Source: Opitutales bacterium
GTDB taxonomy: Bacteria > Verrucomicrobiota > Verrucomicrobiia > Opitutales > PNEW01
Direction: 5' to 3'
NCBI GenBank assembly: GCA_965197745.1
Contig: CBDANS010000007.1
Coordinates: 1,344,001-1,408,000, forward strand
Length of the DNA: 64,000 nt
In this document: piece by piece, positions 1 through 64,000 of the stretch
Position numbering within the stretch: the stretch's first letter is position 1
How the letters are laid out: each line of letters opens with the position of its first letter
The notes under the pieces: model-generated
What the model saw: only the letters and a program-made list of their open reading frames with translations
Databases searched by the model: none
What the model was told of the DNA's origin: nothing
Translations under genes and position numbers: made by a program

Positions 1-520
1 GTATTTTTCCCTTTCGATGACTGCCGGGCACAATTCTTGTCGCCCCGTTTGTTTTATTAAAATCGTCAATTAACCAGATAGAATTACAGGCCACTTTTCC
101 CCATGCACCGGGTTTTACCGGTTTACCATAATCCTCATGAAGACGTTGAAGTCCATCTCCTGGCAATGCTTCACGACTATTTAACGATGAATGTTTAAAA
201 TCTTTTTGCAGGACATGCGCGATTGCAGCAAGCACCTTTGGTTGAGTAATACAAACCTCGAACCTGGGATCTTTATCGATAAGGTTACCCAACATCCTGG
301 ACCCCTCTTCCTGGTAGACTTCACTTCCTGCGTCTTCACCTTCCAGTTTTACCAACTCATCGAGTCGTGCGGAAAATGCTTTTAGCTGATCGGGTGAAAG
401 AACATCGCGTATAACTAAATAGCCCTGATCATCGAGAAATTGTCGCTCATCCTCGGTTAACAGGTCGGACGTGACATCGAGATCAGCCAAGGCTTGTTCC
501 ATCTTTTGAGAAAAACTCAT
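1..520 (-). CDS. Phytanoyl-CoA dioxygenase (PhyH) family protein, runs off the window start
   Basis: Manual translation from the ATG at 520: MSFSQKMEQALADL...QFLDDQGYLVIRDVLS...LQRLHED...SIWLIDDFNKTNGATRIVPGSH. HxD and 'NGATRIVPGSH' motifs are typical of PhyH. Absent from the ORF track because no stop lies in the window. Confidence 0.85.
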   Translation of the reverse strand, partial: MSFSQKMEQALADLDVTSDLLTEDERQFLDDQGYLVIRDVLSPDQLKAFSARLDELVKLEGEDAGSEVYQEEGSRMLGNLIDKDPRFEVCITQPKVLAAIAHVLQKDFKHSSLNSREALPGDGLQRLHEDYGKPVKPGAWGKVACNSIWLIDDFNKTNGATRIVPGSHRKGKI

Positions 521-708
521 ATGCGTTACTTGTTAGAGATGAAACTAAAGGTTAGAAAAAATCAGTAAACAGAGAAAATGCAACGCGTATTCTCTTCTCA
601 CTTTTTGACTGTTTGACTATCGTCATTCGACTATGTTCATACGGTCGGTGGAGACCATAGTAGTTTGATAATAAGGCAAATAATTGGTAATAATCGCCTT
701 GATAAAAA

Positions 709-785
709 TGGTCGGGCCGGAGAGATTCGAACTCTCGACCCCTTGCACCCCATGCAAGTACGCTACCAGACTGCGCTACGGCCCG
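709..785 (-). tRNA. tRNA-Pro(GGG)
   Basis: Reverse complement CGGGCCGTAGCGCAGTCTGGTAGCGTA-CTTGC-AT-GGG-GT-GCAAG-GGGTCGAGAGTTCGAATCTCTCCGGCCCGA-CCA; cloverleaf, T-loop GTTCGAA, encoded CCA. Confidence 0.97.
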
Positions 786-856
786 ACCGTAAAAGTTCGA
801 ATCTGCACTAAGATTTCAGGCCACGTCAAGTTAAAGATTAATCGTGGACAATGAGA

Positions 857-1786
857 TTAAAGTAATAATGCCTTGCGAGCTGAGCTCATCATCGTCTTGG
901 CAGGGACGGTTGCCTCACTCCAGATTTGAAGCGAACGAACACCCTGCCAGACCAGCATGGTGAGACCATTAGCTGCTTTCATATTTCGGTCTGCCGCATG
1001 CCGCAAGAGGGCGGTTTCGGCTGATTTATATGTGAGGTCATAAACTTTCAGGGAGTGATCAAAATGATCCAATTCAATAGGGGGGGGATCATCAGCATGT
1101 AAACCTAGGGAAGTGGCATTTATCAGTATTCCGGTTTTTGGCAGGTCGAGGGGAGGGGATTCAAGATTGAACCCTTTTGTTTTATTAAAAAATCGGTGGG
1201 TGCGCAAAATATCAAGTAGTGATGTAAGGCGATCTTGACTGCGATTGCCGATCCACAATTCCTTGCATCCGCTTTCCAGACATTGAACCGCAGCTGATCG
1301 ACTCGCGCCACCAGCGCCCAGGAGGATAATGGTTGCGTCTTTAAATTCCGCATCCAGGTCTAGATTAATCGCTTTTTCGAGACCGTATCCATCTGTATTG
1401 TAACCGTGATAACCGCTGTCCTGCCAATGGAGATTATTGACGGCGCCAATACGTTGCGCGGCAGGATCAACTTTTGCAATAAGCGGTAAAGCATCGACTT
1501 TATGGGGAAGAGTAAGACTGAGCCCCATGAATTTATTCTTGTAGAATAACGACAGGGCCGTGGCCAGGTCTTCAGGTAGAATATCAAACTTGAAATAACG
1601 CCAATTTGAAAAACGTGCGTCATCATTACTCATTAACGAGAGGGCTGCATTATGCATCGAGGGACTGATCGAGTGAGCAATGGGATGACCGACAACGGCA
1701 AGAGAAACACCTTCGAATTTCCAGTTCTCGAGGTCAGTCAGGGTATCTACTCTGTCAGTATCAGAATCGTTCGCGAATGCCATCAA
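857..1786 (-). CDS. aroE: Shikimate dehydrogenase
   Basis: GHPIAHSISPSMHN, TLPHK, GAVN, NTDGYG, GAGGAS, INATSLG, NGLTMLVWQG motifs. Confidence 0.93.
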   Translation of the reverse strand: MMAFANDSDTDRVDTLTDLENWKFEGVSLAVVGHPIAHSISPSMHNAALSLMSNDDARFSNWRYFKFDILPEDLATALSLFYKNKFMGLSLTLPHKVDALPLIAKVDPAAQRIGAVNNLHWQDSGYHGYNTDGYGLEKAINLDLDAEFKDATIILLGAGGASRSAAVQCLESGCKELWIGNRSQDRLTSLLDILRTHRFFNKTKGFNLESPPLDLPKTGILINATSLGLHADDPPPIELDHFDHSLKVYDLTYKSAETALLRHAADRNMKAANGLTMLVWQGVRSLQIWSEATVPAKTMMSSARKALLL

Positions 1787-2650
1787 TCAAGATTTAGCAT
1801 GCCGTTCATATATCAATTCAAACTCGCGAACGAAACTGGCAAATAACCTGACGCGCTCGGGGTTATTTTCCAAGGTATACTGACGCACCAGATTCATGCA
1901 GCTGCGACATAAAATTTGCCCGATGGGAATTGGGGCTAGATAGCTAGGCTTAGGATTTAATTTATTATTACGCAGAAATTCATACAAGTCCTCAGCCATG
2001 CGAAATCCTCCCCGTTCATAAGGATCAATATAAAATGGGGTATCCTCAAGAAAGCATCCCACTAAAAATCGAACGGGCATGCCTATCGGTTCAAGATTGA
2101 TGCCACATCGCTGTGCGACAAGAATGTAAAGGATAGAGAGGGTGATGGGTATTCCTTTGCGACGGGCCAGGACCTGGCTGATAAAACTGTTCATGGGATC
2201 GTCAAAATTTTCTTTATTACTGCGAAATTCAAATTCGTGAAAGATAACCCGATTTAATACTTTACATTTCTCCCAGGGAGAACTGGGCAGGATCATTAGC
2301 TCGCGGCAACGTGCGGCAATGGCATCTATTTGTATACAGCATTCCGCCACATCGATATTGGGAAACACGGTTCGATCAAGAAGAAGACTCCCGGTCTCCA
2401 GTTCATAATTTAATGATCTTATAAACCGATAATACTCGGTGATGGTATCGTAGCCGGAAATTTCATGAAGAATTTCACGAGCATGAGAGGCGAGTATTCT
2501 ATTGTTGTCCTGAGATAATTTTTGCAAAAGGGTGATGCCGTTTTCATCCATCCTTTTTAATTCTTTCAGCAAAGCTTCCTGCACCACGGGTGTTTCGTCA
2601 TCCATCAGGCGGATGAGGGCATTTTCATGTTTGCTATTAACTCTTTTCAC
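1787..2650 (-). CDS. SirB1/transglutaminase-like (Transglut_core2) family protein
   Basis: NSFISQVLARRKGIPITLSILY, PIGMP, YIDPY motifs. Confidence 0.8.
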   Translation of the reverse strand: MKRVNSKHENALIRLMDDETPVVQEALLKELKRMDENGITLLQKLSQDNNRILASHAREILHEISGYDTITEYYRFIRSLNYELETGSLLLDRTVFPNIDVAECCIQIDAIAARCRELMILPSSPWEKCKVLNRVIFHEFEFRSNKENFDDPMNSFISQVLARRKGIPITLSILYILVAQRCGINLEPIGMPVRFLVGCFLEDTPFYIDPYERGGFRMAEDLYEFLRNNKLNPKPSYLAPIPIGQILCRSCMNLVRQYTLENNPERVRLFASFVREFELIYERHAKS

Positions 2651-2789
2651 AGCCTTGTCTTCATTAAAACATAATTCATCTTTCCGGCAATCATGAAATC
2701 AATGTTTTCTCTAGCTTGAAAATAATTAAAAGTAAAAGATGATCTAATATTACGACGTCAAAAAAAAATTTATTTTCAAACTTTCAATG

Positions 2790-3482
2790 TCATTTCCGTT
2801 CACCAAAAAGTGCGGTACCTATTCGCAGTAAAGTACTACCTGCTTTAATGGCTTGAATCATGTCACCGGTCATGCCCATGGAAAGTTCAGAAAGTTTGAT
2901 CTTGAATTGTGAAGAAAGCGAATCACGTAAAATATGGAGACGTTCAAAACAGGCGGTGGCGACATCGGTATTTTTATCGAGGGGCGCTATCGTCATGAGT
3001 CCTTCAACTTTGATATTTTTACATTGAAGAGCTGACTCAAGGAGCGCGGGCGCCTCATCTGGATTGGCCCCGTGTTTTGCTGGATCTTCTCCCGCATTTA
3101 TCTGTAAGAGGACAGGGAGTGTTTTATTCAACTCAGCACTATATTTATCCAACGCGGTCAGGACCTTCATACGGTCAATCGATTGAATACGGTCAAAATG
3201 AGCAGCGGCTACTTTTGCTTTATTGGATTGCAGGTGACCTATTAATTCCCAGTGGATATCCGGTTTTTTTATTTCCATTTTTTCAATCGCTTCCTGGACC
3301 CGATTTTCGCCGATCACCTGTAAACCATAACGTTTGGCATATTCTACCGCGGAATAAGGGTGTGACTTTGTCACCGCCATCAGTTTTATCTCTGAAGGAT
3401 CGCGCCCGCATTGAGCGCAAACTTCAGCGATTCTCACTTCTATTTCCCGGGTGTTATTCTCGAATTCAGCGTAAGTTATCAT
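2790..3482 (-). CDS. yggS: PLP homeostasis protein, YggS family
   Basis: MAVTK, GENRVQE, WELIGHLQSNK, GLMTI, LSMGMT, GSTLLRIGTALFGER. Confidence 0.95.
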   Translation of the reverse strand: MITYAEFENNTREIEVRIAEVCAQCGRDPSEIKLMAVTKSHPYSAVEYAKRYGLQVIGENRVQEAIEKMEIKKPDIHWELIGHLQSNKAKVAAAHFDRIQSIDRMKVLTALDKYSAELNKTLPVLLQINAGEDPAKHGANPDEAPALLESALQCKNIKVEGLMTIAPLDKNTDVATACFERLHILRDSLSSQFKIKLSELSMGMTGDMIQAIKAGSTLLRIGTALFGERK

Positions 3483-3564
3483 TGATTCTCACGACCGCTA
3501 TCTTAATAAGAAATGCTGTATTGATGTTTGCAAATTGATTAGATTTATTTATATAAGATTAACC

Positions 3565-4449
3565 ATGCACATTGAAAATTTCAAAATATTTTCAGATTTA
3601 GTTGAAAGCCAGAGCTTTTCGCGTGCAGCGAAGTTGAATGGGATTACCCAATCGGCGGTGAGCCAGCAACTGCGGGCTATGGAAAAACATTTTAAGGTAA
3701 TTATCGTGGATCGCAGCCAGAAACAATTCCGCCTGACGCTGGAGGGGCAAAAGCTGTATGAAAGCGCGAAAGACATACTCCACCGCTATGAGAAGCTGGA
3801 TAGTGAGCTAATGGAGATGAAAAAGGTGATCAGTGGAACCATACACATCTCAACCATATACAGTATCGGGTTGCATGAACTGCCCCCCTATATCACAAGT
3901 TTTCTGCAAAAATTTCCCTCCGTAAATGTACGGGTTGAATATCGGCGGTCGAATATGGTTTACGAAGACATCGTGCATAATTCTGTTGATTTCGGCCTCG
4001 TTGCCTATCCCACAAAGATGCGGCAGTTGGAAATAATACCTTTTATGGAGGACCGGTTGGCAGTGATTTGCAGTCCTGCTCACGCGATCGGAAAAAAGCA
4101 GGGCGTTGAAATCAAGGAGCTCAAGGGCCACAGACTTGTTAGTTTTGAAAAGGACATCCCGACCCGAAAAGCTATCGACCAGTTATTTAAAGAAAACAAA
4201 ATAGAGATCGATTCCATAATGGAATTCGACAATATTGAAACCTTAAAACGCGCTGTGGAAATCAATGCGGGTATCGCGATTCTGCCGCAAACTACCGTTC
4301 AGCAGGAAGTAAAACAGGGTCAGTTGAAAATTGTCCCGATTAAAGGTAAAAAGATAGTCCGGCCACTTGCCATTCTTCATCGCAAAGGCAGGGTACTGAC
4401 ACCGGCAATGAAGAAATTTATCATTAACCTTACGGGTAAAGCCAACTGA
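3565..4449 (+). CDS. LysR-family transcriptional regulator
   Basis: N-terminal HTH (SFSRAAKLNGITQSAVSQQLRAME) plus substrate-binding domain; ATG at 3565 preferred over the track start. Confidence 0.93.
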   Translation: MHIENFKIFSDLVESQSFSRAAKLNGITQSAVSQQLRAMEKHFKVIIVDRSQKQFRLTLEGQKLYESAKDILHRYEKLDSELMEMKKVISGTIHISTIYSIGLHELPPYITSFLQKFPSVNVRVEYRRSNMVYEDIVHNSVDFGLVAYPTKMRQLEIIPFMEDRLAVICSPAHAIGKKQGVEIKELKGHRLVSFEKDIPTRKAIDQLFKENKIEIDSIMEFDNIETLKRAVEINAGIAILPQTTVQQEVKQGQLKIVPIKGKKIVRPLAILHRKGRVLTPAMKKFIINLTGKAN

Positions 4450-4666
4450 GATCCAGTAAAAGTGAATAGCCTATAGTATCCTGTTAATATCTTCGTCTGC
4501 CTCCCGGATTAATTTTCGACAATATTACGTCAGGAATTTTTCAACCTAAGATGGAGCCGGCTGACTCTGGCGCGCTTCTAAGATCCCAACTGGGACAAGC
4601 GTACTGAAGTTCATTATAATTTTATATCAGTATGGTAACTGAAATTAATTCTAACTCGATCCATAG

Positions 4667-6724
4667 GTGGAAAAAGAAGATTTATCAGTAGATGCTTCAT
4701 GTGGAGTGGAGTCCGGGCACGGATCATCTGATTCTATTAATCTAAAATTCAGATTTTGGATCGCGATTGTTTTTTCCCTGCCGGTTCTTCTCCTAGCCAT
4801 GGCAGAAATGGTCCCGTATCTTAATATTAATGAGATCCTCTCTTATAATCTAAATTTATGGCTGCAATTTCTTTTCGCAACCCCCGTGATATGCTGGGCG
4901 GGTTTTCCATTTTTCAAATGGGGATGGCAATCTATAATCAAGAGGGACTTAAATATGTGGACTTTAATCTCTCTCGGTACCGGAACCGCATATAGCTTTA
5001 GCCTATTAGCACTTGTCGCACCTGATATTTTTCCCGCCTCACTTATCGGTGATGGTATGGCACCTGTTTATTTTGAGTCTGCCGTGGTTATTATCACCCT
5101 CGTCCTTTTTGGGCAGATGCTCGAAGCCCGGGCCAGTGAGCGGACGGGAGATGCCATTCGCGGTTTGCTTGACCGAGCGCCCAAAATGGCCTGCCGCATT
5201 GAAGATCAGGGAGATAATAATGTCCCCCTCGAAGCTGTTGAAATAAATGATCGATTAAGGGTGCTCCCCGGCGAAAAAGTGCCGGTAGATGGAATTATTA
5301 TTGAAGGGACGAGTTCATTAGACGAATCCATGATAAGCGGTGAATCGATACCGGTCGATAAATCTGTAGGGGATGGAGTAATTGGGGGAACCCTGAACAA
5401 TGAAGGTGCATTTATTATGCGAGCCGAAAAGATTGGATCGGAAACAGTTTTAGCGAGGATTATAGAGTTAGTCTCCAATGCCCAGAAGAGTCGGGCGCCT
5501 ATCCAGCGGGTGGCCGACCGGGTGTCTGCATACTTTGTTCCAGCAGTTATAGCGATGGCTTTACTTACTTTTCTTGTCTGGGCACTATGGGGCCCGGAAC
5601 CGAGACTTAGCTTCGCGCTTATCAATATGGTATCGGTTCTTATCATCGCATGTCCTTGCGCCCTTGGTTTGGCCACTCCCATGTCGATCATCGTTGGTGT
5701 AGGACGCGGCGCACAAGCCGGTGTCTTTATCAGGGATGCCATAGCACTTGAAACATTGAATGGTATAGAAGCACTAGTCCTCGATAAAACCGGAACCTTG
5801 ACTGCGGGGCGGCCCCGCGTGATGGATATTCAGGTCTTTAATCAGTGGCAGGAAAGGGACTTGCTTCAATATGCGGCCACTCTGGAAAAAAACAGCACCC
5901 ATCCCCTGGCAAGAGCGATCGTCAAAGCAGCGGAAGAAGAAAATGTCTCATTACTGAAATCAGAAGCTATAAGATCCGTCCCCGGAGGTGGTATCGAAGG
6001 TGTTATAAATGGTCGAAAAATAAATATCGGAAAGTCCCCATGGCTAAAGAGTGTGGGCGTTGAAATTCCGGATAAGATTTTGCAAAAGGTGACTGACTTC
6101 AGTGGTGGGGGCCGCACCCCGGTATTTGTCGCGGTGAATAATACCCTATCCGGTTATCTGGCATTATCAGATTCGGTTAAAAGGAACACAAAGGAAGTCG
6201 TTGAAAATCTTCAATCAATGGGGATGCGACTCATAATGTTAACGGGTGATAGTGCCGGCGCGGCGAAGGCCGTTGCCGATGAATTAAAAATTAATGAATA
6301 TTACGCTGAAGTATCTCCCGCGGATAAAAACGCACTGGTGATGGAATTAAAAGCTAATCGTTTAAAAGTTGCGATGGCAGGTGATGGCGTTAACGATGCA
6401 CCGGCTCTCACTGCAGCTGATGTAGGAATAGCTATGGGTAAAGGTTCTGATGTTGCCATCGAAAGCGCGGACATCACTTTGGTAAAAGGAGATTTACGCG
6501 GAATTGAAAAAGCGCTTCACCTCAGCCGGTATACTTTGCGCAATATAAAGCAAAATCTGTTTTTTGCTTTTGTTTATAATGCATTAAGCATTCCCATTGC
6601 CGGCGGTATTCTTTACCCCTTTTTTGGCATACTCTTAAATCCAATGATTGCCGGGGCCGCGATGAGCCTGAGCTCACTCTCTGTTGTCGGTAACGCCTTA
6701 AGGTTAAGAAAAATTACTTTGTAA
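4667..6724 (+). CDS. Cu(I)/Ag(I)-translocating P1B-type ATPase (CopA-like)
   Basis: SGES, CPC, DKTGT, HP, TGD, GDGVND, YN and MSLSS motifs of P1B-1 ATPases. Confidence 0.92.
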
Positions 6725-7065
6725 TACAGGATGCAGGTATGTCTATCGGTTCTTATTAAAGAAAATAAACTGCGGATAGCGCGAATGGATACGGATGTTG
6801 AGGTATGGAGGCACGCGCGGGGCTTGTCGGACAAGCCCACCGGGTGACGGCTGATCGCGTCCGAGATGCATCATAAAATTCTTTTTAATCCGCTTTCTAT
6901 TTAATTAATACCCGTATTGCTCAGGAAACAGGATCGGAGTCTATGCAATAACAAATCAAGTTTTTCATTTAGTGGACGCACCAAAGCGCGTCCCTCCAGA
7001 CTTGTTATATTCTCCAGCTCTTCACCCGGGAAGATAAAAGGAGACCCTGAATTATTTTCTTAAAG

Positions 7066-7142
7066 TGGTAGGCCGGCCGGGACTCGAACCCGGAACCAAT
7101 GGCTTAAAAGGCCACTGCTCTACCAAATTGAGCTACCGACCC
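7066..7142 (-). tRNA. tRNA-Lys(TTT)
   Basis: Reverse complement GGGTCGGTAGCTCAATTTGGTAGAGCAG-TGGC-CT-TTT-AA-GCCA-TTGGTTCCGGGTTCGAGTCCCGGCCGGCCTA-CCA. Confidence 0.97.
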
Positions 7143-7253
7143 GAAACCGAATAAGTAAGCGGTAAATTGCTATTGTCAAGTTATATACGGTGTTTTTCAC
7201 CTGAATTTTGTCGTCAAAAACTATAGTCAGTGATATCATATTGTAACAAAAAA

Positions 7254-7327
7254 AGTGGGATAAATAGTGGGAATAATTTTGGGATAAAAACCTTTTTCCA
7301 TTGAAAGATAGGGTTTTTTATCCCACT
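7254..7327. promoter_or_regulatory. Cluster of TGGGATAAA motifs, putative integrase arm-type binding sites
   Basis: AGTGGGATAAA 7254-7264, AGTGGGAATAA 7266-7276, TGGGATAAAAACC 7280-7292 and inverted TTTATCCCACT 7317-7327, directly upstream of the integrase. Function is inferred. Confidence 0.45.
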
Positions 7328-7357
7328 GTAGACAAAGGTATAAGAGCTGGTAAGACG

Positions 7358-8536
7358 ATGATCCATTCCAAGAATGATATTAACCTGTATAAAATGGGAA
7401 AGCAACCTGTATGGTATTACAGGTTCCGAGTCAAGGTCGACAGGGGGGGCTATTGGGGAAGTAAAGAGGTGCGCCGCAGCACGGGTTTAACCGATAAAAA
7501 GGCAGCAAAAGACTTCGCCTGGGTCGATTATTTAAGAGAGAGCGGTTCTGCTGTTCAATCGGTAAGAATGCCACGCAGAAACGATTTTCCGACGATCTGG
7601 GAAATCTGTGACCTTTACGAATCAAAGATAGGGGCTCGTGCCCGGATTAAAAGGGAAACAGCACACGAGAATGTCATGGCACTAAAGAGAATTATCTCGA
7701 CTGGCTCAGGTAGCAATGATCCGGCAGCCGAGAGAGTTACTATTTTAAATGAACCTTTAGTAATCTCATACCGCTCTAAGCGCTATGAAGGTGTTAATCG
7801 CGAATACGAGCGGGAAGACGATCTCAAGCTGAACTACTCCCTTAACAGTTACTTAAGAAAAGCGCAGAATGTATTCAGTAAAAAAGCAATGAAGCTCTAC
7901 AAAGAGGAGGGCTACAAGTTTCCAGATATTACAGGATTTATGGAGATAGGAAAGCTGGCTCAGGATGATACTAAATTTATTCCCATTGATGAGGATATAG
8001 ATCGCCGAATGATTGAGGATGCAAACACAGTCCTCACAAAAGAGAAACCGGAGTTATTTGTTATCTTCGAGCTTGCACGGTTCTGCGGGCTAAGATCAGG
8101 TGAAATATTAAGCTTACGCTGGCATTGGATCCAGAAGAGTAAGAATGGCTATGATATCGCAATTATCTATCGTACTCCCAGAACAGACCCATCTAAAGAG
8201 GAGTTTAAGCCCAAGTCGCGCAATCGCTGGGTGCCGGTATCAACGAAGAGGGTAAACAAGTGGAAACGTCTTTTACCAGCTGAGAATGGTACGGACTTTG
8301 TAATCCCTGGAAAGAATAAGACCTGGCGTTCAGGTTTGATCGAGCGCGATGCCTGCAATTGGGTAAGACCATATATACCGGGACGCACCAAGCGCGTGCA
8401 TGAACTGCGTAAACAGGCTGGCAGTGATATTGCCACACGCTACGGCCTTATGGCTGCCGCACAATTCCTGGGTGATTCGATAGCAGTCACCGAAAAGCAT
8501 TATGCGTCGCTGCTTAAACCAGTGCCGCCACTATAA
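7358..8536 (+). CDS. Tyrosine recombinase / phage-type integrase
   Basis: CGLRSGEILSLRW (catalytic R), PKS (K), HELRK (HxxR), LGDSIAVTEKHY (Y); N-terminal WYYRFRV/RRSTG arm-binding-like region. Start uncertain (7301 TTG or 7358 ATG). Confidence 0.9.
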   Translation: MIHSKNDINLYKMGKQPVWYYRFRVKVDRGGYWGSKEVRRSTGLTDKKAAKDFAWVDYLRESGSAVQSVRMPRRNDFPTIWEICDLYESKIGARARIKRETAHENVMALKRIISTGSGSNDPAAERVTILNEPLVISYRSKRYEGVNREYEREDDLKLNYSLNSYLRKAQNVFSKKAMKLYKEEGYKFPDITGFMEIGKLAQDDTKFIPIDEDIDRRMIEDANTVLTKEKPELFVIFELARFCGLRSGEILSLRWHWIQKSKNGYDIAIIYRTPRTDPSKEEFKPKSRNRWVPVSTKRVNKWKRLLPAENGTDFVIPGKNKTWRSGLIERDACNWVRPYIPGRTKRVHELRKQAGSDIATRYGLMAAAQFLGDSIAVTEKHYASLLKPVPPL

Positions 8537-8720
8537 CTACATTATAAATAATAAAATAAATCAGATTTTAAAATATAATTGCATATAATGATTTCAATAC
8601 ACTCATTCAAGTAACTGAATATCACTTATAGCACCATTTTTATTAGAAAGAGGTGGTCGTGACCACGAAAACTGGTCCACTTGAAAAGTTAGTCTGGTCC
8701 AACTAGAAAGGACACAGACA

Positions 8721-8987
8721 ATGAAAGGCAAAAGATACACGACCGAAGAGAAAATACGGATGCTGCGCCAGGCGGACAAAGGGAAAACGATCCTGGAAGC
8801 ATGCCGCGAGAACAACATAAGCGAACAGACCTTCCACCGCTGGAAACGTGAGTTTGGGATGATTGATGTCAACCAGGCCAAGCGGATGAAGGAGCTCGAG
8901 AAGGAGAACGCGCGGTTAAAACGGATGCTGGCGGACAAGATGCTGGGGATAGAGATCCTGCAGGAGACCCTCGAAAAAAAACTGTAA
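8721..8987 (+). CDS. IS3 transposase OrfA (HTH)
   Basis: RYTTEEKIRML...CRENNISEQTFHRWK...ELEKENARLKRML; ends in an A8C slippery run at 8974-8982. Confidence 0.92.
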   Translation: MKGKRYTTEEKIRMLRQADKGKTILEACRENNISEQTFHRWKREFGMIDVNQAKRMKELEKENARLKRMLADKMLGIEILQETLEKKL

Positions 8988-9931
8988 GCCCTGGGCACAA
9001 GCGGCAAGTGGCAGAGAGACTTGTGACTCGGGGCCAGTGTTCGATGCGAGCGGGGTGCCGGTACTTTCGGCTGCACCGTTCCACCTATGCGTATAGGGCC
9101 AAGCATCCGGATGCCTGGCTAACGAAACTAAAAGCGGCAGTAAGGCGGTTATCACGGCAATACGCGAGGTGGGGCTATCCCAAGATCACGAAGCTGTTGA
9201 AGGACGAAGGCTGGCAGGTGGGTAAACGTCTCGTGCAAGGTCTGCGACGTGAACTGGGTCTGGCGATCCCCCCACGCAAGCCAAGACGCCGGCGCAGGGG
9301 TGTCTGCACCGGGCTACCGACAAAGGCCGAACATCCCGACCATGTTTGGACCTGGGATTTTATCCACGATAAGACGGTTCGCGGCGGCAGTCTAAAAATG
9401 CTGACCGTGCTCGATGAGTACACCCGCGAGTGCCGGGTGATCCATGTTGATCGCCATATCAATGCGGAAACGGTGCGCGGTATCATGCAAAAACTGCTCG
9501 ACCGGCATGGGCCGCCAAAATATATTCGTAGCGACAACGGTTCCGAGTTTATTGAAAGCCAATTGAGAGCCTGGCTAACTGCGATGAAAATCAAAACCCT
9601 CTATATCGAACCAGCAAGCCCTTGGCAGAACGGATACATTGAATCGTTCCATGCCCGTTTTCGCGAGGAGTGTTTAAACCGTGAACAGTTATGGACTTTG
9701 ACCGAAGCCCGCGTGGTCATCGAAGATTGGCGCTGGCTTTACAATCATGTCCGACCCCACCGCAGCCTCGGCAACATCACTCCACGGCACTTCACTGAAA
9801 ACCTCAATACCGAAGGCTCGGGCTCCATTCGGGCTACGCCCTCATTGCGCCCAAGCCTTGACTTCCTCTACCAACTTAACTTCAACATTAACCTCTCCAG
9901 ACTAACTCTCCCGGTGGACCAGTTTGTGTAA
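8981..9931 (+). CDS. IS3 transposase OrfB (DDE), expressed by -1 frameshift
   Basis: WTWDF, DEYTRE, RSDNGSEF, PWQNGYIESF, YNHVRPHRSLG; frame is -1 relative to orfA across the A8 run. Confidence 0.92.
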   Translation, partial: TVSPGHKRQVAERLVTRGQCSMRAGCRYFRLHRSTYAYRAKHPDAWLTKLKAAVRRLSRQYARWGYPKITKLLKDEGWQVGKRLVQGLRRELGLAIPPRKPRRRRRGVCTGLPTKAEHPDHVWTWDFIHDKTVRGGSLKMLTVLDEYTRECRVIHVDRHINAETVRGIMQKLLDRHGPPKYIRSDNGSEFIESQLRAWLTAMKIKTLYIEPASPWQNGYIESFHARFREECLNREQLWTLTEARVVIEDWRWLYNHVRPHRSLGNITPRHFTENLNTEGSGSIRATPSLRPSLDFLYQLNFNINLSRLTLPVDQFV

Positions 9932-9966
9932 CCCGACCACATATTCAGAAAAATATCGAGGATGGA

Positions 9967-12552
9967 ATGCATCCTCATGAGGCTCGCACGGAAGCTTTGA
10001 AAAGATTTGGAGGTATAGAGCAGATTAAAGAAGAGTGTCGCGATGCTTGGGGGATACGAATGATGAACGATTTTATCCGAGACTTGCGACTGGGATTTCG
10101 CCAGGTAAATAGCCATAAACGTTATGCACTGGTTGTTGTACTCACGCTCAGCCTCTGCATCGGCGCGAATACGGCTATCTTCAGCATGTTAAACACTGCT
10201 TTGCTCAAGTCATATCCCTACCCTGAAGCTGGCAAGCTAGTCCGTGTCGTAACTGACCTCAACGATCAAGGACATCACAGAACTATAGAAGCCAACTCGC
10301 TACCTTCTTATTTTCGCTACCAGGAAGTCGAGTCCATCGCGGAATTGGGATTCTACCAAGGCAGCAGCAATATTATCACGCTCAAAGAAACAGCGGAATA
10401 CGTTAACGGAGTGCAGGTATCACCATCTTTTTTTCGCGTTCTTAATATACAACCGCTGCACGGTCGATGGTTTTACGATGAGGAAGGGGTAGACGGCCAA
10501 CATCTGGTGATCATTCTCAGCTATGCAATCTGGCAGTCGGTTTACAACGGCGATACTAATATCATAGGAAAGAACATCCAATTAGATGACGAGAATTTCA
10601 AAATCGTTGGTATCATGCCGGAAGGGTTTTATTTTATTTCCAAGGATGTTCGGTTTTGGCGCCCCTACCCGATTACTACTAACGTAAAGTCAGCGTCCCC
10701 ATGGGATTGGGAACATCTCAACTTTTTCGCTCGTCTCAAGCCGGAGGTTACCATTGAGCAAGCTCAATCCGAGTTAGATACGGTGGCAACCCGTATGGTT
10801 GAAGACTACCCGGAACACAGATCCTATGTTGAAGCCACCGGCTGGAGGCCACACCTGGTTAATTACCATGAACATCGCGTTGGGAATGCAAAGACCGTGC
10901 TCTACATGCTTCAGGGAAGCGCCTGGATAGTGCTCCTCATAGGATGCGTAAACGTCGCTAACCTGTCACTCACACGTGCCATCACCCGTACACGAGAACT
11001 TGCACTTCGCATCATGCTGGGAGCACGTATAGGCCGCATCGTCCGCATGCTTCTAACAGAAAGCTTTTTATACGGCTTGATGGGATGTGTGTTAGGACTG
11101 ATCCTAGCCTTTCTTGGCATAGAGCTTATCAGTACGTTCGGTCTTTACAGTTATCCACGCGATGAGTCGCTGAGTCTCGATACCACCGTACTTCTGTATA
11201 CTGTAACGATCTCTTTCTTATGCAGTTTTATTGTTGGTCTGCTGCCGCTTCTCTCGATCATGAAGGCAGACCTGGTTTCTGGCTCCCAAAGCGGTGATCG
11301 CACGACAACAGTTGGGTTAGGTGCTCAACGCATTCGCAGTTTTCTCATCATTGCCCAGATATCCTTGACCTTTATTCTACTCATTTGCTCTGCCCTCTTG
11401 ATTAAAAGTCTTACTGAACTACTCAAAGTTGACCCGGGCTTTAATCCGAAACGCGTTTTAACCGCCCGTATAAAGGCTTCCGATCGTTTCGAAACAAAGC
11501 AAATCAAGCAATATTTTTCTGGGCTTTTGGAGCGTATAAACCAGGTGCCGGGAGTCATCGCAGCTGGCACGAACGTTACATCGCCCTTTTTGAAAGCAGG
11601 TTGGTATAATTCATACCATATCGAAACCTATGACTATCAACCGGGAGAAGTTAACCAGAATTTCGCGACCAGCGTTGTAGATGGGCGCTATTTTGATGCC
11701 CTCGGATTGAATATCGTTATGGGCCGATCATTCGAGTTAACTGATCTGTCAGCGAATGCACATCCGGTTGTTGTCGTAGACAAGAACTTTGCCGATCTTT
11801 ATTTCCCTCATGGTGATGTAATCGGGAAACGGTTGACACGCGATGTCGGACCCGGATCAACCACCAGTGATAACCCAACCTGGTTTTCAATCGTCGGTGT
11901 GGTTGGCAACGTAAAGCAAAATAATTTATCGGAATCCGAAGAAAACCCGAAGCCACGCATCTACAATCTAGCCAGGGAAGGATACCCTCGTTACCAGCAA
12001 TTGATCATCCGTTTCGCGGATACTGACGATGTGGGAAATCCTCAATCTGAGGAAGCGATGATTGAGAGTGTAAAAGTTGCGATACGTGAATTTAATCCAA
12101 ATATCCCGCCTTACGACTTTCAAATGCTTGAATCACGCATCGACAGTACTTTAAATCAGAGAAGAGCGAGTATTCGCATCCTTCTTGCTTTTGCAGGTCT
12201 TGCTATCATTCTTTCGGCTGTCGGACTGTATGGTGTGATTTCTTATATCGTTGAGCAGCGCCGTAAAGAAATCGGTATTCGCTTGGCAATGGGTGCCCAA
12301 AGAAAAACCGTTATGCAGATGATCTTTAACCAAGGTATTAGACTAACTATTCTGGGATTGCTTATAGGCATATTCGGTGTCGCCGCTGCCAGCCAATTAA
12401 TCAGAAATCAGCTCTTTGAGGTAGAATCCGTAGATCCTCTGATCTACGCGTTGGTTGCTGTTCAACTTGCAATCGTTTCTTTTTTCGCTTGCTATCTTCC
12501 CTCACGCAAGGTGCTACGAGTAGATCCAATGACTGTCTTACGTTACGAATGA
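9967..12552 (+). CDS. Duplicated MacB/FtsX-type ABC permease (ADOP-like), 5' end clipped by IS copy A
   Basis: FGGIEQIKEECRDAWG prefix, IGANTAIFS, LLIGCVNVANL, RELALRIMLGA, RRKEIGIRLAMGA, DPMTVLRYE; the frame is open back to the IS end at 9940. Confidence 0.88.
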   Translation: MHPHEARTEALKRFGGIEQIKEECRDAWGIRMMNDFIRDLRLGFRQVNSHKRYALVVVLTLSLCIGANTAIFSMLNTALLKSYPYPEAGKLVRVVTDLNDQGHHRTIEANSLPSYFRYQEVESIAELGFYQGSSNIITLKETAEYVNGVQVSPSFFRVLNIQPLHGRWFYDEEGVDGQHLVIILSYAIWQSVYNGDTNIIGKNIQLDDENFKIVGIMPEGFYFISKDVRFWRPYPITTNVKSASPWDWEHLNFFARLKPEVTIEQAQSELDTVATRMVEDYPEHRSYVEATGWRPHLVNYHEHRVGNAKTVLYMLQGSAWIVLLIGCVNVANLSLTRAITRTRELALRIMLGARIGRIVRMLLTESFLYGLMGCVLGLILAFLGIELISTFGLYSYPRDESLSLDTTVLLYTVTISFLCSFIVGLLPLLSIMKADLVSGSQSGDRTTTVGLGAQRIRSFLIIAQISLTFILLICSALLIKSLTELLKVDPGFNPKRVLTARIKASDRFETKQIKQYFSGLLERINQVPGVIAAGTNVTSPFLKAGWYNSYHIETYDYQPGEVNQNFATSVVDGRYFDALGLNIVMGRSFELTDLSANAHPVVVVDKNFADLYFPHGDVIGKRLTRDVGPGSTTSDNPTWFSIVGVVGNVKQNNLSESEENPKPRIYNLAREGYPRYQQLIIRFADTDDVGNPQSEEAMIESVKVAIREFNPNIPPYDFQMLESRIDSTLNQRRASIRILLAFAGLAIILSAVGLYGVISYIVEQRRKEIGIRLAMGAQRKTVMQMIFNQGIRLTILGLLIGIFGVAAASQLIRNQLFEVESVDPLIYALVAVQLAIVSFFACYLPSRKVLRVDPMTVLRYE

Positions 12553-12734
12553 AGCTGCATGCATTTTTTCAACTACATTTGCTTTTTCATACGTTTAACT
12601 TTTACTACCAAAATAACTAAGAGGTCTAAAGGATCAATTTATCGACGGTAATAATTGATGTATAATTAGATAGTTAGTATTTGTGGGTAGCTAGTAATAT
12701 TCTCATCAATGTGAGTCCACGGAACTGCTTCTTC

Positions 12735-12941
12735 ACCTATATCGGCCTAATTATCGGGCTGATCGGAGCTATATTTCTTTCCCGTGTCATAGAGAGCTTA
12801 CTCTTTGAAGTCTCGCCAACCGACTCCTGGGGCTAAACAATTGTTATTATAACAATTGTAAGTACTGCGATTGTGGTCAGTATATTACCTTCGCTTAAAG
12901 CTTCAAAAATAGATCCAATAGTAGCGTTACGCTACGCATAA
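12735..12941 (+). pseudogene. C-terminal fragment of a second ABC permease
   Basis: Translates TYIGLIIGLIGAIFLSRVIESLLFEVSPTDSWG*TIVIITIVSTAIVVSILPSLKASKIDPIVALRYA*, parallel to the end of the 9967 permease, with an internal TAA. Confidence 0.8.
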
Positions 12942-12955
12942 ATTGGCAATATAGG

Positions 12956-12987
12956 TTGACATTATATATGTAGTTAAACTACATATA
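12956..12987 (+). promoter_or_regulatory. TTGACA followed by a perfect 11-1-11 palindrome (putative operator)
   Basis: TTGACA 12956-12961; TATATGTAGTT-A-AACTACATATA 12965-12987. Confidence 0.5.
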
Positions 12988-12994
12988 GGAATGT

Positions 12995-14312
12995 TGGTCG
13001 TGACCACGAAAACTGGTACACTTGAAAAGTTAGTCTGGGTAACCTAGAAAGGACTCAGACAATGAAAGGCAAAAGATACACAACTGAAGAGAAAATACGG
13101 ATGCTGCGGCAGGCGGACAAAGGGAAAACGATCCTGGAAGCATGCCGCGAGAACAACATTAGCGAACAGACTTTCCACCGCTGGAAGCGTGAGTTTGGGA
13201 TGATTGATGTCGACCAGGCCAAGCGGATGAAGGAGCTCTTTGAAGGAGAACGCGCGGTTAAAACGGATGCTGGCGGACAAGATGCTGGGGATAGAGATCC
13301 TGCAGGAGACCCTCGAAAAAAAACTGTAAGCCCTGGGCACAAGCGGCAAGTGGCAGAGAGACTTGTGGCTCGGGGCCAGTGTTCGATGCGAGCGGGGTGC
13401 CGGTACTTTCGGCTGCACCGTTCCACCTATGCGTATAAGGCGAAGCATCCGGATGCCTGGTTAATGAAACTGAAGGCGGCAGTAAGGCGGTTATCACGGC
13501 AATATGCCAGGTGGGGCTATCCGAAGATCACGAAGCTGTTGAAAGACGAAGGCTGGGAGGTGGGTAAACGTCTCGTGCAAGGTCTACGACGCGAACTGGG
13601 CTTGGCGATCCCCCAACGCAAGCCAAGACGTCGGGGCAGGGGTGTTTCCACCGGGCTGCCGACCAAGGCCGAACATCCCGGCCATGTTTGGACCTGGGAT
13701 TTTATCCACGATAAGACGGTCCGCGGTGGCAGTTTAAAAATGTTGACCGTGCTCGATGAGTACACCCGCGAGTGTCGAGTGATCCATGTTGATCGCCATA
13801 TCAATGCGGAAACGGTGCGCGGTATCATGCAAAAACTGCTTGCCCGTCATGGGCCGCCACAATATATTCGCAGTGACAACGGTTCCGTTCCGAGGAGCGA
13901 AGCGACGACATGCGAAGCCATTCATTGAAAAGGAATTGAGAGCCTGGCTAACTGCGATGAAAATCAAAACCCTCTATATCGAACCAGGAAGCCCTTGGCA
14001 GAACGGATACATCGAATCGTTGCATGCCCGTTTTCGCGAGGAGTGTTTAAACCGTGAACAGCTATGGACTTTGACCGAAGCCCGCGTGGTGATCGAGGAC
14101 TGGCGCTGGCTTTACAATAATGTCCGACCCCACCGCAGCCTCGGCAATATCACCCCACGGTGCTTCGCTGAAGACATTAATACCGAAGGCTTGGGCTCCA
14201 TTCGGGCTACGCCCTCATTGCGCCCAAGCCTTGACTTCCTCTACCAACTTAACTTCAACATTAACCTCTCCAGACTAACTCTCTCGGTGGACCAGTTTAC
14301 GTAACCCGATCA
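12995..14312 (+). mobile_element. IS3-family insertion sequence, copy B (isoform of copy A, disrupted, 1318 bp)
   Basis: Same IRL/IRR type as copy A; +1 nt in orfA (CTCTTTGAAG vs CTCGAGAAG) and a net +31 nt at 13888-13919 account for the 32-bp length difference. Confidence 0.93.
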
Positions 14313-14314
14313 TC

Positions 14315-14416
14315 CGAGTTTATAATTTTTTGATAATATCAGAGATAGCCCTATCAATTTTGCTTTTAGCTGGCGCTGGACTGATACTTAAAAGCTATCA
14401 TCATCTAAAGAATACG
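14315..14416 (+). pseudogene. Internal fragment of a third ABC permease, between two IS elements
   Basis: Translates RVYNFLIISEIALSILLLAGAGLILKSYHHLKNT, parallel to RIRSFLIIAQISLTFILLICSALLIKSLTELLKV in the 9967 permease. Confidence 0.8.
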
Positions 14417-15767
14417 TGGAGTGACCCCCAAAAATGGTATCATTAACAGAGAGAGGTTATCGGGATAAACAGATAACCTCAATGAAAAGAAAAAGATATA
14501 CAACAGAACAGATCATAGCAATACTGCGGCAGCCCGATACGGGCAAAACCGTGCAGGAAGTCTGCCACGGCAACAACCTAAGTGAACAGACCTTCTATCG
14601 CTGGGGCAAAAAGTATGGCAACTTGGAGCTGGCTGATGCGAAGCGATTTAAAGAGCTGGAAAAGGAGAATACGGAGCTGAAGAAGATGCTCGCTGATCAA
14701 ATGCTCAAGCTTCGGGTGTTGGAGGAAACGCTCTCAAAAAAATGGTGAGCCCAAAGCAGAAGAAGCGAGCAGTAAAAGATGCGGCTGAGAAGGGGCTGTG
14801 CTCGTTTTAGAGGGCTTGTGCTTATCTCAGCCTCAGTTGGTCAACGTACAGCTACCGACCCAAGCAGGCCAGTAAGAAGGCTCAGCAATTGGCCGAGCGG
14901 ATTTTGACCTTGTCCTGGGAACATCCCCGTTACGGTTACCGGCGCATTCGTGCCTTGCTGGTGAAAGAAGGTTGGGCGGCAAGCAGGAAATTTGTACAGG
15001 CAGTGCGACGTTCTTCGGGCTTACAGGTAAAGCCCCCGAAAAAGCGTAGACACCGTCAGGGGATCTCTACTGGGCTCCCTACTAAAGCAACCGGTCGCAA
15101 TCACGTCTGGTCCTGGGACTTTGTCCATGATCGTACAGACAATGGCGGTATGCTAAAGATGATGACCTTGATCGATGTACCGAGGAGCTGAAAGCGACGA
15201 CACTCAAGCGAAGCGAAGACATATACGCGTAAATGTTTACGCATCCGGGTAGCTCGACAGCTCACCTCAACCGATGTTCTCTCGGTACTCAGCGAAACCA
15301 TCGATGAAGAGGGAGTTCCTAGCTATATCCGCAGTGACAACGGCAGTGTTCCGAGGAGCGAAGCGACGACATGCGAAGCCATTCATTGCTCATCAGGTGC
15401 AGCAGTGGTTGTCCGACAAAAAGATCAAGGCGATATATATCGATCCGGGCAGTCCCTGGCAAAACGGTTTCATCGAGTCGTTTCACAACCGCTTACGCGA
15501 TGAGTGTTTGAACCGTGAAGTGTTGCTCAGCGTGGCTGAAGCGCAAGTTGTAATAGAACAATGGCGTCAGACCTATAACAATGAACATCCCCACAGTCGA
15601 TTAGGCTTTAAAAGCCCACAAGAGTTTGTCACATTCCTTTCCGCTCTTGGCCGCGTTCGGGCTACGCCCTCACTGCGCCAAGATCTCTCATATACATCAA
15701 TCCTAAAACCATTAACACCCGGTAGTTCTCCCACTTAAAATTTGATACGAAATACGGGGTCCGATCA
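14417..15767 (+). mobile_element. IS3-family insertion sequence, distinct type C, with a pseudogenised transposase
   Basis: IRL TGGAGTGACCCCCAAAAATGGTATCA, IRR (rc) TGATCGGACCCCGTATTTCGTATCA; orfA 14482-14748; orfB has a TAG near 14808 and inserts at 15178-15220 and 15349-15380; WSWDF and PWQNGFIESF motifs retained. Confidence 0.9.
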
Positions 15768-16670
15768 GGTCTTTTCGACTTTCCAGTTTCTTGGATCCGG
15801 TGAGGAGGTAAGGACGAGAATGTTGCGGTAGGCTTCAGGATTTGTCTGCTTGCTTCCGATTGACCAGTAACGGGAGCTCTTTTCGTCATAGCGGATAGTG
15901 AATTTAGAACTGCCTCCGGGAAAGTAAATAATATCGTTATTGCGATCATGCGAGAGTTGGAATCCGTCATCCGCAATGTGGACGATTGCCGCCTTGTCAC
16001 CCCCATATCCGTTAGCTCGCAGTATGTTGACCAGCTTGCCATCAGGCGCTAATATGATGTTTCCCTCGATCCACTCTATCCACTTGGAACCGGGCCAGTC
16101 ATAGCGGAGGGGTTTGCTCATATGCCAGTTGTCTGCTTTGAGCAGGTCTGCATCAGAAGAAATCGAAAAAACGAGCACCGACCATTGAGGGCGTTCTCCC
16201 TCGGCTAATTCAAAAGCACGCCAGATTCTACCGTTATGAATCAATAGGGGTACCGGCGCGCAATGATAATGGGTATCGTCCCTGATGAGACCGGTTTTTC
16301 CATCTTTCGGGTCCGTCCACGTATTTCCTCCATCGTCAGATCTGCGAATGATGACGTCGCCATATTCGCGACTGGTGCCAATAAGATAGAGAGCATCATT
16401 ATGAATGAAAAGGGTGGACAACCATTGACCTTTAAAACGGGAAAATTGCTTCCAGCTTTCCCCTCTGTCGTCAGAGCCGAAGACTGCCATTTCATTGTAA
16501 TCCGTCCCCGGTCCAAATAAATCGTGAGCGGCGACGTAATTACCGTTAGCAAGAACAATCAGGGTAGGGGAACCGATGAAAGCCTGGCTACTGGCGGGGC
16601 TGTGAGCAATTACAGTTCCGGGGACTTCGGAATGATCCGGCAGTCGTTGTTCTTCATTTGATGCAGACAT
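15765..16670 (-). pseudogene. Sialidase-like (BNR/Asp-box) beta-propeller protein, 3'-truncated by IS type C
   Basis: Asp-boxes SDDRGESW and SDDGGNTW; its stop codon is the terminal TGA of the IS right end. Confidence 0.7.
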
Positions 16671-16753
16671 AAAAAAAGCAATGATGAGAAAGCTGCAGTT
16701 GATCCATTCTGATTGCGCCCTGGAGGAAGACGTGATTATGGATCATTCACTCT

Positions 16754-17512
16754 TTATATTCGCACACGAAAATCATTCTTGCCGGAGCGATCGACGCCGC
16801 GCATGAGAAAAAGCGAACGTTCGGGAGCATTCGATGTGCCATCCTGCCTGTTCTTCTGCTCAATATCGCGGTCGTAGACAGAGGTGGAAGGCATAAACCT
16901 GAGGGTCAAACCACGCCGCGGCTTATCGGAACTGTTGGATTCTGAACCGTGCGCGAGGAATACATCATGCAGTGACATTTGACCGGCTTCGAGAACGATG
17001 TCGTGAACGAGACGTTCATCAAATTCTGATTTTTTAAGGACAAGAGGTAAGCTCAAAGTTGGATCATTATTAACTTCATGCTCACCTAAATGTTTATCTT
17101 TATGCGATCCGGGAATGACGCGCAAACAGCCGTTTTCGGTGTTTGAGGCATCCGCCGCGATCCACACGGTGCAAGTGGCAAGCGGTCGAATAGGCCAATA
17201 CTCACCATCCTGGTGCCAGGGTGTGGTGCTTCCTATTCTTGCCGGTTTGGCGAAAAAACTGGCATTCCAAAGGACAATGTCGTCACCGAGAAGCTGCGCC
17301 ACCATATCGAGGATTTCCGGATCTTTTGCGAAATTGAGAAAACCAGTGTCAAAGGCTAGTAAAGTGGAACAGAAGTCACTGAATTCGGGGTGGTGAGCAA
17401 TAAGTCGATCGTGGGTCTCTTTTATCTCGCTTAAAACTGTATTCGGAAGCCGATAGTCGGGAATGACATAACCATTTTCCCGGTAATAAGAGAGCTGTTG
17501 TTCAGTCAACAT
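16754..17512 (-). CDS. Phytanoyl-CoA dioxygenase (PhyH) family protein
   Basis: YRENGYVI, FFAKP, PWHQD, ENGCLRVIPGSH, HGS motifs. Confidence 0.92.
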   Translation of the reverse strand: MLTEQQLSYYRENGYVIPDYRLPNTVLSEIKETHDRLIAHHPEFSDFCSTLLAFDTGFLNFAKDPEILDMVAQLLGDDIVLWNASFFAKPARIGSTTPWHQDGEYWPIRPLATCTVWIAADASNTENGCLRVIPGSHKDKHLGEHEVNNDPTLSLPLVLKKSEFDERLVHDIVLEAGQMSLHDVFLAHGSESNSSDKPRRGLTLRFMPSTSVYDRDIEQKNRQDGTSNAPERSLFLMRGVDRSGKNDFRVRI

Positions 17513-17715
17513 GCTGAATTGTGGGTTTCTTTAGAGATAATTAACAGAAAGTAATACAAAATAGTGCGTAATAACTATATAAAAGCAAAAAATAATAATG
17601 CTCTCAGATCTTGATCATTAAGATAATATAGGTTACTCAAATAGGATCTGTAATTAGAGAATATATAGACTCATATTCTTCAATAGGTAATCTAAAAAGA
17701 TACAGGAAATTCATA

Positions 17716-19956
17716 ATGAAAAAGTCGCTCGCTTTATTTCTACTCGTAGTCTCATTCAGTGTTTCTGCTATTCTTAATGCACAGCCCGAATCACTCGATA
17801 CTTTATATGATTTTGAGAATATCACTGCCGATGGATCAGACTTCACTATCGGGGAAGCACCTTTTACCATCCGGGTCATTGGTTATACGCTGCAAGATGT
17901 AGAGAACCCAACTCTTGCTCACTCAGGTAATCGGGCGCTGGTCCTTGATCCCTCCGCCCCTGAACATAAAATATTATTCGAAAGAGGCGTCAACCTGCTT
18001 CAGTTTTATGCCGTCGACACCGCGGGCGGCAGTAAAATAGAACTCAGAGATAAAAATTTTATTTTTCTGGCTGATGAAGGTGTGGTCAACGGTTTGCCGA
18101 CCACGCACGGTCTGCAAAGTTTTGTCTCTTTCAGCGGAGATATCCAGGATTTAACGGATCTTAATTTTACTAACGGGATAAAAGAAATTAAACTCGTCAA
18201 TCCCGGTGGGCAAGTTGCAATCGATGACCTGGGTTTTACTTACGTCGAAGGGCCGCCGAATAATACGGTGTACGAGGATTTTACGGATTTAAATAATCAC
18301 CCGATTTTTAAAGATTTTTCTAAGCGAGCCAATTTTACTTTGGGAGTATCCCCATATTCTGCGACATTTACCGGTGGCATTGTAGCACCTACTGATTTCC
18401 CCTTGTATACTTTTGAACATACCAATCCTTTACTGGTAGATCAGGGAGGTTCAGGGTCCTGGTCGATTGTAAATGATACGACGTCAAACCAGACTCCGGA
18501 TCCGGCCGTGGGAATGATCGTCTTTGAAACCCCCGTTGTGCAGGTGCAATTTTATGCCGCTGTTTTTTTTGAGAACGATGGTGTCATTGATGTTTTCGAT
18601 ACCGAAGGAAACCTGCTTACGACGACTGATGACGTCCCGCTGAATATAAATATTGGTTACGAGGGAGATTTTACTTATTTCGATTTCAACGCGGCGGAGT
18701 TAGGCGCAGCCGGTGGGATAGGGAGTGTCCATTATACGAATACCCCATTTATCGGGGATACCGGAAGTATTCCTCAGATTAGTCTCGATGATATCGGGTT
18801 TACCCCTATCGGCGCGCCCGGAAGTGGTAACGAAGGACCGCCTCCAGTTCAAGGTCCGACAATTACTACCCAACCCACGAGCCAGGAAGTGCAGTCCGGT
18901 ACCGCTATAGCACTAACAGTCGCCGCCAGCGGTGATGATCTTGCTTACCAGTGGTATACTGGTAACAGCGGTGATACCGCTAACCCCGTCGCCGGCGCCA
19001 CCGACAGCACGCTAACCACCGGCGCCCTTACCGCGAGCACGAACTACTGGGCGCAGGTAACCAATGCCAGTGGCTCCGCTGACAGCGATACTGCGGTCAT
19101 CACCGTGTCAGCGCCTTCCATACCCCTCGTCCTTGACGGCTCAGGAGATATCGCCGGGGAAGACATTCAGCATGCCAACGGCAACGTCTTCGACCAGATA
19201 TTACTCACCGGAGAGTTCGTCCAACTCCAGGCCAAACCGGGACAGATCACCCGCGTTTCCTTCATGGACGAAAACGAGGACATTGTGCAGGTAGAATTCT
19301 CAGGTAACGGTACCTTTACCGTAACCCTCGACCCGGCCACTTTCCTGCCTCCGGCCGTCCCCCCGCGCTACAACCAGCAGGTTGAGTACGTGACGGGCAA
19401 GCCAAGCGTGATCATCGACGGAGCAGACGCCAATACCTTCTTCAGCATCTTCACGGTGGGAAGGATCAACGCCTTTAACCAGGCGCTGTTCCCCGAGGGA
19501 CAGGTCTATGACGCTCAGGCCGATGTGGCCCTCGTAGAAGTAGTCAACTCCACGGGACTGGGAGGGGTACAGTTATCGAATGCCGTATTCAGTGGAAGCA
19601 CGGGCAATGTCGGCTTCGATGCACGCGGCGTACCGATCGCGGTACGCTTAACGGTGGGCGACATCGACGCCGATGGAGATGCGGTGCCGCATCTCCTGTT
19701 CGGAGAAGGGTCCTTCACAGTGCCGGCAGGCAATCCCGGCTTGCGAATCACCGGAGGTGACCTCTTGCAGACGAACGGCGCTGCGGTCGTCGTCGCCGAG
19801 AGTGGTTCAACCACGACCGGGTTTGAGACCCTGATCACCCAGAACAACTTCAAGTCTGACGAAACGCCTCAGCCGACACTGAGCATCGATGCCACCTTCG
19901 CCAACGAAGACGGGGATGCGATCGAGGTTACAACAGAGGAATTGACGATCGAGTGA
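17716..19956 (+). CDS. Secreted multidomain protein with an Ig-like module and a conserved C-terminal domain
   Basis: Signal peptide MKKSLALFLLVVSFSVSA; two acidic beta-rich modules ending IDDLGFT/LDDIGFT; Ig module PTITTQPTSQ...LAYQWY...YWAQVTN; C-terminal ~275 aa shared with the neighbouring paralogue. Confidence 0.85.
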   Translation: MKKSLALFLLVVSFSVSAILNAQPESLDTLYDFENITADGSDFTIGEAPFTIRVIGYTLQDVENPTLAHSGNRALVLDPSAPEHKILFERGVNLLQFYAVDTAGGSKIELRDKNFIFLADEGVVNGLPTTHGLQSFVSFSGDIQDLTDLNFTNGIKEIKLVNPGGQVAIDDLGFTYVEGPPNNTVYEDFTDLNNHPIFKDFSKRANFTLGVSPYSATFTGGIVAPTDFPLYTFEHTNPLLVDQGGSGSWSIVNDTTSNQTPDPAVGMIVFETPVVQVQFYAAVFFENDGVIDVFDTEGNLLTTTDDVPLNINIGYEGDFTYFDFNAAELGAAGGIGSVHYTNTPFIGDTGSIPQISLDDIGFTPIGAPGSGNEGPPPVQGPTITTQPTSQEVQSGTAIALTVAASGDDLAYQWYTGNSGDTANPVAGATDSTLTTGALTASTNYWAQVTNASGSADSDTAVITVSAPSIPLVLDGSGDIAGEDIQHANGNVFDQILLTGEFVQLQAKPGQITRVSFMDENEDIVQVEFSGNGTFTVTLDPATFLPPAVPPRYNQQVEYVTGKPSVIIDGADANTFFSIFTVGRINAFNQALFPEGQVYDAQADVALVEVVNSTGLGGVQLSNAVFSGSTGNVGFDARGVPIAVRLTVGDIDADGDAVPHLLFGEGSFTVPAGNPGLRITGGDLLQTNGAAVVVAESGSTTTGFETLITQNNFKSDETPQPTLSIDATFANEDGDAIEVTTEELTIE

Positions 19957-20408
19957 GGAATGATCTATCGATCAGTTTTAGCCGCCGTCGTCCCGCGGGT
20001 GCGGGACTATGGCGTGCCATGGGTGTTATGTGAATATGTGGAACGCAACCTGCGATGAGCTCAGTCGAATCGTGACTCTAGCGCGTTGAGGATGTCGCAA
20101 TTGAAGAAACGCGCTGGGGAATGTCGGACACGTATGTCAGCTCCTTGGAATGTATGATGTCGTCTCGCTGTCGTGGTACTCGGTAGCCACGGCTGACAAG
20201 GGAGTAAAGACCCAATCCAAACACGGAGCGGGTCCCTTCAGCTATGTTAAATCCTTACCCCTTAGAATTTTAACAGTATAGATTTACCTTAAATGGAATA
20301 TTGATGTTTTTAGTAACAAATTATTGCCAAAAAATTACTCTGTGTTCATAAATTCACACTCATTTTTGGTAGAAATCAGCATTATTTTATGCAGAAAGAA
20401 GATCGTTT

Positions 20409-22625
20409 ATGACTAATTATAAATTTTTGAGCGCAGTAATAGTTTTCTTAGGATTAACGGTTCAATTGTCAGCCCAACCTGAATCACTTGATACTTTTTT
20501 TGATTTCGAGAATGTCACGGGTGAAGGGCCAGAATTTATAATAGGGGAATCCCCTTTCACGGTCCGTATTATTGGATTTACTTTACAGGATGTAGATCCC
20601 GGCCTTGCTCACTCGGGTAACCGGGCCCTGGTTCTCGATCCGAGTGCACCTGACCATAAGATATTATTTGAAAGAGGGGTATATGAACTTCAATTCTATG
20701 CTGTCGATACCTTGGGAGGAGGAAGGATCGAAATTAGAGAAAGACATTTTCGTGATTTAAATCAACAAGGCGTAGTCAACGGCTTGACGACCAGCCCTGG
20801 TCTACAAAGTTTCGTCTCCTTTAGTGGAGATGTCCTGGATTTATCAGATTTGAATTGGACGAATGGGATGAAAGAATTAAAAATTATCAATCCTGCCGGA
20901 CAAATAGCGATTGATGACCTGGGATTTACTTATGTTGAAGGGCCACCAGATAATACGATATTTGAAGATTTTTGGTTTTTTTTAGAGCGTGCTGAATTTT
21001 TATTCCCAACTGGGAGTCGAACGGATTTCATCATTGGTTTTCCACCTTACACCGCGCACTTTACGGGCGGTGTCATCACGGGGGGGTTACCCGCTTATAA
21101 TCACTCCTTACCTGGTGGGGGTGGGCATTGGGCAATTGTCCAGCAAGAGATCTCCGGCCAACCGGTTCAAGAGATTACAGGAGTCATTGAATTTGAAACC
21201 CCGGTTGCTCAGTTACAGTTCTACGCCGCCATATTTTTTGAGGATGATGGCTTTATTGAAATCTTCGATACAGAAGGGAACCTGCTTACAGCAACCGACG
21301 ATATCGGCATGAATGTAAGTGTAGAATTGACTCAAGCTTTTACTTATTTCGACTTCAATGCAGTGGAATTAGGGGCCCCCGGTGGCATTGGTAGTCTACA
21401 CTATACGAACAGGACGATCACCTCTACTACGGGGAATGTTGATAGCATCGGAATTGACGACATCGGGTATACTCCCATCGGTGCCCCCGGCAGTGGTTCC
21501 GAGGGACCACCCCCCTGTCTCGGGTCCCTCCATCACCACCCAACCGTCGGGCCAGGAAGTGCAGTCCGGCACGGCGGTGGTTTTATCCGTTGTAGCCAGC
21601 GGCGATGATCTTACCTATCAATGGTATACCGGCACCAGAGGCGACAGCGCCAATCCCATTGCCGGCGCTACGGGAAGCAGCCTGACCACCGGTGCTCTCA
21701 CCGTGAGCACCAACTTCTGGGCACAGGTTAGCAATGCCGGAGGAACAGCCGATAGTGATACTGCGAGCATTACGGTGACAGTCCCTGCGGTCCCCCTTGT
21801 CCTTGAAGGTTCGGGCGATATCGCCGGAGAGAATATCCAGCATCCTAACGGTAATGTATTCGACCAGATTCTGTTAACCGGGGAGTCCATTCATCTCCAG
21901 GCCAGGACGGGACAAATCACTCGGGTCTCCTTCATGGACGAAACCGAGGACATCGTGCAGGTCGAGTTTTCAGGCGCAGGGACCTTTACCGTTACCCTCG
22001 ACCCGGCCAGCTTCCTGCCCCCGGCCATTCCCCCACGCTACAACCAGACAGTCGAGTACGTGACGGGCAAGCCCAGCGTGTTCATAGAGGGAGCCGACGC
22101 GAATACCTTTTTCAGTATCTTCACGGTAGGGAAGATCAACGCCGTGAACCAGGCCCTGTTCCCAGAAGGACAGGTCTATGACGCGGAAGCCGATGTGACG
22201 CTGGTGGAAGTGATCAACTCCACAGGAATGGGAGGAATGCAACTGTCGAACACTGTTTTTTCAGGAAGCACGGGGAAAGTCGGAGTGGATGCACGAGGAG
22301 TGCCCATAGCAGTACGATTAACGACAGGCGACATTGATGCGAGTGGGGACGCGGTACCGCACCTCCTGTTTGGTGAGGGATCCTTCACGGTGCCCGCTGG
22401 TAACCCCGGTTTGCGGATCACGGGAGGAGACCTGGAACAGACAAACGGTGCCTCAATCGTGATCGCAGAAAGTGGATCGACGACCCCGGGTTTGAGACAT
22501 TGATCACGCAGAACAATTTTAAATCGGATAACACCCCTCAGCCGACACAGAGTATTGACGCAACCTTCGCCAATGAGGATGGTGATGCGATCTCCGTCAC
22601 TGTTGATGAAGTGACAATTGAATGA
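20409..22625 (+). pseudogene. Tandem paralogue of the 17716 protein with two homopolymer frameshifts
   Basis: Colinear with 17716-19956; +1 in the C6 run 21510-21515, -1 at the GGG/TTT run 22488-22493; the frame then resumes to the TGA at 22623-22625 (...DEVTIE*). Confidence 0.82.
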
Positions 22626-22834
22626 GGAATGATCTATCGATCAGTTTTAGGTGTTAAGTTTTAAGTGTTAAGTGAATAGGTGGAACGTGCTGTCCTCCAA
22701 CCAGGATATAACTTTCGTATCGCTCTAAATTTTCTTTCTTGTGTATTTTGCGCGTCTTGCGTTGCTTAGAAATAGTTTCGCATCAGTGAAGTAGCATCTG
22801 GTAGTTATTTTAATCTACTCCAACATTCAATACT

Positions 22835-23290
22835 ATGACAGAAGATAAAATATTTCCTACCCGTGGGAGCATTGAAGAAGCAGAAGAGGGTGATCTCCTG
22901 CAACTCAAATTCGATGAAAACGGTCTTATACCCTGTATCACTCAGGACGCAGAGAGCAACGAAATCCTTATGTTTGCCTACATAAATGAGACGGCCCTAA
23001 GCGCTTGTATCAGCACCGGCCTCGCGCATTATTACTCTCGCTCTCGGAAAAAACTTTGGAAAAAAGGAGAGCAATCGGGGTATATTCAGAGGATCGTCAG
23101 TTTAAATATAGACTGTGATCAGGACTGTATACTACTCAAGGTTAAAGTTGAAGGCGGTGCTTCATGTCACCTGGGTTACCGTTCCTGCTTTTTCCGAGAA
23201 CTGGAAACATTGTCTGATGACACTGATTTTAAATTAAATTTTATCGAAAAAGAAAAAATATTCGATCCGAGCAAAGTTTATAACCGGTAA
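22835..23290 (+). CDS. hisI: Phosphoribosyl-AMP cyclohydrolase
   Basis: YYSRSRKKLWKKGEQSG, DCDQD, CHLGYRSCF. Confidence 0.95.
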   Translation: MTEDKIFPTRGSIEEAEEGDLLQLKFDENGLIPCITQDAESNEILMFAYINETALSACISTGLAHYYSRSRKKLWKKGEQSGYIQRIVSLNIDCDQDCILLKVKVEGGASCHLGYRSCFFRELETLSDDTDFKLNFIEKEKIFDPSKVYNR

Positions 23291-23356
23291 TATTAAATAA
23301 CAGAATTAGTGTAATGATTGTGCGCGAAAACGGGAAATTTTAATCTAAATAAATAG

Positions 23357-24856
23357 ATGGAAGAATTGCCCTCATTCAGCGTTTTTAATTACACTATATG
23401 TGCTGTTTATCTGGCTGTAATGTTCAGCATCGGGTTATGGCTGGCTGGAAAGCAGAAGACGACAGAAGACTACTTCCTCGCGGGTCGAAAAATGCCATGG
23501 ATTATCGTTGCCATGAGTATGTTCGCCTCGCTTACGAGCGCGGCTTCCTTTATCGGAATGCCGGGGCTCGCTTATCGAGAAAATATTTCTCAAATTGCTG
23601 TTGGGGTTGTTAGTGTTCTTGCCGCTCCCTTTTTTATCTATCTTTTTTATCCTTTTTATCGACGGCTCCGCGTAACCACTACTTACGAATACATAGGGTT
23701 TCGCTACGGGAGACCCGGTCGCTATGCTGTATCGGGATTGTTTGTGCTGCTGCGTTTATCCTGGCTTGGCATCGTCATCTACTCCCCCTCTCTTGCCTTA
23801 TCGGTAGCGACCGGGGTTAACCTTTATCTCGCAATTCTTCTCATGGGCGTTCTCGCCACCACCTATACAGTCCTCGGTGGCCTGTCCGCGGTACTGTGGA
23901 CTGATGCTATTCAATTCATCCTCCTTGTGGGCGGGGCAATCTGGGTGTCGATAAGTTTACTTTACGCCGTTCCCGATGGGTGGGCTGGTATTATTACCAT
24001 CGCCAGCGAAACAAACCATTTGAATGTATTCACCTGGAAAATCAGCATTTTTGAGATGAGTGCTACGGCCGTTGCTTTCACTACTTTCATTGGGTTTTTT
24101 CTAGGCTACGGGATTGACCAGGTTACGGTGCAAAGGCTTTTAGCGACAAAAAAATTCAGTGGGATGGTAAAGGCTACGGTGGTAAACTCATTCATCGATT
24201 TGATCATCGTCGGTATTTTAATTTTTATCGGAATAGGCATGTTCGCCTTTTATCACCATTTTCCTGAGCAAGCCTCCGAGGAAATGAAAGGAGATAGAGT
24301 GCTGCCTTTTTACATTATGCAGAATCTTCCTGACGGGGTATCCGGACTCCTCATCACAGCCATCTTTGCGGCCGCGATGTCGAGTATGGATTCAGGGATA
24401 AATTCGGTCTCTACTGTCATCGTTAACGATTTTGTTAAACCATTGCGCCGCAAAGCCAGGACTGAACATCAAGATGTACAGTTAGCGCGTATCCTTACTT
24501 TTGTCTTGGGAGTATTAGCGGTTATTGTAGCCTGTTATGTTACAACAATAGGAGAAATTATTAAAGCCGGCGGGACTCTCATGAGCCTTTTTGCGGGACC
24601 AATTCTTGGCCTTTTTCTACTTGGCATATTCACTCAGCGTGCAAATATTCTGGGATGGGTTATAGGTACTGCCATCGCCATACCCGCTACTCTCTGGTTA
24701 CAACACAATACGGAAGTCCATTTTATTTATTACGAGTTTTTCTGTTTATGTGTAAACCTGATAATTACCTATCCTGCCAGTCTCATTTTTGGCGGGGAAA
24801 AAGCACCGAAAAAATTTACACTCAAGGGAAGGTCGGAATTAAATGCAGGTGAATAG
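23357..24856 (+). CDS. Sodium:solute symporter (SSS) family transporter
   Basis: DYFLAGRKMPW, YTVLGGLSAVLWTD, DQVTVQR, AAAMSSMDSGINS; many TM helices. Confidence 0.92.
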   Translation: MEELPSFSVFNYTICAVYLAVMFSIGLWLAGKQKTTEDYFLAGRKMPWIIVAMSMFASLTSAASFIGMPGLAYRENISQIAVGVVSVLAAPFFIYLFYPFYRRLRVTTTYEYIGFRYGRPGRYAVSGLFVLLRLSWLGIVIYSPSLALSVATGVNLYLAILLMGVLATTYTVLGGLSAVLWTDAIQFILLVGGAIWVSISLLYAVPDGWAGIITIASETNHLNVFTWKISIFEMSATAVAFTTFIGFFLGYGIDQVTVQRLLATKKFSGMVKATVVNSFIDLIIVGILIFIGIGMFAFYHHFPEQASEEMKGDRVLPFYIMQNLPDGVSGLLITAIFAAAMSSMDSGINSVSTVIVNDFVKPLRRKARTEHQDVQLARILTFVLGVLAVIVACYVTTIGEIIKAGGTLMSLFAGPILGLFLLGIFTQRANILGWVIGTAIAIPATLWLQHNTEVHFIYYEFFCLCVNLIITYPASLIFGGEKAPKKFTLKGRSELNAGE

Positions 24857-25131
24857 ATGGACCCGGCTATTTTCGAATGCGGATATGGGATTTCGGATTT
24901 TTCTATTATTTGCAAGTCTCGTAATCGAGGGTTTATTCGATGACTAACATTGTGACATTATTTTGGGGCATCGCCGAAGAAGTGAACCTTCGTCCCACAG
25001 TAGAGGGACTACGCCGTGGCAAGCAGACCAGTAGCTGTTGCATTAATATCACCTAATTTAAATTTATAAAACATACCCTTATTTGAAAGGCCTGAACGGT
25101 GACTTGTAATCGTATATACAATGTCTATTTG

Positions 25132-25246
25132 CCTGGATTGCTTCGTCGTTTCACTTCTCGCAATGACAAAGGGATGAGCAGGCAGCGTGTTTTAATTACA
25201 CTCCTATTGTCATTGCGAGGCTGCTTGTCAGCCGTGGCAATCCAGG
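25132..25246. repeat. Inverted pair of GTCATTGCGAG...GCAATC palindromic repeats
   Basis: CCTGGATTGCTTCGTCGTTTCACTTCTCGCAATGACA 25132-25168 and TGTCATTGCGAGGCTGCTTGTCAGCCGTGGCAATCCAGG 25208-25246. Confidence 0.75.
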
Positions 25247-25520
25247 AGGATGTCTGTTGCATATCGTTAGCCTCCGAATGGTGAGGTTCACCTTTAATCG
25301 AACGATTGCATGGGTATAATTTAAAGTATCTTACTCATGTTTCTTAGCAACTATCATCAGACTTCGTTTCGCTTCTGCGAGACGAAGCCATGGCGGGACG
25401 AAGACGAAGATATAATTAAGGGATGTCGTAGTGCCGGTGCTCAATTGGATAAGCCAGTAATTATAATACTTGAAAAAGCGCATGGCGCGTTCATTCTATA
25501 GCTGCTTAAAATTTATTTAA

Positions 25521-26664
25521 ATGATACTTGATACCGAAATACGCTCAAAAATTGATGAAATAAATCGGCGGGCAGGATACCTATGGAGGTATCTTTGACG
25601 CCGAAGGTAAGCTTGGCGAAATAGCGAAAATTGAAGCAGAGATGGGGCAACCCACTTTTTGGGATAATCACGAAAATGCTCAAAAAAAAGCATCTCAGGT
25701 AAGTCAGCTCAAGCAAGTCATTAATCCTGTTATCGAGTTCCGTAAACAGGTGGAGGATCTCAAAGCAATGGAGGAACTTGTAGCGGAAGGATCAGATGAA
25801 GAAGCGCAGGAATTATTAATGGAAATTGAACCCATTACGGCAAAGCTTGCTGATGTTATAGGGAGCCTGGAAGTAAAATCATTTTTGAGTGGCCCCCATG
25901 ATCGATGCAACGCGATTATGGGCATCCATGCCGGGGCTGGAGGCACGGAGTCCTGCGATTGGGCAGAAATGCTTTTACGTATGTATACGCGCTGGAGTGA
26001 ACGCCATGGTTTCGAAGTTACGATACAGGATATGCAATCGGGTGAAGAAGCGGGAGTCAGCCGCGTCGCTATGCACATAGCAGGTGAAAACGCTTATGGT
26101 TATGCAAAAGCAGAACGCGGCGTGCATCGACTGGTCCGCATTAGTCCATTTGACTCGAACCGCCGCCGGCATACTTCCTTTTGTGCCGTTGATGTCATTG
26201 CCGAAATCGAGGATGACGCTGACATCGATATTATAGATGATGAATTGCGAATAGATACTTACCGTTCGAGCGGAAAGGGCGGACAACACGTAAATAAATC
26301 AGATACGGCAGTGCGCATTACTCATTTACCTACGGGTATTGTTGTTGCCTGTCAAAATGAACGATCGCAGTATAAAAATAAAGCGACTGCGATGAAAGTG
26401 TTGAAATCACGTATCTTTGAGAAAATGGAAGATGAAAAACGTGCGGAGCGAGATAAATTTTACGGTGAAAAAATTGAAATTGGTTGGGGAAATCAGATAC
26501 GCAGCTATGTTTTTCAACCCTATCAAATGGTTAAAGATTTACGCACCTCGGTAGAAACTTCCAATATTCAGGAAGTAATGGATGGAGATATAGACCGCTT
26601 TATTAACGCCTGGCTGCGCGCCGGCTGTCCCACCGCCCGGAATAAGACAGACAATAACGATTAA
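25521..26664 (+). CDS. prfB: Peptide chain release factor 2 with programmed +1 frameshift
   Basis: ATG at 25521, 25 codons to GGAGGTAT-CTT-TGA-C (25593-25599); the +1 frame joins the track ORF at 25642; SPF and GGQ motifs. Confidence 0.97.
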
Positions 26665-26671
26665 GGTTCTC

Positions 26672-28081
26672 GTGAAAGCAACAGCAAATAGCTACGAAGA
26701 AATTCGTAAGGCATTGGAACAACAGCCATTGTTTGAGGATAAAACATGGCAGTTATCACCTGAGCCTTTCACCCTTACTGGGGATGAAGTGTCTATAATA
26801 GATGATATAGGGAAAGCCTGTTTAGAATTTTATCGTGCACTGGAATTACTCTATATACGCTCTGTTGAAGATAAGAATCTTCTACGCAATAAACCGCTCA
26901 AAGCTCCATGGGTTGCAGAGTACCTTGACCGTGGTAAACCCGAGAAACTTATCAAACATGCGCGTTCCAAGCGATCACGTGGAGAAATGCCACTCGTCAT
27001 ACGGCCAGACTTAATATCTACCGATGACGGCTTTGCCCTTACCGAAATCGATTCTGTTCCAGGGGGAATCGGATTAACGGCTTTTCTCGCGCGGTTATAC
27101 TATAAGGACGGAGTAAAATTAGTTGGCGATGCAGATAGAGATAGCATGATTCTCGCTTTTTATGAAGCCCTGGCCGCACGGGTGGAAGGGGAAACGCTTC
27201 CTCTTATCGCGATTCTTGTCAGTGATGAAGCGAACACTTATCGGCCGGAGATGCAGTGGTTGGCTGATATGCTTCAAAAAAAGGGAAAGCGTGTCTATTG
27301 TTTTCATCATAGTGAAATCTTACCATTGGGTAATACACTATGCGCTTCCGTTGATGGAAATCCGGAAAAAATTGATATCATCTACCGTTTCTGGGAACTG
27401 TTCGATCTTGCTAATGTGCCCCTGGCAGAATTCATTCTCGAAGCCTGGGAGGACTCGCAACTCGTAGTGACTCCGCCTATGCGCCATTTTCAAGAGGAAA
27501 AACTGTCAATGGTGTTGTTTCACCATCATTTACTGGATGTTTTCTGGAAAGAAAACCTTTCAAAATCTTCGTTCAGGTTACTCTCAAAAATCATCCCTAA
27601 ATCATGGGTCATGGATCCCGTTGATATTCCTCCTAATGCAGTATTGGAGGGGCCTGCAATTGGGGGTAAGCCCATTTCATCCTGGGAGCAGTTGGGGGAA
27701 GCATCACAAAAAGAGCGCAACCTTATCATCAAAATGAGTGGTTTCCATGAGGAGGCCTGGGGGGCACGCAGTGTCGTGCTCGGGAGTGATGTATCAGGCG
27801 CTGACTGGATAAAAGAGATCAATAATGCGCTACAATCAAGTGATCGAAATCTTTTTGTGCTTCAGGAATACCATAAGCCAAAACGCCTGCAACATACCCT
27901 ATACAAAGCATCGGGTAATGTCGAAGTAGTCGATGGCCGGTTACGGTTAGGCCCTTATTACTTTGTCAATAATAATAATACTAAACTGGGTGGAATACTC
28001 GCTACATTTTGCCCCGCTGATAAAAAAATAATTCATGGTATGCGTGATGGCGCTATGCTTCCATGTCAAGTGCATGGTTGA
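26672..28081 (+). CDS. Conserved hypothetical protein, ATP-grasp-like
   Basis: IRPDL...ALTEIDSVPGGIG, YRFWELFD, IIKMSG...WGARSV, VLQEY, RLRLGPYYF resemble ATP-grasp ligase motifs. Confidence 0.6.
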   Translation: MKATANSYEEIRKALEQQPLFEDKTWQLSPEPFTLTGDEVSIIDDIGKACLEFYRALELLYIRSVEDKNLLRNKPLKAPWVAEYLDRGKPEKLIKHARSKRSRGEMPLVIRPDLISTDDGFALTEIDSVPGGIGLTAFLARLYYKDGVKLVGDADRDSMILAFYEALAARVEGETLPLIAILVSDEANTYRPEMQWLADMLQKKGKRVYCFHHSEILPLGNTLCASVDGNPEKIDIIYRFWELFDLANVPLAEFILEAWEDSQLVVTPPMRHFQEEKLSMVLFHHHLLDVFWKENLSKSSFRLLSKIIPKSWVMDPVDIPPNAVLEGPAIGGKPISSWEQLGEASQKERNLIIKMSGFHEEAWGARSVVLGSDVSGADWIKEINNALQSSDRNLFVLQEYHKPKRLQHTLYKASGNVEVVDGRLRLGPYYFVNNNNTKLGGILATFCPADKKIIHGMRDGAMLPCQVHG

Positions 28082-28254
28082 ATTATTTTTGATATGATGA
28101 CATACAGGAAATCTTCGTCTGCGTCCTTTAAATATCTAGAAAATTATTCCTTATAATTCTCAGCGGCCACGACGGAGCGTGACCGCCTGGAAGTTTGAGC
28201 TATAATCTCAGATTTACCCCAACAATTAATAAGTACCAATTTCTGTATGCCTCT

Positions 28255-28309
28255 TGTCGGTTACAATCTGATGGGAAGAGAGGCTTATGAGTCCTTCCGA
28301 GAATGGGTC
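28255..28309 (+). mobile_element. 55-bp relic of an IS110 left end
   Basis: Colinear with 62281-62335, with the same preceding GCCTCT and an identical TGAGTCCTTCCGAGAATGGGTC. Confidence 0.75.
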
Positions 28310-28368
28310 CTTAAAATTACCCTATAATAAAAAAGAACTCAATTTGGGACGAAGACGGAAAAGAATAC

Positions 28369-29559
28369 TTACTCTATATTCTGATCCTGCTGTAAAAGAG
28401 CATTTTGTTCACGCATGGTTACGACCCATTCATGCATCACTGATTCAGGGACTTTTTTCGCGTCCGATATACTCAATGGAATTCCTGTAATGGTATTATC
28501 AGGAGTAAAGGTGGCTTTTTCGATTCTGGTCGTAGTTATTCTAAGCGTATCTTTATACCCGTCATTAAAATTAATCTGTAAACCATCTTTAATCAGTGTC
28601 CATCGACCCGGTACTTTAATAATACCTTCATTAAGCTTAAATTTAATACGTGAAGCTTTACCCCAAGATTCAATTTGCAGGAAATAGCGATAGGCATCGA
28701 TATCTCCCACTTCCCAGAAACCAAGGAAACTTTCGCCGCTCGCCAATTTTGGTTTTCCAAAAGTGAAATAATCCTTAGCTTTCTCAGAGCCCATTCTTTT
28801 TACCAGTGCCGTATTGTCAGAATCGGTTCCAAAGCTCCCTTCCTTATCGGCTGCCTCATAAGTATAGCCTTCCGATGTGCTGGAAATCTTTCCTTCTATT
28901 TTCTGATTCATCAAAATAATAGCTTCTCCATTATTTTCCATCCATGTCCCTTCCTCAATGGTCATTTCGCGTTTTGAAGGTAGAGCCATTTCCGCACTAC
29001 CACCGCGTTTGAGAAAAAGATAAAAAATATTGTCCCGAGATATTTCAACCTCCCAGAAACCGATAAACTCACTTCGGGTGGGAGTGGACACCGCCGTATC
29101 GATTTGAACATAAGTATCACTCTCATTTGTAATATGTGGGGTATCAGTTGTGAGGTTACCGACCAAATTACGGCTGACACGTTTAGCCCTCAAAGTGCTT
29201 TCGGATTTTCCCTCAAGAGGGACTCCCGGCAGATAGGCTTCTTTAAAATAGTCATCACCCTTTCTCTCGAAGACATCGTGATATCCATTGGGCCAGGTAA
29301 TAACAATTCGATTTCCATCCGTAACCCACTCACCTTTATCAATCTTATTGCTGACTGCTCCCGACCAAAATGAGGAAACGCGCCCCGCTTTTTTAATGAT
29401 TAAATAAAAGGTGTCTCCCGTATCATCTTTAAATGCCCAGAACCCAATTAATGCAGCTGGGTTGAATGCGGGTGTGGGGTTTCCTGTTTGCGCGACCGAA
29501 TAATTAGCGGCAGTGAGCAGGATTAATGGGCAGATTGCCAATAAAATTACAGGCTTCAT
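28369..29559 (-). CDS. Secreted hypothetical protein with three repeated beta-rich modules
   Basis: Signal peptide; repeats begin LIGFWAF, FIGFWEV and FLGFWEV, each with a later GxW. Confidence 0.75.
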   Translation of the reverse strand: MKPVILLAICPLILLTAANYSVAQTGNPTPAFNPAALIGFWAFKDDTGDTFYLIIKKAGRVSSFWSGAVSNKIDKGEWVTDGNRIVITWPNGYHDVFERKGDDYFKEAYLPGVPLEGKSESTLRAKRVSRNLVGNLTTDTPHITNESDTYVQIDTAVSTPTRSEFIGFWEVEISRDNIFYLFLKRGGSAEMALPSKREMTIEEGTWMENNGEAIILMNQKIEGKISSTSEGYTYEAADKEGSFGTDSDNTALVKRMGSEKAKDYFTFGKPKLASGESFLGFWEVGDIDAYRYFLQIESWGKASRIKFKLNEGIIKVPGRWTLIKDGLQINFNDGYKDTLRITTTRIEKATFTPDNTITGIPLSISDAKKVPESVMHEWVVTMREQNALLQQDQNIE

Positions 29560-29755
29560 GAATAATTTTAAGAATTATCACACATACTCATGTATGGCTA
29601 TGAAAAGTCAGCCTTAAATTAATTTCTCTGCAATTACGCCATGAAATTGTTCATAAATTGTATAGCTGAAAGATAAAGCATGAGTCCAACCGGAAATGAC
29701 TATAACTACATGACAATGTTCCCGGAAACGAGGAATTGATTGATAGGATAGGCTC

Positions 29756-30526
29756 TTAGTTGCCAATTTTCGAATAATTTAAAATAGAGTAGGAAATTGA
29801 TCCCTCGTTGATGCATTGACGGTCAGTAAAATTACCCTCAGGCAGGGAGTCTAGACTATGATGATAGGAAAACTGATATGTTCCATTACCGGTGTCTTGG
29901 AAAAAACCGCCAAGTCCACGAATTTCCGGAAAGGTATGTTTAATGGGCGTGTTTTCTGTTAGGGGGTAGGGGAAATTTATATTATGAACAATCAGATCAT
30001 TTTCGGGTTTACCTGCTAGTTTTAATGTAAATTCAGCTGAAAGCGTTGCTGCAGTCCTTAAAGTGGATTCGAATTCTTCGTTATAGCGACCGTTGTTTGC
30101 TTTAACCTGATCAAAAATATCTCTGGGGACAACGAGAGAAAAGGCGAGCGCCGGTAACCCCCAAAACGCCCCCTCGACTGCACCTGCCACCGTTCCGGAA
30201 CACAAAATTAAAGGCAGCGTTGTGTTATAACCGACATTAATGCCTGAAACGATAATATCGGGTTTCTCATCGAGTAGATTCCCCAGAGCAATATTTACGC
30301 TATCACTGGGAGTGCCGTCAACTGACCATGCGGGGCAAGCCAAATCATTGTACTTTTCCACTTTAACGGAACGATAACGACTCATCCCCTTACTGATCCA
30401 ACTTTGTTCTGATTTTGGTGCCGCTACAATAACAGAGAAATGTTCCTGTAGTGCTGCAACGAGTGCATGAAGGAAAAAACAACCTACACCATCATCGTTG
30501 GTAACGAGAACTGTGGGTTTCTTCAT
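29756..30526 (-). CDS. surE: 5'/3'-nucleotidase SurE
   Basis: LVTNDDG, AP..EQS, DGTPSD, VSGINVG, SGTVAGAVEG. Confidence 0.95.
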   Translation of the reverse strand: MKKPTVLVTNDDGVGCFFLHALVAALQEHFSVIVAAPKSEQSWISKGMSRYRSVKVEKYNDLACPAWSVDGTPSDSVNIALGNLLDEKPDIIVSGINVGYNTTLPLILCSGTVAGAVEGAFWGLPALAFSLVVPRDIFDQVKANNGRYNEEFESTLRTAATLSAEFTLKLAGKPENDLIVHNINFPYPLTENTPIKHTFPEIRGLGGFFQDTGNGTYQFSYHHSLDSLPEGNFTDRQCINEGSISYSILNYSKIGN

Positions 30527-30656
30527 TTTAGATGATTCTGGTTTGCGTGCATTTTATAAAACCTGTGAGCAGAAAATATATCAATCAATGTTTCGGTGAG
30601 CAGGGAATCACCTTATGAATTTAAGGATAATAAGATAAGGTTTATTCGCTCATTTC

Positions 30657-32906
30657 CTAATCATGGGGAGCGTTGTCTCTATGACTGCGAGGACTACGAC
30701 TGTCTCGGCGATCACCCCGGCGTGGACGACGGTCATCCCCGCGGTTGGGGGCGCGACGCGGTTTCTCTTCGACGGGACGGCCTTCCCGTTCAGCCATGGC
30801 AATACGACGGCTTAAGCGAACGCGACCCCGATCATCAGCGTCAATGCATTTAACCCACATTTCGTCACCCATTTTACAAATATCTTCAGGATTATCGACG
30901 TGGAAATCGGCTAATTCGGAAACGTGCACGAGACCTTCCTTCCCCGGCAGACACTCAACAAAAACGCCGAACTCTTTGATCCCTCGAACAATTCCGTTAT
31001 ATAATTTACCAACTTCGATTTCTCCAGTGGCGAGTTCAACTTCTTCGATCGCACGTTGCAGGGAAAGCTCGTTATTGGCATAAATAAAGACTTTTCCGCT
31101 ATTATCTTCATGAATGTTAATTTCGGCCCCACTCACTTCAGTGACACGGCGAATATTTTTACCTCCTGGTCCAATAAGCGCGCCGATCTTTTCCGGATCG
31201 ATTTGCATCTGATGAATACGAGGAGCATGCTCTTTCAACTCTGATCGTGGTTCAGTGATTTCTTCCGCCATGATTTCGAGAATGTTCAATAATGATTTCC
31301 GATTTTGGGCGATCGCTTCCTTTGCGATTTCAAAAGGTAATCCTTCAATTTTAAGATCGAGTTGAAATCCGGTGATTCCTTTTTTCGTGCCGCAAATCTT
31401 GAAATCCATATCGCCAAAGTGGTCTTCACTTCCAATGATATCAGTGAGCACTACATGTTTGGTTATCTTTCCCGAATCATCGCTTTGACTGACCAGCCCT
31501 ACGGAAATTCCGGCAACCATGTCTGTGATAGGAACACCGGCGTCCATAAGGGCAAGACACCCACCGCATACCGAGGCCATAGAGGTGGAACCGTTGGATT
31601 CCATTATCTCAGATACAAGCCGCAGGGTATAGGGAAACTCATCTTCAGTGGGAATGACCGGCAGGAGTGAACGTTCAGCAAGCGCCCCATGACCGATTTC
31701 ACGACGCCCCGGTCCCATATTTCGTCCGGTCTCACCAACGGAATAATGGGGAAAATTATAGTGTAAAATAAATGATTTGGAGCGTGTCCCACCTGTCAAG
31801 CCATCCATGTCTTGTCCGTCAGAGGTTGTTCCCAGGGTGGTAATGACAATATTCTGAGTTTCTCCCCGTTGAAAAAGAGCGGAACCGTGCACGCGCGGAA
31901 GGACTCCAGCCTGACAGGTAATGGCGCGTAAATCTTGAGGTCCTCTGCCGTCAGCGCGCTTACCTTTTTCTAAAATATTATTTCGGTAAACTTCTTCCTG
32001 CAAAATTTCAAAGGCCATACGAATTTGGTTAGGATCAAAATTCTCTTCTCCTACTTTTTCGAGAACTTTATTACTGGCATCTTCCATGATGCTGTTAACA
32101 GCTTCATCGCGATCCAGCTTTTTTTCTTGAAATACGGCCTTGTCCAGTCGGTCGCTGACATGGTCCCTGATAAAAGCCAGTGTTTCGGGGTCACAGTTAT
32201 GGAGCTCAAAATCTCTCTTTTGCTTTCCAGCCGACGCGGCCAACTTTTTTTGTGCGTCTATTATTTTTACGACATTTTCATGGGCAAATTCCAGGGCCGC
32301 GATAAAGCGTTCGTCGGGTAATTGGTCGGCACTCCCTTCGATCATCATCATGTCTTGTTCGTTCCCGACATAAATCAGGTCGAGCGATGATTGAAATTGT
32401 TGTTCATGGGTGGGGTTTACAATAAATTCTCCGTCCACTTCTCCAATACGCACGCATCCGATCGGTCCATTCCAGGGTATGTCAGATATGAGCATTGCTG
32501 CTGATGCGCCGTTCACCATTAGAATGTCAGGTTCATTAATGAGATCCGTGGTGAGCAGCATGCCTAAGACTTGAACTTCATTGAGAAAACCTTTGGGGAA
32601 TAACGGGCGTAGTGGCCGGTCACACAGGCGTGAGGTAAGAATTTCTTTTTCCGAAGGACGTCCTTCACGTTTAAAAAAACCACCGGGAAATCGTCCCGCC
32701 GCGGAAAATTTTTCTCTATAATCAACAGTTAATGGGAAAAAATCCTGGTCTGGGCTGCGGAGTCCTGTGGCCGCCGTGGCTGCCACAAATACAATGGTTT
32801 CTCCTAATCGAATAGATATCGCTCCGTTAGCTTGTTTTGCCAATGTTCCGGTCTCAAATGTAATGCCGAGATCATCAACGGTTTCTGAATATTTATGCTT
32901 TAGCAT
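30657..32906 (-). CDS. pnp: Polyribonucleotide nucleotidyltransferase
   Basis: [47 protein letters not shown] and S1 domains. Confidence 0.98.
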
Positions 32907-33138
32907 CTTTTACCTTTATTACTTATTTCTTTCTTAATCCACTTGAAATGTCGATCCATCGACCATCTTAAAATATATTTTATTTTAAAATAGGGGGTTC
33001 TGTTTGTTAATTTTTATTTCATACACATAGCAGTATTGCATTATATATTTATCTCACATCGATGGCTTTACATGACTTGTGCCAGACAGAGTGATTGAGA
33101 CAAGAGTGTCCAGCGAGTGCGAGATTTGACTACAATCT

Positions 33139-33405
33139 TTATCGACGCAATTTAAGGCGCTGCAACAGGTCGTTGTATTTTTTAAGATCGTGTCGCTTTA
33201 CATAATCAAGCAACTTTCGTCTTCGGCTTGACAACCCGATAAGTCCTCTTCGAGAGTGAAAATCTTTACGGTGTGTCCGCAGGTGTTCGGTCAGATGATT
33301 TATACGGGAAGTGAGGAGGGCAATTTGGACCTCACTTGAACCGGTATCTTTATCATGTGATCGGTAATCATTAATTATATTTGTCTTATCAATCGTTTCT
33401 GTCAT
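33139..33405 (-). CDS. rpsO: 30S ribosomal protein S15
   Basis: [31 protein letters not shown] at 33405 gives 88 aa; lies upstream of pnp. Confidence 0.97.
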
Positions 33406-33726
33406 TTTATTCTCCAATTTCACGACTTGAGGGACGAACGTTTTTTCGCTCGTGAATCCAGCCGGAGCCAGAAACACCGTTTAAGCCCGACGAGGTTAAT
33501 AGTCGGACAAGCCGCGGAAAAGGCCTTTATACCGGCACTTTTCTCAACGCAAGGGATAACTAAATGGCGGTAAAATTAACCTTTGCAAGCTTTAATTTAG
33601 ATGCAGGAGTTTTAAAAAAGGGATGTAATTTTTATTTCGTAAAGAATCTTTTTCATCTGCTTCACCGTCAGTTTCCTCCGATATTTTACGACACTGCAAT
33701 AGGGGAAGGCGCGGGCACTACCTGTA

Positions 33727-34095
33727 TTATCCTGCTTTAAAGACAATCTTCTCTATTTTTTCGCACCCTTCAATTTTCTTCAGGCGTTCCATGATTTCAT
33801 TGTGCTTGAATTTTAACTCCTGGCGCAAAATAGGGTTGGTAACGGCGACAATTAATTTTCGTTCTTTCTCTATGCGTAGAGGACGGCATCGATCCGCATG
33901 CATCCTCCCCACAATGTCTCGCCAGTGGGTGATAAGGCTTTCTTCGGGCCTGAGGTCACCAATTTTATATTCCTGGATTAAAGTTTCAAGAAGGGTATCC
34001 AAACTCCATGCCGGTCGATCGATGGAATAATTTTTATCTTCCGGTAGAGAACGGAGATTAGCGATGAGATTTTCGATAGGGCGTGGAAATTTCAT
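33727..34095 (-). CDS. DUF721/DciA-family protein
   Basis: HWRDIVG...LIVAVTNPILRQELKF pattern. Confidence 0.7.
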   Translation of the reverse strand: MKFPRPIENLIANLRSLPEDKNYSIDRPAWSLDTLLETLIQEYKIGDLRPEESLITHWRDIVGRMHADRCRPLRIEKERKLIVAVTNPILRQELKFKHNEIMERLKKIEGCEKIEKIVFKAG

Positions 34096-34129
34096 AGAGT
34101 GCAGTATCTATAGATAAGAAAACGTAATC

Positions 34130-34834
34130 CTAGCTACGGGGTCGATGAGGCAGATACGAAAGTAAATCTATTAAACAGTTGATACGATAATAATCTTTGA
34201 TCCGGTTCTCCGGATCGAGGATAATAGCATTCCATCCGGCATTGATGGCTCCTGCCGCATCTCGATCAGGGCTATCTCCTATATGGAGTATATTTTTGGG
34301 ATTGAGGACCATACTCTTTTCAACATGAGAGAAGATGCGGCGGTCTGGCTTCTCAAAACCCACCTCACTGGAAATAAAGATAGTCTCAAAAAATTTGCCT
34401 ATCCCGCATTCGGCGGCGACATTACGAAGGCGTTTGTCCCAATTCGACAAAAGGGCAAGTCTGTAGTTGCGGTCCTTTAATGATTGAAGCGTGGGTAATG
34501 CATCATTTGAGATTTTCCATCGTCTTGCCAATGCAAAGGTCTCAAATAGATCTTTAAAAATAAGCTCAAAATCCTTATCAGAACAAAAGCGCCCAAAAGT
34601 CTTCCATGAAATATTGCGCCAGAATTCAATTTCCGTAGTTTCATTGATATTTTCACGTGTTTTTTTCAACGCCTCAGAAAATGAGCTTTTAAACATGGAA
34701 TTTAAATCCCCCGCGGGGACAGTGACTCCATGATGGGATAGCACTTCAGCATACACGGCGCCAACAGAGGGGTGGGGGGTAATCAATGTCCCTGCGGCAT
34801 CAAAAGTGATGCCAATTACCTCGGAAAAATCCAC
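34130..34834 (-). CDS. HAD-IA family hydrolase
   Basis: FDAAGTL, LSNWD, EKPD..IF, HIGDS..D..GA. Confidence 0.9.
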   Translation of the reverse strand: MDFSEVIGITFDAAGTLITPHPSVGAVYAEVLSHHGVTVPAGDLNSMFKSSFSEALKKTRENINETTEIEFWRNISWKTFGRFCSDKDFELIFKDLFETFALARRWKISNDALPTLQSLKDRNYRLALLSNWDKRLRNVAAECGIGKFFETIFISSEVGFEKPDRRIFSHVEKSMVLNPKNILHIGDSPDRDAAGAINAGWNAIILDPENRIKDYYRINCLIDLLSYLPHRPRS

Positions 34835-34949
34835 ACTCTTAATGAATCATATTCCCTGGCTAATGGCTATTTATATTTAATGAGAACCATGTTTGCAACT
34901 TACTTGACGCTCTGTCATTCAATTTTAGTTTCTGAACAAAGTATTATTC

Positions 34950-35687
34950 ATGAGCTACCTGCAAAATCTGAAATTTTACTATCGCGCGTGGCGATATCGT
35001 TTAAAACTGGAAGGGAAAGAGATACTCTTTATGACAAATACCCTTTCCCCTGGCGATACGGCAGTGGATATTGGAGCGCACAAGGGTGCATACACTTATT
35101 GGATGCAAAAAGCCGTAGGCCGGAGGGGCAAGGTGTTCTCCTTTGAACCGCAGCCGTCGCTGGCTGTATACCTTGAATCAATCATAACTTCCCTCAAGTT
35201 AAACCAGGTGAAAGTAGAAAATCTGGGAATCTCCTCAAAAGCTGGATCGGCCGAGTTATATGTGCCGGGGATAAATCCTTCTCCGGGTGCGACTTTTGCT
35301 GTTCCTGCGGAGAATTTCGAGGGAACAACTTTGAGGGTTAATATAGAGTCCCTGGATGATTACTTTGATAAGACAAAAGGGAGACCCATACACCTTATCA
35401 AAGTAGATGTTGAAGGGCATGAGTTAAAAGTATTTCAGGGAGCGGAAAGAATTCTGAAAGAGGATCGTCCTGTATTAATATTTGAATGTGAAAATCGTCA
35501 TCATACTCATGACAGTATGCATGATGTTTTCACTTTTCTTGAAGAGCTGGGATTTAAAGGGGGATTTTATTCAGGGAACCGTTTTTATCCGTTCTCGCTC
35601 TTTAATGAGACTGAACATCAGAAGTCAGGGCACCCCGGTTATGTAAATAACTTCATCTTCAAATACGGAACACTGCCCTCTGACTAA
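34950..35687 (+). CDS. FkbM-family methyltransferase
   Basis: VDIGAHKG, FSFEP, LIKVDVEGHE. Confidence 0.9.
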   Translation: MSYLQNLKFYYRAWRYRLKLEGKEILFMTNTLSPGDTAVDIGAHKGAYTYWMQKAVGRRGKVFSFEPQPSLAVYLESIITSLKLNQVKVENLGISSKAGSAELYVPGINPSPGATFAVPAENFEGTTLRVNIESLDDYFDKTKGRPIHLIKVDVEGHELKVFQGAERILKEDRPVLIFECENRHHTHDSMHDVFTFLEELGFKGGFYSGNRFYPFSLFNETEHQKSGHPGYVNNFIFKYGTLPSD

Positions 35688-35696
35688 TGAAAGAAA

Positions 35697-36488
35697 TCAA
35701 GAGGGAGTGGAAGGACCTTTAATCGTTTTATTGTGTTCATATAGCTTGCTATAGCGAACGAGGGTATAAAATGCCATTGTCACCGCGATATAAAATCCGG
35801 GGAATCCATCCATAAAACCTAACTTTATAAAATAACCTCTGAAAAACCGCCATCCTGGTCGAAATACGGTTTGCAACAGCGACCACCGTGATTCCTTTTC
35901 CAACTGACGTTTTAAAAATATATCACTGAAATATATAATTTTTTCAATCTGGGCGTTAAGGTTGGGATAGGTGTAATGATGCAGGTCTCCCCTGAGTTTC
36001 TGCGATTTGCCATCAATCACGATTTTTTCATGTTCTATCCCTCCACCCCAACGCGCTTTACCGGCTCGTAAAAGCCGTTGGCTGTAATCCGGGTACCAAT
36101 CGCCATGAGTAATCCAGCGTCCCATGAACCACACTTTTCGTGGAAAATAAGCACCATCGAAATCATTATTTTCTATTTCAATAAATGCCTGAATAGATGC
36201 CTTGAGTTCAGGCGAAACTTCTTCGTCCGCGTCGAGAGCGAGGATCCAGGGCTGCGTTGCATAATCCAGGGCTATATTCTTCTGGTCGCGATAACCGCGC
36301 CATTCATGATTGAAAACACGCGCATTATAGCTGAGCGCAACTTCCTCTGTTTCATCGCTACAGTCATTTATAACCAGGACAATATCCTTTACCCAGAACG
36401 CCACACTGTCCAAACACCTTTTCAGGTTATCGGCCTCATTGTGCGCAATCATGGTAACACTTAGCGGATATTTTTTTTCCTCACTCAT
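35697..36488 (-). CDS. Glycosyltransferase family 2 (WaaE/KdtX-like)
   Basis: HNEADNLKRCL, LDADE, WYPDY, GFMDGFPG. Confidence 0.9.
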   Translation of the reverse strand: MSEEKKYPLSVTMIAHNEADNLKRCLDSVAFWVKDIVLVINDCSDETEEVALSYNARVFNHEWRGYRDQKNIALDYATQPWILALDADEEVSPELKASIQAFIEIENNDFDGAYFPRKVWFMGRWITHGDWYPDYSQRLLRAGKARWGGGIEHEKIVIDGKSQKLRGDLHHYTYPNLNAQIEKIIYFSDIFLKRQLEKESRWSLLQTVFRPGWRFFRGYFIKLGFMDGFPGFYIAVTMAFYTLVRYSKLYEHNKTIKGPSTPS

Positions 36489-36651
36489 AAATGATCAACA
36501 CTCTCTAAGCACGAAATCAAAATTAGAATGCACTGTCCTCTAAATGTAAATTAATTTTGTGATTGATGAGGATTGGCAAAATTCGAGAATGTCATTTATA
36601 GTTAGTATCTGTCTATCAACCCCGTTTATAATTTAATGCTTTCATTGTACT

Positions 36652-37641
36652 ATGGATTATGAAGAGTCTATACAGCCGCTTCGAGGAGAAAACACACTGC
36701 GCATCCTCCACCGGATACTTCCTCTAGGCCGTAAATATCATCCGATCTTAACGCTTTTTAATAAACGGCAAGGATTAATAGCTGTACCTTTTGCCATGCA
36801 CTTTGTCATTACTCCAGCTTCATGGGGAAAGCAAATAGTCAATTATCTATTAACCGGGAGTGATTTCATTCCTGAAATAAGTCTTCTGGAACCCTTGTGT
36901 CGCAATTTGAAAGAAGGTATTATACTCGATATCGGAGCCAATACGGGGCTCTATGTGTTGTTCATAAGAAATTATTCAAACTTGCCAATTGTGGCTTACG
37001 AGCCGGATCCCTTTCTTTTTAAACTTTTAAACCAGACTATAGCCTACAATGCGATTCAGAATATCAAAATAAAAAATGTAGCATGTGGGAATGAGCGCAG
37101 TGAATTGGCTTTTGCCATGGGCATTAACGGCTCAGTCGTTGTTGACACCGTAAACAACCCATCGCATGAAGTGAACTTGCTTTTCTATGAAAATAACTGG
37201 GATCGAGAAGCGCAAGAGACGAAAGCGGGTAATTTAGTGATAAAAGTACCGGCCGTAGCCCTCGATGAGGAATTAGTCAACGGGCCTAAAGTGGCCATGA
37301 TGAAAATAGACTGCGAAGGCTATGAGTGCCATATATTAAAGGGAGCTAAGGATCTTATCGCGCAACATAAACCCTATCTTTTTTTAGAACTTCATCCAAC
37401 AATGCTCAATAAGTTTAACCATACATCTGAAGACGTCCTCGAATTATTAAATCCTTATTACCATTTACAGTACTGGTGTTATCAGCACAACTGGCCGACG
37501 ACGAAATTAGGACGAAGTCTTATGAAATTCAGAAAATCGAAAGCCCACCAATATGAAGATGCAGATGAAATGCTCGCTGATATAAAATCCAATCCTGGCA
37601 TATCCCAGGTATACCTGGTAGGTCACCCTAAAGAAGATTGA
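36652..37641 (+). CDS. FkbM-family methyltransferase
   Basis: LDIGANTG, YEP, MKIDCEGYE, FLELHP. Confidence 0.87.
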   Translation: MDYEESIQPLRGENTLRILHRILPLGRKYHPILTLFNKRQGLIAVPFAMHFVITPASWGKQIVNYLLTGSDFIPEISLLEPLCRNLKEGIILDIGANTGLYVLFIRNYSNLPIVAYEPDPFLFKLLNQTIAYNAIQNIKIKNVACGNERSELAFAMGINGSVVVDTVNNPSHEVNLLFYENNWDREAQETKAGNLVIKVPAVALDEELVNGPKVAMMKIDCEGYECHILKGAKDLIAQHKPYLFLELHPTMLNKFNHTSEDVLELLNPYYHLQYWCYQHNWPTTKLGRSLMKFRKSKAHQYEDADEMLADIKSNPGISQVYLVGHPKED

Positions 37642-37670
37642 ATGAAGTGAACCTGCTGATAGATCAACTT

Positions 37671-38711
37671 TTATCGCGTGTCATCTCGTTCCAGTTCTTT
37701 GAGGAATTCAGATATATCCCCTTTAGCTCTCGCCACTGTGATATCCGCCATGTATCTATTCTCTTCAAAGGTTTTAAAGGCTTGATTTAAATTTCTATTC
37801 TTTAAAGCAATAATTTTATGTTTAACTTTCCATGGCCCATATACGCGGTCATCCGACATCCCGTAAAATGCAACGGTTGGACAACCGCACGCTGCGGACA
37901 GATGAGTGGTTACGGTATCGACGCCGACATATATTTTGGCCCGGTATAAAAGATAAGCCAACTCTGAGAAAGACATCCCTTTTTCAGCAAAAATACAGTT
38001 TTCCCCAGTGTTTTCCTGTAAGCTCTTAGCCTGTTCTATTTCCGTTTGATCACTACTTGTATTGATAACTACCTGATCGAATTTTTGAAGCAGCCATTGG
38101 GTCAGCTCGATCCAATTTTCCATCGGCCACTCCTTGCTTTTCCACCTTGTGGCCATGCGCAAAACCGCATAATTACTCTGAATATGAATAATGTTTTCAA
38201 AAATCGGTTCTGTCACGTCCCTTGAATATTGGAGTGCGGGTGGGGAATCAGGGAGTGCCAATACTTCTTTTACTATGCGGTAGTCTTTTTCTACGGTATG
38301 TAGGTGAGGCTGATGAAACGTTAATATTTCGTCAAATACCCCCTTCCACATGATGTTTAATTTAGTATTCGTGCCATCAGCGATTTTATTTTTCCCCTTA
38401 AGCAAGGAAACTAACCAACGGGCCCTGCTTTTATCGGTAAGTTCAAAAATATAGTCGAAGTTGTATTTCCTTAATCCCCTGATGATATCAAGATCATGCA
38501 TGAAGGTTTTAATATTTCGATTCTCATACTCAATAGGAGTGTATGGAAAAATGTGATCGATTCCATTACAACCTTCGAGTATTCCTTCGGACCCTTTTCT
38601 AATGACAACAAATATTTCCGCAGTGGGGCATGACTCTCTCACCGCTGCCAGGGTAGGGGTCATGAGGAGTGAATCTCCGATATGAAGGAGCTTGATAAAT
38701 AATATACGCAT
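37671..38711 (-). CDS. Glycosyltransferase family 9 (LPS heptosyltransferase-like)
   Basis: HIGDSLLMTP, KEWP, VGVDT..HLSAA.G.PTVAFYG, GPW. Confidence 0.9.
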   Translation of the reverse strand: MRILFIKLLHIGDSLLMTPTLAAVRESCPTAEIFVVIRKGSEGILEGCNGIDHIFPYTPIEYENRNIKTFMHDLDIIRGLRKYNFDYIFELTDKSRARWLVSLLKGKNKIADGTNTKLNIMWKGVFDEILTFHQPHLHTVEKDYRIVKEVLALPDSPPALQYSRDVTEPIFENIIHIQSNYAVLRMATRWKSKEWPMENWIELTQWLLQKFDQVVINTSSDQTEIEQAKSLQENTGENCIFAEKGMSFSELAYLLYRAKIYVGVDTVTTHLSAACGCPTVAFYGMSDDRVYGPWKVKHKIIALKNRNLNQAFKTFEENRYMADITVARAKGDISEFLKELERDDTR

Positions 38712-38840
38712 CCTGATTATTTCAGCATAAAAACAGAGAACACTTCAGGTGTAATGTAAACGTGTAAGTTACTGAGACTTTCCGACTTTTATCTTTCAAA
38801 TGACTTGTGCTATTTTGGAAACTTTATATGCTAATGCAAA

Positions 38841-40658
38841 ATGAAAAATTTCATTAGCAAGGTAATGCACAACCTCGCTGCTATGTTCGTAGCATTGGGG
38901 GTGTTCATAGTTATTTGGGTTGTGGTCTTAATAATCCTTGCCCTTATTTTCGAGGAAAGAGCCGTTCCCATAAAAGAAGATTCTGTTTTAGCCTTTGATC
39001 TCTCTGTTAACATCATGGATTCTCCCCGTGATTTTTCAGCGTTCGATTTAATCGAAGAAACCATAGACGGTGGTTCTTCTCCCGTTTTATATTTAAAATC
39101 CGTGATTGATGGCATCGAGAGAGCAGCCGAAGATGACCGTATCTCGGCTTTATTCCTTTATGGCAGCCTCAGACCAGAAAATTATGGCTCCAGCTATGCG
39201 GTATTGCGGGAAGTGAGAGATGCCATAAAGCGGTTCGAAAAATCAGAAAAACCGGTTATCGCTTATCTCGTCAATTCTTCATTACGGGATTATTATTTAG
39301 TATCTTCGGCGGAGACCCTGATCCAGAACCCTTTTGGTTTAGTAAATTTAAAAGGACTATCACTTAATCATATATTTTTGGGAAATGCTTTTGATAAGTA
39401 TGGGATTGAAGTGCAAACTTCACGAATCGGTAAATACAAATCTTTTGTAGAGGCATTTACCAGTGATAAAATGAGCCCGGAAGATCGTTATCAGACGAAA
39501 GAATTAATTGAAAGTTTATGGAAAAATATTCTCTCTGATATCAGTGAAAGTCGAAATATCAACGTTGAATCACTGGCAGAATTTTCGGAGGATCGAGGGT
39601 TCATTTCCCCTGATGTGGGGATCGAAGCTGGTTTAATTGACGAATCTGCGTATTTTGATGAAGTGCGGGAAAAACTTATAGAGGTATCCGGTTTTGATGA
39701 AGATCTAGAAAGCTTTAAACAAATTAAATTTAACGATTACCTTCGTGAAGGTCGTCTTCAATCCCCTGACATTCTGGTTCTCGATAAGGAGCCGAAGATT
39801 GCGGTTGTTTATGCCGAAGGGATGATCGTCAATGGAGAGGGAGATTTTGACCAGGTGGGAAGTGACCGGGTGTCACGAGAGCTTCGCAAACTGAGGCATC
39901 GGGACGATGTCAAAGCGATTGTTTTACGTGTCAACAGCCCGGGTGGCAGCGCTGTTGCTTCAGAAATTCTTCTTCGTGAATTGCAGTTATTGAAAGAGGA
40001 AAAACCGGTCGTTGTCTCAATGGGCTCGTTTGCAGCTTCAGGTGGATATTGGATATCTGCTCTTGCCGACACCATTTATGCGGAAGCGACAACAATAACC
40101 GGATCAATAGGTGTTTTTAGCATTTATCCCAATATAAAAGAATTCTCTAATCGCATTGGAATTACTTTTGATGGCGTGAAAACTTCCAAATATGCGGATA
40201 TATTTTCGGTAACACGGTCTAAATCAGAGGATGAATTGGGATTACTGCAAGAGTACACAGATTTCATTTATGATTCTTTTGTCGCGCGTGTATCGGAGGG
40301 ACGAAAATTAAGTATAGAAAAAGTAGAAGCGATTGCCCAGGGCCGAATCTGGTCCGGCGCCGGAGCGAAGGAAATTGGTCTCGTCGATAAATTGGGCGGG
40401 CTTGATGATGCCATAGAGCATGCCGTTGGTATTGCGGGGATAAAAGGTGATTGGCGTCTTATTCAGGTTCCTGAGGAAACGGATGCTGCAGCCTTTATCG
40501 ATAAACTACTTGGTGGTCCAGGCAGAGAACCCATTGGGTATGAAGGTTCGCTCACTAATAAGTTAAAAGAATTAGAGCGTGAGCTTTCATCCTTAAACAT
40601 TCTCAATGATCCGAATGGCGTTTATGCCTTGTTGCCACTCAGCTTTAAACTGAACTGA
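38841..40658 (+). CDS. sppA: Signal peptide peptidase SppA (protease IV)
   Basis: GKYKS, LRVNSPGGS, SMGSFAASGGYWI, TITGSIGV, AQGRIWSG. Confidence 0.95.
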   Translation: MKNFISKVMHNLAAMFVALGVFIVIWVVVLIILALIFEERAVPIKEDSVLAFDLSVNIMDSPRDFSAFDLIEETIDGGSSPVLYLKSVIDGIERAAEDDRISALFLYGSLRPENYGSSYAVLREVRDAIKRFEKSEKPVIAYLVNSSLRDYYLVSSAETLIQNPFGLVNLKGLSLNHIFLGNAFDKYGIEVQTSRIGKYKSFVEAFTSDKMSPEDRYQTKELIESLWKNILSDISESRNINVESLAEFSEDRGFISPDVGIEAGLIDESAYFDEVREKLIEVSGFDEDLESFKQIKFNDYLREGRLQSPDILVLDKEPKIAVVYAEGMIVNGEGDFDQVGSDRVSRELRKLRHRDDVKAIVLRVNSPGGSAVASEILLRELQLLKEEKPVVVSMGSFAASGGYWISALADTIYAEATTITGSIGVFSIYPNIKEFSNRIGITFDGVKTSKYADIFSVTRSKSEDELGLLQEYTDFIYDSFVARVSEGRKLSIEKVEAIAQGRIWSGAGAKEIGLVDKLGGLDDAIEHAVGIAGIKGDWRLIQVPEETDAAAFIDKLLGGPGREPIGYEGSLTNKLKELERELSSLNILNDPNGVYALLPLSFKLN

Positions 40659-40714
40659 GTTTTAGGTGAGCATCGCGATTCATCGCACTTCAGGTAATTG
40701 ACAAATTACGATTT

Positions 40715-41293
40715 GTGGATGAGACTTACTCCATTAAGATGGAAAACGAGGAAGTCATATTAAATCGCGATTGTAAAGCTACGCTCATTCCAGCTGGTCA
40801 TGAAGTTGTCCTCACTGAGGGAACTACAGTTACCATTTCTCAGGCTCTTGGTGGCAGTCTTACCATACGAAATGATATGGGAATGTACCGGATCGGAAAC
40901 AGCGAGCTAGACGCGCTTGGTGATGATATTGCCGGGCAAATAAGAAATCAGAAAATACCAGCTGAAGAATCTGACATACCATTTGGTGTGGATTTAGTGT
41001 GGGATGCTTTGAAAACCTGTTATGACCCGGAAATTCCGGTAAACATCGTTGATCTTGGATTGATTTATGATCTTTCCCTGGTGGATTTGGATGAAAATAA
41101 CCATAATGTAAATGTGAAGATGACATTGACAGCGCAGGGGTGTGGAATGGGACCAGCTATTGCCGCTGACGCTAAAGAGAAAATCGAGGCTTTACCCTCT
41201 GTGCAATCGGCTGACGTGCAGATTGTATGGGATCCCCAATGGACTCCGCACATGATATCCGAGGAAGGTCGCAAACTGCTCGGTCTCGACTGA
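40715..41293 (+). CDS. sufT: Fe-S cluster assembly protein SufT
   Basis: YDPEIPVNIVDLGLIY, MTLTAQGCGMG, VWDPQW, with an N-terminal ISQALGGS extension. Confidence 0.88.
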   Translation: MDETYSIKMENEEVILNRDCKATLIPAGHEVVLTEGTTVTISQALGGSLTIRNDMGMYRIGNSELDALGDDIAGQIRNQKIPAEESDIPFGVDLVWDALKTCYDPEIPVNIVDLGLIYDLSLVDLDENNHNVNVKMTLTAQGCGMGPAIAADAKEKIEALPSVQSADVQIVWDPQWTPHMISEEGRKLLGLD

Positions 41294-41308
41294 AGCACTT
41301 TTTAACCC

Positions 41309-42247
41309 ATGGAACTGGAGGAAAAAAAAAGACCTCCCAAACCGGAATTAAAACAGATCCGGAGCTTTATCGACCACATTGCGTTGGAGCGTCGTCTCTC
41401 AGAATACACGGTGCGTAATTATCGAGCTGCCCTCTTAAATTTTTTTACCTGGCTGAGAGATATCAGCAATTGGACGGGTGATCTAAGTAAAATCGAAAAC
41501 AGGGTGGTCCGTGATTACTTAATTGAAAGTCAACGTCGTGTATCGCGCCGCACGCTTCATAACCATGTCTCTGGATTGAGATCTTTTTATAAATTTCAAC
41601 TCAGAAATGGAGCTGTTCAAAGCAATCCTTTTGAAGGAATCACATTACCTAAATTACAAAAACCACTCCCAAAATTTTTAACGGAAAATCAGATCAAACA
41701 ACTTATTACTGGTCCGATGACCCTACTTGGTAACGAAAGTCTTACCCCATTTCAAGCATGGCGGGACAGGCTCATCCTGGAATTGCTCTATGGTGGAGGT
41801 TTGCGGGTGAGTGAACTGATTGGATTAAACTACGGGATGATTGATTTGAGCAGTGGCGTTGCGCGCATTCGGGGTAAAGGCAATAAAGAGAGGCTCTGCC
41901 CGCTTGGTAGGGTGGCCACGGCCTGCCTTAATAAGTTTAGCTCTGAACATGCACCTGAAACCGGCTATGACGACCCGGTTGTGATTAATGATCGGGGCCA
42001 TCGGGTTAGCGCCAGATATGTCCAATTGATGATAAAAAAATATTTAGCCCTTTCGGATCTACCACTCGATATGAGTCCTCATAAGATACGACATTCTTAT
42101 GCAACACACTTGCTCAATAATGGAGCAGATTTGAGATTGGTGCAGGAACTGCTTGGACACGCCAGTCTGTCTACCACCCAGATTTACACCCATGTAGATT
42201 TGGCGCGCTTAAAAGATGCTCATCGTAAAGCCCATCCGCGACCTTAG
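41309..42247 (+). CDS. xerC: Tyrosine recombinase XerC
   Basis: GLRVSEL, GKGNKER, PHKIRHSYATHLL, QELLGHASLSTTQIYTH. XerC rather than XerD is an inference. Confidence 0.82.
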   Translation: MELEEKKRPPKPELKQIRSFIDHIALERRLSEYTVRNYRAALLNFFTWLRDISNWTGDLSKIENRVVRDYLIESQRRVSRRTLHNHVSGLRSFYKFQLRNGAVQSNPFEGITLPKLQKPLPKFLTENQIKQLITGPMTLLGNESLTPFQAWRDRLILELLYGGGLRVSELIGLNYGMIDLSSGVARIRGKGNKERLCPLGRVATACLNKFSSEHAPETGYDDPVVINDRGHRVSARYVQLMIKKYLALSDLPLDMSPHKIRHSYATHLLNNGADLRLVQELLGHASLSTTQIYTHVDLARLKDAHRKAHPRP

Positions 42248-42327
42248 CAGGGAATTTATAGGTGGTATTCAATAGGCGGGATTGTAGCAGGGTGAAAATA
42301 GAGCTATGCTCCTGAATATTAAAATTT

Positions 42328-42523
42328 ACGGCCACGACGGAGCGTGGCCCTCCATTATTATGGAGAGACGAAGAATAGTCGGCTATAACCACGCTGCTGC
42401 GCAAGGTTCGGTGGTAGCTATTCCTTAACTGGCAATGTGTGCCTTGCAGCCATACCTATTGTCGATTTTAGATTCCAATACCGTCCGTGTTTCTTCTGGA
42501 GGGCCACGCTCCGTCGTGGCCGT
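42328..42523. repeat. REP-like inverted doublet of 27-bp perfect inverted repeats
   Basis: ACGGCCACGACGGAGCGTGGCCCTCCA 42328-42354 and its exact reverse complement 42497-42523; related singles at 28164-28185 and 6974-6998. Confidence 0.85.
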
Positions 42524-42567
42524 CGTCCAAGTCGATAATTTTTCAGGGAGCTACCCCTCAATGTATG

Positions 42568-43620
42568 CTATAAACTTTTATAGATTTCAGTGTCTTTCGG
42601 GTTTAGAACGAAGAGGTGTGAATCTTGCAAGAGAGCGGTTTTTTTCTCCATATCACAACGTAGGGGGAGCTGAGCGACACCGATTAATCGGCGCATGATT
42701 TCTACTCCAGAGAATTGCAGAGCCAACTCATAGGAAAATTCAGAGGTCGATCGGTACGCTTTTAAAAAACGGAGAATTAAATCATTATTTATTTCAGCTA
42801 ATGTAAAGTGAGCCAGCGTGACCCCGATTTCAAATTCGGGAATTCCGAAAAAAGAGAATTCAGGATCAATAATTTTCAATCCGTTTTCAGTCCTCAACCA
42901 GCTGCCCGGGAAATAATCACCGTGCAACAGGGTGGGGCCATCCTCCAGATATAATCGCCCCAGTTTACTTACTGCTTCTACAAAAATGGCATTGTTAATC
43001 AGTTTGTCAGCCGCTTGTTGAAGCCCTGAAGTGATGGCATCGAGGTCCATACCATTGTTCTGTAAGAGAGGGAAATGAAATATATGTTCATGGTTAAGTT
43101 CTCGCATATCCCGATTTGTCAACGAGCCCCGGTCTGCTTCATCAAAGGGAAGTTTATGGAGCTTGCTCAACCACTCAGCTAAAGCGTCAATCTCCTCCGG
43201 GAGCAACTGACTCCCCAGGTATATATCGGTATAGTCTCTTGACTCACCCAGATCTTCGATGGCAATAATGCGAGACAGGGGGTCAAGGTCATAAAAATCA
43301 GGCATTCTTTCTTTCACCCCAGGGTGTTCTTTAATGAGTTCGTAAAAACGGGCTTCGCGTATAACGCGATCCCATGGAGCATCAATACTCGGGTATTTTT
43401 CTACCCACGGTCTTGACTGTTTCAAAATGATCGAGCGGTGATCAGTTGAAATGCGGAGCGTGCAGTTCATGTTCCCCTCGCCAGCCGTCTCAGCTTTAGT
43501 TACCCTTTCATTCGCATTAAGTAATCCACGCTTTTGCAGATAGCTTTCCACAATTTCAGATTCATTTTTATCCAATAGAGTGATTTGAGGATATTCTTTA
43601 AGTAGTTCCTCTTTATTCAT
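42568..43620 (-). CDS. Phosphotransferase, APH/methylthioribose-kinase-like
   Basis: GEGNMN, ILKQSRPW, LLHGDYFPGS, IIDPEFSFFG. Confidence 0.82.
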   Translation of the reverse strand: MNKEELLKEYPQITLLDKNESEIVESYLQKRGLLNANERVTKAETAGEGNMNCTLRISTDHRSIILKQSRPWVEKYPSIDAPWDRVIREARFYELIKEHPGVKERMPDFYDLDPLSRIIAIEDLGESRDYTDIYLGSQLLPEEIDALAEWLSKLHKLPFDEADRGSLTNRDMRELNHEHIFHFPLLQNNGMDLDAITSGLQQAADKLINNAIFVEAVSKLGRLYLEDGPTLLHGDYFPGSWLRTENGLKIIDPEFSFFGIPEFEIGVTLAHFTLAEINNDLILRFLKAYRSTSEFSYELALQFSGVEIMRRLIGVAQLPLRCDMEKKTALLQDSHLFVLNPKDTEIYKSL

Positions 43621-43897
43621 TATATTTTCCAGCGGGGAATTAATGTCGGATAATAGATGCTTCCATTTAATGATAGTATGGATTTATAGATCAATAGCGA
43701 ATGGATACCCCATATACAGTATATCCAGTGAGAATGATAAATTAACGGGCTGATGATAAAAACCGTTCTTAATAAGTCTGTATGAGCTGTTAAATAATTC
43801 GAAATCATGGAAGCGAAGCATATTTTTTATAAAAAGATTGAGATGTTATGAATAAAGGTAAACCTTTGGCACCAGAGAATATTAAGATTATCGCATA

Positions 43898-45085
43898 ATG
43901 AATATACACGAGTATCAGGCAAAGTCGTTATTTGAAGAATATGATATTCCAGTTACGCCAGGTGCTGCTGTCCACATGCCAGAGGAGATTGATGGAGCGC
44001 TGGCGAGACTGTCCGGGGAGAAGCTGGTTGTAAAAGCGCAGATTCATGCCGGGGGACGTGGCAAGGGAACCTTTGTCGATGGTTTAAAAGGAGGAGTAAA
44101 GCTGGCTTCATCGAAAGAAGAAGCAGATAAACTGGCTCGAAGAATGTTAGGTAATACGCTGGTTACTCATCAGACGGGTCCTGAGGGGCGTGAAGTAAAT
44201 ACCGTTTATTTTTCTGATGCTATTGCCATTAAGAAGGAATTCTATCTCGCAATTCTCCTCGACCGAGCAAGCTCGCATCCGGTGATTGTCGCGTCAACCG
44301 AAGGGGGAGTGGATATTGAAAAGGTAGCTGATGAAACACCGGAGAAAATAACTAAAGTCTTTATTGATCCAGCTTTAGGAATAAAACCCTATCAAGCTCG
44401 CCTTGTCGCATTCGGACTCGGATTTAAAGGAAAGGATGCTTTACAAATGGGCAATATTGTCAGTTGCCTCTATCGTCTTTTCTGGGAAAAAGATTGCTCA
44501 CTTGTTGAAATCAATCCGCTCGTAAGCACACCTGACGGTGGTATTGTCGCTTTGGATGCCAAAGTAAGTTTTGATGACAATGCTATTTTTCGCCACCCGG
44601 ATATTTCGGAAATGCGAGACCTCAATGAGGAAAATCCAAAAGAAGTCGAAGCCTCCAAGTATTCTTTAAATTATATCGCGCTTGACGGCAATATTGCCTG
44701 TCTCGTTAACGGCGCCGGACTGGCGATGGCAACGATGGATATTATTAAACATTATGGCGGTAATCCGGCAAATTTTCTTGATGTGGGAGGTAGCGCTACC
44801 GAGGAACAGGTTACCCAGGCCTTTAAAATTATACTCAGCGATCCCCATGTAGAGGGCATACTTGTCAATATCTTCGGGGGAATAATGCAGTGTGATATTA
44901 TTGCCGCCGGAGTAATAGAAGCAGCCAAAGCAGTAAAAATTTCTTTGCCACTGGTGGTTCGACTGGAAGGGACAAATGTTGATACCGGCAAGAAATTACT
45001 CGAAGACAGTGGACTTGCTATTACTTCAGCCGACAGCCTTGGCGAAGCTGCCCAGAAGGTCATCGCCATGGTGAAAAATAATTAA
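43898..45085 (+). CDS. sucC: Succinate-CoA ligase beta subunit
   Basis: MNIHEYQAK, KAQIHAGGRGK, EINPL, NGAGLAMATMD, NIFGGI. Confidence 0.98.
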   Translation: MNIHEYQAKSLFEEYDIPVTPGAAVHMPEEIDGALARLSGEKLVVKAQIHAGGRGKGTFVDGLKGGVKLASSKEEADKLARRMLGNTLVTHQTGPEGREVNTVYFSDAIAIKKEFYLAILLDRASSHPVIVASTEGGVDIEKVADETPEKITKVFIDPALGIKPYQARLVAFGLGFKGKDALQMGNIVSCLYRLFWEKDCSLVEINPLVSTPDGGIVALDAKVSFDDNAIFRHPDISEMRDLNEENPKEVEASKYSLNYIALDGNIACLVNGAGLAMATMDIIKHYGGNPANFLDVGGSATEEQVTQAFKIILSDPHVEGILVNIFGGIMQCDIIAAGVIEAAKAVKISLPLVVRLEGTNVDTGKKLLEDSGLAITSADSLGEAAQKVIAMVKNN

Positions 45086-45121
45086 TCCATCATTCTTAAT
45101 TCCTAATTCTTAATTTATAGA

Positions 45122-45997
45122 GTGAGCATTCTGGTAAACAAAGACACTCGGGTTGTGGTTCAAGGTATCACGGGGAAAGCGGGAGGATTTCACGCCCGCC
45201 AGTGCCTGGAGTATGGCACCAATATCGTTGCCGGCGTGACCCCGGGAAAAGGTGGCCAGACTTTTGAGGATAAAGTTCCAATCTATGATAGTGTCGATGA
45301 AGCCGTTAGGCAAGAGGGAGCCAATGCAACCCTGGTATTTGTTCCACCCCCATTTGCCAGCGATTCCATACTGGAAGCAATAGATGCAGGAATTGAGCTT
45401 GTTGTCGCTATTACCGAGGGAATCCCGGTGCGCGACATGACGGAAGTAAAGGCCAAGCTTGAACGTTCCCAATCCCGAATGATTGGACCTAATTGTCCGG
45501 GGATAATCACCCCCGGTCAATGTAAGATGGGTATCATGCCCGGATATATTCACAAGCCAGGCAAGGTGGGCGTAGTCTCCCGATCCGGGACACTAACTTA
45601 CGAGGCAGTGTGGCAGTTGACGTCTCGCGATCACGGACAGAGCACCTGTATTGGTATTGGCGGCGACCCTATTATTGGGACTACCCACACCGATGCGGTA
45701 AAGCTTTTTAATAAAGATCCAGAGACCGAGGCGATAATAATGATCGGGGAAATTGGTGGTGATGCTGAGGAAAAAGCCGCTGAGTATATTAAAGACAATG
45801 TTAAAAAACCGGTTGCCGCATTTATTGCCGGAACAACCGCTCCTCCGGGGCGACGCATGGGCCATGCCGGGGCCATTGTCTCAGGAGGGAAAGGGACTGC
45901 CGCGGCAAAAATTGAATCGCTCAAGGAGGCGGGTATTGCTATTGCTACAACCCCATCGGAAATTGCGGAAACCCTTTTTACGGTTTATAAAGGCTGA
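45122..45997 (+). CDS. sucD: Succinate-CoA ligase alpha subunit
   Basis: [31 protein letters not shown]. Confidence 0.98.
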
Positions 45998-46017
45998 AGT
46001 GGCAGCTTGAGAGGATA

Positions 46018-48057
46018 TTAAGAGCGACCTCGGCTGGAATAATTTCTACGCCCTCTTTGCTTACGTCTCCCCAGGTTTTTTGATGGAGGGTGTAAATGGT
46101 CGCCCTTGCGCAGGATATCGATCTGATCACGGAGGAGAGCAGCCTGTTCAAAACGGAGATCTTCTGCTGCTGCCAGCATCTCAGTCTCCAGTTCCGCGAT
46201 AACCAAAGCCACATCCTGGTCCCCCCTCGCTTCTGCTACAGAAACAGGGTCAACGGCATCACTTTTATTATCGTAATGCAGACTGGCCTGAACAGACCTT
46301 TTAATGCTTCGAGGAATGATTCCGTGTTCGGTATTGTAAGCCAATTGCTTTTCCCGCCGCTGATCGGTAATTTCGAGGGTCTTTTTCAGCGAGTCATTTA
46401 ATTCTTCAGCGTAAAGAATAACGCGTCCTTTTTCATGACGCGCGGCTCGACCAGCGGTTTGGATCAGACTGGTCAGGCTTCGCAAAAATCCTTCTTTGTC
46501 AGCATCGAGGATAGCGACGAGAGCGACTTCGGGCAGATCCAGACCTTCACGCAAGAGATTTACCCCGACTAAGACATCGAAGTCACCGCGTCGTAAGTTA
46601 CGTAATATTTCCACGCGCTCAATAGCGTCAATATCACTGTGAAGATATTCCACGCGAATTTCTCTCTCTCGCAGGTAAGTACTCAAGTCTTCCGACATAC
46701 GTTTGGTCAGCGTTGTCACAAGGACACGCTCTCCCGTTTTCACCGCCTCTTGTATTTCACCAATGAGATCTTCAACCTGGCCTTTGGTAGGACGAATTTC
46801 CATTAGTGGATCCAGCAATCCCGTCGGTCTGATCAGTTGTTCCGCTACGGTCTTAGAGAGCTGCAAATTATTATCCGAGGGGGTCGCGGAGACAAAAAGT
46901 GCTTGTCCGGTGATCTCATTAAATTCGTCAGCCCGCAAAGGCCGATTATCGAGCGCCGAAGGCAGGCGAAATCCAAACTCGACAAGTTTCTCTTTGCGTG
47001 AGCGATCGCCACGGTACATACCGCCAATTTGAGGAACCGTGGCGTGGCTTTCGTCAATGATGAGTAGAAAATCCTCAGGGAAGAAGTCTATCAGGCACGA
47101 TGGGCGTTCGCCGGGATTGCGGCCAGAGAGATGTCGGGAGTAGTTTTCAATTCCACTGCAAAAACCCATTTCCTGCAGTAATTCAAGGTCGTATTCCGTG
47201 CGCATGCGAATTCGTTGAGCTTCGAGCAGGCTCCCCTTTTTTTCATATTCACGGACTCTCTCCTCTAATTCTTCACGTATTGCCTGAATAGCTGAGTCTA
47301 ATTTGCGGCGCGGTGTAATATACTGGTTGGCGGGGTATAAATGAAAATGTTCAAGCTTATGACCGGTTTCTCCCGTGAGGGGGTCCAGTTCTTCTAAATT
47401 TTCAATCTCATCACCCCAGAATTCAATTCGAATGGCGCTCTCCATATAAGCGGGAAAGACATCGACCACTTCTCCGCGTACCCGGAAATGACCCCGTGTG
47501 AGTTCAACATCATTGCGCTCGTAAAGATTCTCAACTAAACGTTCGAGAAATATGTCGCGACTATAATTTTTACCAATACTGAGAGGAATCATCATCTCTT
47601 TGAAATCATCCGGAGAACCCAGACCGTAGATACAGGATACACTGGCCACCACGATAACATCTCGCCGACTGATCAAGGCACTCGTAGCCGAGATGCGAAG
47701 GCGTTCAATTTCATCGTTAATTGAGGAATCTTTCTCAATGTAAGTGTCGGTTTGAGGTATGTAAGCTTCCGGTTGATAATAATCGTAATAACTGACGAAA
47801 TATTCTACGGCATTATCAGGGAAGAAATTTTTAAATTCCGAATAGAGCTGGGCAGCCAGGGTTTTATTGTGTGATATGACGAGGGTAGGTCGCTGCAAAC
47901 ACTCGATTATGTTGGCCATCGTAAATGTCTTTCCCGAACCGGTCACCCCCAGCAGTGTCTGATAGCCATTACCTGACTTGATGGAATCCACTAAGGATTT
48001 AATTGCCTGGGGCTGATCACCAGTTGGGTGGTAGTCCGCTTTTAATTGAAATTTCAT
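46018..48057 (-). CDS. uvrB: Excinuclease ABC subunit B
   Basis: [47 protein letters not shown]. Confidence 0.98.
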
Positions 48058-48261
48058 CGGCTAGAGGGTGAGCGATAAACCATCAAAATTTATAAATGGT
48101 ATAATTAAGCGTTAAAATCGCTCCTGTCGAGCTTGGCAACTGGCTTTTGAATAAGCGGTTATCACAATTTTTTGGTTGAGTAACTATTTATTCAGGTGCA
48201 TCCCTATTACTTTTGAACAGTATACAGGATATTGTTCAAATTATATAAATAAAGCCTCCCG

Positions 48262-48870
48262 ATGATTTCACACCAGCATAAATGTATTTTAATCAAGGTC
48301 CCTAAAACTGCAGGCACGAGTATCGCGCTGGCTTTGAACTGTGCGCATATATTAAAGCCACATCGAAATATCATTGAAATAAAAGCCGCCTTAGAAAGTA
48401 ACCCTGGGATCGGGATTTAAAATATAGGGGAGACGCCAACGGTTGATTGTTTTAAAGAATATTTCAAATTTGGTTTTGTGCGAAACCCCTGGGATAGAGT
48501 AGTCTCTCTTTATAATCGTAAAGAGGGGATACAAATGTCGAATGTTATGAAATTTGAACAATTTGTGGATTGGATAAATTTCAGCAGTGATGCTTGTGTT
48601 CATCCATCGCAGCATAAGAATCAGCTGGATTGGTTTACCGACGATAGCAGTGCTGTAATTGTGGACTTTATCGGAAAATACGAAAACCTGGAAAGTGACT
48701 GGCTTAAAATATGTGAGATGCTGTCTGTTAATATTACCCTCCCTCACGCGAGAAAAAATCCATTTAATAAACGTAATTATACTGAATATTATACAGATCA
48801 AACGAGGGATATTATTCGAGAAAAATTTCACGTGGATATTGAGTATTTTAACTATGAATTTGGTATTTGA
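48262..48870 (+). pseudogene. Sulfotransferase (Sulfotransfer_2) gene with an in-frame premature stop
   Basis: MISHQHKCILIKVPKTAGTSI...GIGI*(48418-48420)NIGE...FKFGFVRNPWDRVVS...DFIGKYENL...DIEYFNYEF in one frame. Confidence 0.85.
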
Positions 48871-48931
48871 ATCTTCTTGCTTTAAGATTTTCTCTCTCGC
48901 TTGATTAATTGCTTAGCTTTTAAGTATTCAG

Positions 48932-49108
48932 TTGAATCATAATATAATCATAGCCTTAATTCTTTTTGGCCTTGTCATTGCCTGGTTCATTATTCGCTTT
49001 TTTATACGTCTTACTCTCCGCCTTTTTTTCTTTTGCTTCTTAATTATTGTCCTTCTTGGGATCGCCTTATTTGTATTCCATCCCTTTAACCTGCAATCTC
49101 CATTCTAA
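48932..49108 (+). CDS. Small two-helix membrane protein (58 aa)
   Basis: TTG start; MNHNIIIALILFGLVIAWFIIRFFIRLTLRLFFFCFLIIVLLGIALFVFHPFNLQSPF; its TAA abuts the sulfatase ATG. Confidence 0.55.
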   Translation: MNHNIIIALILFGLVIAWFIIRFFIRLTLRLFFFCFLIIVLLGIALFVFHPFNLQSPF

Positions 49109-50623
49109 ATGAAAAATAAACCGAACATCCTTTTTATCATCACCGACCAGCAGCGGGCTGACACACTTGGATTCTTAAAAAGAACGCCTTGCCAGACACC
49201 CAATATAGACAGATTAGCGAGCAGGGGAATTTCATTTGATCAGTGTATCACCCCGAATCCGATTTGTGGACCTGCTCGCGCCGCAATATTTTCCGGTCGC
49301 TACCCACACCAGCTTAGGAGTGAGGTATTTCCTGAAGGCCTTGGCGTTACGGGAAGAGAATATGGTAAGGATATGATGCTGAATACCTATTCAATCCGTG
49401 AATCTCCTGATCTCACCAACCTCCTTAAAGCGGAGGGATATTCTACTGCTTATGCGGGAAAATGGCACGTGGGAGAAGATATCATCGGTGACTGGTTTGA
49501 AAGAGCAGAGGGAAATAGATTAATTAATTATGACAAGTGGATTAAAGAGAATAATCTTCCCGACGGGTGGGCCATGAATGACAATGAGGTAAAAACAAAC
49601 CGGTTTCCTCATATGTCGATACCCTTTCCTAAGGTGAGTCCGCTGGAAGCCTCACAAACGGTCGATGCCTGGATCGCCGATATTGCGATACGACAGATAG
49701 AAGAGCGCCCTGTAGACCAGGCTTTCTTTCAGGTCTGCAGTTTCATCGGGCCCCATCCACCATTTAAAATCCCTGAGCCTTACTTCAGCTATTATGATCC
49801 TGAATCTATTCCCGAACCTCCAAATTTCAATCCATCGGCCTTAGAGCCCGCATGTAAATATTATAGCTTTTACCGGAACATTAGGCAGGACTATAGTGAG
49901 GACTGGAGTGAATGGAAAAAGTCCGTTGCCGTCTACTGGGGATTTGTAAAATTAATGGATGATCAGGTGGGACGTCTAATCGATTGCCTGGAGCGTGATC
50001 AGTTGCTCGATGAAACATTAATCATATTTTGCAGTGACCATGGGGAGATGCTTGGCCAGCATGGATTATGGCAAAAAATGCAACCCTACGAAGAGTCATT
50101 GCGCGTACCCCTTGTCATGGCTGTTCCAGGAATGAAGGAGGGGGATGGTATTCGCAGTCAAGCCGGGGCTTCACTCATCGATATAGCCCCCACCATCCTT
50201 TCCGCGGCCGGTGTTAAAGCACCTGGAAATTACGAGGGGATCGATCTTTCACCAGCATTTACTGGGGGGACACCGTTAAAAGAGGATCGTATGCTATTCA
50301 GTGAACAGAAACCACTCGGGCATTTTCACGGAGAAGTAGATTGGCGTCTGGCCACAGATAATCGCTATAAATATGTTTGGAATCGCACGGATCGAGACGA
50401 ATTTTATGATCTATCAGCAGATCCTTTGGAAACCGAGAATCTAATAAATAATTCAGATCTAAATTCAGTGATTTCAACATACCAGGATGCTTTATTCAAC
50501 TGGTTGAAAGATACCGCTGACCCGCTTTTATCCGACTATGAATATGAATTGTCTTTGAGTGATCGGGTGAGGGATATTCTGCTAAAAAAAATTGATATTA
50601 TTTACACCAGGAATCGGCCCTAA
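49109..50623 (+). CDS. Formylglycine-dependent sulfatase
   Basis: KPNILFIITDQ, CGPARAAIFSG (CxPxR), GKWH, PHPP, SDHGE. Confidence 0.95.
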   Translation: MKNKPNILFIITDQQRADTLGFLKRTPCQTPNIDRLASRGISFDQCITPNPICGPARAAIFSGRYPHQLRSEVFPEGLGVTGREYGKDMMLNTYSIRESPDLTNLLKAEGYSTAYAGKWHVGEDIIGDWFERAEGNRLINYDKWIKENNLPDGWAMNDNEVKTNRFPHMSIPFPKVSPLEASQTVDAWIADIAIRQIEERPVDQAFFQVCSFIGPHPPFKIPEPYFSYYDPESIPEPPNFNPSALEPACKYYSFYRNIRQDYSEDWSEWKKSVAVYWGFVKLMDDQVGRLIDCLERDQLLDETLIIFCSDHGEMLGQHGLWQKMQPYEESLRVPLVMAVPGMKEGDGIRSQAGASLIDIAPTILSAAGVKAPGNYEGIDLSPAFTGGTPLKEDRMLFSEQKPLGHFHGEVDWRLATDNRYKYVWNRTDRDEFYDLSADPLETENLINNSDLNSVISTYQDALFNWLKDTADPLLSDYEYELSLSDRVRDILLKKIDIIYTRNRP

Positions 50624-50640
50624 CCCCATTTCCGCTTGAT

Positions 50641-51945
50641 TTAATTTTCGATCGCATAGATTTCTTTTTCGCCTTCGGTCTTGCCGATAATGACTGCGCC
50701 ACAGGTATCACTGTAGACATTAACCGCGGTGCGGCACATATCGAGGATGCGGTCCGTAACCCATACCAGCCCAACGGCTTCAAGGGGAAGGCCGACAACC
50801 CCAAGAATAACGGTAATCGCAACAAGGCTGGCAGCCGGAATTCCTGCAACTCCTACAGAAGTTAATAATGCCAGGAGGACTACGGAAAACTGGGTCGCAA
50901 AACCGATTTCGAATCCTTGCAAAACACCGTAAATCTGCGCGATAAAAATGATGACAACACACTCATAGAGTGCGGTGCCATCCATGTTAACCGTCGCTCC
51001 CAAGGGGAGGGTAAAGCTGGCGGTCTTATTGGAAACACCCGCATTCTTTTCTACTGTCTCGAGAGTAACAGGTAGGGTTGAAGCAGAAGATGCGGTGGAA
51101 AATGCAGTAAGTAAAACCGGTGCCATCGACTTGAGATGCTGGAGGGGATTAACTTTTGCTGCAAATTTTAATAATAATCCTAAATTGAGTAAAAGATGAA
51201 TGCCCAACGCTAGAACAACGGTGATAAAAAATAAGAGCAATGGCTTAAACAATCCGAATCCTGTTCGCAGGATGATCGGCGTTACCAGTCCAAATACTCC
51301 TATTGGTGCAAATTTAATTACTAAATTGGTGATTCGCATCATTACACCCTGAATACTTTCCCATAAAGTGGACTGGAATTCTAAATGTCGCTGTGAAAGC
51401 TTGCTGATAAAATAACCGAAGAGCAGGCTGAATACGATGAGCCCTAATAGTTGTCCATTATCAGTAGCCGCTTTTATGATGTTTGGTGGAATCATACGAA
51501 TAAATATATTGACCATTTCACCACTTCCCCGGCCTTCAACTTTATCCATAAATTGATCTGCACTCTGTGCCTGCCCTACAATTTGAGCTGCAAGTTCAGA
51601 AGAGACAGACCCTGGTCTGATAATGTTTACAATCAACAAACCGATGATTATTGCGAGCAATCCTGAAACTGTATAGTAGACAAGGATTTTAATACCCATT
51701 CGACCGAAATTACGTTCAGAACCAAGACCCATAATGCCGCAAATAATTGAAGAAACAATGAGCGGGACTACTATCATCTTCAGGGCATTCATGAATATTA
51801 TGCCGATAAATTCGCAAGTACTCACAAGTCCAACTGCATAACCACTATGCGCGTGATCGGCTATTTTAATGACAATGCCAATCACAACAGCCAGGAGTAT
51901 GGCGCCCAGAATTTGCCAGTGTAGCTTCCACTTAAGCGGGTTCAT
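50641..51945 (-). CDS. Dicarboxylate/amino acid:cation symporter (DAACS)
   Basis: AFSTASSASTLP, LPLGATVNMDGT, DRILDMCRTAVNV. Confidence 0.95.
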   Translation of the reverse strand: MNPLKWKLHWQILGAILLAVVIGIVIKIADHAHSGYAVGLVSTCEFIGIIFMNALKMIVVPLIVSSIICGIMGLGSERNFGRMGIKILVYYTVSGLLAIIIGLLIVNIIRPGSVSSELAAQIVGQAQSADQFMDKVEGRGSGEMVNIFIRMIPPNIIKAATDNGQLLGLIVFSLLFGYFISKLSQRHLEFQSTLWESIQGVMMRITNLVIKFAPIGVFGLVTPIILRTGFGLFKPLLLFFITVVLALGIHLLLNLGLLLKFAAKVNPLQHLKSMAPVLLTAFSTASSASTLPVTLETVEKNAGVSNKTASFTLPLGATVNMDGTALYECVVIIFIAQIYGVLQGFEIGFATQFSVVLLALLTSVGVAGIPAASLVAITVILGVVGLPLEAVGLVWVTDRILDMCRTAVNVYSDTCGAVIIGKTEGEKEIYAIEN

Positions 51946-52047
51946 GCTGATACAAGTAGAAGGGAAAAAAGAATACAGTCAACTCGTTAGAATATGAGCT
52001 CTTTGCAGGTAGCACTTTCTTTAATGATGCTTAATTTAAATAGCGTC

Positions 52048-52284
52048 TTAGAAGATAAAAGGAGAATGTTGAACTTTCCCTAATACGGTATTGAGAGAAT
52101 GCGACCTATAGGGTGAGGGCGTATTTAAAGGCCTGGAAAAAAGCGCACTGAGGCGAGATAAATCGCGATCTGCATCCATAAGGACCTTACTGTTAATCAC
52201 TTCTTTTAAGGGTAATAAGTGTTCTGTTTTCTCCAGAACTGTTTGGCTATTGGAAATCTCCAGGATAAATGCTACCTGTTTCAA
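52048..52284 (-). CDS. Hypothetical protein (doubtful)
   Basis: ORF fills an intergenic gap; no recognisable motif. Confidence 0.2.
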   Translation of the reverse strand: MKQVAFILEISNSQTVLEKTEHLLPLKEVINSKVLMDADRDLSRLSALFSRPLNTPSPYRSHSLNTVLGKVQHSPFIF

Positions 52285-52486
52285 CTGGGGCTTTTTTTTA
52301 AGTGACCTCGAACGAGGAAATAGTTTTCATCAATCTGTAAGGAATAAATTAAGTAATTATATTCACTTTTCTTTTTGCCGCAGATTTGAATTAATGAAGT
52401 GTCAGTTTCGGGAATATGCACCCCGTGTATTTTTCCATTGAATATATCGCTGGTTGCACTAACTTATAATGTAATTTTATTTCACT

Positions 52487-53674
52487 ATGATTATTAAACC
52501 ACGTGTCCGCGGTTTTATATGCGTAACAGCTCACCCGGCTGGGTGTGCTGCGCATGTTCAGGAACAGATTGACTATGTGCAAGGGCAACAAGCTAATGAG
52601 GGTGGGCCTAAAAATGTTCTTATTATAGGAGCTTCGACTGGCTATGGATTATCCACACGCATCGTTAGTGCTTTTGGCTACAACGCGGCAACGATCGGTG
52701 TTTTTTTCGAAAGACCTGCGAGTAATGGAAAACCCGCGTCTGCGGGATGGTACAATTCGATTGCTTTTGAAAGAGCTGCTCATGAAAAAGGTTTATATGC
52801 GAAGAGCATTATGGGTGATGCTTTTTCTGATGAGATCAAGAATCAAACGATCGATCTGATAAAAAAAGACTTAGGCAAGGTAGACCTGGTTGTTTATAGC
52901 CTGGCTTCCCCTCGGCGTACTGACCCGAAAACGGGAGATACATATAAAATGTCCCTTAAACCCATTGGCCAGACACTCCATGACAAGACGCTTGATACTG
53001 ATAAAAAAATAGTCATGGAGGATAGCATTGAGCCGGCGACAGAAAAGGAAATTGTAGAAACGATAAATGTTATGGGGGGTGAGGATTGGGAATTATGGCT
53101 GAATGCCCTTATGGCAGCTGAGGTCCTTGATGAAGGCGCTACGACTGTCGCTTATTCCTATATCGGTCCTGAAGTAACCTGGCCTATTTATAAAAATGGC
53201 ACGATTGGTATGGCCAAAGAAGATCTTGAAAAATCCGCGGCCAAAATTGATTCGAGATTAAAAACTATTGGTGGTCGCGCATTCATCTCCATTAATAAAG
53301 GAGTCGTGACCCAATCCAGCTCGGCTATTCCGGTTGTTCCTCTATACTTTTCTCTTCTTTTCAAAGTAATGAAAGAAAAGGGATTGCACGAAGGCTGTAT
53401 TGAGCAAATACAGCGACTTTTCACCACTAATCTATATAATGGGGCAGTGCCCGAGTTAGATGAATCGGGTAGAATACGCATAGACGATCTGGAGATGCGG
53501 GCTGACGTACAGGAAGCTGTGGCCGAACTTTGGCCCCGGGTTACTACCGAAAACCTTGAAGAGATTTCAGATTTTTCCGGCCACCAGCGCGAATTCTTAA
53601 GACTCTTCGGCTTCGGTTTTCCAGGTGTGGATTACGATGAGGATATTAATCCGGAAGCAAACTTCGAGACCTAG
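52487..53674 (+). CDS. fabV: Enoyl-ACP/trans-2-enoyl-CoA reductase FabV
   Basis: MIIKPRVRGFICVTAHPAGC, GASTGYG, YSLASPRR, VMGGEDW, YSYIGP. Confidence 0.95.
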   Translation: MIIKPRVRGFICVTAHPAGCAAHVQEQIDYVQGQQANEGGPKNVLIIGASTGYGLSTRIVSAFGYNAATIGVFFERPASNGKPASAGWYNSIAFERAAHEKGLYAKSIMGDAFSDEIKNQTIDLIKKDLGKVDLVVYSLASPRRTDPKTGDTYKMSLKPIGQTLHDKTLDTDKKIVMEDSIEPATEKEIVETINVMGGEDWELWLNALMAAEVLDEGATTVAYSYIGPEVTWPIYKNGTIGMAKEDLEKSAAKIDSRLKTIGGRAFISINKGVVTQSSSAIPVVPLYFSLLFKVMKEKGLHEGCIEQIQRLFTTNLYNGAVPELDESGRIRIDDLEMRADVQEAVAELWPRVTTENLEEISDFSGHQREFLRLFGFGFPGVDYDEDINPEANFET

Positions 53675-53688
53675 TTGCAAAGCTCAAT

Positions 53689-54078
53689 TCAACGCGATTG
53701 CAGTCTGATTTTTTCAAAGCCGGCTTTGCGGCAGGTATCCATGATAAAAGTTACATGCTTAAGATAGGAATCCTCGTCGGCGAGGATTAAAACAGGCAGT
53801 TCCAAATCAATATGTGCGGCGAGACTGATAGCGGCAATGAGTTCGTTCCGAGTCACTAAAGTCCCGTTATAATAAAATTCACCTTCAGGACTGATTCCCA
53901 CCTCCAAGCGTTCTATTTGCTTGTTTTTTCCGGCAGTCTCAATCTTTGGAGGCAGGATATTGAGAATGCTTATATTCCGAAATTGCATAGAGACGAGGAA
54001 AAAGAAAATAAGGACGATGAGCACATCGACGAGGGGGACAATATTTATCTCGGCCTTACGCCTCCGTTTTTTCTCCAT
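53689..54078 (-). CDS. ExbD/TolR-family protein
   Basis: INIVPLVDVLIVLIFFF, ILADE. Confidence 0.92.
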   Translation of the reverse strand: MEKKRRRKAEINIVPLVDVLIVLIFFFLVSMQFRNISILNILPPKIETAGKNKQIERLEVGISPEGEFYYNGTLVTRNELIAAISLAAHIDLELPVLILADEDSYLKHVTFIMDTCRKAGFEKIRLQSR

Positions 54079-54095
54079 AGGACTTATAGTTCAGG

Positions 54096-54686
54096 CTATT
54101 CTAAGTCGCCTTTCGAGGGCTTATCATTTTGCTTAATTAAATCAATAAGACGTTCCACCCCGACACTGAGTTGCGCTTCGAGAAAATCTATTCGGCGGGT
54201 TAAATAGCTGTTACCGACAAGCGCCGGAATGGCGATGGATAGACCAAGCATCGTCGTTGTTAAGGCGAGGGCAATACCCTGGATAAATATATCGGGGTCG
54301 GGCATTCCAGTATCCGGTGAGACGTTGGCAAATACCTGGATTAATCCCGTTACGGTACCCAGAAGTCCAATCAGTGGCGCCGCGCTGACGACGATATCGA
54401 GAAGGAACAGTCCGCGTTCCATGTGTGATACTTCCAATCGGGCATAGGCTTTTAACTGTTCTGTATCAGGCGCGTTTACCCGATAGAAATTCAGTATCCT
54501 CGCGCTGACCGATCCATCATAAATCTGTGGAATTTCGCCCTTAATGAAACTATCAGCCATTTCTTCTGGAATGACTCGACTTTGGCGTAAAGCAATAAGC
54601 CTCTCGATAAATATAAAGACAGCGATCAGGGAACATATAAGTAATGGCCAAAAAAATATGCCGGCGCCTTCAATAATGTTGATCAT
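54096..54686 (-). CDS. MotA/TolQ/ExbB proton-channel protein
   Basis: AAPLIGLLGTVTG, GIALALTTT..GL..AIPA. Confidence 0.92.
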   Translation of the reverse strand: MINIIEGAGIFFWPLLICSLIAVFIFIERLIALRQSRVIPEEMADSFIKGEIPQIYDGSVSARILNFYRVNAPDTEQLKAYARLEVSHMERGLFLLDIVVSAAPLIGLLGTVTGLIQVFANVSPDTGMPDPDIFIQGIALALTTTMLGLSIAIPALVGNSYLTRRIDFLEAQLSVGVERLIDLIKQNDKPSKGDLE

Positions 54687-54839
54687 ACAATTAGCTATGT
54701 CGGGGGGTATTTATCTCTAATCTCGCTAAGTAATTTAAAAATTTAATGCTTTCTGTATTAGCATGAAGGGGATATTAAATTCCTCTTCAGGTCACTGGGG
54801 GATCGACTAAGAGATGAAGTTTAATCATGTCGATCAAGA

Positions 54840-56006
54840 TTATTTTTTTGCCTCTTTCAAAGCGGCGGCCAAATCGGCAACGAGATCTTCAGCGCTTTCA
54901 ATCCCGGTTGAGATACGAATGATGCCCGGTGTAATCCCCGCTTCCCGTCTGGCCGTTTCATTCATGGCGGCATGACTCATTGACCAGGGTTGTTCGATCA
55001 GTGATTCAACCCCCCCTAAACTTACACTGAGATGAAAATATTTTAAGTTTTTAAAAAAAATAACAATATCCGCGTTTTCCAGATCCAATTCGAAAGAGAG
55101 TATGCCGCCAAATCCTTGCTGTTGCTTTTTAGCCAACTGGTGTTGGGGGTGGTCTTTCAAGCCAGGATAAAAAACCGTTTTCACTAAGGCATGTGCCTTA
55201 AGAAAGGCTGCAATTTCATGGGCATTACGCAGGTGGCAATCCATTCGAGGAACGAGTGTTTTTATGCCACGCAGTGCGAGCCATGCATCAAAGGGTGGGG
55301 CGCCCGTCCCCAATGCATTTACCAGAAATCCAATTTTTTCACTTATATTTGCGGTGCGTGTTACCACCGCTCCCCCCAGCATGTCAGAATGCCCGTTCAG
55401 GTATTTTGTCGTTGAATGAAGAACGAGATCAACTCCGAATTCAATGGGACGTTGAAGGAGGGGAGTCATGAAGGTATTATCAAGAGCGGTAAGGATATCA
55501 TGCTTGCGCGCGATATCGACAACGGCCTTGATATCAACTATATTGAGGAGAGGATTAGTTGGCGTTTCGATATATATGAGGCGGGTATTGGAACGGACTG
55601 CGGCGGCGATGGATTCAGTTTTAGTCATGTCGATTAGACTGAATTCCAGTCCGAATTTTGATAGCACATTAGTAAACAGTCGAAATGTGCCGCCATAAAG
55701 TTCATGCCCGCATATGACATGATCCCCGGCCTGCAGAAGCATTAACGCGGTATGAATGGCAGACATACCGGTATTCGTGGCAAAAGCTGCATGGCCACCT
55801 TCTAATTTAGCTATACTCTCGTTGAGCGCCTGCCGCGTTGGGTTTCCGGTCCGCGTGTAGTCATAGGGGGGTGGATCATCCACCGCATTAAAATAAAAGG
55901 TTGAAGTCGTATAAATGGGAGTAGTAACCGAGTTATACTGGTCGTCTTTATATACCCCGGTATGAACCGCATCGGTCTGCGGGTGGACATCCTTTGATCG
56001 AGCCAT
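54840..56006 (-). CDS. Cystathionine gamma-synthase/lyase family PLP enzyme
   Basis: YTRTGNPT, ETPTNP, DNTF, HSTTKYLNGHSD, SLGGVESL. Confidence 0.92.
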   Translation of the reverse strand: MARSKDVHPQTDAVHTGVYKDDQYNSVTTPIYTTSTFYFNAVDDPPPYDYTRTGNPTRQALNESIAKLEGGHAAFATNTGMSAIHTALMLLQAGDHVICGHELYGGTFRLFTNVLSKFGLEFSLIDMTKTESIAAAVRSNTRLIYIETPTNPLLNIVDIKAVVDIARKHDILTALDNTFMTPLLQRPIEFGVDLVLHSTTKYLNGHSDMLGGAVVTRTANISEKIGFLVNALGTGAPPFDAWLALRGIKTLVPRMDCHLRNAHEIAAFLKAHALVKTVFYPGLKDHPQHQLAKKQQQGFGGILSFELDLENADIVIFFKNLKYFHLSVSLGGVESLIEQPWSMSHAAMNETARREAGITPGIIRISTGIESAEDLVADLAAALKEAKK

Positions 56007-56026
56007 CTTTAAGTGGAAGAGGGGAA

Positions 56027-56632
56027 TTATTGATTGTCAATATCGGGCAATGACACCGCCATACGATCAACATTCTCTACTCCTTCAAGGAGTTCACCAA
56101 TTGGATCCCAGGATCCCGAAATTAGACTTTCCTTCGCCCCTTCCTTTATGGTGCTGTCAAAATATTCATCCCCAATGCTTATTTTGAGATTTTCCATATC
56201 GATAGTGATTACGGTTTCGGGATCGCTCTTCACGGTAGCGCTTAGTTTTTGAATAACTTCAGTTTTCACTGTCAGACAGGGCATTCCTAATTGGGTTGAA
56301 TTGCCAAAAAAGATTTCCGCAAACCCTTCAGTAATAAGAGCGCGAAATCCGGCTCGGTATAAGGCTTGAGGGGCATGCTCGCGAGAGCTGCCGCAACCAA
56401 AATTGTTATTACTAATGAGTATACTCGCCTCGCTGTATTTCGGGTCGTTTAAAATATGATCCTTCTCCGTCCCGTCCTCTTTATGACGCAGATCGTAAAA
56501 CAGATAGTCACCGAGCCCGTCAAATGTTATACACTTCATATAGCGAGCGGGTATGATGCGGTCGGTGTCGATATCATCACCGGGGAGATAAACACCTTTG
56601 CCAATAACTTTTATAATTTTCTCCAATGCCAT
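56027..56632 (-). CDS. leuD: 3-isopropylmalate dehydratase small subunit
   Basis: DIDTDRIIPAR, NFGCGSSREHAP, FAEIF. Confidence 0.97.
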   Translation of the reverse strand: MALEKIIKVIGKGVYLPGDDIDTDRIIPARYMKCITFDGLGDYLFYDLRHKEDGTEKDHILNDPKYSEASILISNNNFGCGSSREHAPQALYRAGFRALITEGFAEIFFGNSTQLGMPCLTVKTEVIQKLSATVKSDPETVITIDMENLKISIGDEYFDSTIKEGAKESLISGSWDPIGELLEGVENVDRMAVSLPDIDNQ

Positions 56633-56658
56633 ATCAATGCATAGTAAAGCGGGGTAGC

Positions 56659-58083
56659 TTAGACTCCGGAAGGTTCGAGTACACCAAAGACCTCTCGCGC
56701 ATCACTGATTTCACCAGTTACTGCTGCTGCCGCAACCATCAGCGGGCTCATAAGAATAGTTCTGCCTGTGGGACTCCCCTGGCGGCCTTTGAAATTACGG
56801 TTGCTGGAACTCGCGCATAACTGGTCGCCAATCAGCTTGTCAGGGTTCATGGCCAGGCACATGGAACATCCTGCTCCCCGCCATTCAAATCCTGCTTTCG
56901 TAAATATATCATCCAACCCCATTTCCTCCGCAAGCTTAGCCACAATTTGGGATCCCGGGACGACAAGCGCTTTCACGTTGGGTGCGACATGATGACCTTC
57001 AATATATTTGGCCGCCTCTTTCAAATCATTGATACGGGCATTGGTGCAGGAACCGATGAAGGCGACATCGATTTTTGTGCCTTTAATTGGTGAGTCAGGA
57101 ACAAACTTCATGTGTTCGAGTGCTTCTAAAACGCCGTCTCTATCATCGGCTGGCACTTGATCGGGGTCGGGTATATTTTCATCAATAAAAATTGCCTGCC
57201 CCGGATTTATGCCCCAGGTAACGGTGGGTGCTATATCTTCCGCGCGGATAGCGACCACATCATCATAATCGCAGTCCTCATCAGAGGCGAATGATTTCCA
57301 TCTTTCAACCGCATCATCCCAGGCAGTGCCTTTCGGTGCGTAAGGTCGTCCCTGGAGGTATTCATAGGTCGTTGCATCCGGGTTTACATAACCCGCACGC
57401 GCACCGCCCTCAATCGACATATTACATACCGTCATACGTTCTTCCATTGAGAAGCGATCTAATATTTCACCACCATATTCATAGGCAAAGCCGGTTCCGC
57501 CATTCACTCCCAGGACACGGATAATATGTAGAATAACATCTTTGGCATATACCCCTGGGGAGAGAACTCCGTCTATATTAATGCGGCGCACCTTGAGTTT
57601 GTTCAGAGCAATAGTCTGGGTAGCGAGAATGTCGCGAATTTGTGAAGTGCCAATGCCAAAGGCAATAGTGCCGAAGGCTCCATGGGTTGAGGTGTGAGAG
57701 TCCCCGCAGGCAATCGTTGTTCCCGGTTGGGTTATGCCCTGTTCTGGCCCGACAATGTGCAGAATTCCCTGTTTTCCTGAATGTGTATCAAAAAAAGTAA
57801 TTCCGGTATCTTCACAGTTTTTGCGCATCTCTTTGATCATGGCATCAGCCAAATCATCAGTATAAGGCTCTTTTTTCTCATCCGTGGGGACAATATGATC
57901 GACCGTGGCAAACGTTCTTTGGGGATATCGGACTTTTAAACCCAATTCATTAAGCATGCCAAATGCTTGCGGGCTTGTGACCTCATGGACGAGGTGAGTG
58001 CCAATAAACAGTTGTGTCTGACCGTTAGACAGTTCTCGAACGGTGTGGGCATCCCATACTTTTTCGAATAAATTTTTTCCCAT
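56659..58083 (-). CDS. leuC: 3-isopropylmalate dehydratase large subunit
   Basis: [34 protein letters not shown]. Confidence 0.98.
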
Positions 58084-58210
58084 AAAGCCAGCCTAAATCG
58101 TAAAATTGAATCAGTTAACTTAATAGTATACTCCCAACGCGCAACTACAAAGGTTTAGAATAGGATGTCATCCAGCGTAATTAAGGACATTTATGAACCG
58201 ATAAATCCAC

Positions 58211-59530
58211 TTAAGTTTCCATTTCAACTAAGAATCTTCTAATACGGTTCAAAACGTTTTCTTTGCCCAATACCTGCAGCATGGCGTAAAAGCCTGGCCC
58301 GACATTAGTTCCCGATACTGCCAGCCGGGTCGGGTGGATATATTCCCCGCTACTTACATTATGGTTCACGGTCAGACTTTCTACCGTTTTTTCGAGGATC
58401 TCCTCTGAAAAATCATCCAGGGTTTCAATAACCGATAAAAACTCATTTAAGCGCGCAAGCGGTTCTCCTTTTTTGAATATTTTTTGTTTCGCTTTCTCAT
58501 TTATCAAATATTTTTCTGTGAAAAAGTATGCACAGTATCCGGGTAATTCTTCAATTGAGCGCACTTTCTCACGACAGATTCTCAAAACGTCCTGAAGGAA
58601 ATCTTCATCCACGTCTTCCGGAATGATCTTAGATTCATTCAAGACCGGCCGGCATAACCAGCTAAAAGTTTCCAGGGGAAGAGCACGCAGGTAATTTGTA
58701 TTAATAAATGCAAGTTTCTTCTCGTCGAAGCGCGCGTTGTTTTTATTGATGCCCGCGAGGTCGAATAGCTGAATGATCTCATCGATCGGTAGAATCTCAC
58801 GGTCGTCTTTAGGTGACCACCCGAGAAGACAGAGATAATTGCGCACGGCATCAGCAAGGAAATAACGCTGTTCATATTCTTCAATGAGTGATCCTTTATC
58901 ACGCTTGCTCATTTTTCCGGGACCCTGTTGCTTTAGAATGAGTGGGATATGAGCGTAGTGGGGCAGTTCTGCCCCGAAGGCTTTAAAAAGTTCAGTGTGT
59001 TTGCTCGTATTGGATAAATGATCTTCACCGCGTATAATATGGGTAATTCCCATGGTTAAATCGTCTACAACGTTAACAAAGTGAAAGACGGGGGAGCCAT
59101 CTGAGCGAAATATAACGAAGTCTTTCTCTTCAGTCCGTTCCACTCGGCCGCGAACAGCATCTTCGATAACCTGGGGTTGACCGGTTATTTTGAAATAGAT
59201 CGCGCCGTCTTTTTCATAAGCGCGATCATCGCTTTGCAACTGCTCAAGATGGGAGCGATATATATCATTGCGTTCACTCTGGAAGTAGGGGCCGTATTCG
59301 CCACCGGCTTCCGGGCCTTCATCCCAATTAAGCCCCAGCCACTTCATTCCATTATATAATTTATTAATCGCCTCGTCCGTATTGCGCTCCTTGTCTGTGT
59401 CTTCAATGCGCAGAACAAAAGTTCCCTCGGTGTGACGCGCATAGAGCCAGTTAAAAAGAGCAGTACGCGCACTGCCAATATGAAATAAACCAGTGGGACT
59501 GGGAGCGAATCTGACTCTTACCTTTGACAT
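58211..59530 (-). CDS. gltX: Glutamate-tRNA ligase
   Basis: [14 protein letters not shown] (ATG at 59530), HIG, RIEDTD, IRGEDH, KMSKR. Confidence 0.93.
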
Positions 59531-59537
59531 CTTAAAA

Positions 59538-60380
59538 TTAAACCTGAGGGGAGTTACTATTATCCTTTGAAGAAATAATTTGTTCTTCCTTGTCAATTAT
59601 TGATTCAATCTCATGAGCAGATAAACCCATCTTATCCTCGCAAAATTGTGTCATATCTTGAGGGAATGGCGCCTTAAAAATTAATTCAGGCTCGAAATCA
59701 TGAAAAGAAACGATGGAAGCATGAAGGGCTTGGCGATGATGGGGCAGCTTCATTTCCAATCTGTCGGTCCAACCTTTTTCGATAAACTCGAGATACAAAG
59801 TATCATCGGGTCCATATATTTTATCGCCAACGATGGTGTGACCCAACCATTGGGCGTGCACGCGAATCTGGTGTTTTCGGCCCGTTACGGGTTCTACCTT
59901 AGCGAGGGTGTAACCTTGACTCACAGCAAGAGGGATAAATGTTGTTATCGCTTTTCGCGATGTTCGCGAGCGGCGGACGGCCTGCTTGATATAGACTTTG
60001 CTTTGCATGTCCCGCGCCAGGTGCTGATCGACAATCTTGATGCTTGACAGTTCACCGTTGAGTAAAGCGTGGTAAGTTTTTCTTACGTTCCGCTGCTCAA
60101 TCGCCATCTGACATTGACGTGACCACTGCTTGTTTTTTGTTAAAATCACCACACCGCTTGTTTCACGGTCCAATCGGCTGACAAGGTGCAATATATTCAA
60201 TCCGGTGTATTCACGACAGGCACCCACGAGGCTGGAAAACGGGCCGTTTTTTGAGGGATGGCACGGGATCCATCCGGGTTTGTCGATGACGAGAAAGTCG
60301 TCGTCTTCCCTTAATATCCACTTTTTTAAATCTCTCAGTTCAATGAGGGGTGGATCGGCAGAGCAATTTTCCATAATCAT
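59538..60380 (-). CDS. RluA-family pseudouridine synthase
   Basis: [33 protein letters not shown]. Confidence 0.93.
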
Positions 60381-60412
60381 AATCAGAAGGAATGAATAAC
60401 TTTCAGATAAAT

Positions 60413-61243
60413 TTACTTCTTTTGCAATTGTTCCAATCGCGCAATACGAAGACCAAAAGCAGCGAGTTTAGTGACTATCACTTTCGGGAGTTTTGAGGAG
60501 AGGAAGACAAGCAGCTGATTATTCCAGCCGGAGACGGCCAGGGATTTATTTTTAACCAATGCTTTTAATGCCGCATTGACTACTTCTATGGATGTTTGAC
60601 CCGGATACTTGCTCATGGGTGATTCCGTGAAGCCCGCCCGGATAAAGAATTGTGTTTTTGTGGGACCCGGGCAGAGGGCGAGGGCGCTGACACCGGTTCC
60701 TTTAAGGTCTTCATTTAAGGCCAGGCTCCAGTGTAGAAGAAATGCTTTTGTTGCCGCGTATGTCGCCATATAGGGGAGGGGTTGAAATGCGGCGGTAGAA
60801 GCGACGTTCAAGATTACGCCCCCCCGTTCAGTGAGCAGGGGCAGCATCGTAGCCGTAAGATATACCGGGGCGCGAATATTGACGTCCAGCATATTGAGAT
60901 GCGTCTCGCTATCGGGTTCCGGAAATTGCCCGTAACTGCCAAATCCACTGTTATTTATAAGGAGTATTTTCCCTATATCTTCATTATCTTTAAGTAAATT
61001 AATCAATTTCGCGGTTTGTGTCACTATTTCGTCCGAATTGCTGAAATCACAGGGGAGGTGAACAAGTTCTTTACCGCTCCATTTTAAGGTGGGTTTTGTG
61101 CGAGAAAGGTTGCAAAAAAGCGCTCCGTCATTTAGGCTTTTTACAGCTTTGAGAAAATGCTCACCTATACCTGATGAGCCCCCTGTGACGACAATTGTGG
61201 AAAATCGGCTAAGGGTAGACTTGATAGCTTTGTTATTCACCAT
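60413..61243 (-). CDS. SDR-family oxidoreductase
   Basis: TGGSSGIG, NNSG, YAATK, CPGPT. Confidence 0.93.
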   Translation of the reverse strand: MVNNKAIKSTLSRFSTIVVTGGSSGIGEHFLKAVKSLNDGALFCNLSRTKPTLKWSGKELVHLPCDFSNSDEIVTQTAKLINLLKDNEDIGKILLINNSGFGSYGQFPEPDSETHLNMLDVNIRAPVYLTATMLPLLTERGGVILNVASTAAFQPLPYMATYAATKAFLLHWSLALNEDLKGTGVSALALCPGPTKTQFFIRAGFTESPMSKYPGQTSIEVVNAALKALVKNKSLAVSGWNNQLLVFLSSKLPKVIVTKLAAFGLRIARLEQLQKK

Positions 61244-61305
61244 TTACGAGGGCAGCAGTTAGCCCCGGATTCATTAATTATTAGCACTAATACAAGGTAA
61301 TATAT

Positions 61306-61680
61306 ATGAAAAACAACAACCATGAACTGATAATATCGGGTGTTCACCTGGATCTGACTGAAGCACTTAAAGAAATCGTGAATGAAAAAATTGAAAAGCT
61401 TTTTCGACACGAAGATCATATTATCAGAATACGAGTTGAACTTGAATTTAATTCCAACGTATCCAAGCAAAACGAGTATATTGCCAAAGGTCATATTGAA
61501 ATATATGGGAAACCCCTGGTTGTAAAGGAAGCTTCGAACGATCTTTATAAGTCCATCGATCTATTAGTGGATAAACTTGATCGCATGTTGCGTCGGCGTT
61601 CGCGCTTGCGAAAAGTGAAACGCATGCACCCGCACGATATCGATATACCAGCGGAAATACCAAAAACACAGACTGCTTAA
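61306..61680 (+). CDS. raiA: Ribosome hibernation factor HPF/RaiA
   Basis: ISGVHLDLTEALKEIVNEKIEKL, DLYKSID...KLDRML. Confidence 0.9.
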   Translation: MKNNNHELIISGVHLDLTEALKEIVNEKIEKLFRHEDHIIRIRVELEFNSNVSKQNEYIAKGHIEIYGKPLVVKEASNDLYKSIDLLVDKLDRMLRRRSRLRKVKRMHPHDIDIPAEIPKTQTA

Positions 61681-61695
61681 CTTTTAGCGTATCCG

Positions 61696-61739
61696 TATAT
61701 AAAAAGCCCGTGAGGATCTTCTCACGGGCTTTTTATATA
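61696..61739. terminator. Rho-independent terminator, bidirectional form
   Basis: AAAAAGCCCGTGAG-GATCTT-CTCACGGGCTTTTT just after raiA. Confidence 0.9.
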
Positions 61740-61863
61740 GCTTTACCTTATCTTGAATTGATTTAGTAACTTTATGCTTTATTTAGATTTTCTGCTCAGA
61801 GAGAATGGACAAGCAATTCAGGTAGTGTTTTTAAAATTCAATAATATTTAACCGTTTCTTCCT

Positions 61864-62238
61864 ATGGCTAAACATTCTATTAATTATGGAATAATTATAA
61901 TCGCTGTTAGTATCGCCTTTTATATCGGAACATACAGGGTCAGCATGACTGCATTGATCCCGGGAATAATGGGAGTTGTCATGGTCATTTGCGGTTTGCT
62001 CGCACGCAAGGAAAGTCGTCGCAAACACATGATGCACGTGTCGGCAGTTGTTGCTTTAATCGGTTTTCTGGCTACCGCAGAAGGATTATTCAGGTTGATC
62101 GGAATGATGAGCGGCAAAGAAGTCGAGCGTTCCATAGCATTCATTGAAATGGCGATCACTTCGGTTATATTCCTCCTCTATGTTATCTCCTCGGTTCAGT
62201 CCTTTCGAGAGGCGCGGAGGAATAGAGGGGCAGAGTGA
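61864..62238 (+). CDS. Hypothetical four-helix membrane protein
   Basis: Four hydrophobic segments; SMTALIP and RKHMMHVSA. Confidence 0.75.
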   Translation: MAKHSINYGIIIIAVSIAFYIGTYRVSMTALIPGIMGVVMVICGLLARKESRRKHMMHVSAVVALIGFLATAEGLFRLIGMMSGKEVERSIAFIEMAITSVIFLLYVISSVQSFREARRNRGAE

Positions 62239-62389
62239 TCAGTGATCAAATTAGCTTCGTCTTCGTCCGCCTCTGCCTCTTGTAGGTTACCCCGCGATGA
62301 TAAGACAACCTTTTGAGTCCTTCCGAGAATGGGTCATCGTAACACGTCGGAGGAAGGACTGGAAAAAGCTTTCAACAGTGTCTACGGTT

Positions 62390-62586
62390 GAGAGTGCCAG
62401 GAACTCCCGACTCCTAATAAGAGGAGCCGGGAGCAAATCGGAAGAGTTCATTCTGCCTCTGGAACCCGCGTTAGCGGAGTTCAAGACGAAGCCTGGGAAC
62501 TTCCGATCTAACCTGGCTAATCTCAAACAATTGAAAGAGCCCGGATTATACCCCCGCGAGCTCATCTTGACAAGACCGAGATAGCC
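62390..62586 (+). ncRNA. Predicted IS110 bridge RNA (ends approximate)
   Basis: Target guides TCTGCCTCT (62452-62460) and AGACGAAG (62484-62491); donor guides ACAATTG (62527-62533) and ACAAG (62570-62574); each pair sits in a stem-closed internal loop. Confidence 0.8.
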
Positions 62587-63519
62587 ATGAATGAAAAAAA
62601 ACACACCCTCATCGCCATAGATATAGCCAAAAACACCTTGCAAGTGCAAAGTGCAGAGCAAAGTTACGCTCTAAGCAACGACAAGTCGGGACTCAAAGAA
62701 CTGCTCAAAGCCATAGGAAAGATGGATGCCCCCTTTGTGGTGTGCGAAGCCACAGGAGGCTACGAGCGCGCCTTGTTGAGCGCTTTGCATGAAGCGCAGA
62801 TTGTGGTGTGCCTGATTAATCCTGCGCGCGTACGGGCCTTCGCCACGAGCGATGGCATCCGTGCAAAGACCGATAAGATCGATGCCAAGGTATTGCTGCG
62901 CTTTGCTCAGCAAAAGCAGTTGTCCCCAACAGCTCCCCCGACACCCGAACAGCAACAGATGACTGCTTTACTGGATCGACGCCATCATCTGAGCGAACAG
63001 CTTGGCCGCGAGAAGAACCGCTTGCAGAACAGTCCCAAGAGCATCCACCTTTCCATCCAACGCATGATCCGTTTCGTTGAGAACGAAATCGATCGCATCG
63101 ACAAACAGCTGCGATTGCTCATCAACGAGAATGATCCACTGCGTGCGAAAGCCGAACTTATCGCTTCAGTCAAAGGAGTCGGTGAAGTGACGACTTGGAC
63201 CCTCCTGGCTTATATGAGCGAAATGACTCATCTGGGCCGCAATCAGTTGGTCGCTCTTGCCGGTCTGGCTCCCTATAATCGTGACAGTGGCAAGACCCAT
63301 TCTAAGCGATCGATAAAAGGAGGTCGTGCCAAAGTCAGAAAATGTCTCTATATGGCTGCTCGCACCGCGGCTCAACATAACCCCGTGATCAAACCTTATG
63401 TGCAGAGGTTAGTCGATCGGGGAATGCCTTACAAATGTGCTCTCGTTGCGGCCATGAGAAAACTCCTTATTCATCTGCAGTCCCTTCTTAAAAAACATCA
63501 ATTAGCTCTTGCTTCATGA
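62587..63519 (+). CDS. IS110 DEDD recombinase/transposase
   Basis: IAIDIAK (D), CEATGGYE (E), KTDKIDA (D, D), GLAPYNRDSG (catalytic Ser loop), AAMRKLL. Confidence 0.96.
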   Translation: MNEKKHTLIAIDIAKNTLQVQSAEQSYALSNDKSGLKELLKAIGKMDAPFVVCEATGGYERALLSALHEAQIVVCLINPARVRAFATSDGIRAKTDKIDAKVLLRFAQQKQLSPTAPPTPEQQQMTALLDRRHHLSEQLGREKNRLQNSPKSIHLSIQRMIRFVENEIDRIDKQLRLLINENDPLRAKAELIASVKGVGEVTTWTLLAYMSEMTHLGRNQLVALAGLAPYNRDSGKTHSKRSIKGGRAKVRKCLYMAARTAAQHNPVIKPYVQRLVDRGMPYKCALVAAMRKLLIHLQSLLKKHQLALAS

Positions 63520-63752
63520 CACAATTGCTTCGTCCTCCCAGGTATTTACAATAATATCAAGGTAGAACACGCTGCCTGACGGCCATAAACTTTGCGACGG
63601 CTGTTCCCTGGCGCGTTTAATTATGTCGTAATTGAAGAAGCGTGCTAAGGACCAACTTTCGTCCCGCGATGGCGGGACTATGGCTGGCAGGCAGCCCGCT
63701 CCACCTTTCTTACTTTTTAATCTTTTTGTGCTTTTTGTGGCTATTTCAATAT

Positions 63753-63787
63753 AGACGTAGACGAAGAGGCAGACGAAGACGAAGCTA
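63753..63787 (-). repeat. GACGAAG-family repeat, inverted partner of 62252-62280
   Basis: AGACGTAGACGAAGAGGCAGACGAAGACGAAGCTA; its reverse complement shares TAGCTTCGTCTTCGTC with 62252-62267. Confidence 0.75.
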
Positions 63788-63894
63788 TATACTTTCTTAT
63801 GCTTCGAAGGGGAGACCTAAAATACTCTTGGCAGGAATATCCATCTTCTCCTTGATATTCGCGCTCACTTACTACTAAATGGCCACTTCATTAA

Positions 63895-63968
63895 GCGCCG
63901 CTAGCTCAATTGGATAGAGCACCTGATTACGGATCAGGAGGTTGGGGGTTCGACTCCCTCGCGGCGTG
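63895..63968 (+). tRNA. tRNA-Arg(ACG)
   Basis: GCGCCGCTAGCTCAATTGGATAGAGCA-CCTGA-TT-ACG-GA-TCAGG-AGGTTGGGGGTTCGACTCCCTCGCGGCGTG; CCA is not encoded (followed by CAA). Confidence 0.96.
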
Positions 63969-64000
63969 CAATGGATATTCAACAAATTACATAATTCATA

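Follow-up and report, generated by a model that had tools for sequence, protein, structure and literature searches.

The same variant of a 33-nt insert occupies the same codon of the transposase gene in IS3 lineages that are 41% diverged. Taken together, the data make it probable that this insert is a tiny non-coding mobile repeat that was introduced at the DNA level and has spread by site-selective insertion together with short-patch conversion. Two copies lie in the window, the 64,000-nt stretch of an Opitutales bacterium genome that was analysed, where the first-pass annotation had noted an identical 32-mer in two different insertion sequences (IS). On the plus strand, the exact 32-mer was indeed found at 13888-13919 and 15349-15380, and any match to it occurred in 0 of 100 shuffled sequences. 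Also as annotated, GACAACGGnnnnG lies directly 5' and ATTCATTG directly 3' of both inserts, which sit within the Glu codon of the DNGS-E-F motif and shift the frame of orfB: in both copies the upstream frame continues until a stop codon is reached, and the frame downstream is +1. The earlier count of two copies holds for the window, but not for the genome, which contains 72. The features concerned are the following.

8653..9940, + strand: IS3-family element A, an empty allele; orfA (8721-8987) and orfB (9008-9931) are both open
12995..14312, + strand: IS3-family element B, 1318 bp, ends TGGTCGTGACCA...CCCGATCA; orfB is broken by the site-ii element
13888..13920, + strand: site-ii element in IS B, 33 nt, TTCC...GCCA, i.e. 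the 32-mer plus a final A
14417..15767, + strand: IS3-family element C, 1351 bp, ends TGGAGTGACCCC...GGGGTCCGATCA
15178..15221, + strand: site-i element in IS C, 44 nt, TACCGAGGAGCTGAAAGCGACGACA...GACA
15349..15381, + strand: site-ii element in IS C, with the same 32-mer as in IS B

The hosts, which we assign to the IS3 family by their motifs, display orfA and orfB, an A-rich frameshift motif, a DDE core with DNG(S/P)EF and TG...CA ends. In IS A, the target GAG is intact at 9545-9547. The site-ii element of IS B takes the place of AR in the DNGS-E-F Glu codon, and contigs of the public runs X15 and X16 show the empty form, G-AG-TTC; for IS C the same empty form is present in run X1, and empty C-like alleles exist elsewhere in the genome. 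IS C additionally carries the site-i element, which takes the place of AA in the Glu codon of the orfB motif LID-E-YTR and is in frame with a TGA, as well as an in-frame TAG at 14808-14810, while its site iii (AG at 15503-15504) is empty. Among the C-family copies, 27 of 30 are filled at site i and three are empty (GATG-AA-TATACG). Seven identical copies of IS B and more within five substitutions, all of them filled, were found at different loci. As flanking 4-bp direct repeats are kept by only 13 of 66 full-length IS copies, part of this copy pattern may result from recombination or repeat assembly.

A genome-wide census yielded 51 exact 32-mers, 64 exact 18-nt cores and 72 copies when variants with 1-2 base changes were included, and the DNGSEF Glu codon of IS3 orfB was the site of all 64 exact cores and of all 72 variant-tolerant copies. 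The flanks of the 72 copies comprise 39 contexts, which form 13 clusters at 90% identity and two at 70%. Spread that is random with respect to transposase motifs, one of the outcomes that the annotation had considered, is unsupported. Its second alternative, a single conversion tract between the two IS of the window, fails as well, because it cannot explain 13 flank clusters and two superfamilies that are 54-66% identical beside the insert, nor the distinct variants at Glu-Phe codons of other transposase groups and genera.

Within a family of 25-45-nt elements of the general form T(A/T)CCGAG...CA, the 32-mer represents the site-ii variant. T(A/T)CCGAG is the 5' box; where the first module is full, as in the site-ii element, it reads T(A/T)CCGAGGA, a mini-hairpin of 2-3 bp (here GC-GAA-GC) and GACGACA. 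Behind it lies a variable tail, ending in CA, in which there is usually another GCGAAGC-like hairpin. Five occupied sites were recognised in these IS3 elements, namely 0 (the A8 frameshift motif), i, ii, iii and iv, and at each of them filled and empty alleles exist, the filled ones having T...A in place of an AR dinucleotide. The replaced A-purine dinucleotide follows G or C and in IS3 orfB takes the form G-AR-TTY; at sites ii and iii the replacement was seen directly in public contigs. As the empty site-ii alleles read G-AG-TTY or G-AA-TTC, the change is best written as AR to a 33-nt element T...A, with a net gain of 31 nt. The former wording, that one A is replaced if the ancestral codon was GAA, amounts to the same thing, and the comparison of filled with empty alleles likewise bears out the absence of a target duplication. 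Net gains at sites ii, iii and i are 31, 35 and 42 nt.

Each variant is strictly bound to its own site, and the 5' flanks differ among sites and lineages (TCCG, AGTG, TCGG, GATG, TGGC, TTAC). A regular-expression census returned 161 matches, comprising 125 in IS3 loci, about 30 nested in Ssn-related motif (SRM) repeats and three in copies of tRNA ends. The same replacement rule applies at GGGGTC-AA-ACC repeats in the genus G040, where elements are also nested within one another, as well as at GGTTCG-A-ATCC, the T-loop of partial tRNA ends.

Outside this genome, the assemblies G001 and G002 carry the 32-mer insert at the same site, and the sequence is backed independently by contigs of the public runs X1 and X2, which contain the filled form with 0-1 differences. 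The element core was present in 63 stretches of genomes of other species. In Cerasicoccus arenae KCTC 12870 a different variant interrupts V-D-N-G-P-E-F of another IS3 subgroup, and in two further stretches (L057 and L089) a longer variant lies at K-Y-E-F-G of a different transposase, whose DNA does not align with that of IS3 and which, by its motifs, is putatively IS5-like. G040 contains 83 element copies and G035 six. JGI metagenome contigs gave no match to the exact 32-mer and one to a 27-mer, so that the known distribution rests on genome collections.

Under the preferred explanation, an element would insert at G/C-AR, replacing the A-purine dinucleotide without target duplication, and at the DNGSEF Glu-Phe position this would break the transposase gene upstream of the catalytic Glu. 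Site-selective insertion would account for one part of its spread, and short-patch conversion or recombination among IS copies for another; the longest stretch shared in such exchanges would be the insert itself. The host IS would multiply passively, presumably moved in trans by intact, empty relatives of type A.

Several comparisons among IS copies are consistent with this sequence of events. Overall identity between IS B and IS C is 59%, with 54% in the 150 nt to the left of the insert and 66% in the 150 nt to its right, whereas the insert is identical at 32 of 32 positions. Within the AB family the inserts diverge by a pairwise mean of 2.4%, and within the C family by 1.1%, as against 5.3-12.3% in the 100 nt on either side, and from this lower divergence the insert appears to be younger than its host IS. 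The near-identical A-type copies are divided into four empty and nine filled ones, an unlinked polymorphism (TTT or -GA) occurring in filled and empty copies alike, which points to recent gain or loss. The downstream codon is TTC in 9/9 filled and TTT in 4/4 empty A-type copies. The four-gamete pattern among A-type copies, the TTT>TTC change and chimeric IS of G001, B-like on the left and C-like on the right with the insert as the junction, argue that conversion or recombination between IS copies contributes. The unhit site of copy A reads CGTAGCGACAACGGTTCCGAGTTTATTG, as previously given, and its synonymous differences are real, but they do not protect, as nine filled copies of type A share the CGTAGC flank.

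The original proposal of a sequence-targeted or templated tiny element thus survives in so far as the insert is small, is introduced at the DNA level and recurs at the same codon of diverged IS3 lineages, but not as a lone element. Similarly, the transposase gene is broken as proposed, but the spread of the IS is not halted, since near-identical filled copies occur at many loci. A purposeful anti-IS function of the inserts is hypothetical. Site choice also makes demands on the explanation. The TVDNGPEF subgroup of IS3, abundant in this genome, carries G-AG-TTT and is never filled; a short target motif alone therefore fails to explain which sites are chosen. With 11,579 GARTTY sites in the genome and 34 S-AR-T sites in an empty IS, the explanation has to assume either strong additional specificity or selective purging.

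The strict binding of each variant to one site is also what pure homology-driven copying would give, and the share of conversion in the spread may be larger than the preferred explanation allows. In its extreme form, this alternative holds that there was one ancestral insertion per site, copied since then only by ectopic gene conversion or crossing-over, with no mobility of its own today. It would account for the donor-like TTC beside the insert in filled A-type copies, for the four-gamete pattern, which is expected from conversion between near-identical copies, for the chimeric IS with their junction at the insert, and for the TVDNGPEF subgroup, which has differing flanks and is never filled in this genome. 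We nevertheless regard it as unlikely, if worth keeping in view. Between the AB and C superfamilies, whose flanks are 54-66% identical, exact identity extends over only ~8 nt on each side of the insert, which is far below the requirement of RecA-type exchange. Copying by homology is also difficult to reconcile with other variants at the equivalent Glu-Phe codon of a different IS3 subgroup in another genus, with a variant in a transposase showing no DNA-level alignment to IS3, with the same replacement rule at unrelated SRM repeats, tRNA T-loops and G040 repeats, and with the element-in-element nesting in G040.

A second alternative starts from the resemblance of the insert core to a palindromic repeat at 25132-25168, which is real (15 of 18 core bases) and belongs to the first of two repeats in the window:

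25132..25169, - strand: SRM copy, TTGTCATTG-CGAGAAGTGAAACGACGA-AGCAATCCAGG, with a purine-rich core common with the IS inserts
25207..25246, + strand: another SRM copy, oriented towards the first; its inner hairpin (GGCTGCTTGTCAGCC) differs

According to this alternative, which we judge improbable, the inserts are ordinary SRM that owe their origin and movement to this genome's small Ssn nucleases of the GIY-YIG type. GIY-YIG nucleases are not known to form a covalent intermediate, so that their cutting alone would insert nothing. In this genome, 116 SRM left arms were counted, and the intergenic family at 25132-25246 has GTCATT and AATCYRG boxes. The 18-nt core is common to the IS insert and a subset of these SRM copies, and an SRM-ssn-SRM arrangement is present, with two intact genes of 97 aa and two or three broken ones, an Ssn homologue lying at G000:C7:1545599-1545889; furthermore, a small GIY-YIG gene of another subfamily in G002 adjoins an element-bearing copy of a tRNA end. 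SsnA represents a family of GIY-YIG single-strand-specific nucleases (Chenal et al. 2025, PMC11893778), and in that paper SRM/NTS are defined by a GTCATT box 5' and an AATCYRG box 3' of a palindrome, NTS being CGTCATTCCCGCGMAVGCGGGAATCYRG, with both boxes determining cutting and binding. In contrast, the IS insert, G-TTC-CGAGG...GACGA-CATGCGAAGCC-A, has neither of these boxes as they are defined there. Like the inserts, the motifs are small hairpin repeats, numbering in the hundreds and presumed to act as single-stranded DNA, according to the same paper. True SRM copies of this genome (GTCATTG...GCAATCCAGG) flank ssn genes, and some carry the 18-nt core of the insert; the IS inserts, on the other hand, are not beside ssn genes, sit inside genes and themselves insert into SRM copies. 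Co-occurrence with GIY-YIG genes, a possibility raised by the annotation, was contradicted by G040 and G035, in which IS-type elements occur (83 and six copies) and small GIY-YIG genes of the Ssn type are absent. Conversely, G015 has an Ssn homologue and only three matches to the element pattern, which is chance level, and a GIY-YIG frame lay within 1.2 kb at 0 of 63 loci from other taxa.

A reading in which expression removes or skips the insert, be it as a mini-intron or by translational bypass or frameshifting, and in which it represents a conserved regulatory part of IS with a functional transposase, is very improbable. Such a role would fit the much better conservation of the insert than of its flanks, the numerous, near-identical interrupted IS copies and the finding that no intact C-type transposase gene was found in the assembly. 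Moreover, the contigs bridging the site in two RNA libraries (X15 and X16) all have the empty form, although the uncovered parts of the stretch are uninformative in these libraries and the RNA and DNA runs come from different studies. However, G-AG-TTC is not derivable from the filled sequence by one deletion, so that splicing is unlikely; excision of the insert, as for an intron or a bypassed segment, cannot give the empty form. The bridging contig of X16 departs from the IS sequence 17 nt short of the IS end (loose end 14295) and has four other differences, so that it resembles another IS copy more than a processed transcript. Net gains of 31, 35 and 42 nt at sites ii, iii and i leave no common frame, site i has an in-frame TGA and IS C an in-frame TAG. 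Matched take-off and landing codons were not found by inspection, an Rfam scan of window positions 12900-26000 at E<=1 gave no family match beyond a single chance miRNA match, and intact empty alleles exist. An origin of the insert in faulty assembly or polishing of this repeat-rich genome, which the many identical copies and the retention of direct repeats by only 13 of 66 IS copies might suggest, can practically be dismissed, as the filled form occurs in contigs of independent public runs, two other assemblies have the insert at the same site, the core recurs in 63 stretches of other species, and empty and filled A-type alleles coexist in one assembly.

Turning to the enzyme behind the preferred explanation, none of the candidates tested (Ssn-type GIY-YIG, reverse transcriptase, Y1 HUH) explains the insertion. 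Ssn-type GIY-YIG nucleases and reverse transcriptase are unnecessary for the elements; the proposed link to the latter found no match in the present genome (G000), G001, G002 or G035. The proposed association with RAYT/HUH genes was observed in 5/5 element-bearing genomes but is unspecific, as such genes also occur in 17/36 others, and the Y1 HUH family is present in 22/41 genomes of relatives overall. This genome has one such gene (PF01797, G000:C6:163380-163706); no family motif was found in C6:160000-167000 and no element within about 3 kb of it. RAYT was rejected as the mover given this single gene without nearby elements and its unspecific occurrence. Putative 23S rRNA intervening-sequence proteins (PF05635) were discarded too: the genome has 14 matches, and the 10 that were checked each had no more than one family motif within 600 bp. 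The genes between paired elements in G040 are ordinary ones, ExoD and KDPG aldolase. Since no enzyme was found, we infer the mechanism: the mover would be a nuclease or transposase that recognises hairpins in single-stranded DNA, because the core is common with the single-strand-specific Ssn motifs and REP-like elements behave in this way.

Among known systems, the small dispersed repeats (SDR) of cyanobacteria, reportedly described by Elhai et al. (2008, Genome Res 18:1484), are said to be non-coding and to span a few tens of nt around a small hairpin. They reportedly lack inverted ends and target duplications, often lie inside other repeats or mobile elements, and are moved by an enzyme said to be unknown. 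On this description, the present elements would resemble SDR in their hairpin core, absence of duplication and nesting in IS, SRM and each other; they would differ in phylum, in an apparently unrelated sequence, and in being 25-45 nt long, replacing an A-purine dinucleotide and recurring at conserved transposase codons. Group I and II introns and freestanding homing endonucleases recur at a conserved gene position and co-convert flanking markers. The inserts share with them the same sequence at the same conserved position, flank co-conversion and the coexistence of empty and filled alleles, but they measure 33 nt, have no ribozyme fold and encode no protein; signs of splicing were not found, and they break the host gene. 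Miniature inverted-repeat elements (MITE) do not match, as the ends are T(A/T)CCGAG and ...CA, AR is replaced and no duplication is present. PATE of the IS200/IS605 type are alike in being hairpin-dependent, strongly site-selective and free of target duplications; they, however, insert 3' of a fixed tetra- or pentanucleotide without loss of target bases, whereas the 5' flanks of the present elements vary and 1-2 bases are replaced. REP/REPIN-RAYT systems, treated in PMC3116915, which also cites the SDR work, comprise short non-coding hairpin repeats that lack a target duplication and are spread within a genome by an enzyme working in trans. A Y1 HUH family gene is likewise present in all five element-bearing genomes. 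The Y1 gene here is unflanked by elements, however, and 125 of 161 census matches lie in IS3 genes as single units rather than extragenically or as inverted doublets; the elements also have no conserved layout of a 5' tetranucleotide plus palindrome, and target bases are lost. Literature searches with the element sequence, in both orientations and as peptide, retrieved no description, and for GCGAAGC with transposase nothing relevant beyond the REP/RAYT paper was among the matches listed. The statement that no described system has these properties was still too strong, the nearest kinds being the cyanobacterial tiny repeats and Ssn-related motifs (PMC11893778).

If conserved transposase codons are truly chosen, the elements would constitute the smallest known site-selective mobile DNA and would naturally curb insertion sequences by converting autonomous IS into passengers without transposase. 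More tentatively, and with some doubt on our part, they could be seen as parasites of parasites: 25-45-nt elements that home to conserved transposase codons by a single-strand, non-duplicative mechanism and disable the IS yet ride on it, through a kind of enzyme new to DNA insertion. The insertion chemistry, in which 1-2 bases are replaced without duplication, is unusual and is explained by none of the transposase, recombinase and nuclease families tested, so that the enzyme could yield a tool for short, scar-defined insertions of single-stranded DNA. For annotation it matters that the inserts make transposase genes resemble pseudogenes, and for the assembly of repeat-rich genomes that unrelated IS families acquire hot spots of mutual recombination through them.

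Concerning the hairpins themselves, GCGAAGC mini-hairpins are of special stability. Nearest-neighbour folding of the inserts as RNA and as DNA, both alone and together with their flanks, yielded no significant structure and positive z-scores under models that do not include this special mini-hairpin. The idea that the tail acts as a guide pairing with the 5' flank was dropped, the tail being a conserved second module (AGCGAAGCG) in all variants. The two outer pairs are kept in 19 of 22 distinct inner hairpin segments, with G-C, A-T and T-A exchanges; as a control gives 63%, the support from covariation is modest. The purine-rich core at the hairpin tip is conserved and occurs in several phyla.

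The window contains three IS3-family elements, of which A is the empty allele:

8653-9940: IS A, with both frames, orfA and orfB, intact
12995-14312: IS B, containing the 32-mer
14417-15767: IS C, containing the 32-mer

The 32-mer, TTCCGAGGAGCGAAGCGACGACATGCGAAGCC, was found exactly at 13888-13919 and 15349-15380, with no matches in window shuffles, which bears out the claim of the first-pass annotation that two IS carry an identical 32-nt insert. In both B and C it follows the G of the DNGS-E-F Glu codon and precedes A-TTC-ATT, shifting the frame by +1, and the reading frame is lost upstream of the catalytic Glu. Over their whole length, B and C share 59% identity (54% in the left and 66% in the right 150 nt), with the insert matching at 32/32 positions. 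Besides two tiny inserts, IS C has an in-frame TAG at 14808-14810 in the N-terminal part of orfB, and the assembly yielded no intact C-type transposase gene despite 14 C copies no more than 20 substitutions apart. In the leucine-zipper part of orfA, at 13239-13241 of IS B (alignment columns 245-247), copies differ in length by one base, reading either TTT or -GA. The TTT form leads translation directly into the orfB frame, giving IS B a 288-aa fused frame (13062-13928), and each form is found in empty as well as filled A-type copies and also in public contigs (one base left out at 13239).

Alignments of full-length copies, 40 of the AB family and 30 of the C family, revealed tiny hairpin-bearing elements at five sites, the 32-mer being the site-ii element minus its final A:

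Site 0, A8 frameshift motif: 25 nt, opposite orientation, filled in 6/40 AB copies
Site i, LID-E-YTR: 44 nt, filled in 27/30 C and 1/40 AB copies
Site ii, DNGS-E-F: 33 nt, filled in 35/40 AB and 30/30 C copies
Site iii, LRD-E-CLN: 37 nt, filled in 5/30 C copies
Site iv, PW-Q-NG: about 45 nt, filled in 6/30 C and 1/40 AB copies

All five have filled and empty alleles, and comparison of these demonstrated that an A-purine dinucleotide (AR) is replaced without duplication, the AA or AG after a G or C being swapped for a T(A/T)CCGAG...CA element at every site. Public contigs likewise carry 33 nt in place of the AG of other contigs at site ii, and 37 nt in place of the window's AG at site iii. The variants are faithful to their sites even between IS lineages diverged by 10-40%; sites i, ii and iii have a first module in common (CCGAGGA, a 2-3-bp mini-hairpin and GACGACA), and the elements of sites 0 and iv have nothing more in common than the T(A/T)CCGAG start. 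The two outer hairpin pairs are kept in 19/22 distinct segments among the sequences compared, including G-C, A-T and T-A exchanges, although support for pairing is modest because the control reaches 63%. The initial proposal of a tiny targeted element was broadly correct, but the insert is one member of a larger family, and conversion also contributes to its spread.

Across the 4.45-Mb genome (G000, 7 contigs), in which the window spans C7:1344001-1408000, the 32-mer has 51 exact copies and its 18-nt core 64, every one of the latter at the same DNGS-E-F codon position. Admitting the one- or two-base variants that were observed, 72 copies lie in 39 distinct flank contexts, which form 21, 13, 4 and 2 clusters at 95, 90, 80 and 70% flank identity; the insert recurs at a single codon across diverged IS. 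With orfB of copy A, tblastn detected 114 IS3-like loci. Empty sites were found in four A-type copies (GAG TTT), a few C-like remnants (GAA TTC, GAG TTC, GAG TTT) and all copies of a distant TVDNGPEF subgroup. The 11,579 GARTTY sites of the genome and the untouched state of this subgroup both count against a simple motif rule.

Exchange between copies accounts for part of this pattern. The insert is younger than its host IS: when distinct filled copies are compared in pairs, mean divergence is 2.4% in the insert and 6.7-8.6% in the flanking 100 nt for the AB family, and 1.1% and 5.3-12.3% for the C family. Gain or loss has been recent, since a near-identical A-type lineage comprises nine filled and four empty copies, and the unlinked TTT/-GA polymorphism in both classes implies that either the insert or the polymorphism moved between copies. 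The triplet immediately downstream is TTC in 9/9 filled and TTT in 4/4 empty A-type copies, which fits conversion by a B- or C-type donor over a short tract that stops short of the nearest A-versus-B differences (12-16 nt to either side). In the related genome G001, three chimeric copies resemble B to the left (84%) and C to the right (93-99%), switching from one to the other at the insert, so that IS families also recombine there.

Copying between homologous IS does not explain two findings in other genomes. In Cerasicoccus arenae (L049) a different variant breaks V-D-N-G-P-E-F of another IS3 subgroup, and at two further loci (L057 and L089) a longer variant breaks K-Y-E-F-G of a different transposase, which we take from its motifs to be IS5-like; in both the position is G-AR-TTT. 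The 23-mer, at up to two mismatches, is present in 5/41 related genomes (G000 73, G001 12, G002 14, G035 2 and G040 1 copies), in G001 and G002 at the same IS3 codon. A looser box pattern gave 117, 18, 70, 6 and 83 copies in the same order, at most 3 in the remaining genomes and 0-1 in controls. The 21-nt core occurs in at least 63 stretches of species genomes; the matches listed include Opitutales, Puniceicoccaceae, Coraliomargarita, Woeseiaceae, Treponema, Sulfurovum and others, and in some of their contexts, e.g. at the Treponema loci, complementarity between the flanking arms can be seen by eye.

Removal from RNA was considered as well. Bridging contigs at site ii in two RNA libraries had only the empty form, G-AG-TTC, which no single deletion could produce from the filled sequence. 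The contig from run X16 has four other differences and departs from the IS 17 nt short of the IS end, and we take these contigs to come from intact IS copies in other populations, either as transcripts or as carried-over DNA; the insertion exists at the DNA level. Translational read-through is opposed by net lengths of 31, 35 and 42 nt, a TGA inside the site-i element and the TAG of IS C. An assembly artefact is dismissed by the filled form in independent runs and assemblies: the insert is a real feature.

As a possible mechanism, we infer that a hairpin-recognising activity on single-stranded DNA puts the element at S-AR-W sites, with extra selectivity specific to each variant. IS-to-IS conversion would next spread it, host IS would multiply it, and selection would purge copies elsewhere. 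Multiplication by the host is suggested by seven identical filled B copies at different loci (more within 5 substitutions) and by 4-bp direct repeats surviving at the ends of 13/66 full-length IS3 copies genome-wide. The scarcity of these repeats suggests frequent flank exchange through IS-IS recombination, or assembly joins inside repeats. Filled IS probably move in trans, with transposase from intact relatives; the four empty A-type copies, which have the same ends, are an example of such relatives.

No moving enzyme was found among GIY-YIG, reverse transcriptase and Y1 HUH candidates. Strong Ssn-type GIY-YIG homologues occur only in G000, G001, G002 and G015; G040 and G035 have no small GIY-YIG gene though both carry elements, and none of the 63 other-taxa loci among the matches listed has a GIY-YIG frame within 1.2 kb. 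Reverse transcriptase gave no match in the four element-bearing genomes searched, of five. Y1 HUH is present in 5/5 such genomes but also in 17/36 others, and no element lies near its single copy in G000. For the 23S rRNA intervening-sequence proteins (PF05635; 14 matches in G000, 11 above Pfam's cut-off, some being fragments of one gene), the 10 checked had no clear link to these repeats. Rfam gave no family for the insert, and open-access text yielded neither a paper containing its sequence nor a description of such inserts in transposase genes. Tiny elements lack the defining features of Ssn-related motifs (SRMs), REP/RAYT, MITEs, PATEs and introns; the closest concept is presumably the cyanobacterial 'very small mobile repeated elements' (SDR).

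A regex census in G000 gave 161 tiny-element matches, 125 within IS3 loci, about 30 nested in a second, SRM-type repeat family and three in partial tRNA 3'-end copies, with a few others ambiguous or due to chance. For the second family, TTGTCATTGCGAGG...GCAATCCAGG, 116 left arms were counted; it includes the window repeat at 25132-25246, where the copies face each other, and contains both the GTCATT and AATCYRG boxes, SRM features according to Chenal et al. (PMC11893778). Its copies flank two intact 97-aa GIY-YIG genes, C7:1541995-1542282 (1542004) and C7:1545599-1545889 (1545659), and two or three more small GIY-YIG copies are broken. Boxes and flanking together identify as an SRM what had been called a palindromic repeat (25132-25168), and its noted resemblance to the insert core held up as a shared purine-rich core; the SRM repeat is also a target of tiny elements. 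In partial tRNA ends of G000, Woeseiaceae and other genomes, the element sits in the T-loop (GGTTCG-A-ATCC), in every case with an intact tRNA upstream. At C6:355430-355720 and C5:236420-236620, an intact tRNA is followed some 80 nt on by one or two partial 3'-end copies, each with its T-loop broken by a tiny element, and G002 (L087) has a tandem cassette with a 397-bp unit of tRNA, small GIY-YIG gene and element-bearing partial tRNA, a possible lead to the enzyme in this one case. In genus G040, the same replacement rule holds for elements that occupy composite repeats between genes or are nested in one another.

Two further features were also observed. At C5:56623-56832, direct repeats of ATTGCCTGGGCGAAGGCTG bracket a 92-aa GIY-YIG gene from another subfamily, which gives it the look of a small gene cassette with a duplicated target. 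Within window 25513-26664, a release factor 2-like gene (frame 25642-26664) has an upstream CTTTGAC motif near 25590, presumably the programmed +1 frameshift site that is usual for prfB, and its arrangement looks ordinary.

Follow-up and report, generated by a model that had tools for sequence, protein, structure and literature searches.

An IS110-group insertion sequence of an Opitutales bacterium with a probable IS621-type bridge RNA

The segment from 62279 to 63529 of the window, i.e., of the whole 64,000-nucleotide stretch of Opitutales DNA that was analysed, is in all probability an autonomous insertion sequence (IS) of the IS110 group that moves by bridge-RNA-guided recombination like IS621 (probability about 0.88). 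This reading is carried by properties observed in the genome and its relatives: the recombinase's protein family and catalytic residues, the number of copies, the identity of the insertion sites, the covariation of guides with sites, and the RNA fold. The IS621-type layout put forward in the initial annotation, with its recombinase, four guides and CT core, is upheld by the genomic copies, by covariation among sister elements and by compensatory changes within the RNA; a scripted check found every sequence string quoted therein in its place. Judged from its sequence, the element appears intact and recently active. Mechanism, layout and repeat targeting are already in print, and the element is a sound further example, adding one well-supported small bridge recombinase (310 aa, 1,249 bp) from Verrucomicrobiota and raising no new question.

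In the proposed mechanism, the left end would give rise, by transcription, to an RNA in which a 5′ stem-loop precedes two stem-loops that bear internal loops. The first internal loop would pair with the host site TCTGCCT-CT-TCGTCT and the second with the junction at which the element ends meet in the excised circle, ACAATTG-CT-TGTAG, and a tetramer of the 310-aa DEDD plus Ser recombinase would swap strands at the CT core. Since a dispersed intergenic repeat carries the host site in its inverted end, the element would find many safe landing sites.

Ends, genomic copies and host site

The 1,249-bp element combines a long left end of 306 nt with a right end of only 8 non-coding nt after the stop codon (all features lie on the plus strand unless noted). 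Its body (62281–63527; 1,247 bp) is enclosed by two CT cores (62279–62280 and 63528–63529), and CT is found at both ends in all four copies. The left end begins with TGTAG at 62281, the start of the right donor half (RD; TGTAGG..., 62281–62288), which includes a −10-like TAGGTT at 62283–62288. The right end of the element is the left donor half (LD) ACAATTG (63521–63527). The adjoining host DNA provides the left target half (LT) TCTGCCT (62272–62278), which is the same in 4/4 copies and equals the guide at 62452–62458, and the right target half (RT) TCGTCC (63530–63535). Direct reading of the element ends revealed no terminal inverted repeat. A search of 61800–64000 against Rfam 15 (E up to 1) returned a tRNA-Arg and a sub-threshold match on the same tRNA, and none on the element.

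Four full-length copies, at least 99.9% identical and differing by at most 1 nt each, are located at four different loci of the genome. TCTGCCT-CT ... CT-TCGTC(C/T) borders the element in 4/4 copies, which is the site spelled by the two target guides. The empty target had been given as TCTGCCT-CT-TCGTCC in the initial annotation; herein LT and core are borne out, whereas the guide spells TCGTCT where this copy has TCGTCC. The element was also rightly called intact: three copies encode an identical protein, the fourth carries M280I, stops are absent from all of them, and the catalytic residues are retained. The depth of the element is 4.2, 4.6 and 6.5 times higher than that of its own flank in contigs of three studies, and the element is absent at the syntenic locus of a sister genome. 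Two joints, 62281>63754 and 63543>63754, were taken as repeat artefacts because their sides are only 28–33 nt long and lie within repeat DNA.

A dispersed intergenic repeat harbours the target site in its inverted ends. The target 15-mer ending in T occurs 11 times in the genome versus 0.008 expected occurrences, and 14 exact sites (TCTGCCTCTTCGTCY) are unoccupied. An unoccupied perfect target of the TCGTCT variant is located on the minus strand at 63759–63773, within the other inverted end of the host repeat that holds this copy.

Recombinase

The recombinase gene (62587–63519) encodes 310 aa with the catalytic residues D12, E54, D96, D99 and S234-G235. It consists of an N-terminal DEDD RuvC-like domain (PF01548, 2.4e-23) and a C-terminal Tnp domain (PF02371, 2.6e-19), and it scores 209.6 bits against NCBIfam NF033542, “IS110 family RNA-guided transposase,” with a cut-off of 140. 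Among solved relatives, ISCro4 (2.7e-38) and IS621 (6.7e-38) score best. D12, E54, D96 and D99 align with IS621 D11, E60, D102 and D105, and S234-G235 with IS621 S241-G242. The protein is compact, as had been noted, yet lies inside the size range of about 300–460 aa for IS110-family recombinases given in Durrant 2024 (PMC11208160). An orthologue of at least 56% identity is present in only three other genomes of the 40 relatives searched, so the description of the lineage as little sampled is fair.

Fold of the bridge RNA

The RNA comprises a 5′ stem-loop (62404–62433), a target-binding loop module (62437–62507) with an outer stem, two guide strands and an inner hairpin at 62462–62482, and a donor-binding loop module (62515–62586) with an outer stem, guide strands and an inner hairpin at 62537–62563. 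The latter module stops one base before the recombinase ATG. Both outer stems pair as first described (ATCGGA..GTTC / GAAC..TCCGAT and GGCTA-A-TCTC / GAGA-TAGCC). Folding gives a minimum free energy of −76.8 kcal/mol with a z-score of −5.4, and 0/200 shuffles are as stable.

Across six sequences, three of them close kin, pairing holds in 95.9% of 246 cells and 27 of 44 pairs are altered on both sides, counts that are biased toward structure because the alignment was fitted to our own model. The observed level is reached by 0/500 shuffles, and slid controls show 27–46% paired cells and 3–7 double-changed pairs. Changes on both sides affect 7/9 pairs in helices 1–2 of the 5′ stem-loop, 9/10 pairs in the outer helices 3–4 of the target loop (100% of cells paired), and 6/9 and 3/8 pairs in helices 6 and 7 of the donor loop. 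Model R1 matched only 5 of 70 distant loci, three being copies of one Babeliales element and two being weak; the Babeliales match to the left-end RNA model has an E value of 8.6e-6. A Pseudomonadales element (L049), the right end of which could not be fixed confidently, is part of the 5-row pair table and not of the guide comparison. Multi-copy sets from Chloroflexia and Rickettsiales were dropped, their boundaries lacking a clean CT core.

Target and donor guides

The left target guide (LTG; 62452–62460) reads UCUGCCUCU, an exact 9-mer match to LT plus core, and the right target guide (RTG; 62484–62491) is the reverse complement of CT plus TCGTCT; in the DNA of the left end, the two appear as TCTGCCTCT and AGACGAAG. 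The RTG pairs at 7/8 positions in this copy and at 8/8 in copies 3 and 4. The TCGTCC of this copy versus the guide-spelled TCGTCT amounts to one distal A-C mismatch, and the T is present in 2/4 copies.

The left donor guide (LDG; 62527–62533) ACAAUUG equals the last 7 nt of the element. It is followed by AA, not CU, and thus does not pair with the CT core; the core is present in LTG, RTG and RDG, whereas the LDG has AA in place of the expected CU. The corresponding bases are UU in the sister element of 56% identity and CU in orthologues from Babeliales and Syntrophobacteraceae. According to Durrant 2024 (PMC11208160), the core dinucleotide takes part in all four guide pairings; in the IS621 structure the first core base is paired by the LDG. 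Within the right donor guide (RDG; 62566–62574), ACAAG (62570–62574) pairs with CTTGT by five contiguous matches, and CUU (62566–62568) could pair with AGG if G62569 were flipped out.

Handshake positions, defined as in Hiraizumi 2024 (PMC11208158), are CC in the target loop (62492–62493), the first C being complementary to donor position 7 (G), and AC in the donor loop (62575–62576), the A being complementary to target position 7 (T). Position 7 is complementary in both loops in four of five elements and, in the fifth, for the guide-specified base.

Guides and insertion sites of sister elements

Guides were set against flanks in five elements: the present one, two sisters of 84% and 56% identity, and the Babeliales (33%) and Syntrophobacteraceae (34%) orthologues. 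The 84% sister carries the LTG UCAUCGUCU and is inserted at TCATCG(T/C)-CT in 9/10 copies; the left flank is TCATCGTCT in four, TCATCGCCT in five (a G-U wobble) and TCTTCGTCT in one, and the right side reads CT-TCGTC in 9/10. The 56% sister, with the LTG CGCAUGUCU and the RTG UAGUGAG, is inserted at CGCAT(G/A)T-CT-CACTA in 5/5 copies. Its LDG ACAGUUG equals its own end ACAGTTG, a joint A to G change relative to the present element, and its RDG is a contiguous CUACAAG. The two more distant orthologues keep the layout and differ in their guides. A degenerate relative with a TAG stop (L091) has the LTG of the present element beside the flank TCTTCCA-CT, with two mismatches.

The three Opitutales sister elements form a series in which guides were reprogrammed naturally, and one step may be a shift along the same host repeat by a single 6-nt repeat unit. 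Two sisters show natural retargeting of the guides with an unchanged donor loop, a natural control for the base-pairing model, and the matched set could help engineers of bridge recombinases. The present element would presumably be reprogrammable as well.

Expression of the bridge RNA

Circularization would join a −35-like TTGCTT (63509–63514), located within the last codons of the recombinase gene, to TAGGTT (62283–62288). The 17-nt spacer of this junction promoter, as initially annotated, is correct; as for the hexamers, each matches the consensus at 3/6 positions, 6/12 in total. Another pair, TTGCTT at 63525 and GATAAG at 62299, reaches 7/12, yet is not conserved. TTGCTT is kept in the 84% and 56% sisters, and TAGGTT is kept in the former and reads TAGGTC in the latter. 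The Babeliales orthologue has TTGACT-17-TATGTT, the identical junction geometry with better hexamers. A consensus scan of 62150–63700, which does not cover the promoter rules of this phylum, gave no plus-strand promoter. The junction promoter is thus putative; the bridge RNA would be transcribed from there or from elsewhere, and the element presumably forms a circle and is still active today.

Alternative explanations

The element could be as described and still have its bridge RNA made by read-through from the upstream gene or from another start, a possible but rather doubtful route. The co-directional upstream gene (61864–62238) stops 40 nt ahead of the element, integrated IS621 copies express bridge RNA weakly (Hiraizumi 2026), and the 6/12 hexamers and the empty consensus scan fit this route. 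It is countered by the exact geometry of the Babeliales junction, by the conservation of TTGCTT in both sisters and by a scan that is devoid of rules for this phylum. That the left end codes for protein instead of RNA is very unlikely. A 95-aa frame (62297–62584) is open here and also in the 84% sister, but its substitutions are spread evenly over the three codon positions (10, 11, 12; 37, 20 and 88 in the recombinase gene) and stops occur in all three frames of the left end in the three distant orthologues checked, on which grounds the frame was rejected as a gene.

Copies that arose by segmental duplication or inter-repeat recombination, the element now being inactive, are improbable. Copies 1 and 2 have 88 of the 90 nt right of the element in common, and a circle junction and an empty site were both absent from the assembled contigs of four public sequencing runs. 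These 90 nt, however, belong to a repeat family with 49 genomic matches; the left flanks differ beyond the repeat in 4/4 copies, the right flanks of copies 3 and 4 are different, the identity among the copies breaks off exactly at the CT cores, and the protein is free of stops throughout, with M280I as its sole variant. Still less credence is given to a protein that picks its site alone, with the matches between left end and flanks being coincidental or a by-product. In 5,000 first-order Markov sequences with the composition of the left end, the 5-mer ACAAG occurs in 1,316 and the 8-mer (one mismatch allowed) in 1,333, so that these RDG and RTG matches weigh little on their own; the 9-mer, by contrast, occurs in 7 and the 7-mer in 56, and all four matches jointly in none. 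Moreover, guide and flank covary in five elements of 33–84% identity, and the guide matches sit in the internal loops of a covarying fold.

Comparison with known systems

IS621 of E. coli (PMC11208160, PMC11208158) has in common with the present element the two Pfam domains and the catalytic residues, a long left end with a very short right end, the CT core, a 9-nt LTG that spells left target and core, an RTG that complements core and right target, and a donor loop with LDG and RDG, the inner hairpin of which exceeds that of the target loop in length. IS621 targets REP, and the present element also targets a dispersed intergenic repeat. The proteins are only distantly related (E 6.7e-38 over residues 9–300 of the present recombinase); that of IS621 has 326 aa versus 310 aa. 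Unlike in IS621, the RTG comprises 8 nt versus 4 paired ones, the LDG is unpaired to the core C, handshake complementarity is limited to the first base in either loop, the donor loop runs to the start codon, and the 306-nt left end contains an additional conserved hairpin, SL-A, ahead of the 5′ stem-loop. The top-scoring solved relative, the ISCro4 transposase (PDB 9t56; 2.7e-38 over residues 8–300), was compared by protein only.

Subterminal inverted repeats of the IS1111 group measure 7–17 bp. The IS1111-group system of Partridge and Hall 2003 involves the same recombinase family and targets a different repeated element at its terminal inverted repeat. This group combines a guide RNA in a long right end with long subterminal inverted repeats. 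An IS1111-type reading was rejected for the present element because its right end, with just 8 non-coding nt, is too short; its structured RNA is part of the left end.

ISPpu10 and ISPpu9 of Pseudomonas putida, REP-targeting members of the IS110 group, are reportedly likewise multi-copy and all inserted in one conserved intergenic repeat. ISPpu10 requires a GC-rich stem-loop 5′ of its target according to its report (bioRxiv 10.64898/2026.03.19.712850), whereas the four occupied sites here are preceded, by eye, by CTTCGT-type hexamers and no hairpin. Solo ssr9 genes are reported for ISPpu9; solo bridge-RNA copies are absent from the present genome. A full-text search of a literature collection found no paper on IS110 and bridge RNA in Verrucomicrobia, and the element may already stand among the thousands of orthologues in the supplementary tables of Durrant 2024 (PMC11208160).

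The SL-A hairpin

SL-A (62316–62360) is located upstream of the canonical bridge RNA and is folded by RNAalifold with 16 pairs, 6 of them compensatory. Its conserved core reads CGAGAAUGGGYC...CUCGUCGGAG, and its outer stem covaries. Model R2, built on SL-A, matches only the four IS copies in this genome. By eye, no match was apparent to the Ssn-nuclease motif of PMC11893778. SL-A might be an undescribed, exchangeable structured module, which is a tentative suggestion. A factor of the host or of the element that acts on single-stranded RNA or DNA might recognize it; for transcripts that run into the element, it might for instance be an insulator or a processing signal. The hairpin is also common to IS256- and IS3-type elements: an IS110 subfamily and an IS3-like element carry it inside their non-coding ends, and it adjoins an IS256-type gene. 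Being common to unrelated IS families, it may merit separate study. SL-A is found as solo intergenic copies too and is oriented inward from the closest element end wherever one is known.

Recombinase

The element is an IS110-group insertion sequence that occupies window positions 62279–63529. The sole long open frame of the region lies on the plus strand (62587–63519) and encodes a recombinase of 310 aa; the non-coding DNA around it comprises 306 nt on the 5′ side and only 8 nt between the stop codon and the right CT. The protein matches both IS110-family recombinase domains (PF01548, 2.4e-23; PF02371, 2.6e-19) as well as the NCBIfam model NF033542, "IS110 family RNA-guided transposase" (209.6 bits against a cut-off of 140). 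Its top solved relatives are the transposases of ISCro4 (2.7e-38) and IS621 (6.7e-38). Herein, D12, E54, D96, D99, and S234-G235 align with D11, E60, D102, D105, and S241-G242 of IS621, whose mutation is described to abolish recombination (Hiraizumi 2024, PMC11208158). The compact DEDD plus Ser recombinase of the initial annotation is borne out. A frameshifted variant copy lacking 7 nt of the gene at window position 62642 is present on the element contig of one public run (X6), in that strain. Two further, unrelated IS110-family DEDD domains are encoded elsewhere in the genome, at C5:436686–437126 (39.7 bits) and C6:564538–564885 (27.2 bits).

Guides of the bridge RNA

In the bridge-RNA loop scheme described for this type of system, the 5′ strand of a loop has the sense of the left half of the top strand, and the 3′ strand complements the top strand over the core and the right half (Durrant 2024, PMC11208160; Hiraizumi 2024, PMC11208158). 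All four guide strings read in the initial annotation are found in place and agree with this IS621-type scheme. Among 5,000 random sequences with the first-order composition of the left end, the 9-mer guide match arises by chance in 7 and the 7-mer match in 56, the weak matches in 1,333 (8-mer with one mismatch) and 1,316 (5-mer), and all four jointly in none. Three details depart from the initial annotation or extend it. The right target of the window copy ends in C, where the guide calls for T. The left donor guide ACAAUUG is followed by AA and, therefore, leaves the core unpaired, whereas the left donor guide of IS621 is described to pair with the first core base (Hiraizumi 2024, PMC11208158). 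C62492, following the right target guide, is complementary to G at donor position 7, and A62575, following the right donor guide, to T at target position 7; the base after the 3′ guide facing position 7 of the other substrate is the "handshake" position of Hiraizumi 2024 (PMC11208158).

Element copies and host repeat

A genome-wide search (4.45 Mb, 7 contigs) yields four full-length copies, the window copy being copy 1, and one partial match of 40 nt. No copy carries more than a single base difference: copy 2 has G1146A, and copies 3 and 4 share T221C. Three encode the identical protein, and copy 2 has M280I. Their shared sequence ends precisely at CT on both sides. The left flank is TCTGCCT-CT and the right flank CT-TCGTCC (copies 1 and 2) or CT-TCGTCT (copies 3 and 4), so that the flank comparison proposed in the initial annotation gives TCTGCCT-CT...CT-TCGTC(C/T) at 4/4 copies. 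In assembled contigs from runs of three studies, the depth of the element contig relative to the flank contig is 4.2, 4.6, and 6.5, which is consistent with at least four copies in the sequenced strains. On the right side, copies 1 and 2 are alike at 88/90 nt (C7:1407530–1407619 and C7:2016487–2016576), with unlike left flanks; this could reflect a common repeat subfamily or a flank co-transported or exchanged between copies.

Site counts, intergenic bias, facing pairs, and flank matches identify the insertion site as the inverted end of an intergenic repeat with dispersed copies. Unoccupied TCTGCCTCTTCGTCY is present 14 times in the genome; for the T-ending 15-mer, 11 occurrences compare with 0.008 expected. 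Sites with up to two mismatches number 134, and 19% of them lie inside open frames of at least 150 aa, versus 85% of 400 random positions. Neighboring sites no more than 700 bp apart face inward in 13/19 pairs, and a genome search with the 271 nt right of the element gives 49 matches. One perfect unoccupied target lies on the minus strand at 63759–63773, 230 nt from the element. This choice of site parallels IS621, which is described to target REP elements (Durrant 2024, PMC11208160). The composite intergenic repeat hosting the element (62250–62280 and 63530–63800, and 49 other genomic places) is built of inverted ends of 6-nt units (CTTCGT, CTGCCT) that flank 56 to 500 bp of structured DNA. 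Some of its copies are adjoined by the GC hairpin GTCCCGCnnnnGCGGGAC, here at 63652–63672, which looks like the Ssn-nuclease motif.

Natural reprogramming in orthologues

The strongest evidence for guide-specified insertion is the co-change of guides and flanks across sister elements, to which the compared sequences point. One sister, from an Opitutales bacterium of the same family (GenBank MAG OY829953.1), encodes a protein 84% identical to that of the element; 10 copies were examined, three with a frameshift. Its bridge-RNA region differs from that of the element at 17/191 positions, three of them within the seven non-core positions of the left target guide (UCAUCGU versus UCUGCCU). The left flanks are TCATCGTCT (4/10), TCATCGCCT (5/10; pairing with the guide through a G-U wobble), and TCTTCGTCT (1/10). 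The right target guide is the same as in the element, and CT-TCGTC stands 3′ of nine copies and CT-TTGTA of the tenth. Alignment of the host repeats (element, TCTGCC-TCT/TCG-TCTTCG-TCC; sister, TCTGCC-TCATCG-CCT/TCG-TCC) suggests an insertion point shifted one 6-nt unit onward in the sister, within the same repeat, and thus only the left guide would have needed to change. In the sister genome, just one perfect match to the sister's own guide is still unoccupied. The locus syntenic to the window there, with conserved upstream gene and downstream tRNA-Arg, is devoid of the element; owing to a shorter hexamer tract, it does not qualify as an exact empty site.

A 310-aa orthologue of the same order (56% identical, five copies in one genome) has the left target guide CGCAUGUCU with flanks CGCATGT-CT (3/5) and CGCATAT-CT (2/5), and the right target guide UAGUGAG with CT-CACTA at 5/5 copies. 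Its left donor guide ACAGUUG equals its own end ACAGTTG, with the same A-to-G change relative to the element in both guide and end, and its right donor guide CUACAAG is contiguous. Orthologues of Babeliales (33%) and Syntrophobacteraceae (34%) exhibit the same layout with other guides. A counter-case is L091, a degenerate copy (85% identical, with a TAG stop) from a third member of the family; it carries the left target guide of the element, yet has two flank mismatches.

RNA fold and promoters

Folding of the left-end RNA (62390–62590) gives −76.8 kcal/mol versus −52.3 ± 4.5 for shuffles, and the layout proposed in the initial annotation is essentially regained with the guide strands kept unpaired. 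A covariance model built from the element and its 84% identical sister matches the Babeliales element (E 8.6e-6). Across six model-aligned sequences, standard pairs fill 95.9% of 246 cells and 27/44 pairs change on both sides, counts that somewhat flatter the structure since the alignment is model-fitted and three of the six rows are close kin. None of 500 shuffles equals these values, and partners slid by one to three columns are paired in 27 to 46%, with three to seven two-sided changes. A potential helix (GCCAGG 62396–62401/CCTGGC 62512–62517) would compete with the base of the donor-loop stem, with which it overlaps; its sequence does not vary among the Opitutales sisters. A 95-aa frame over the RNA was rejected as a gene: substitutions are spread evenly over its codon positions (10, 11, 12), in contrast to the recombinase gene (37, 20, 88), and distant orthologues have the frame closed.

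The predicted circle-junction promoter is likely. The proposed TTGCTT and TAGGTT with a 17-nt spacer hold in their arrangement but match the consensus at only 6/12 positions. A rival pair matches at 7/12, with a −10 that is not kept in the 84% identical sister. In the Babeliales orthologue, TTGACT-17-TATGTT is positioned relative to the ends just as in the element. A strong promoter-like site on the minus strand, inside the donor loop (62573–62545; TTGTCA-17-TATAAT, 11/12; −10 TATACT in the 84% identical sister) would yield RNA antisense to the target loop and outward from the left end.

Proposed mechanism

The element most likely works like IS621. A circle would be formed by excision or copying-out, and the bridge RNA would join the circle junction to the host repeat end. 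Two recombinase dimers, one on each loop, would then exchange top and bottom strands at CT via a phosphoserine intermediate (after Hiraizumi 2024, PMC11208158). It has been suggested that donor halves alone suffice for excision, with a single strand perhaps released (Xie 2026 preprint; Hiraizumi 2026). The element is an already known kind of system; 5,511 target and 2,201 donor pairs were analyzed by Durrant 2024 (PMC11208160). Among the full texts searched, none matched the lineage combined with IS110 and bridge RNA.

The SL-A hairpin

An additional plus-strand hairpin, SL-A (62316–62360), is situated inside the IS110 left end, upstream of the canonical bridge RNA. Its core CGAGAAUGGGYC...CUCGUCGGAG is conserved, and its outer stem covaries (6/16 pairs compensatory); an Rfam search gave no match to it. 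Within its own genome, SL-A is confined to the four element copies, and it occurs in 15/151 sampled genomes of the phylum, the own genome counted. SL-A is not specific to IS110. It lies 5′ of IS110 genes at four loci (L109, L111, L114, L123), 5′ of an IS256-type gene (L110), and, on the opposite strand, immediately 3′ of IS3-type rve genes (L115, L119, L120), where it is within the element, ∼110 nt from the end. Solo copies are present in spacers of ordinary genes at 3/3 loci examined in one genome (G137). SL-A loci across the phylum include L110, L115, and L116–L123. At a further locus (L106, G186:C20, ∼1400–1620, minus strand), a remnant of ∼160 bp without recombinase gene and guide loops retains SL-A along with the beginning of an IS110 left end and a ...GACAGTTG-CT resembling a right end, and may be a deletion derivative.
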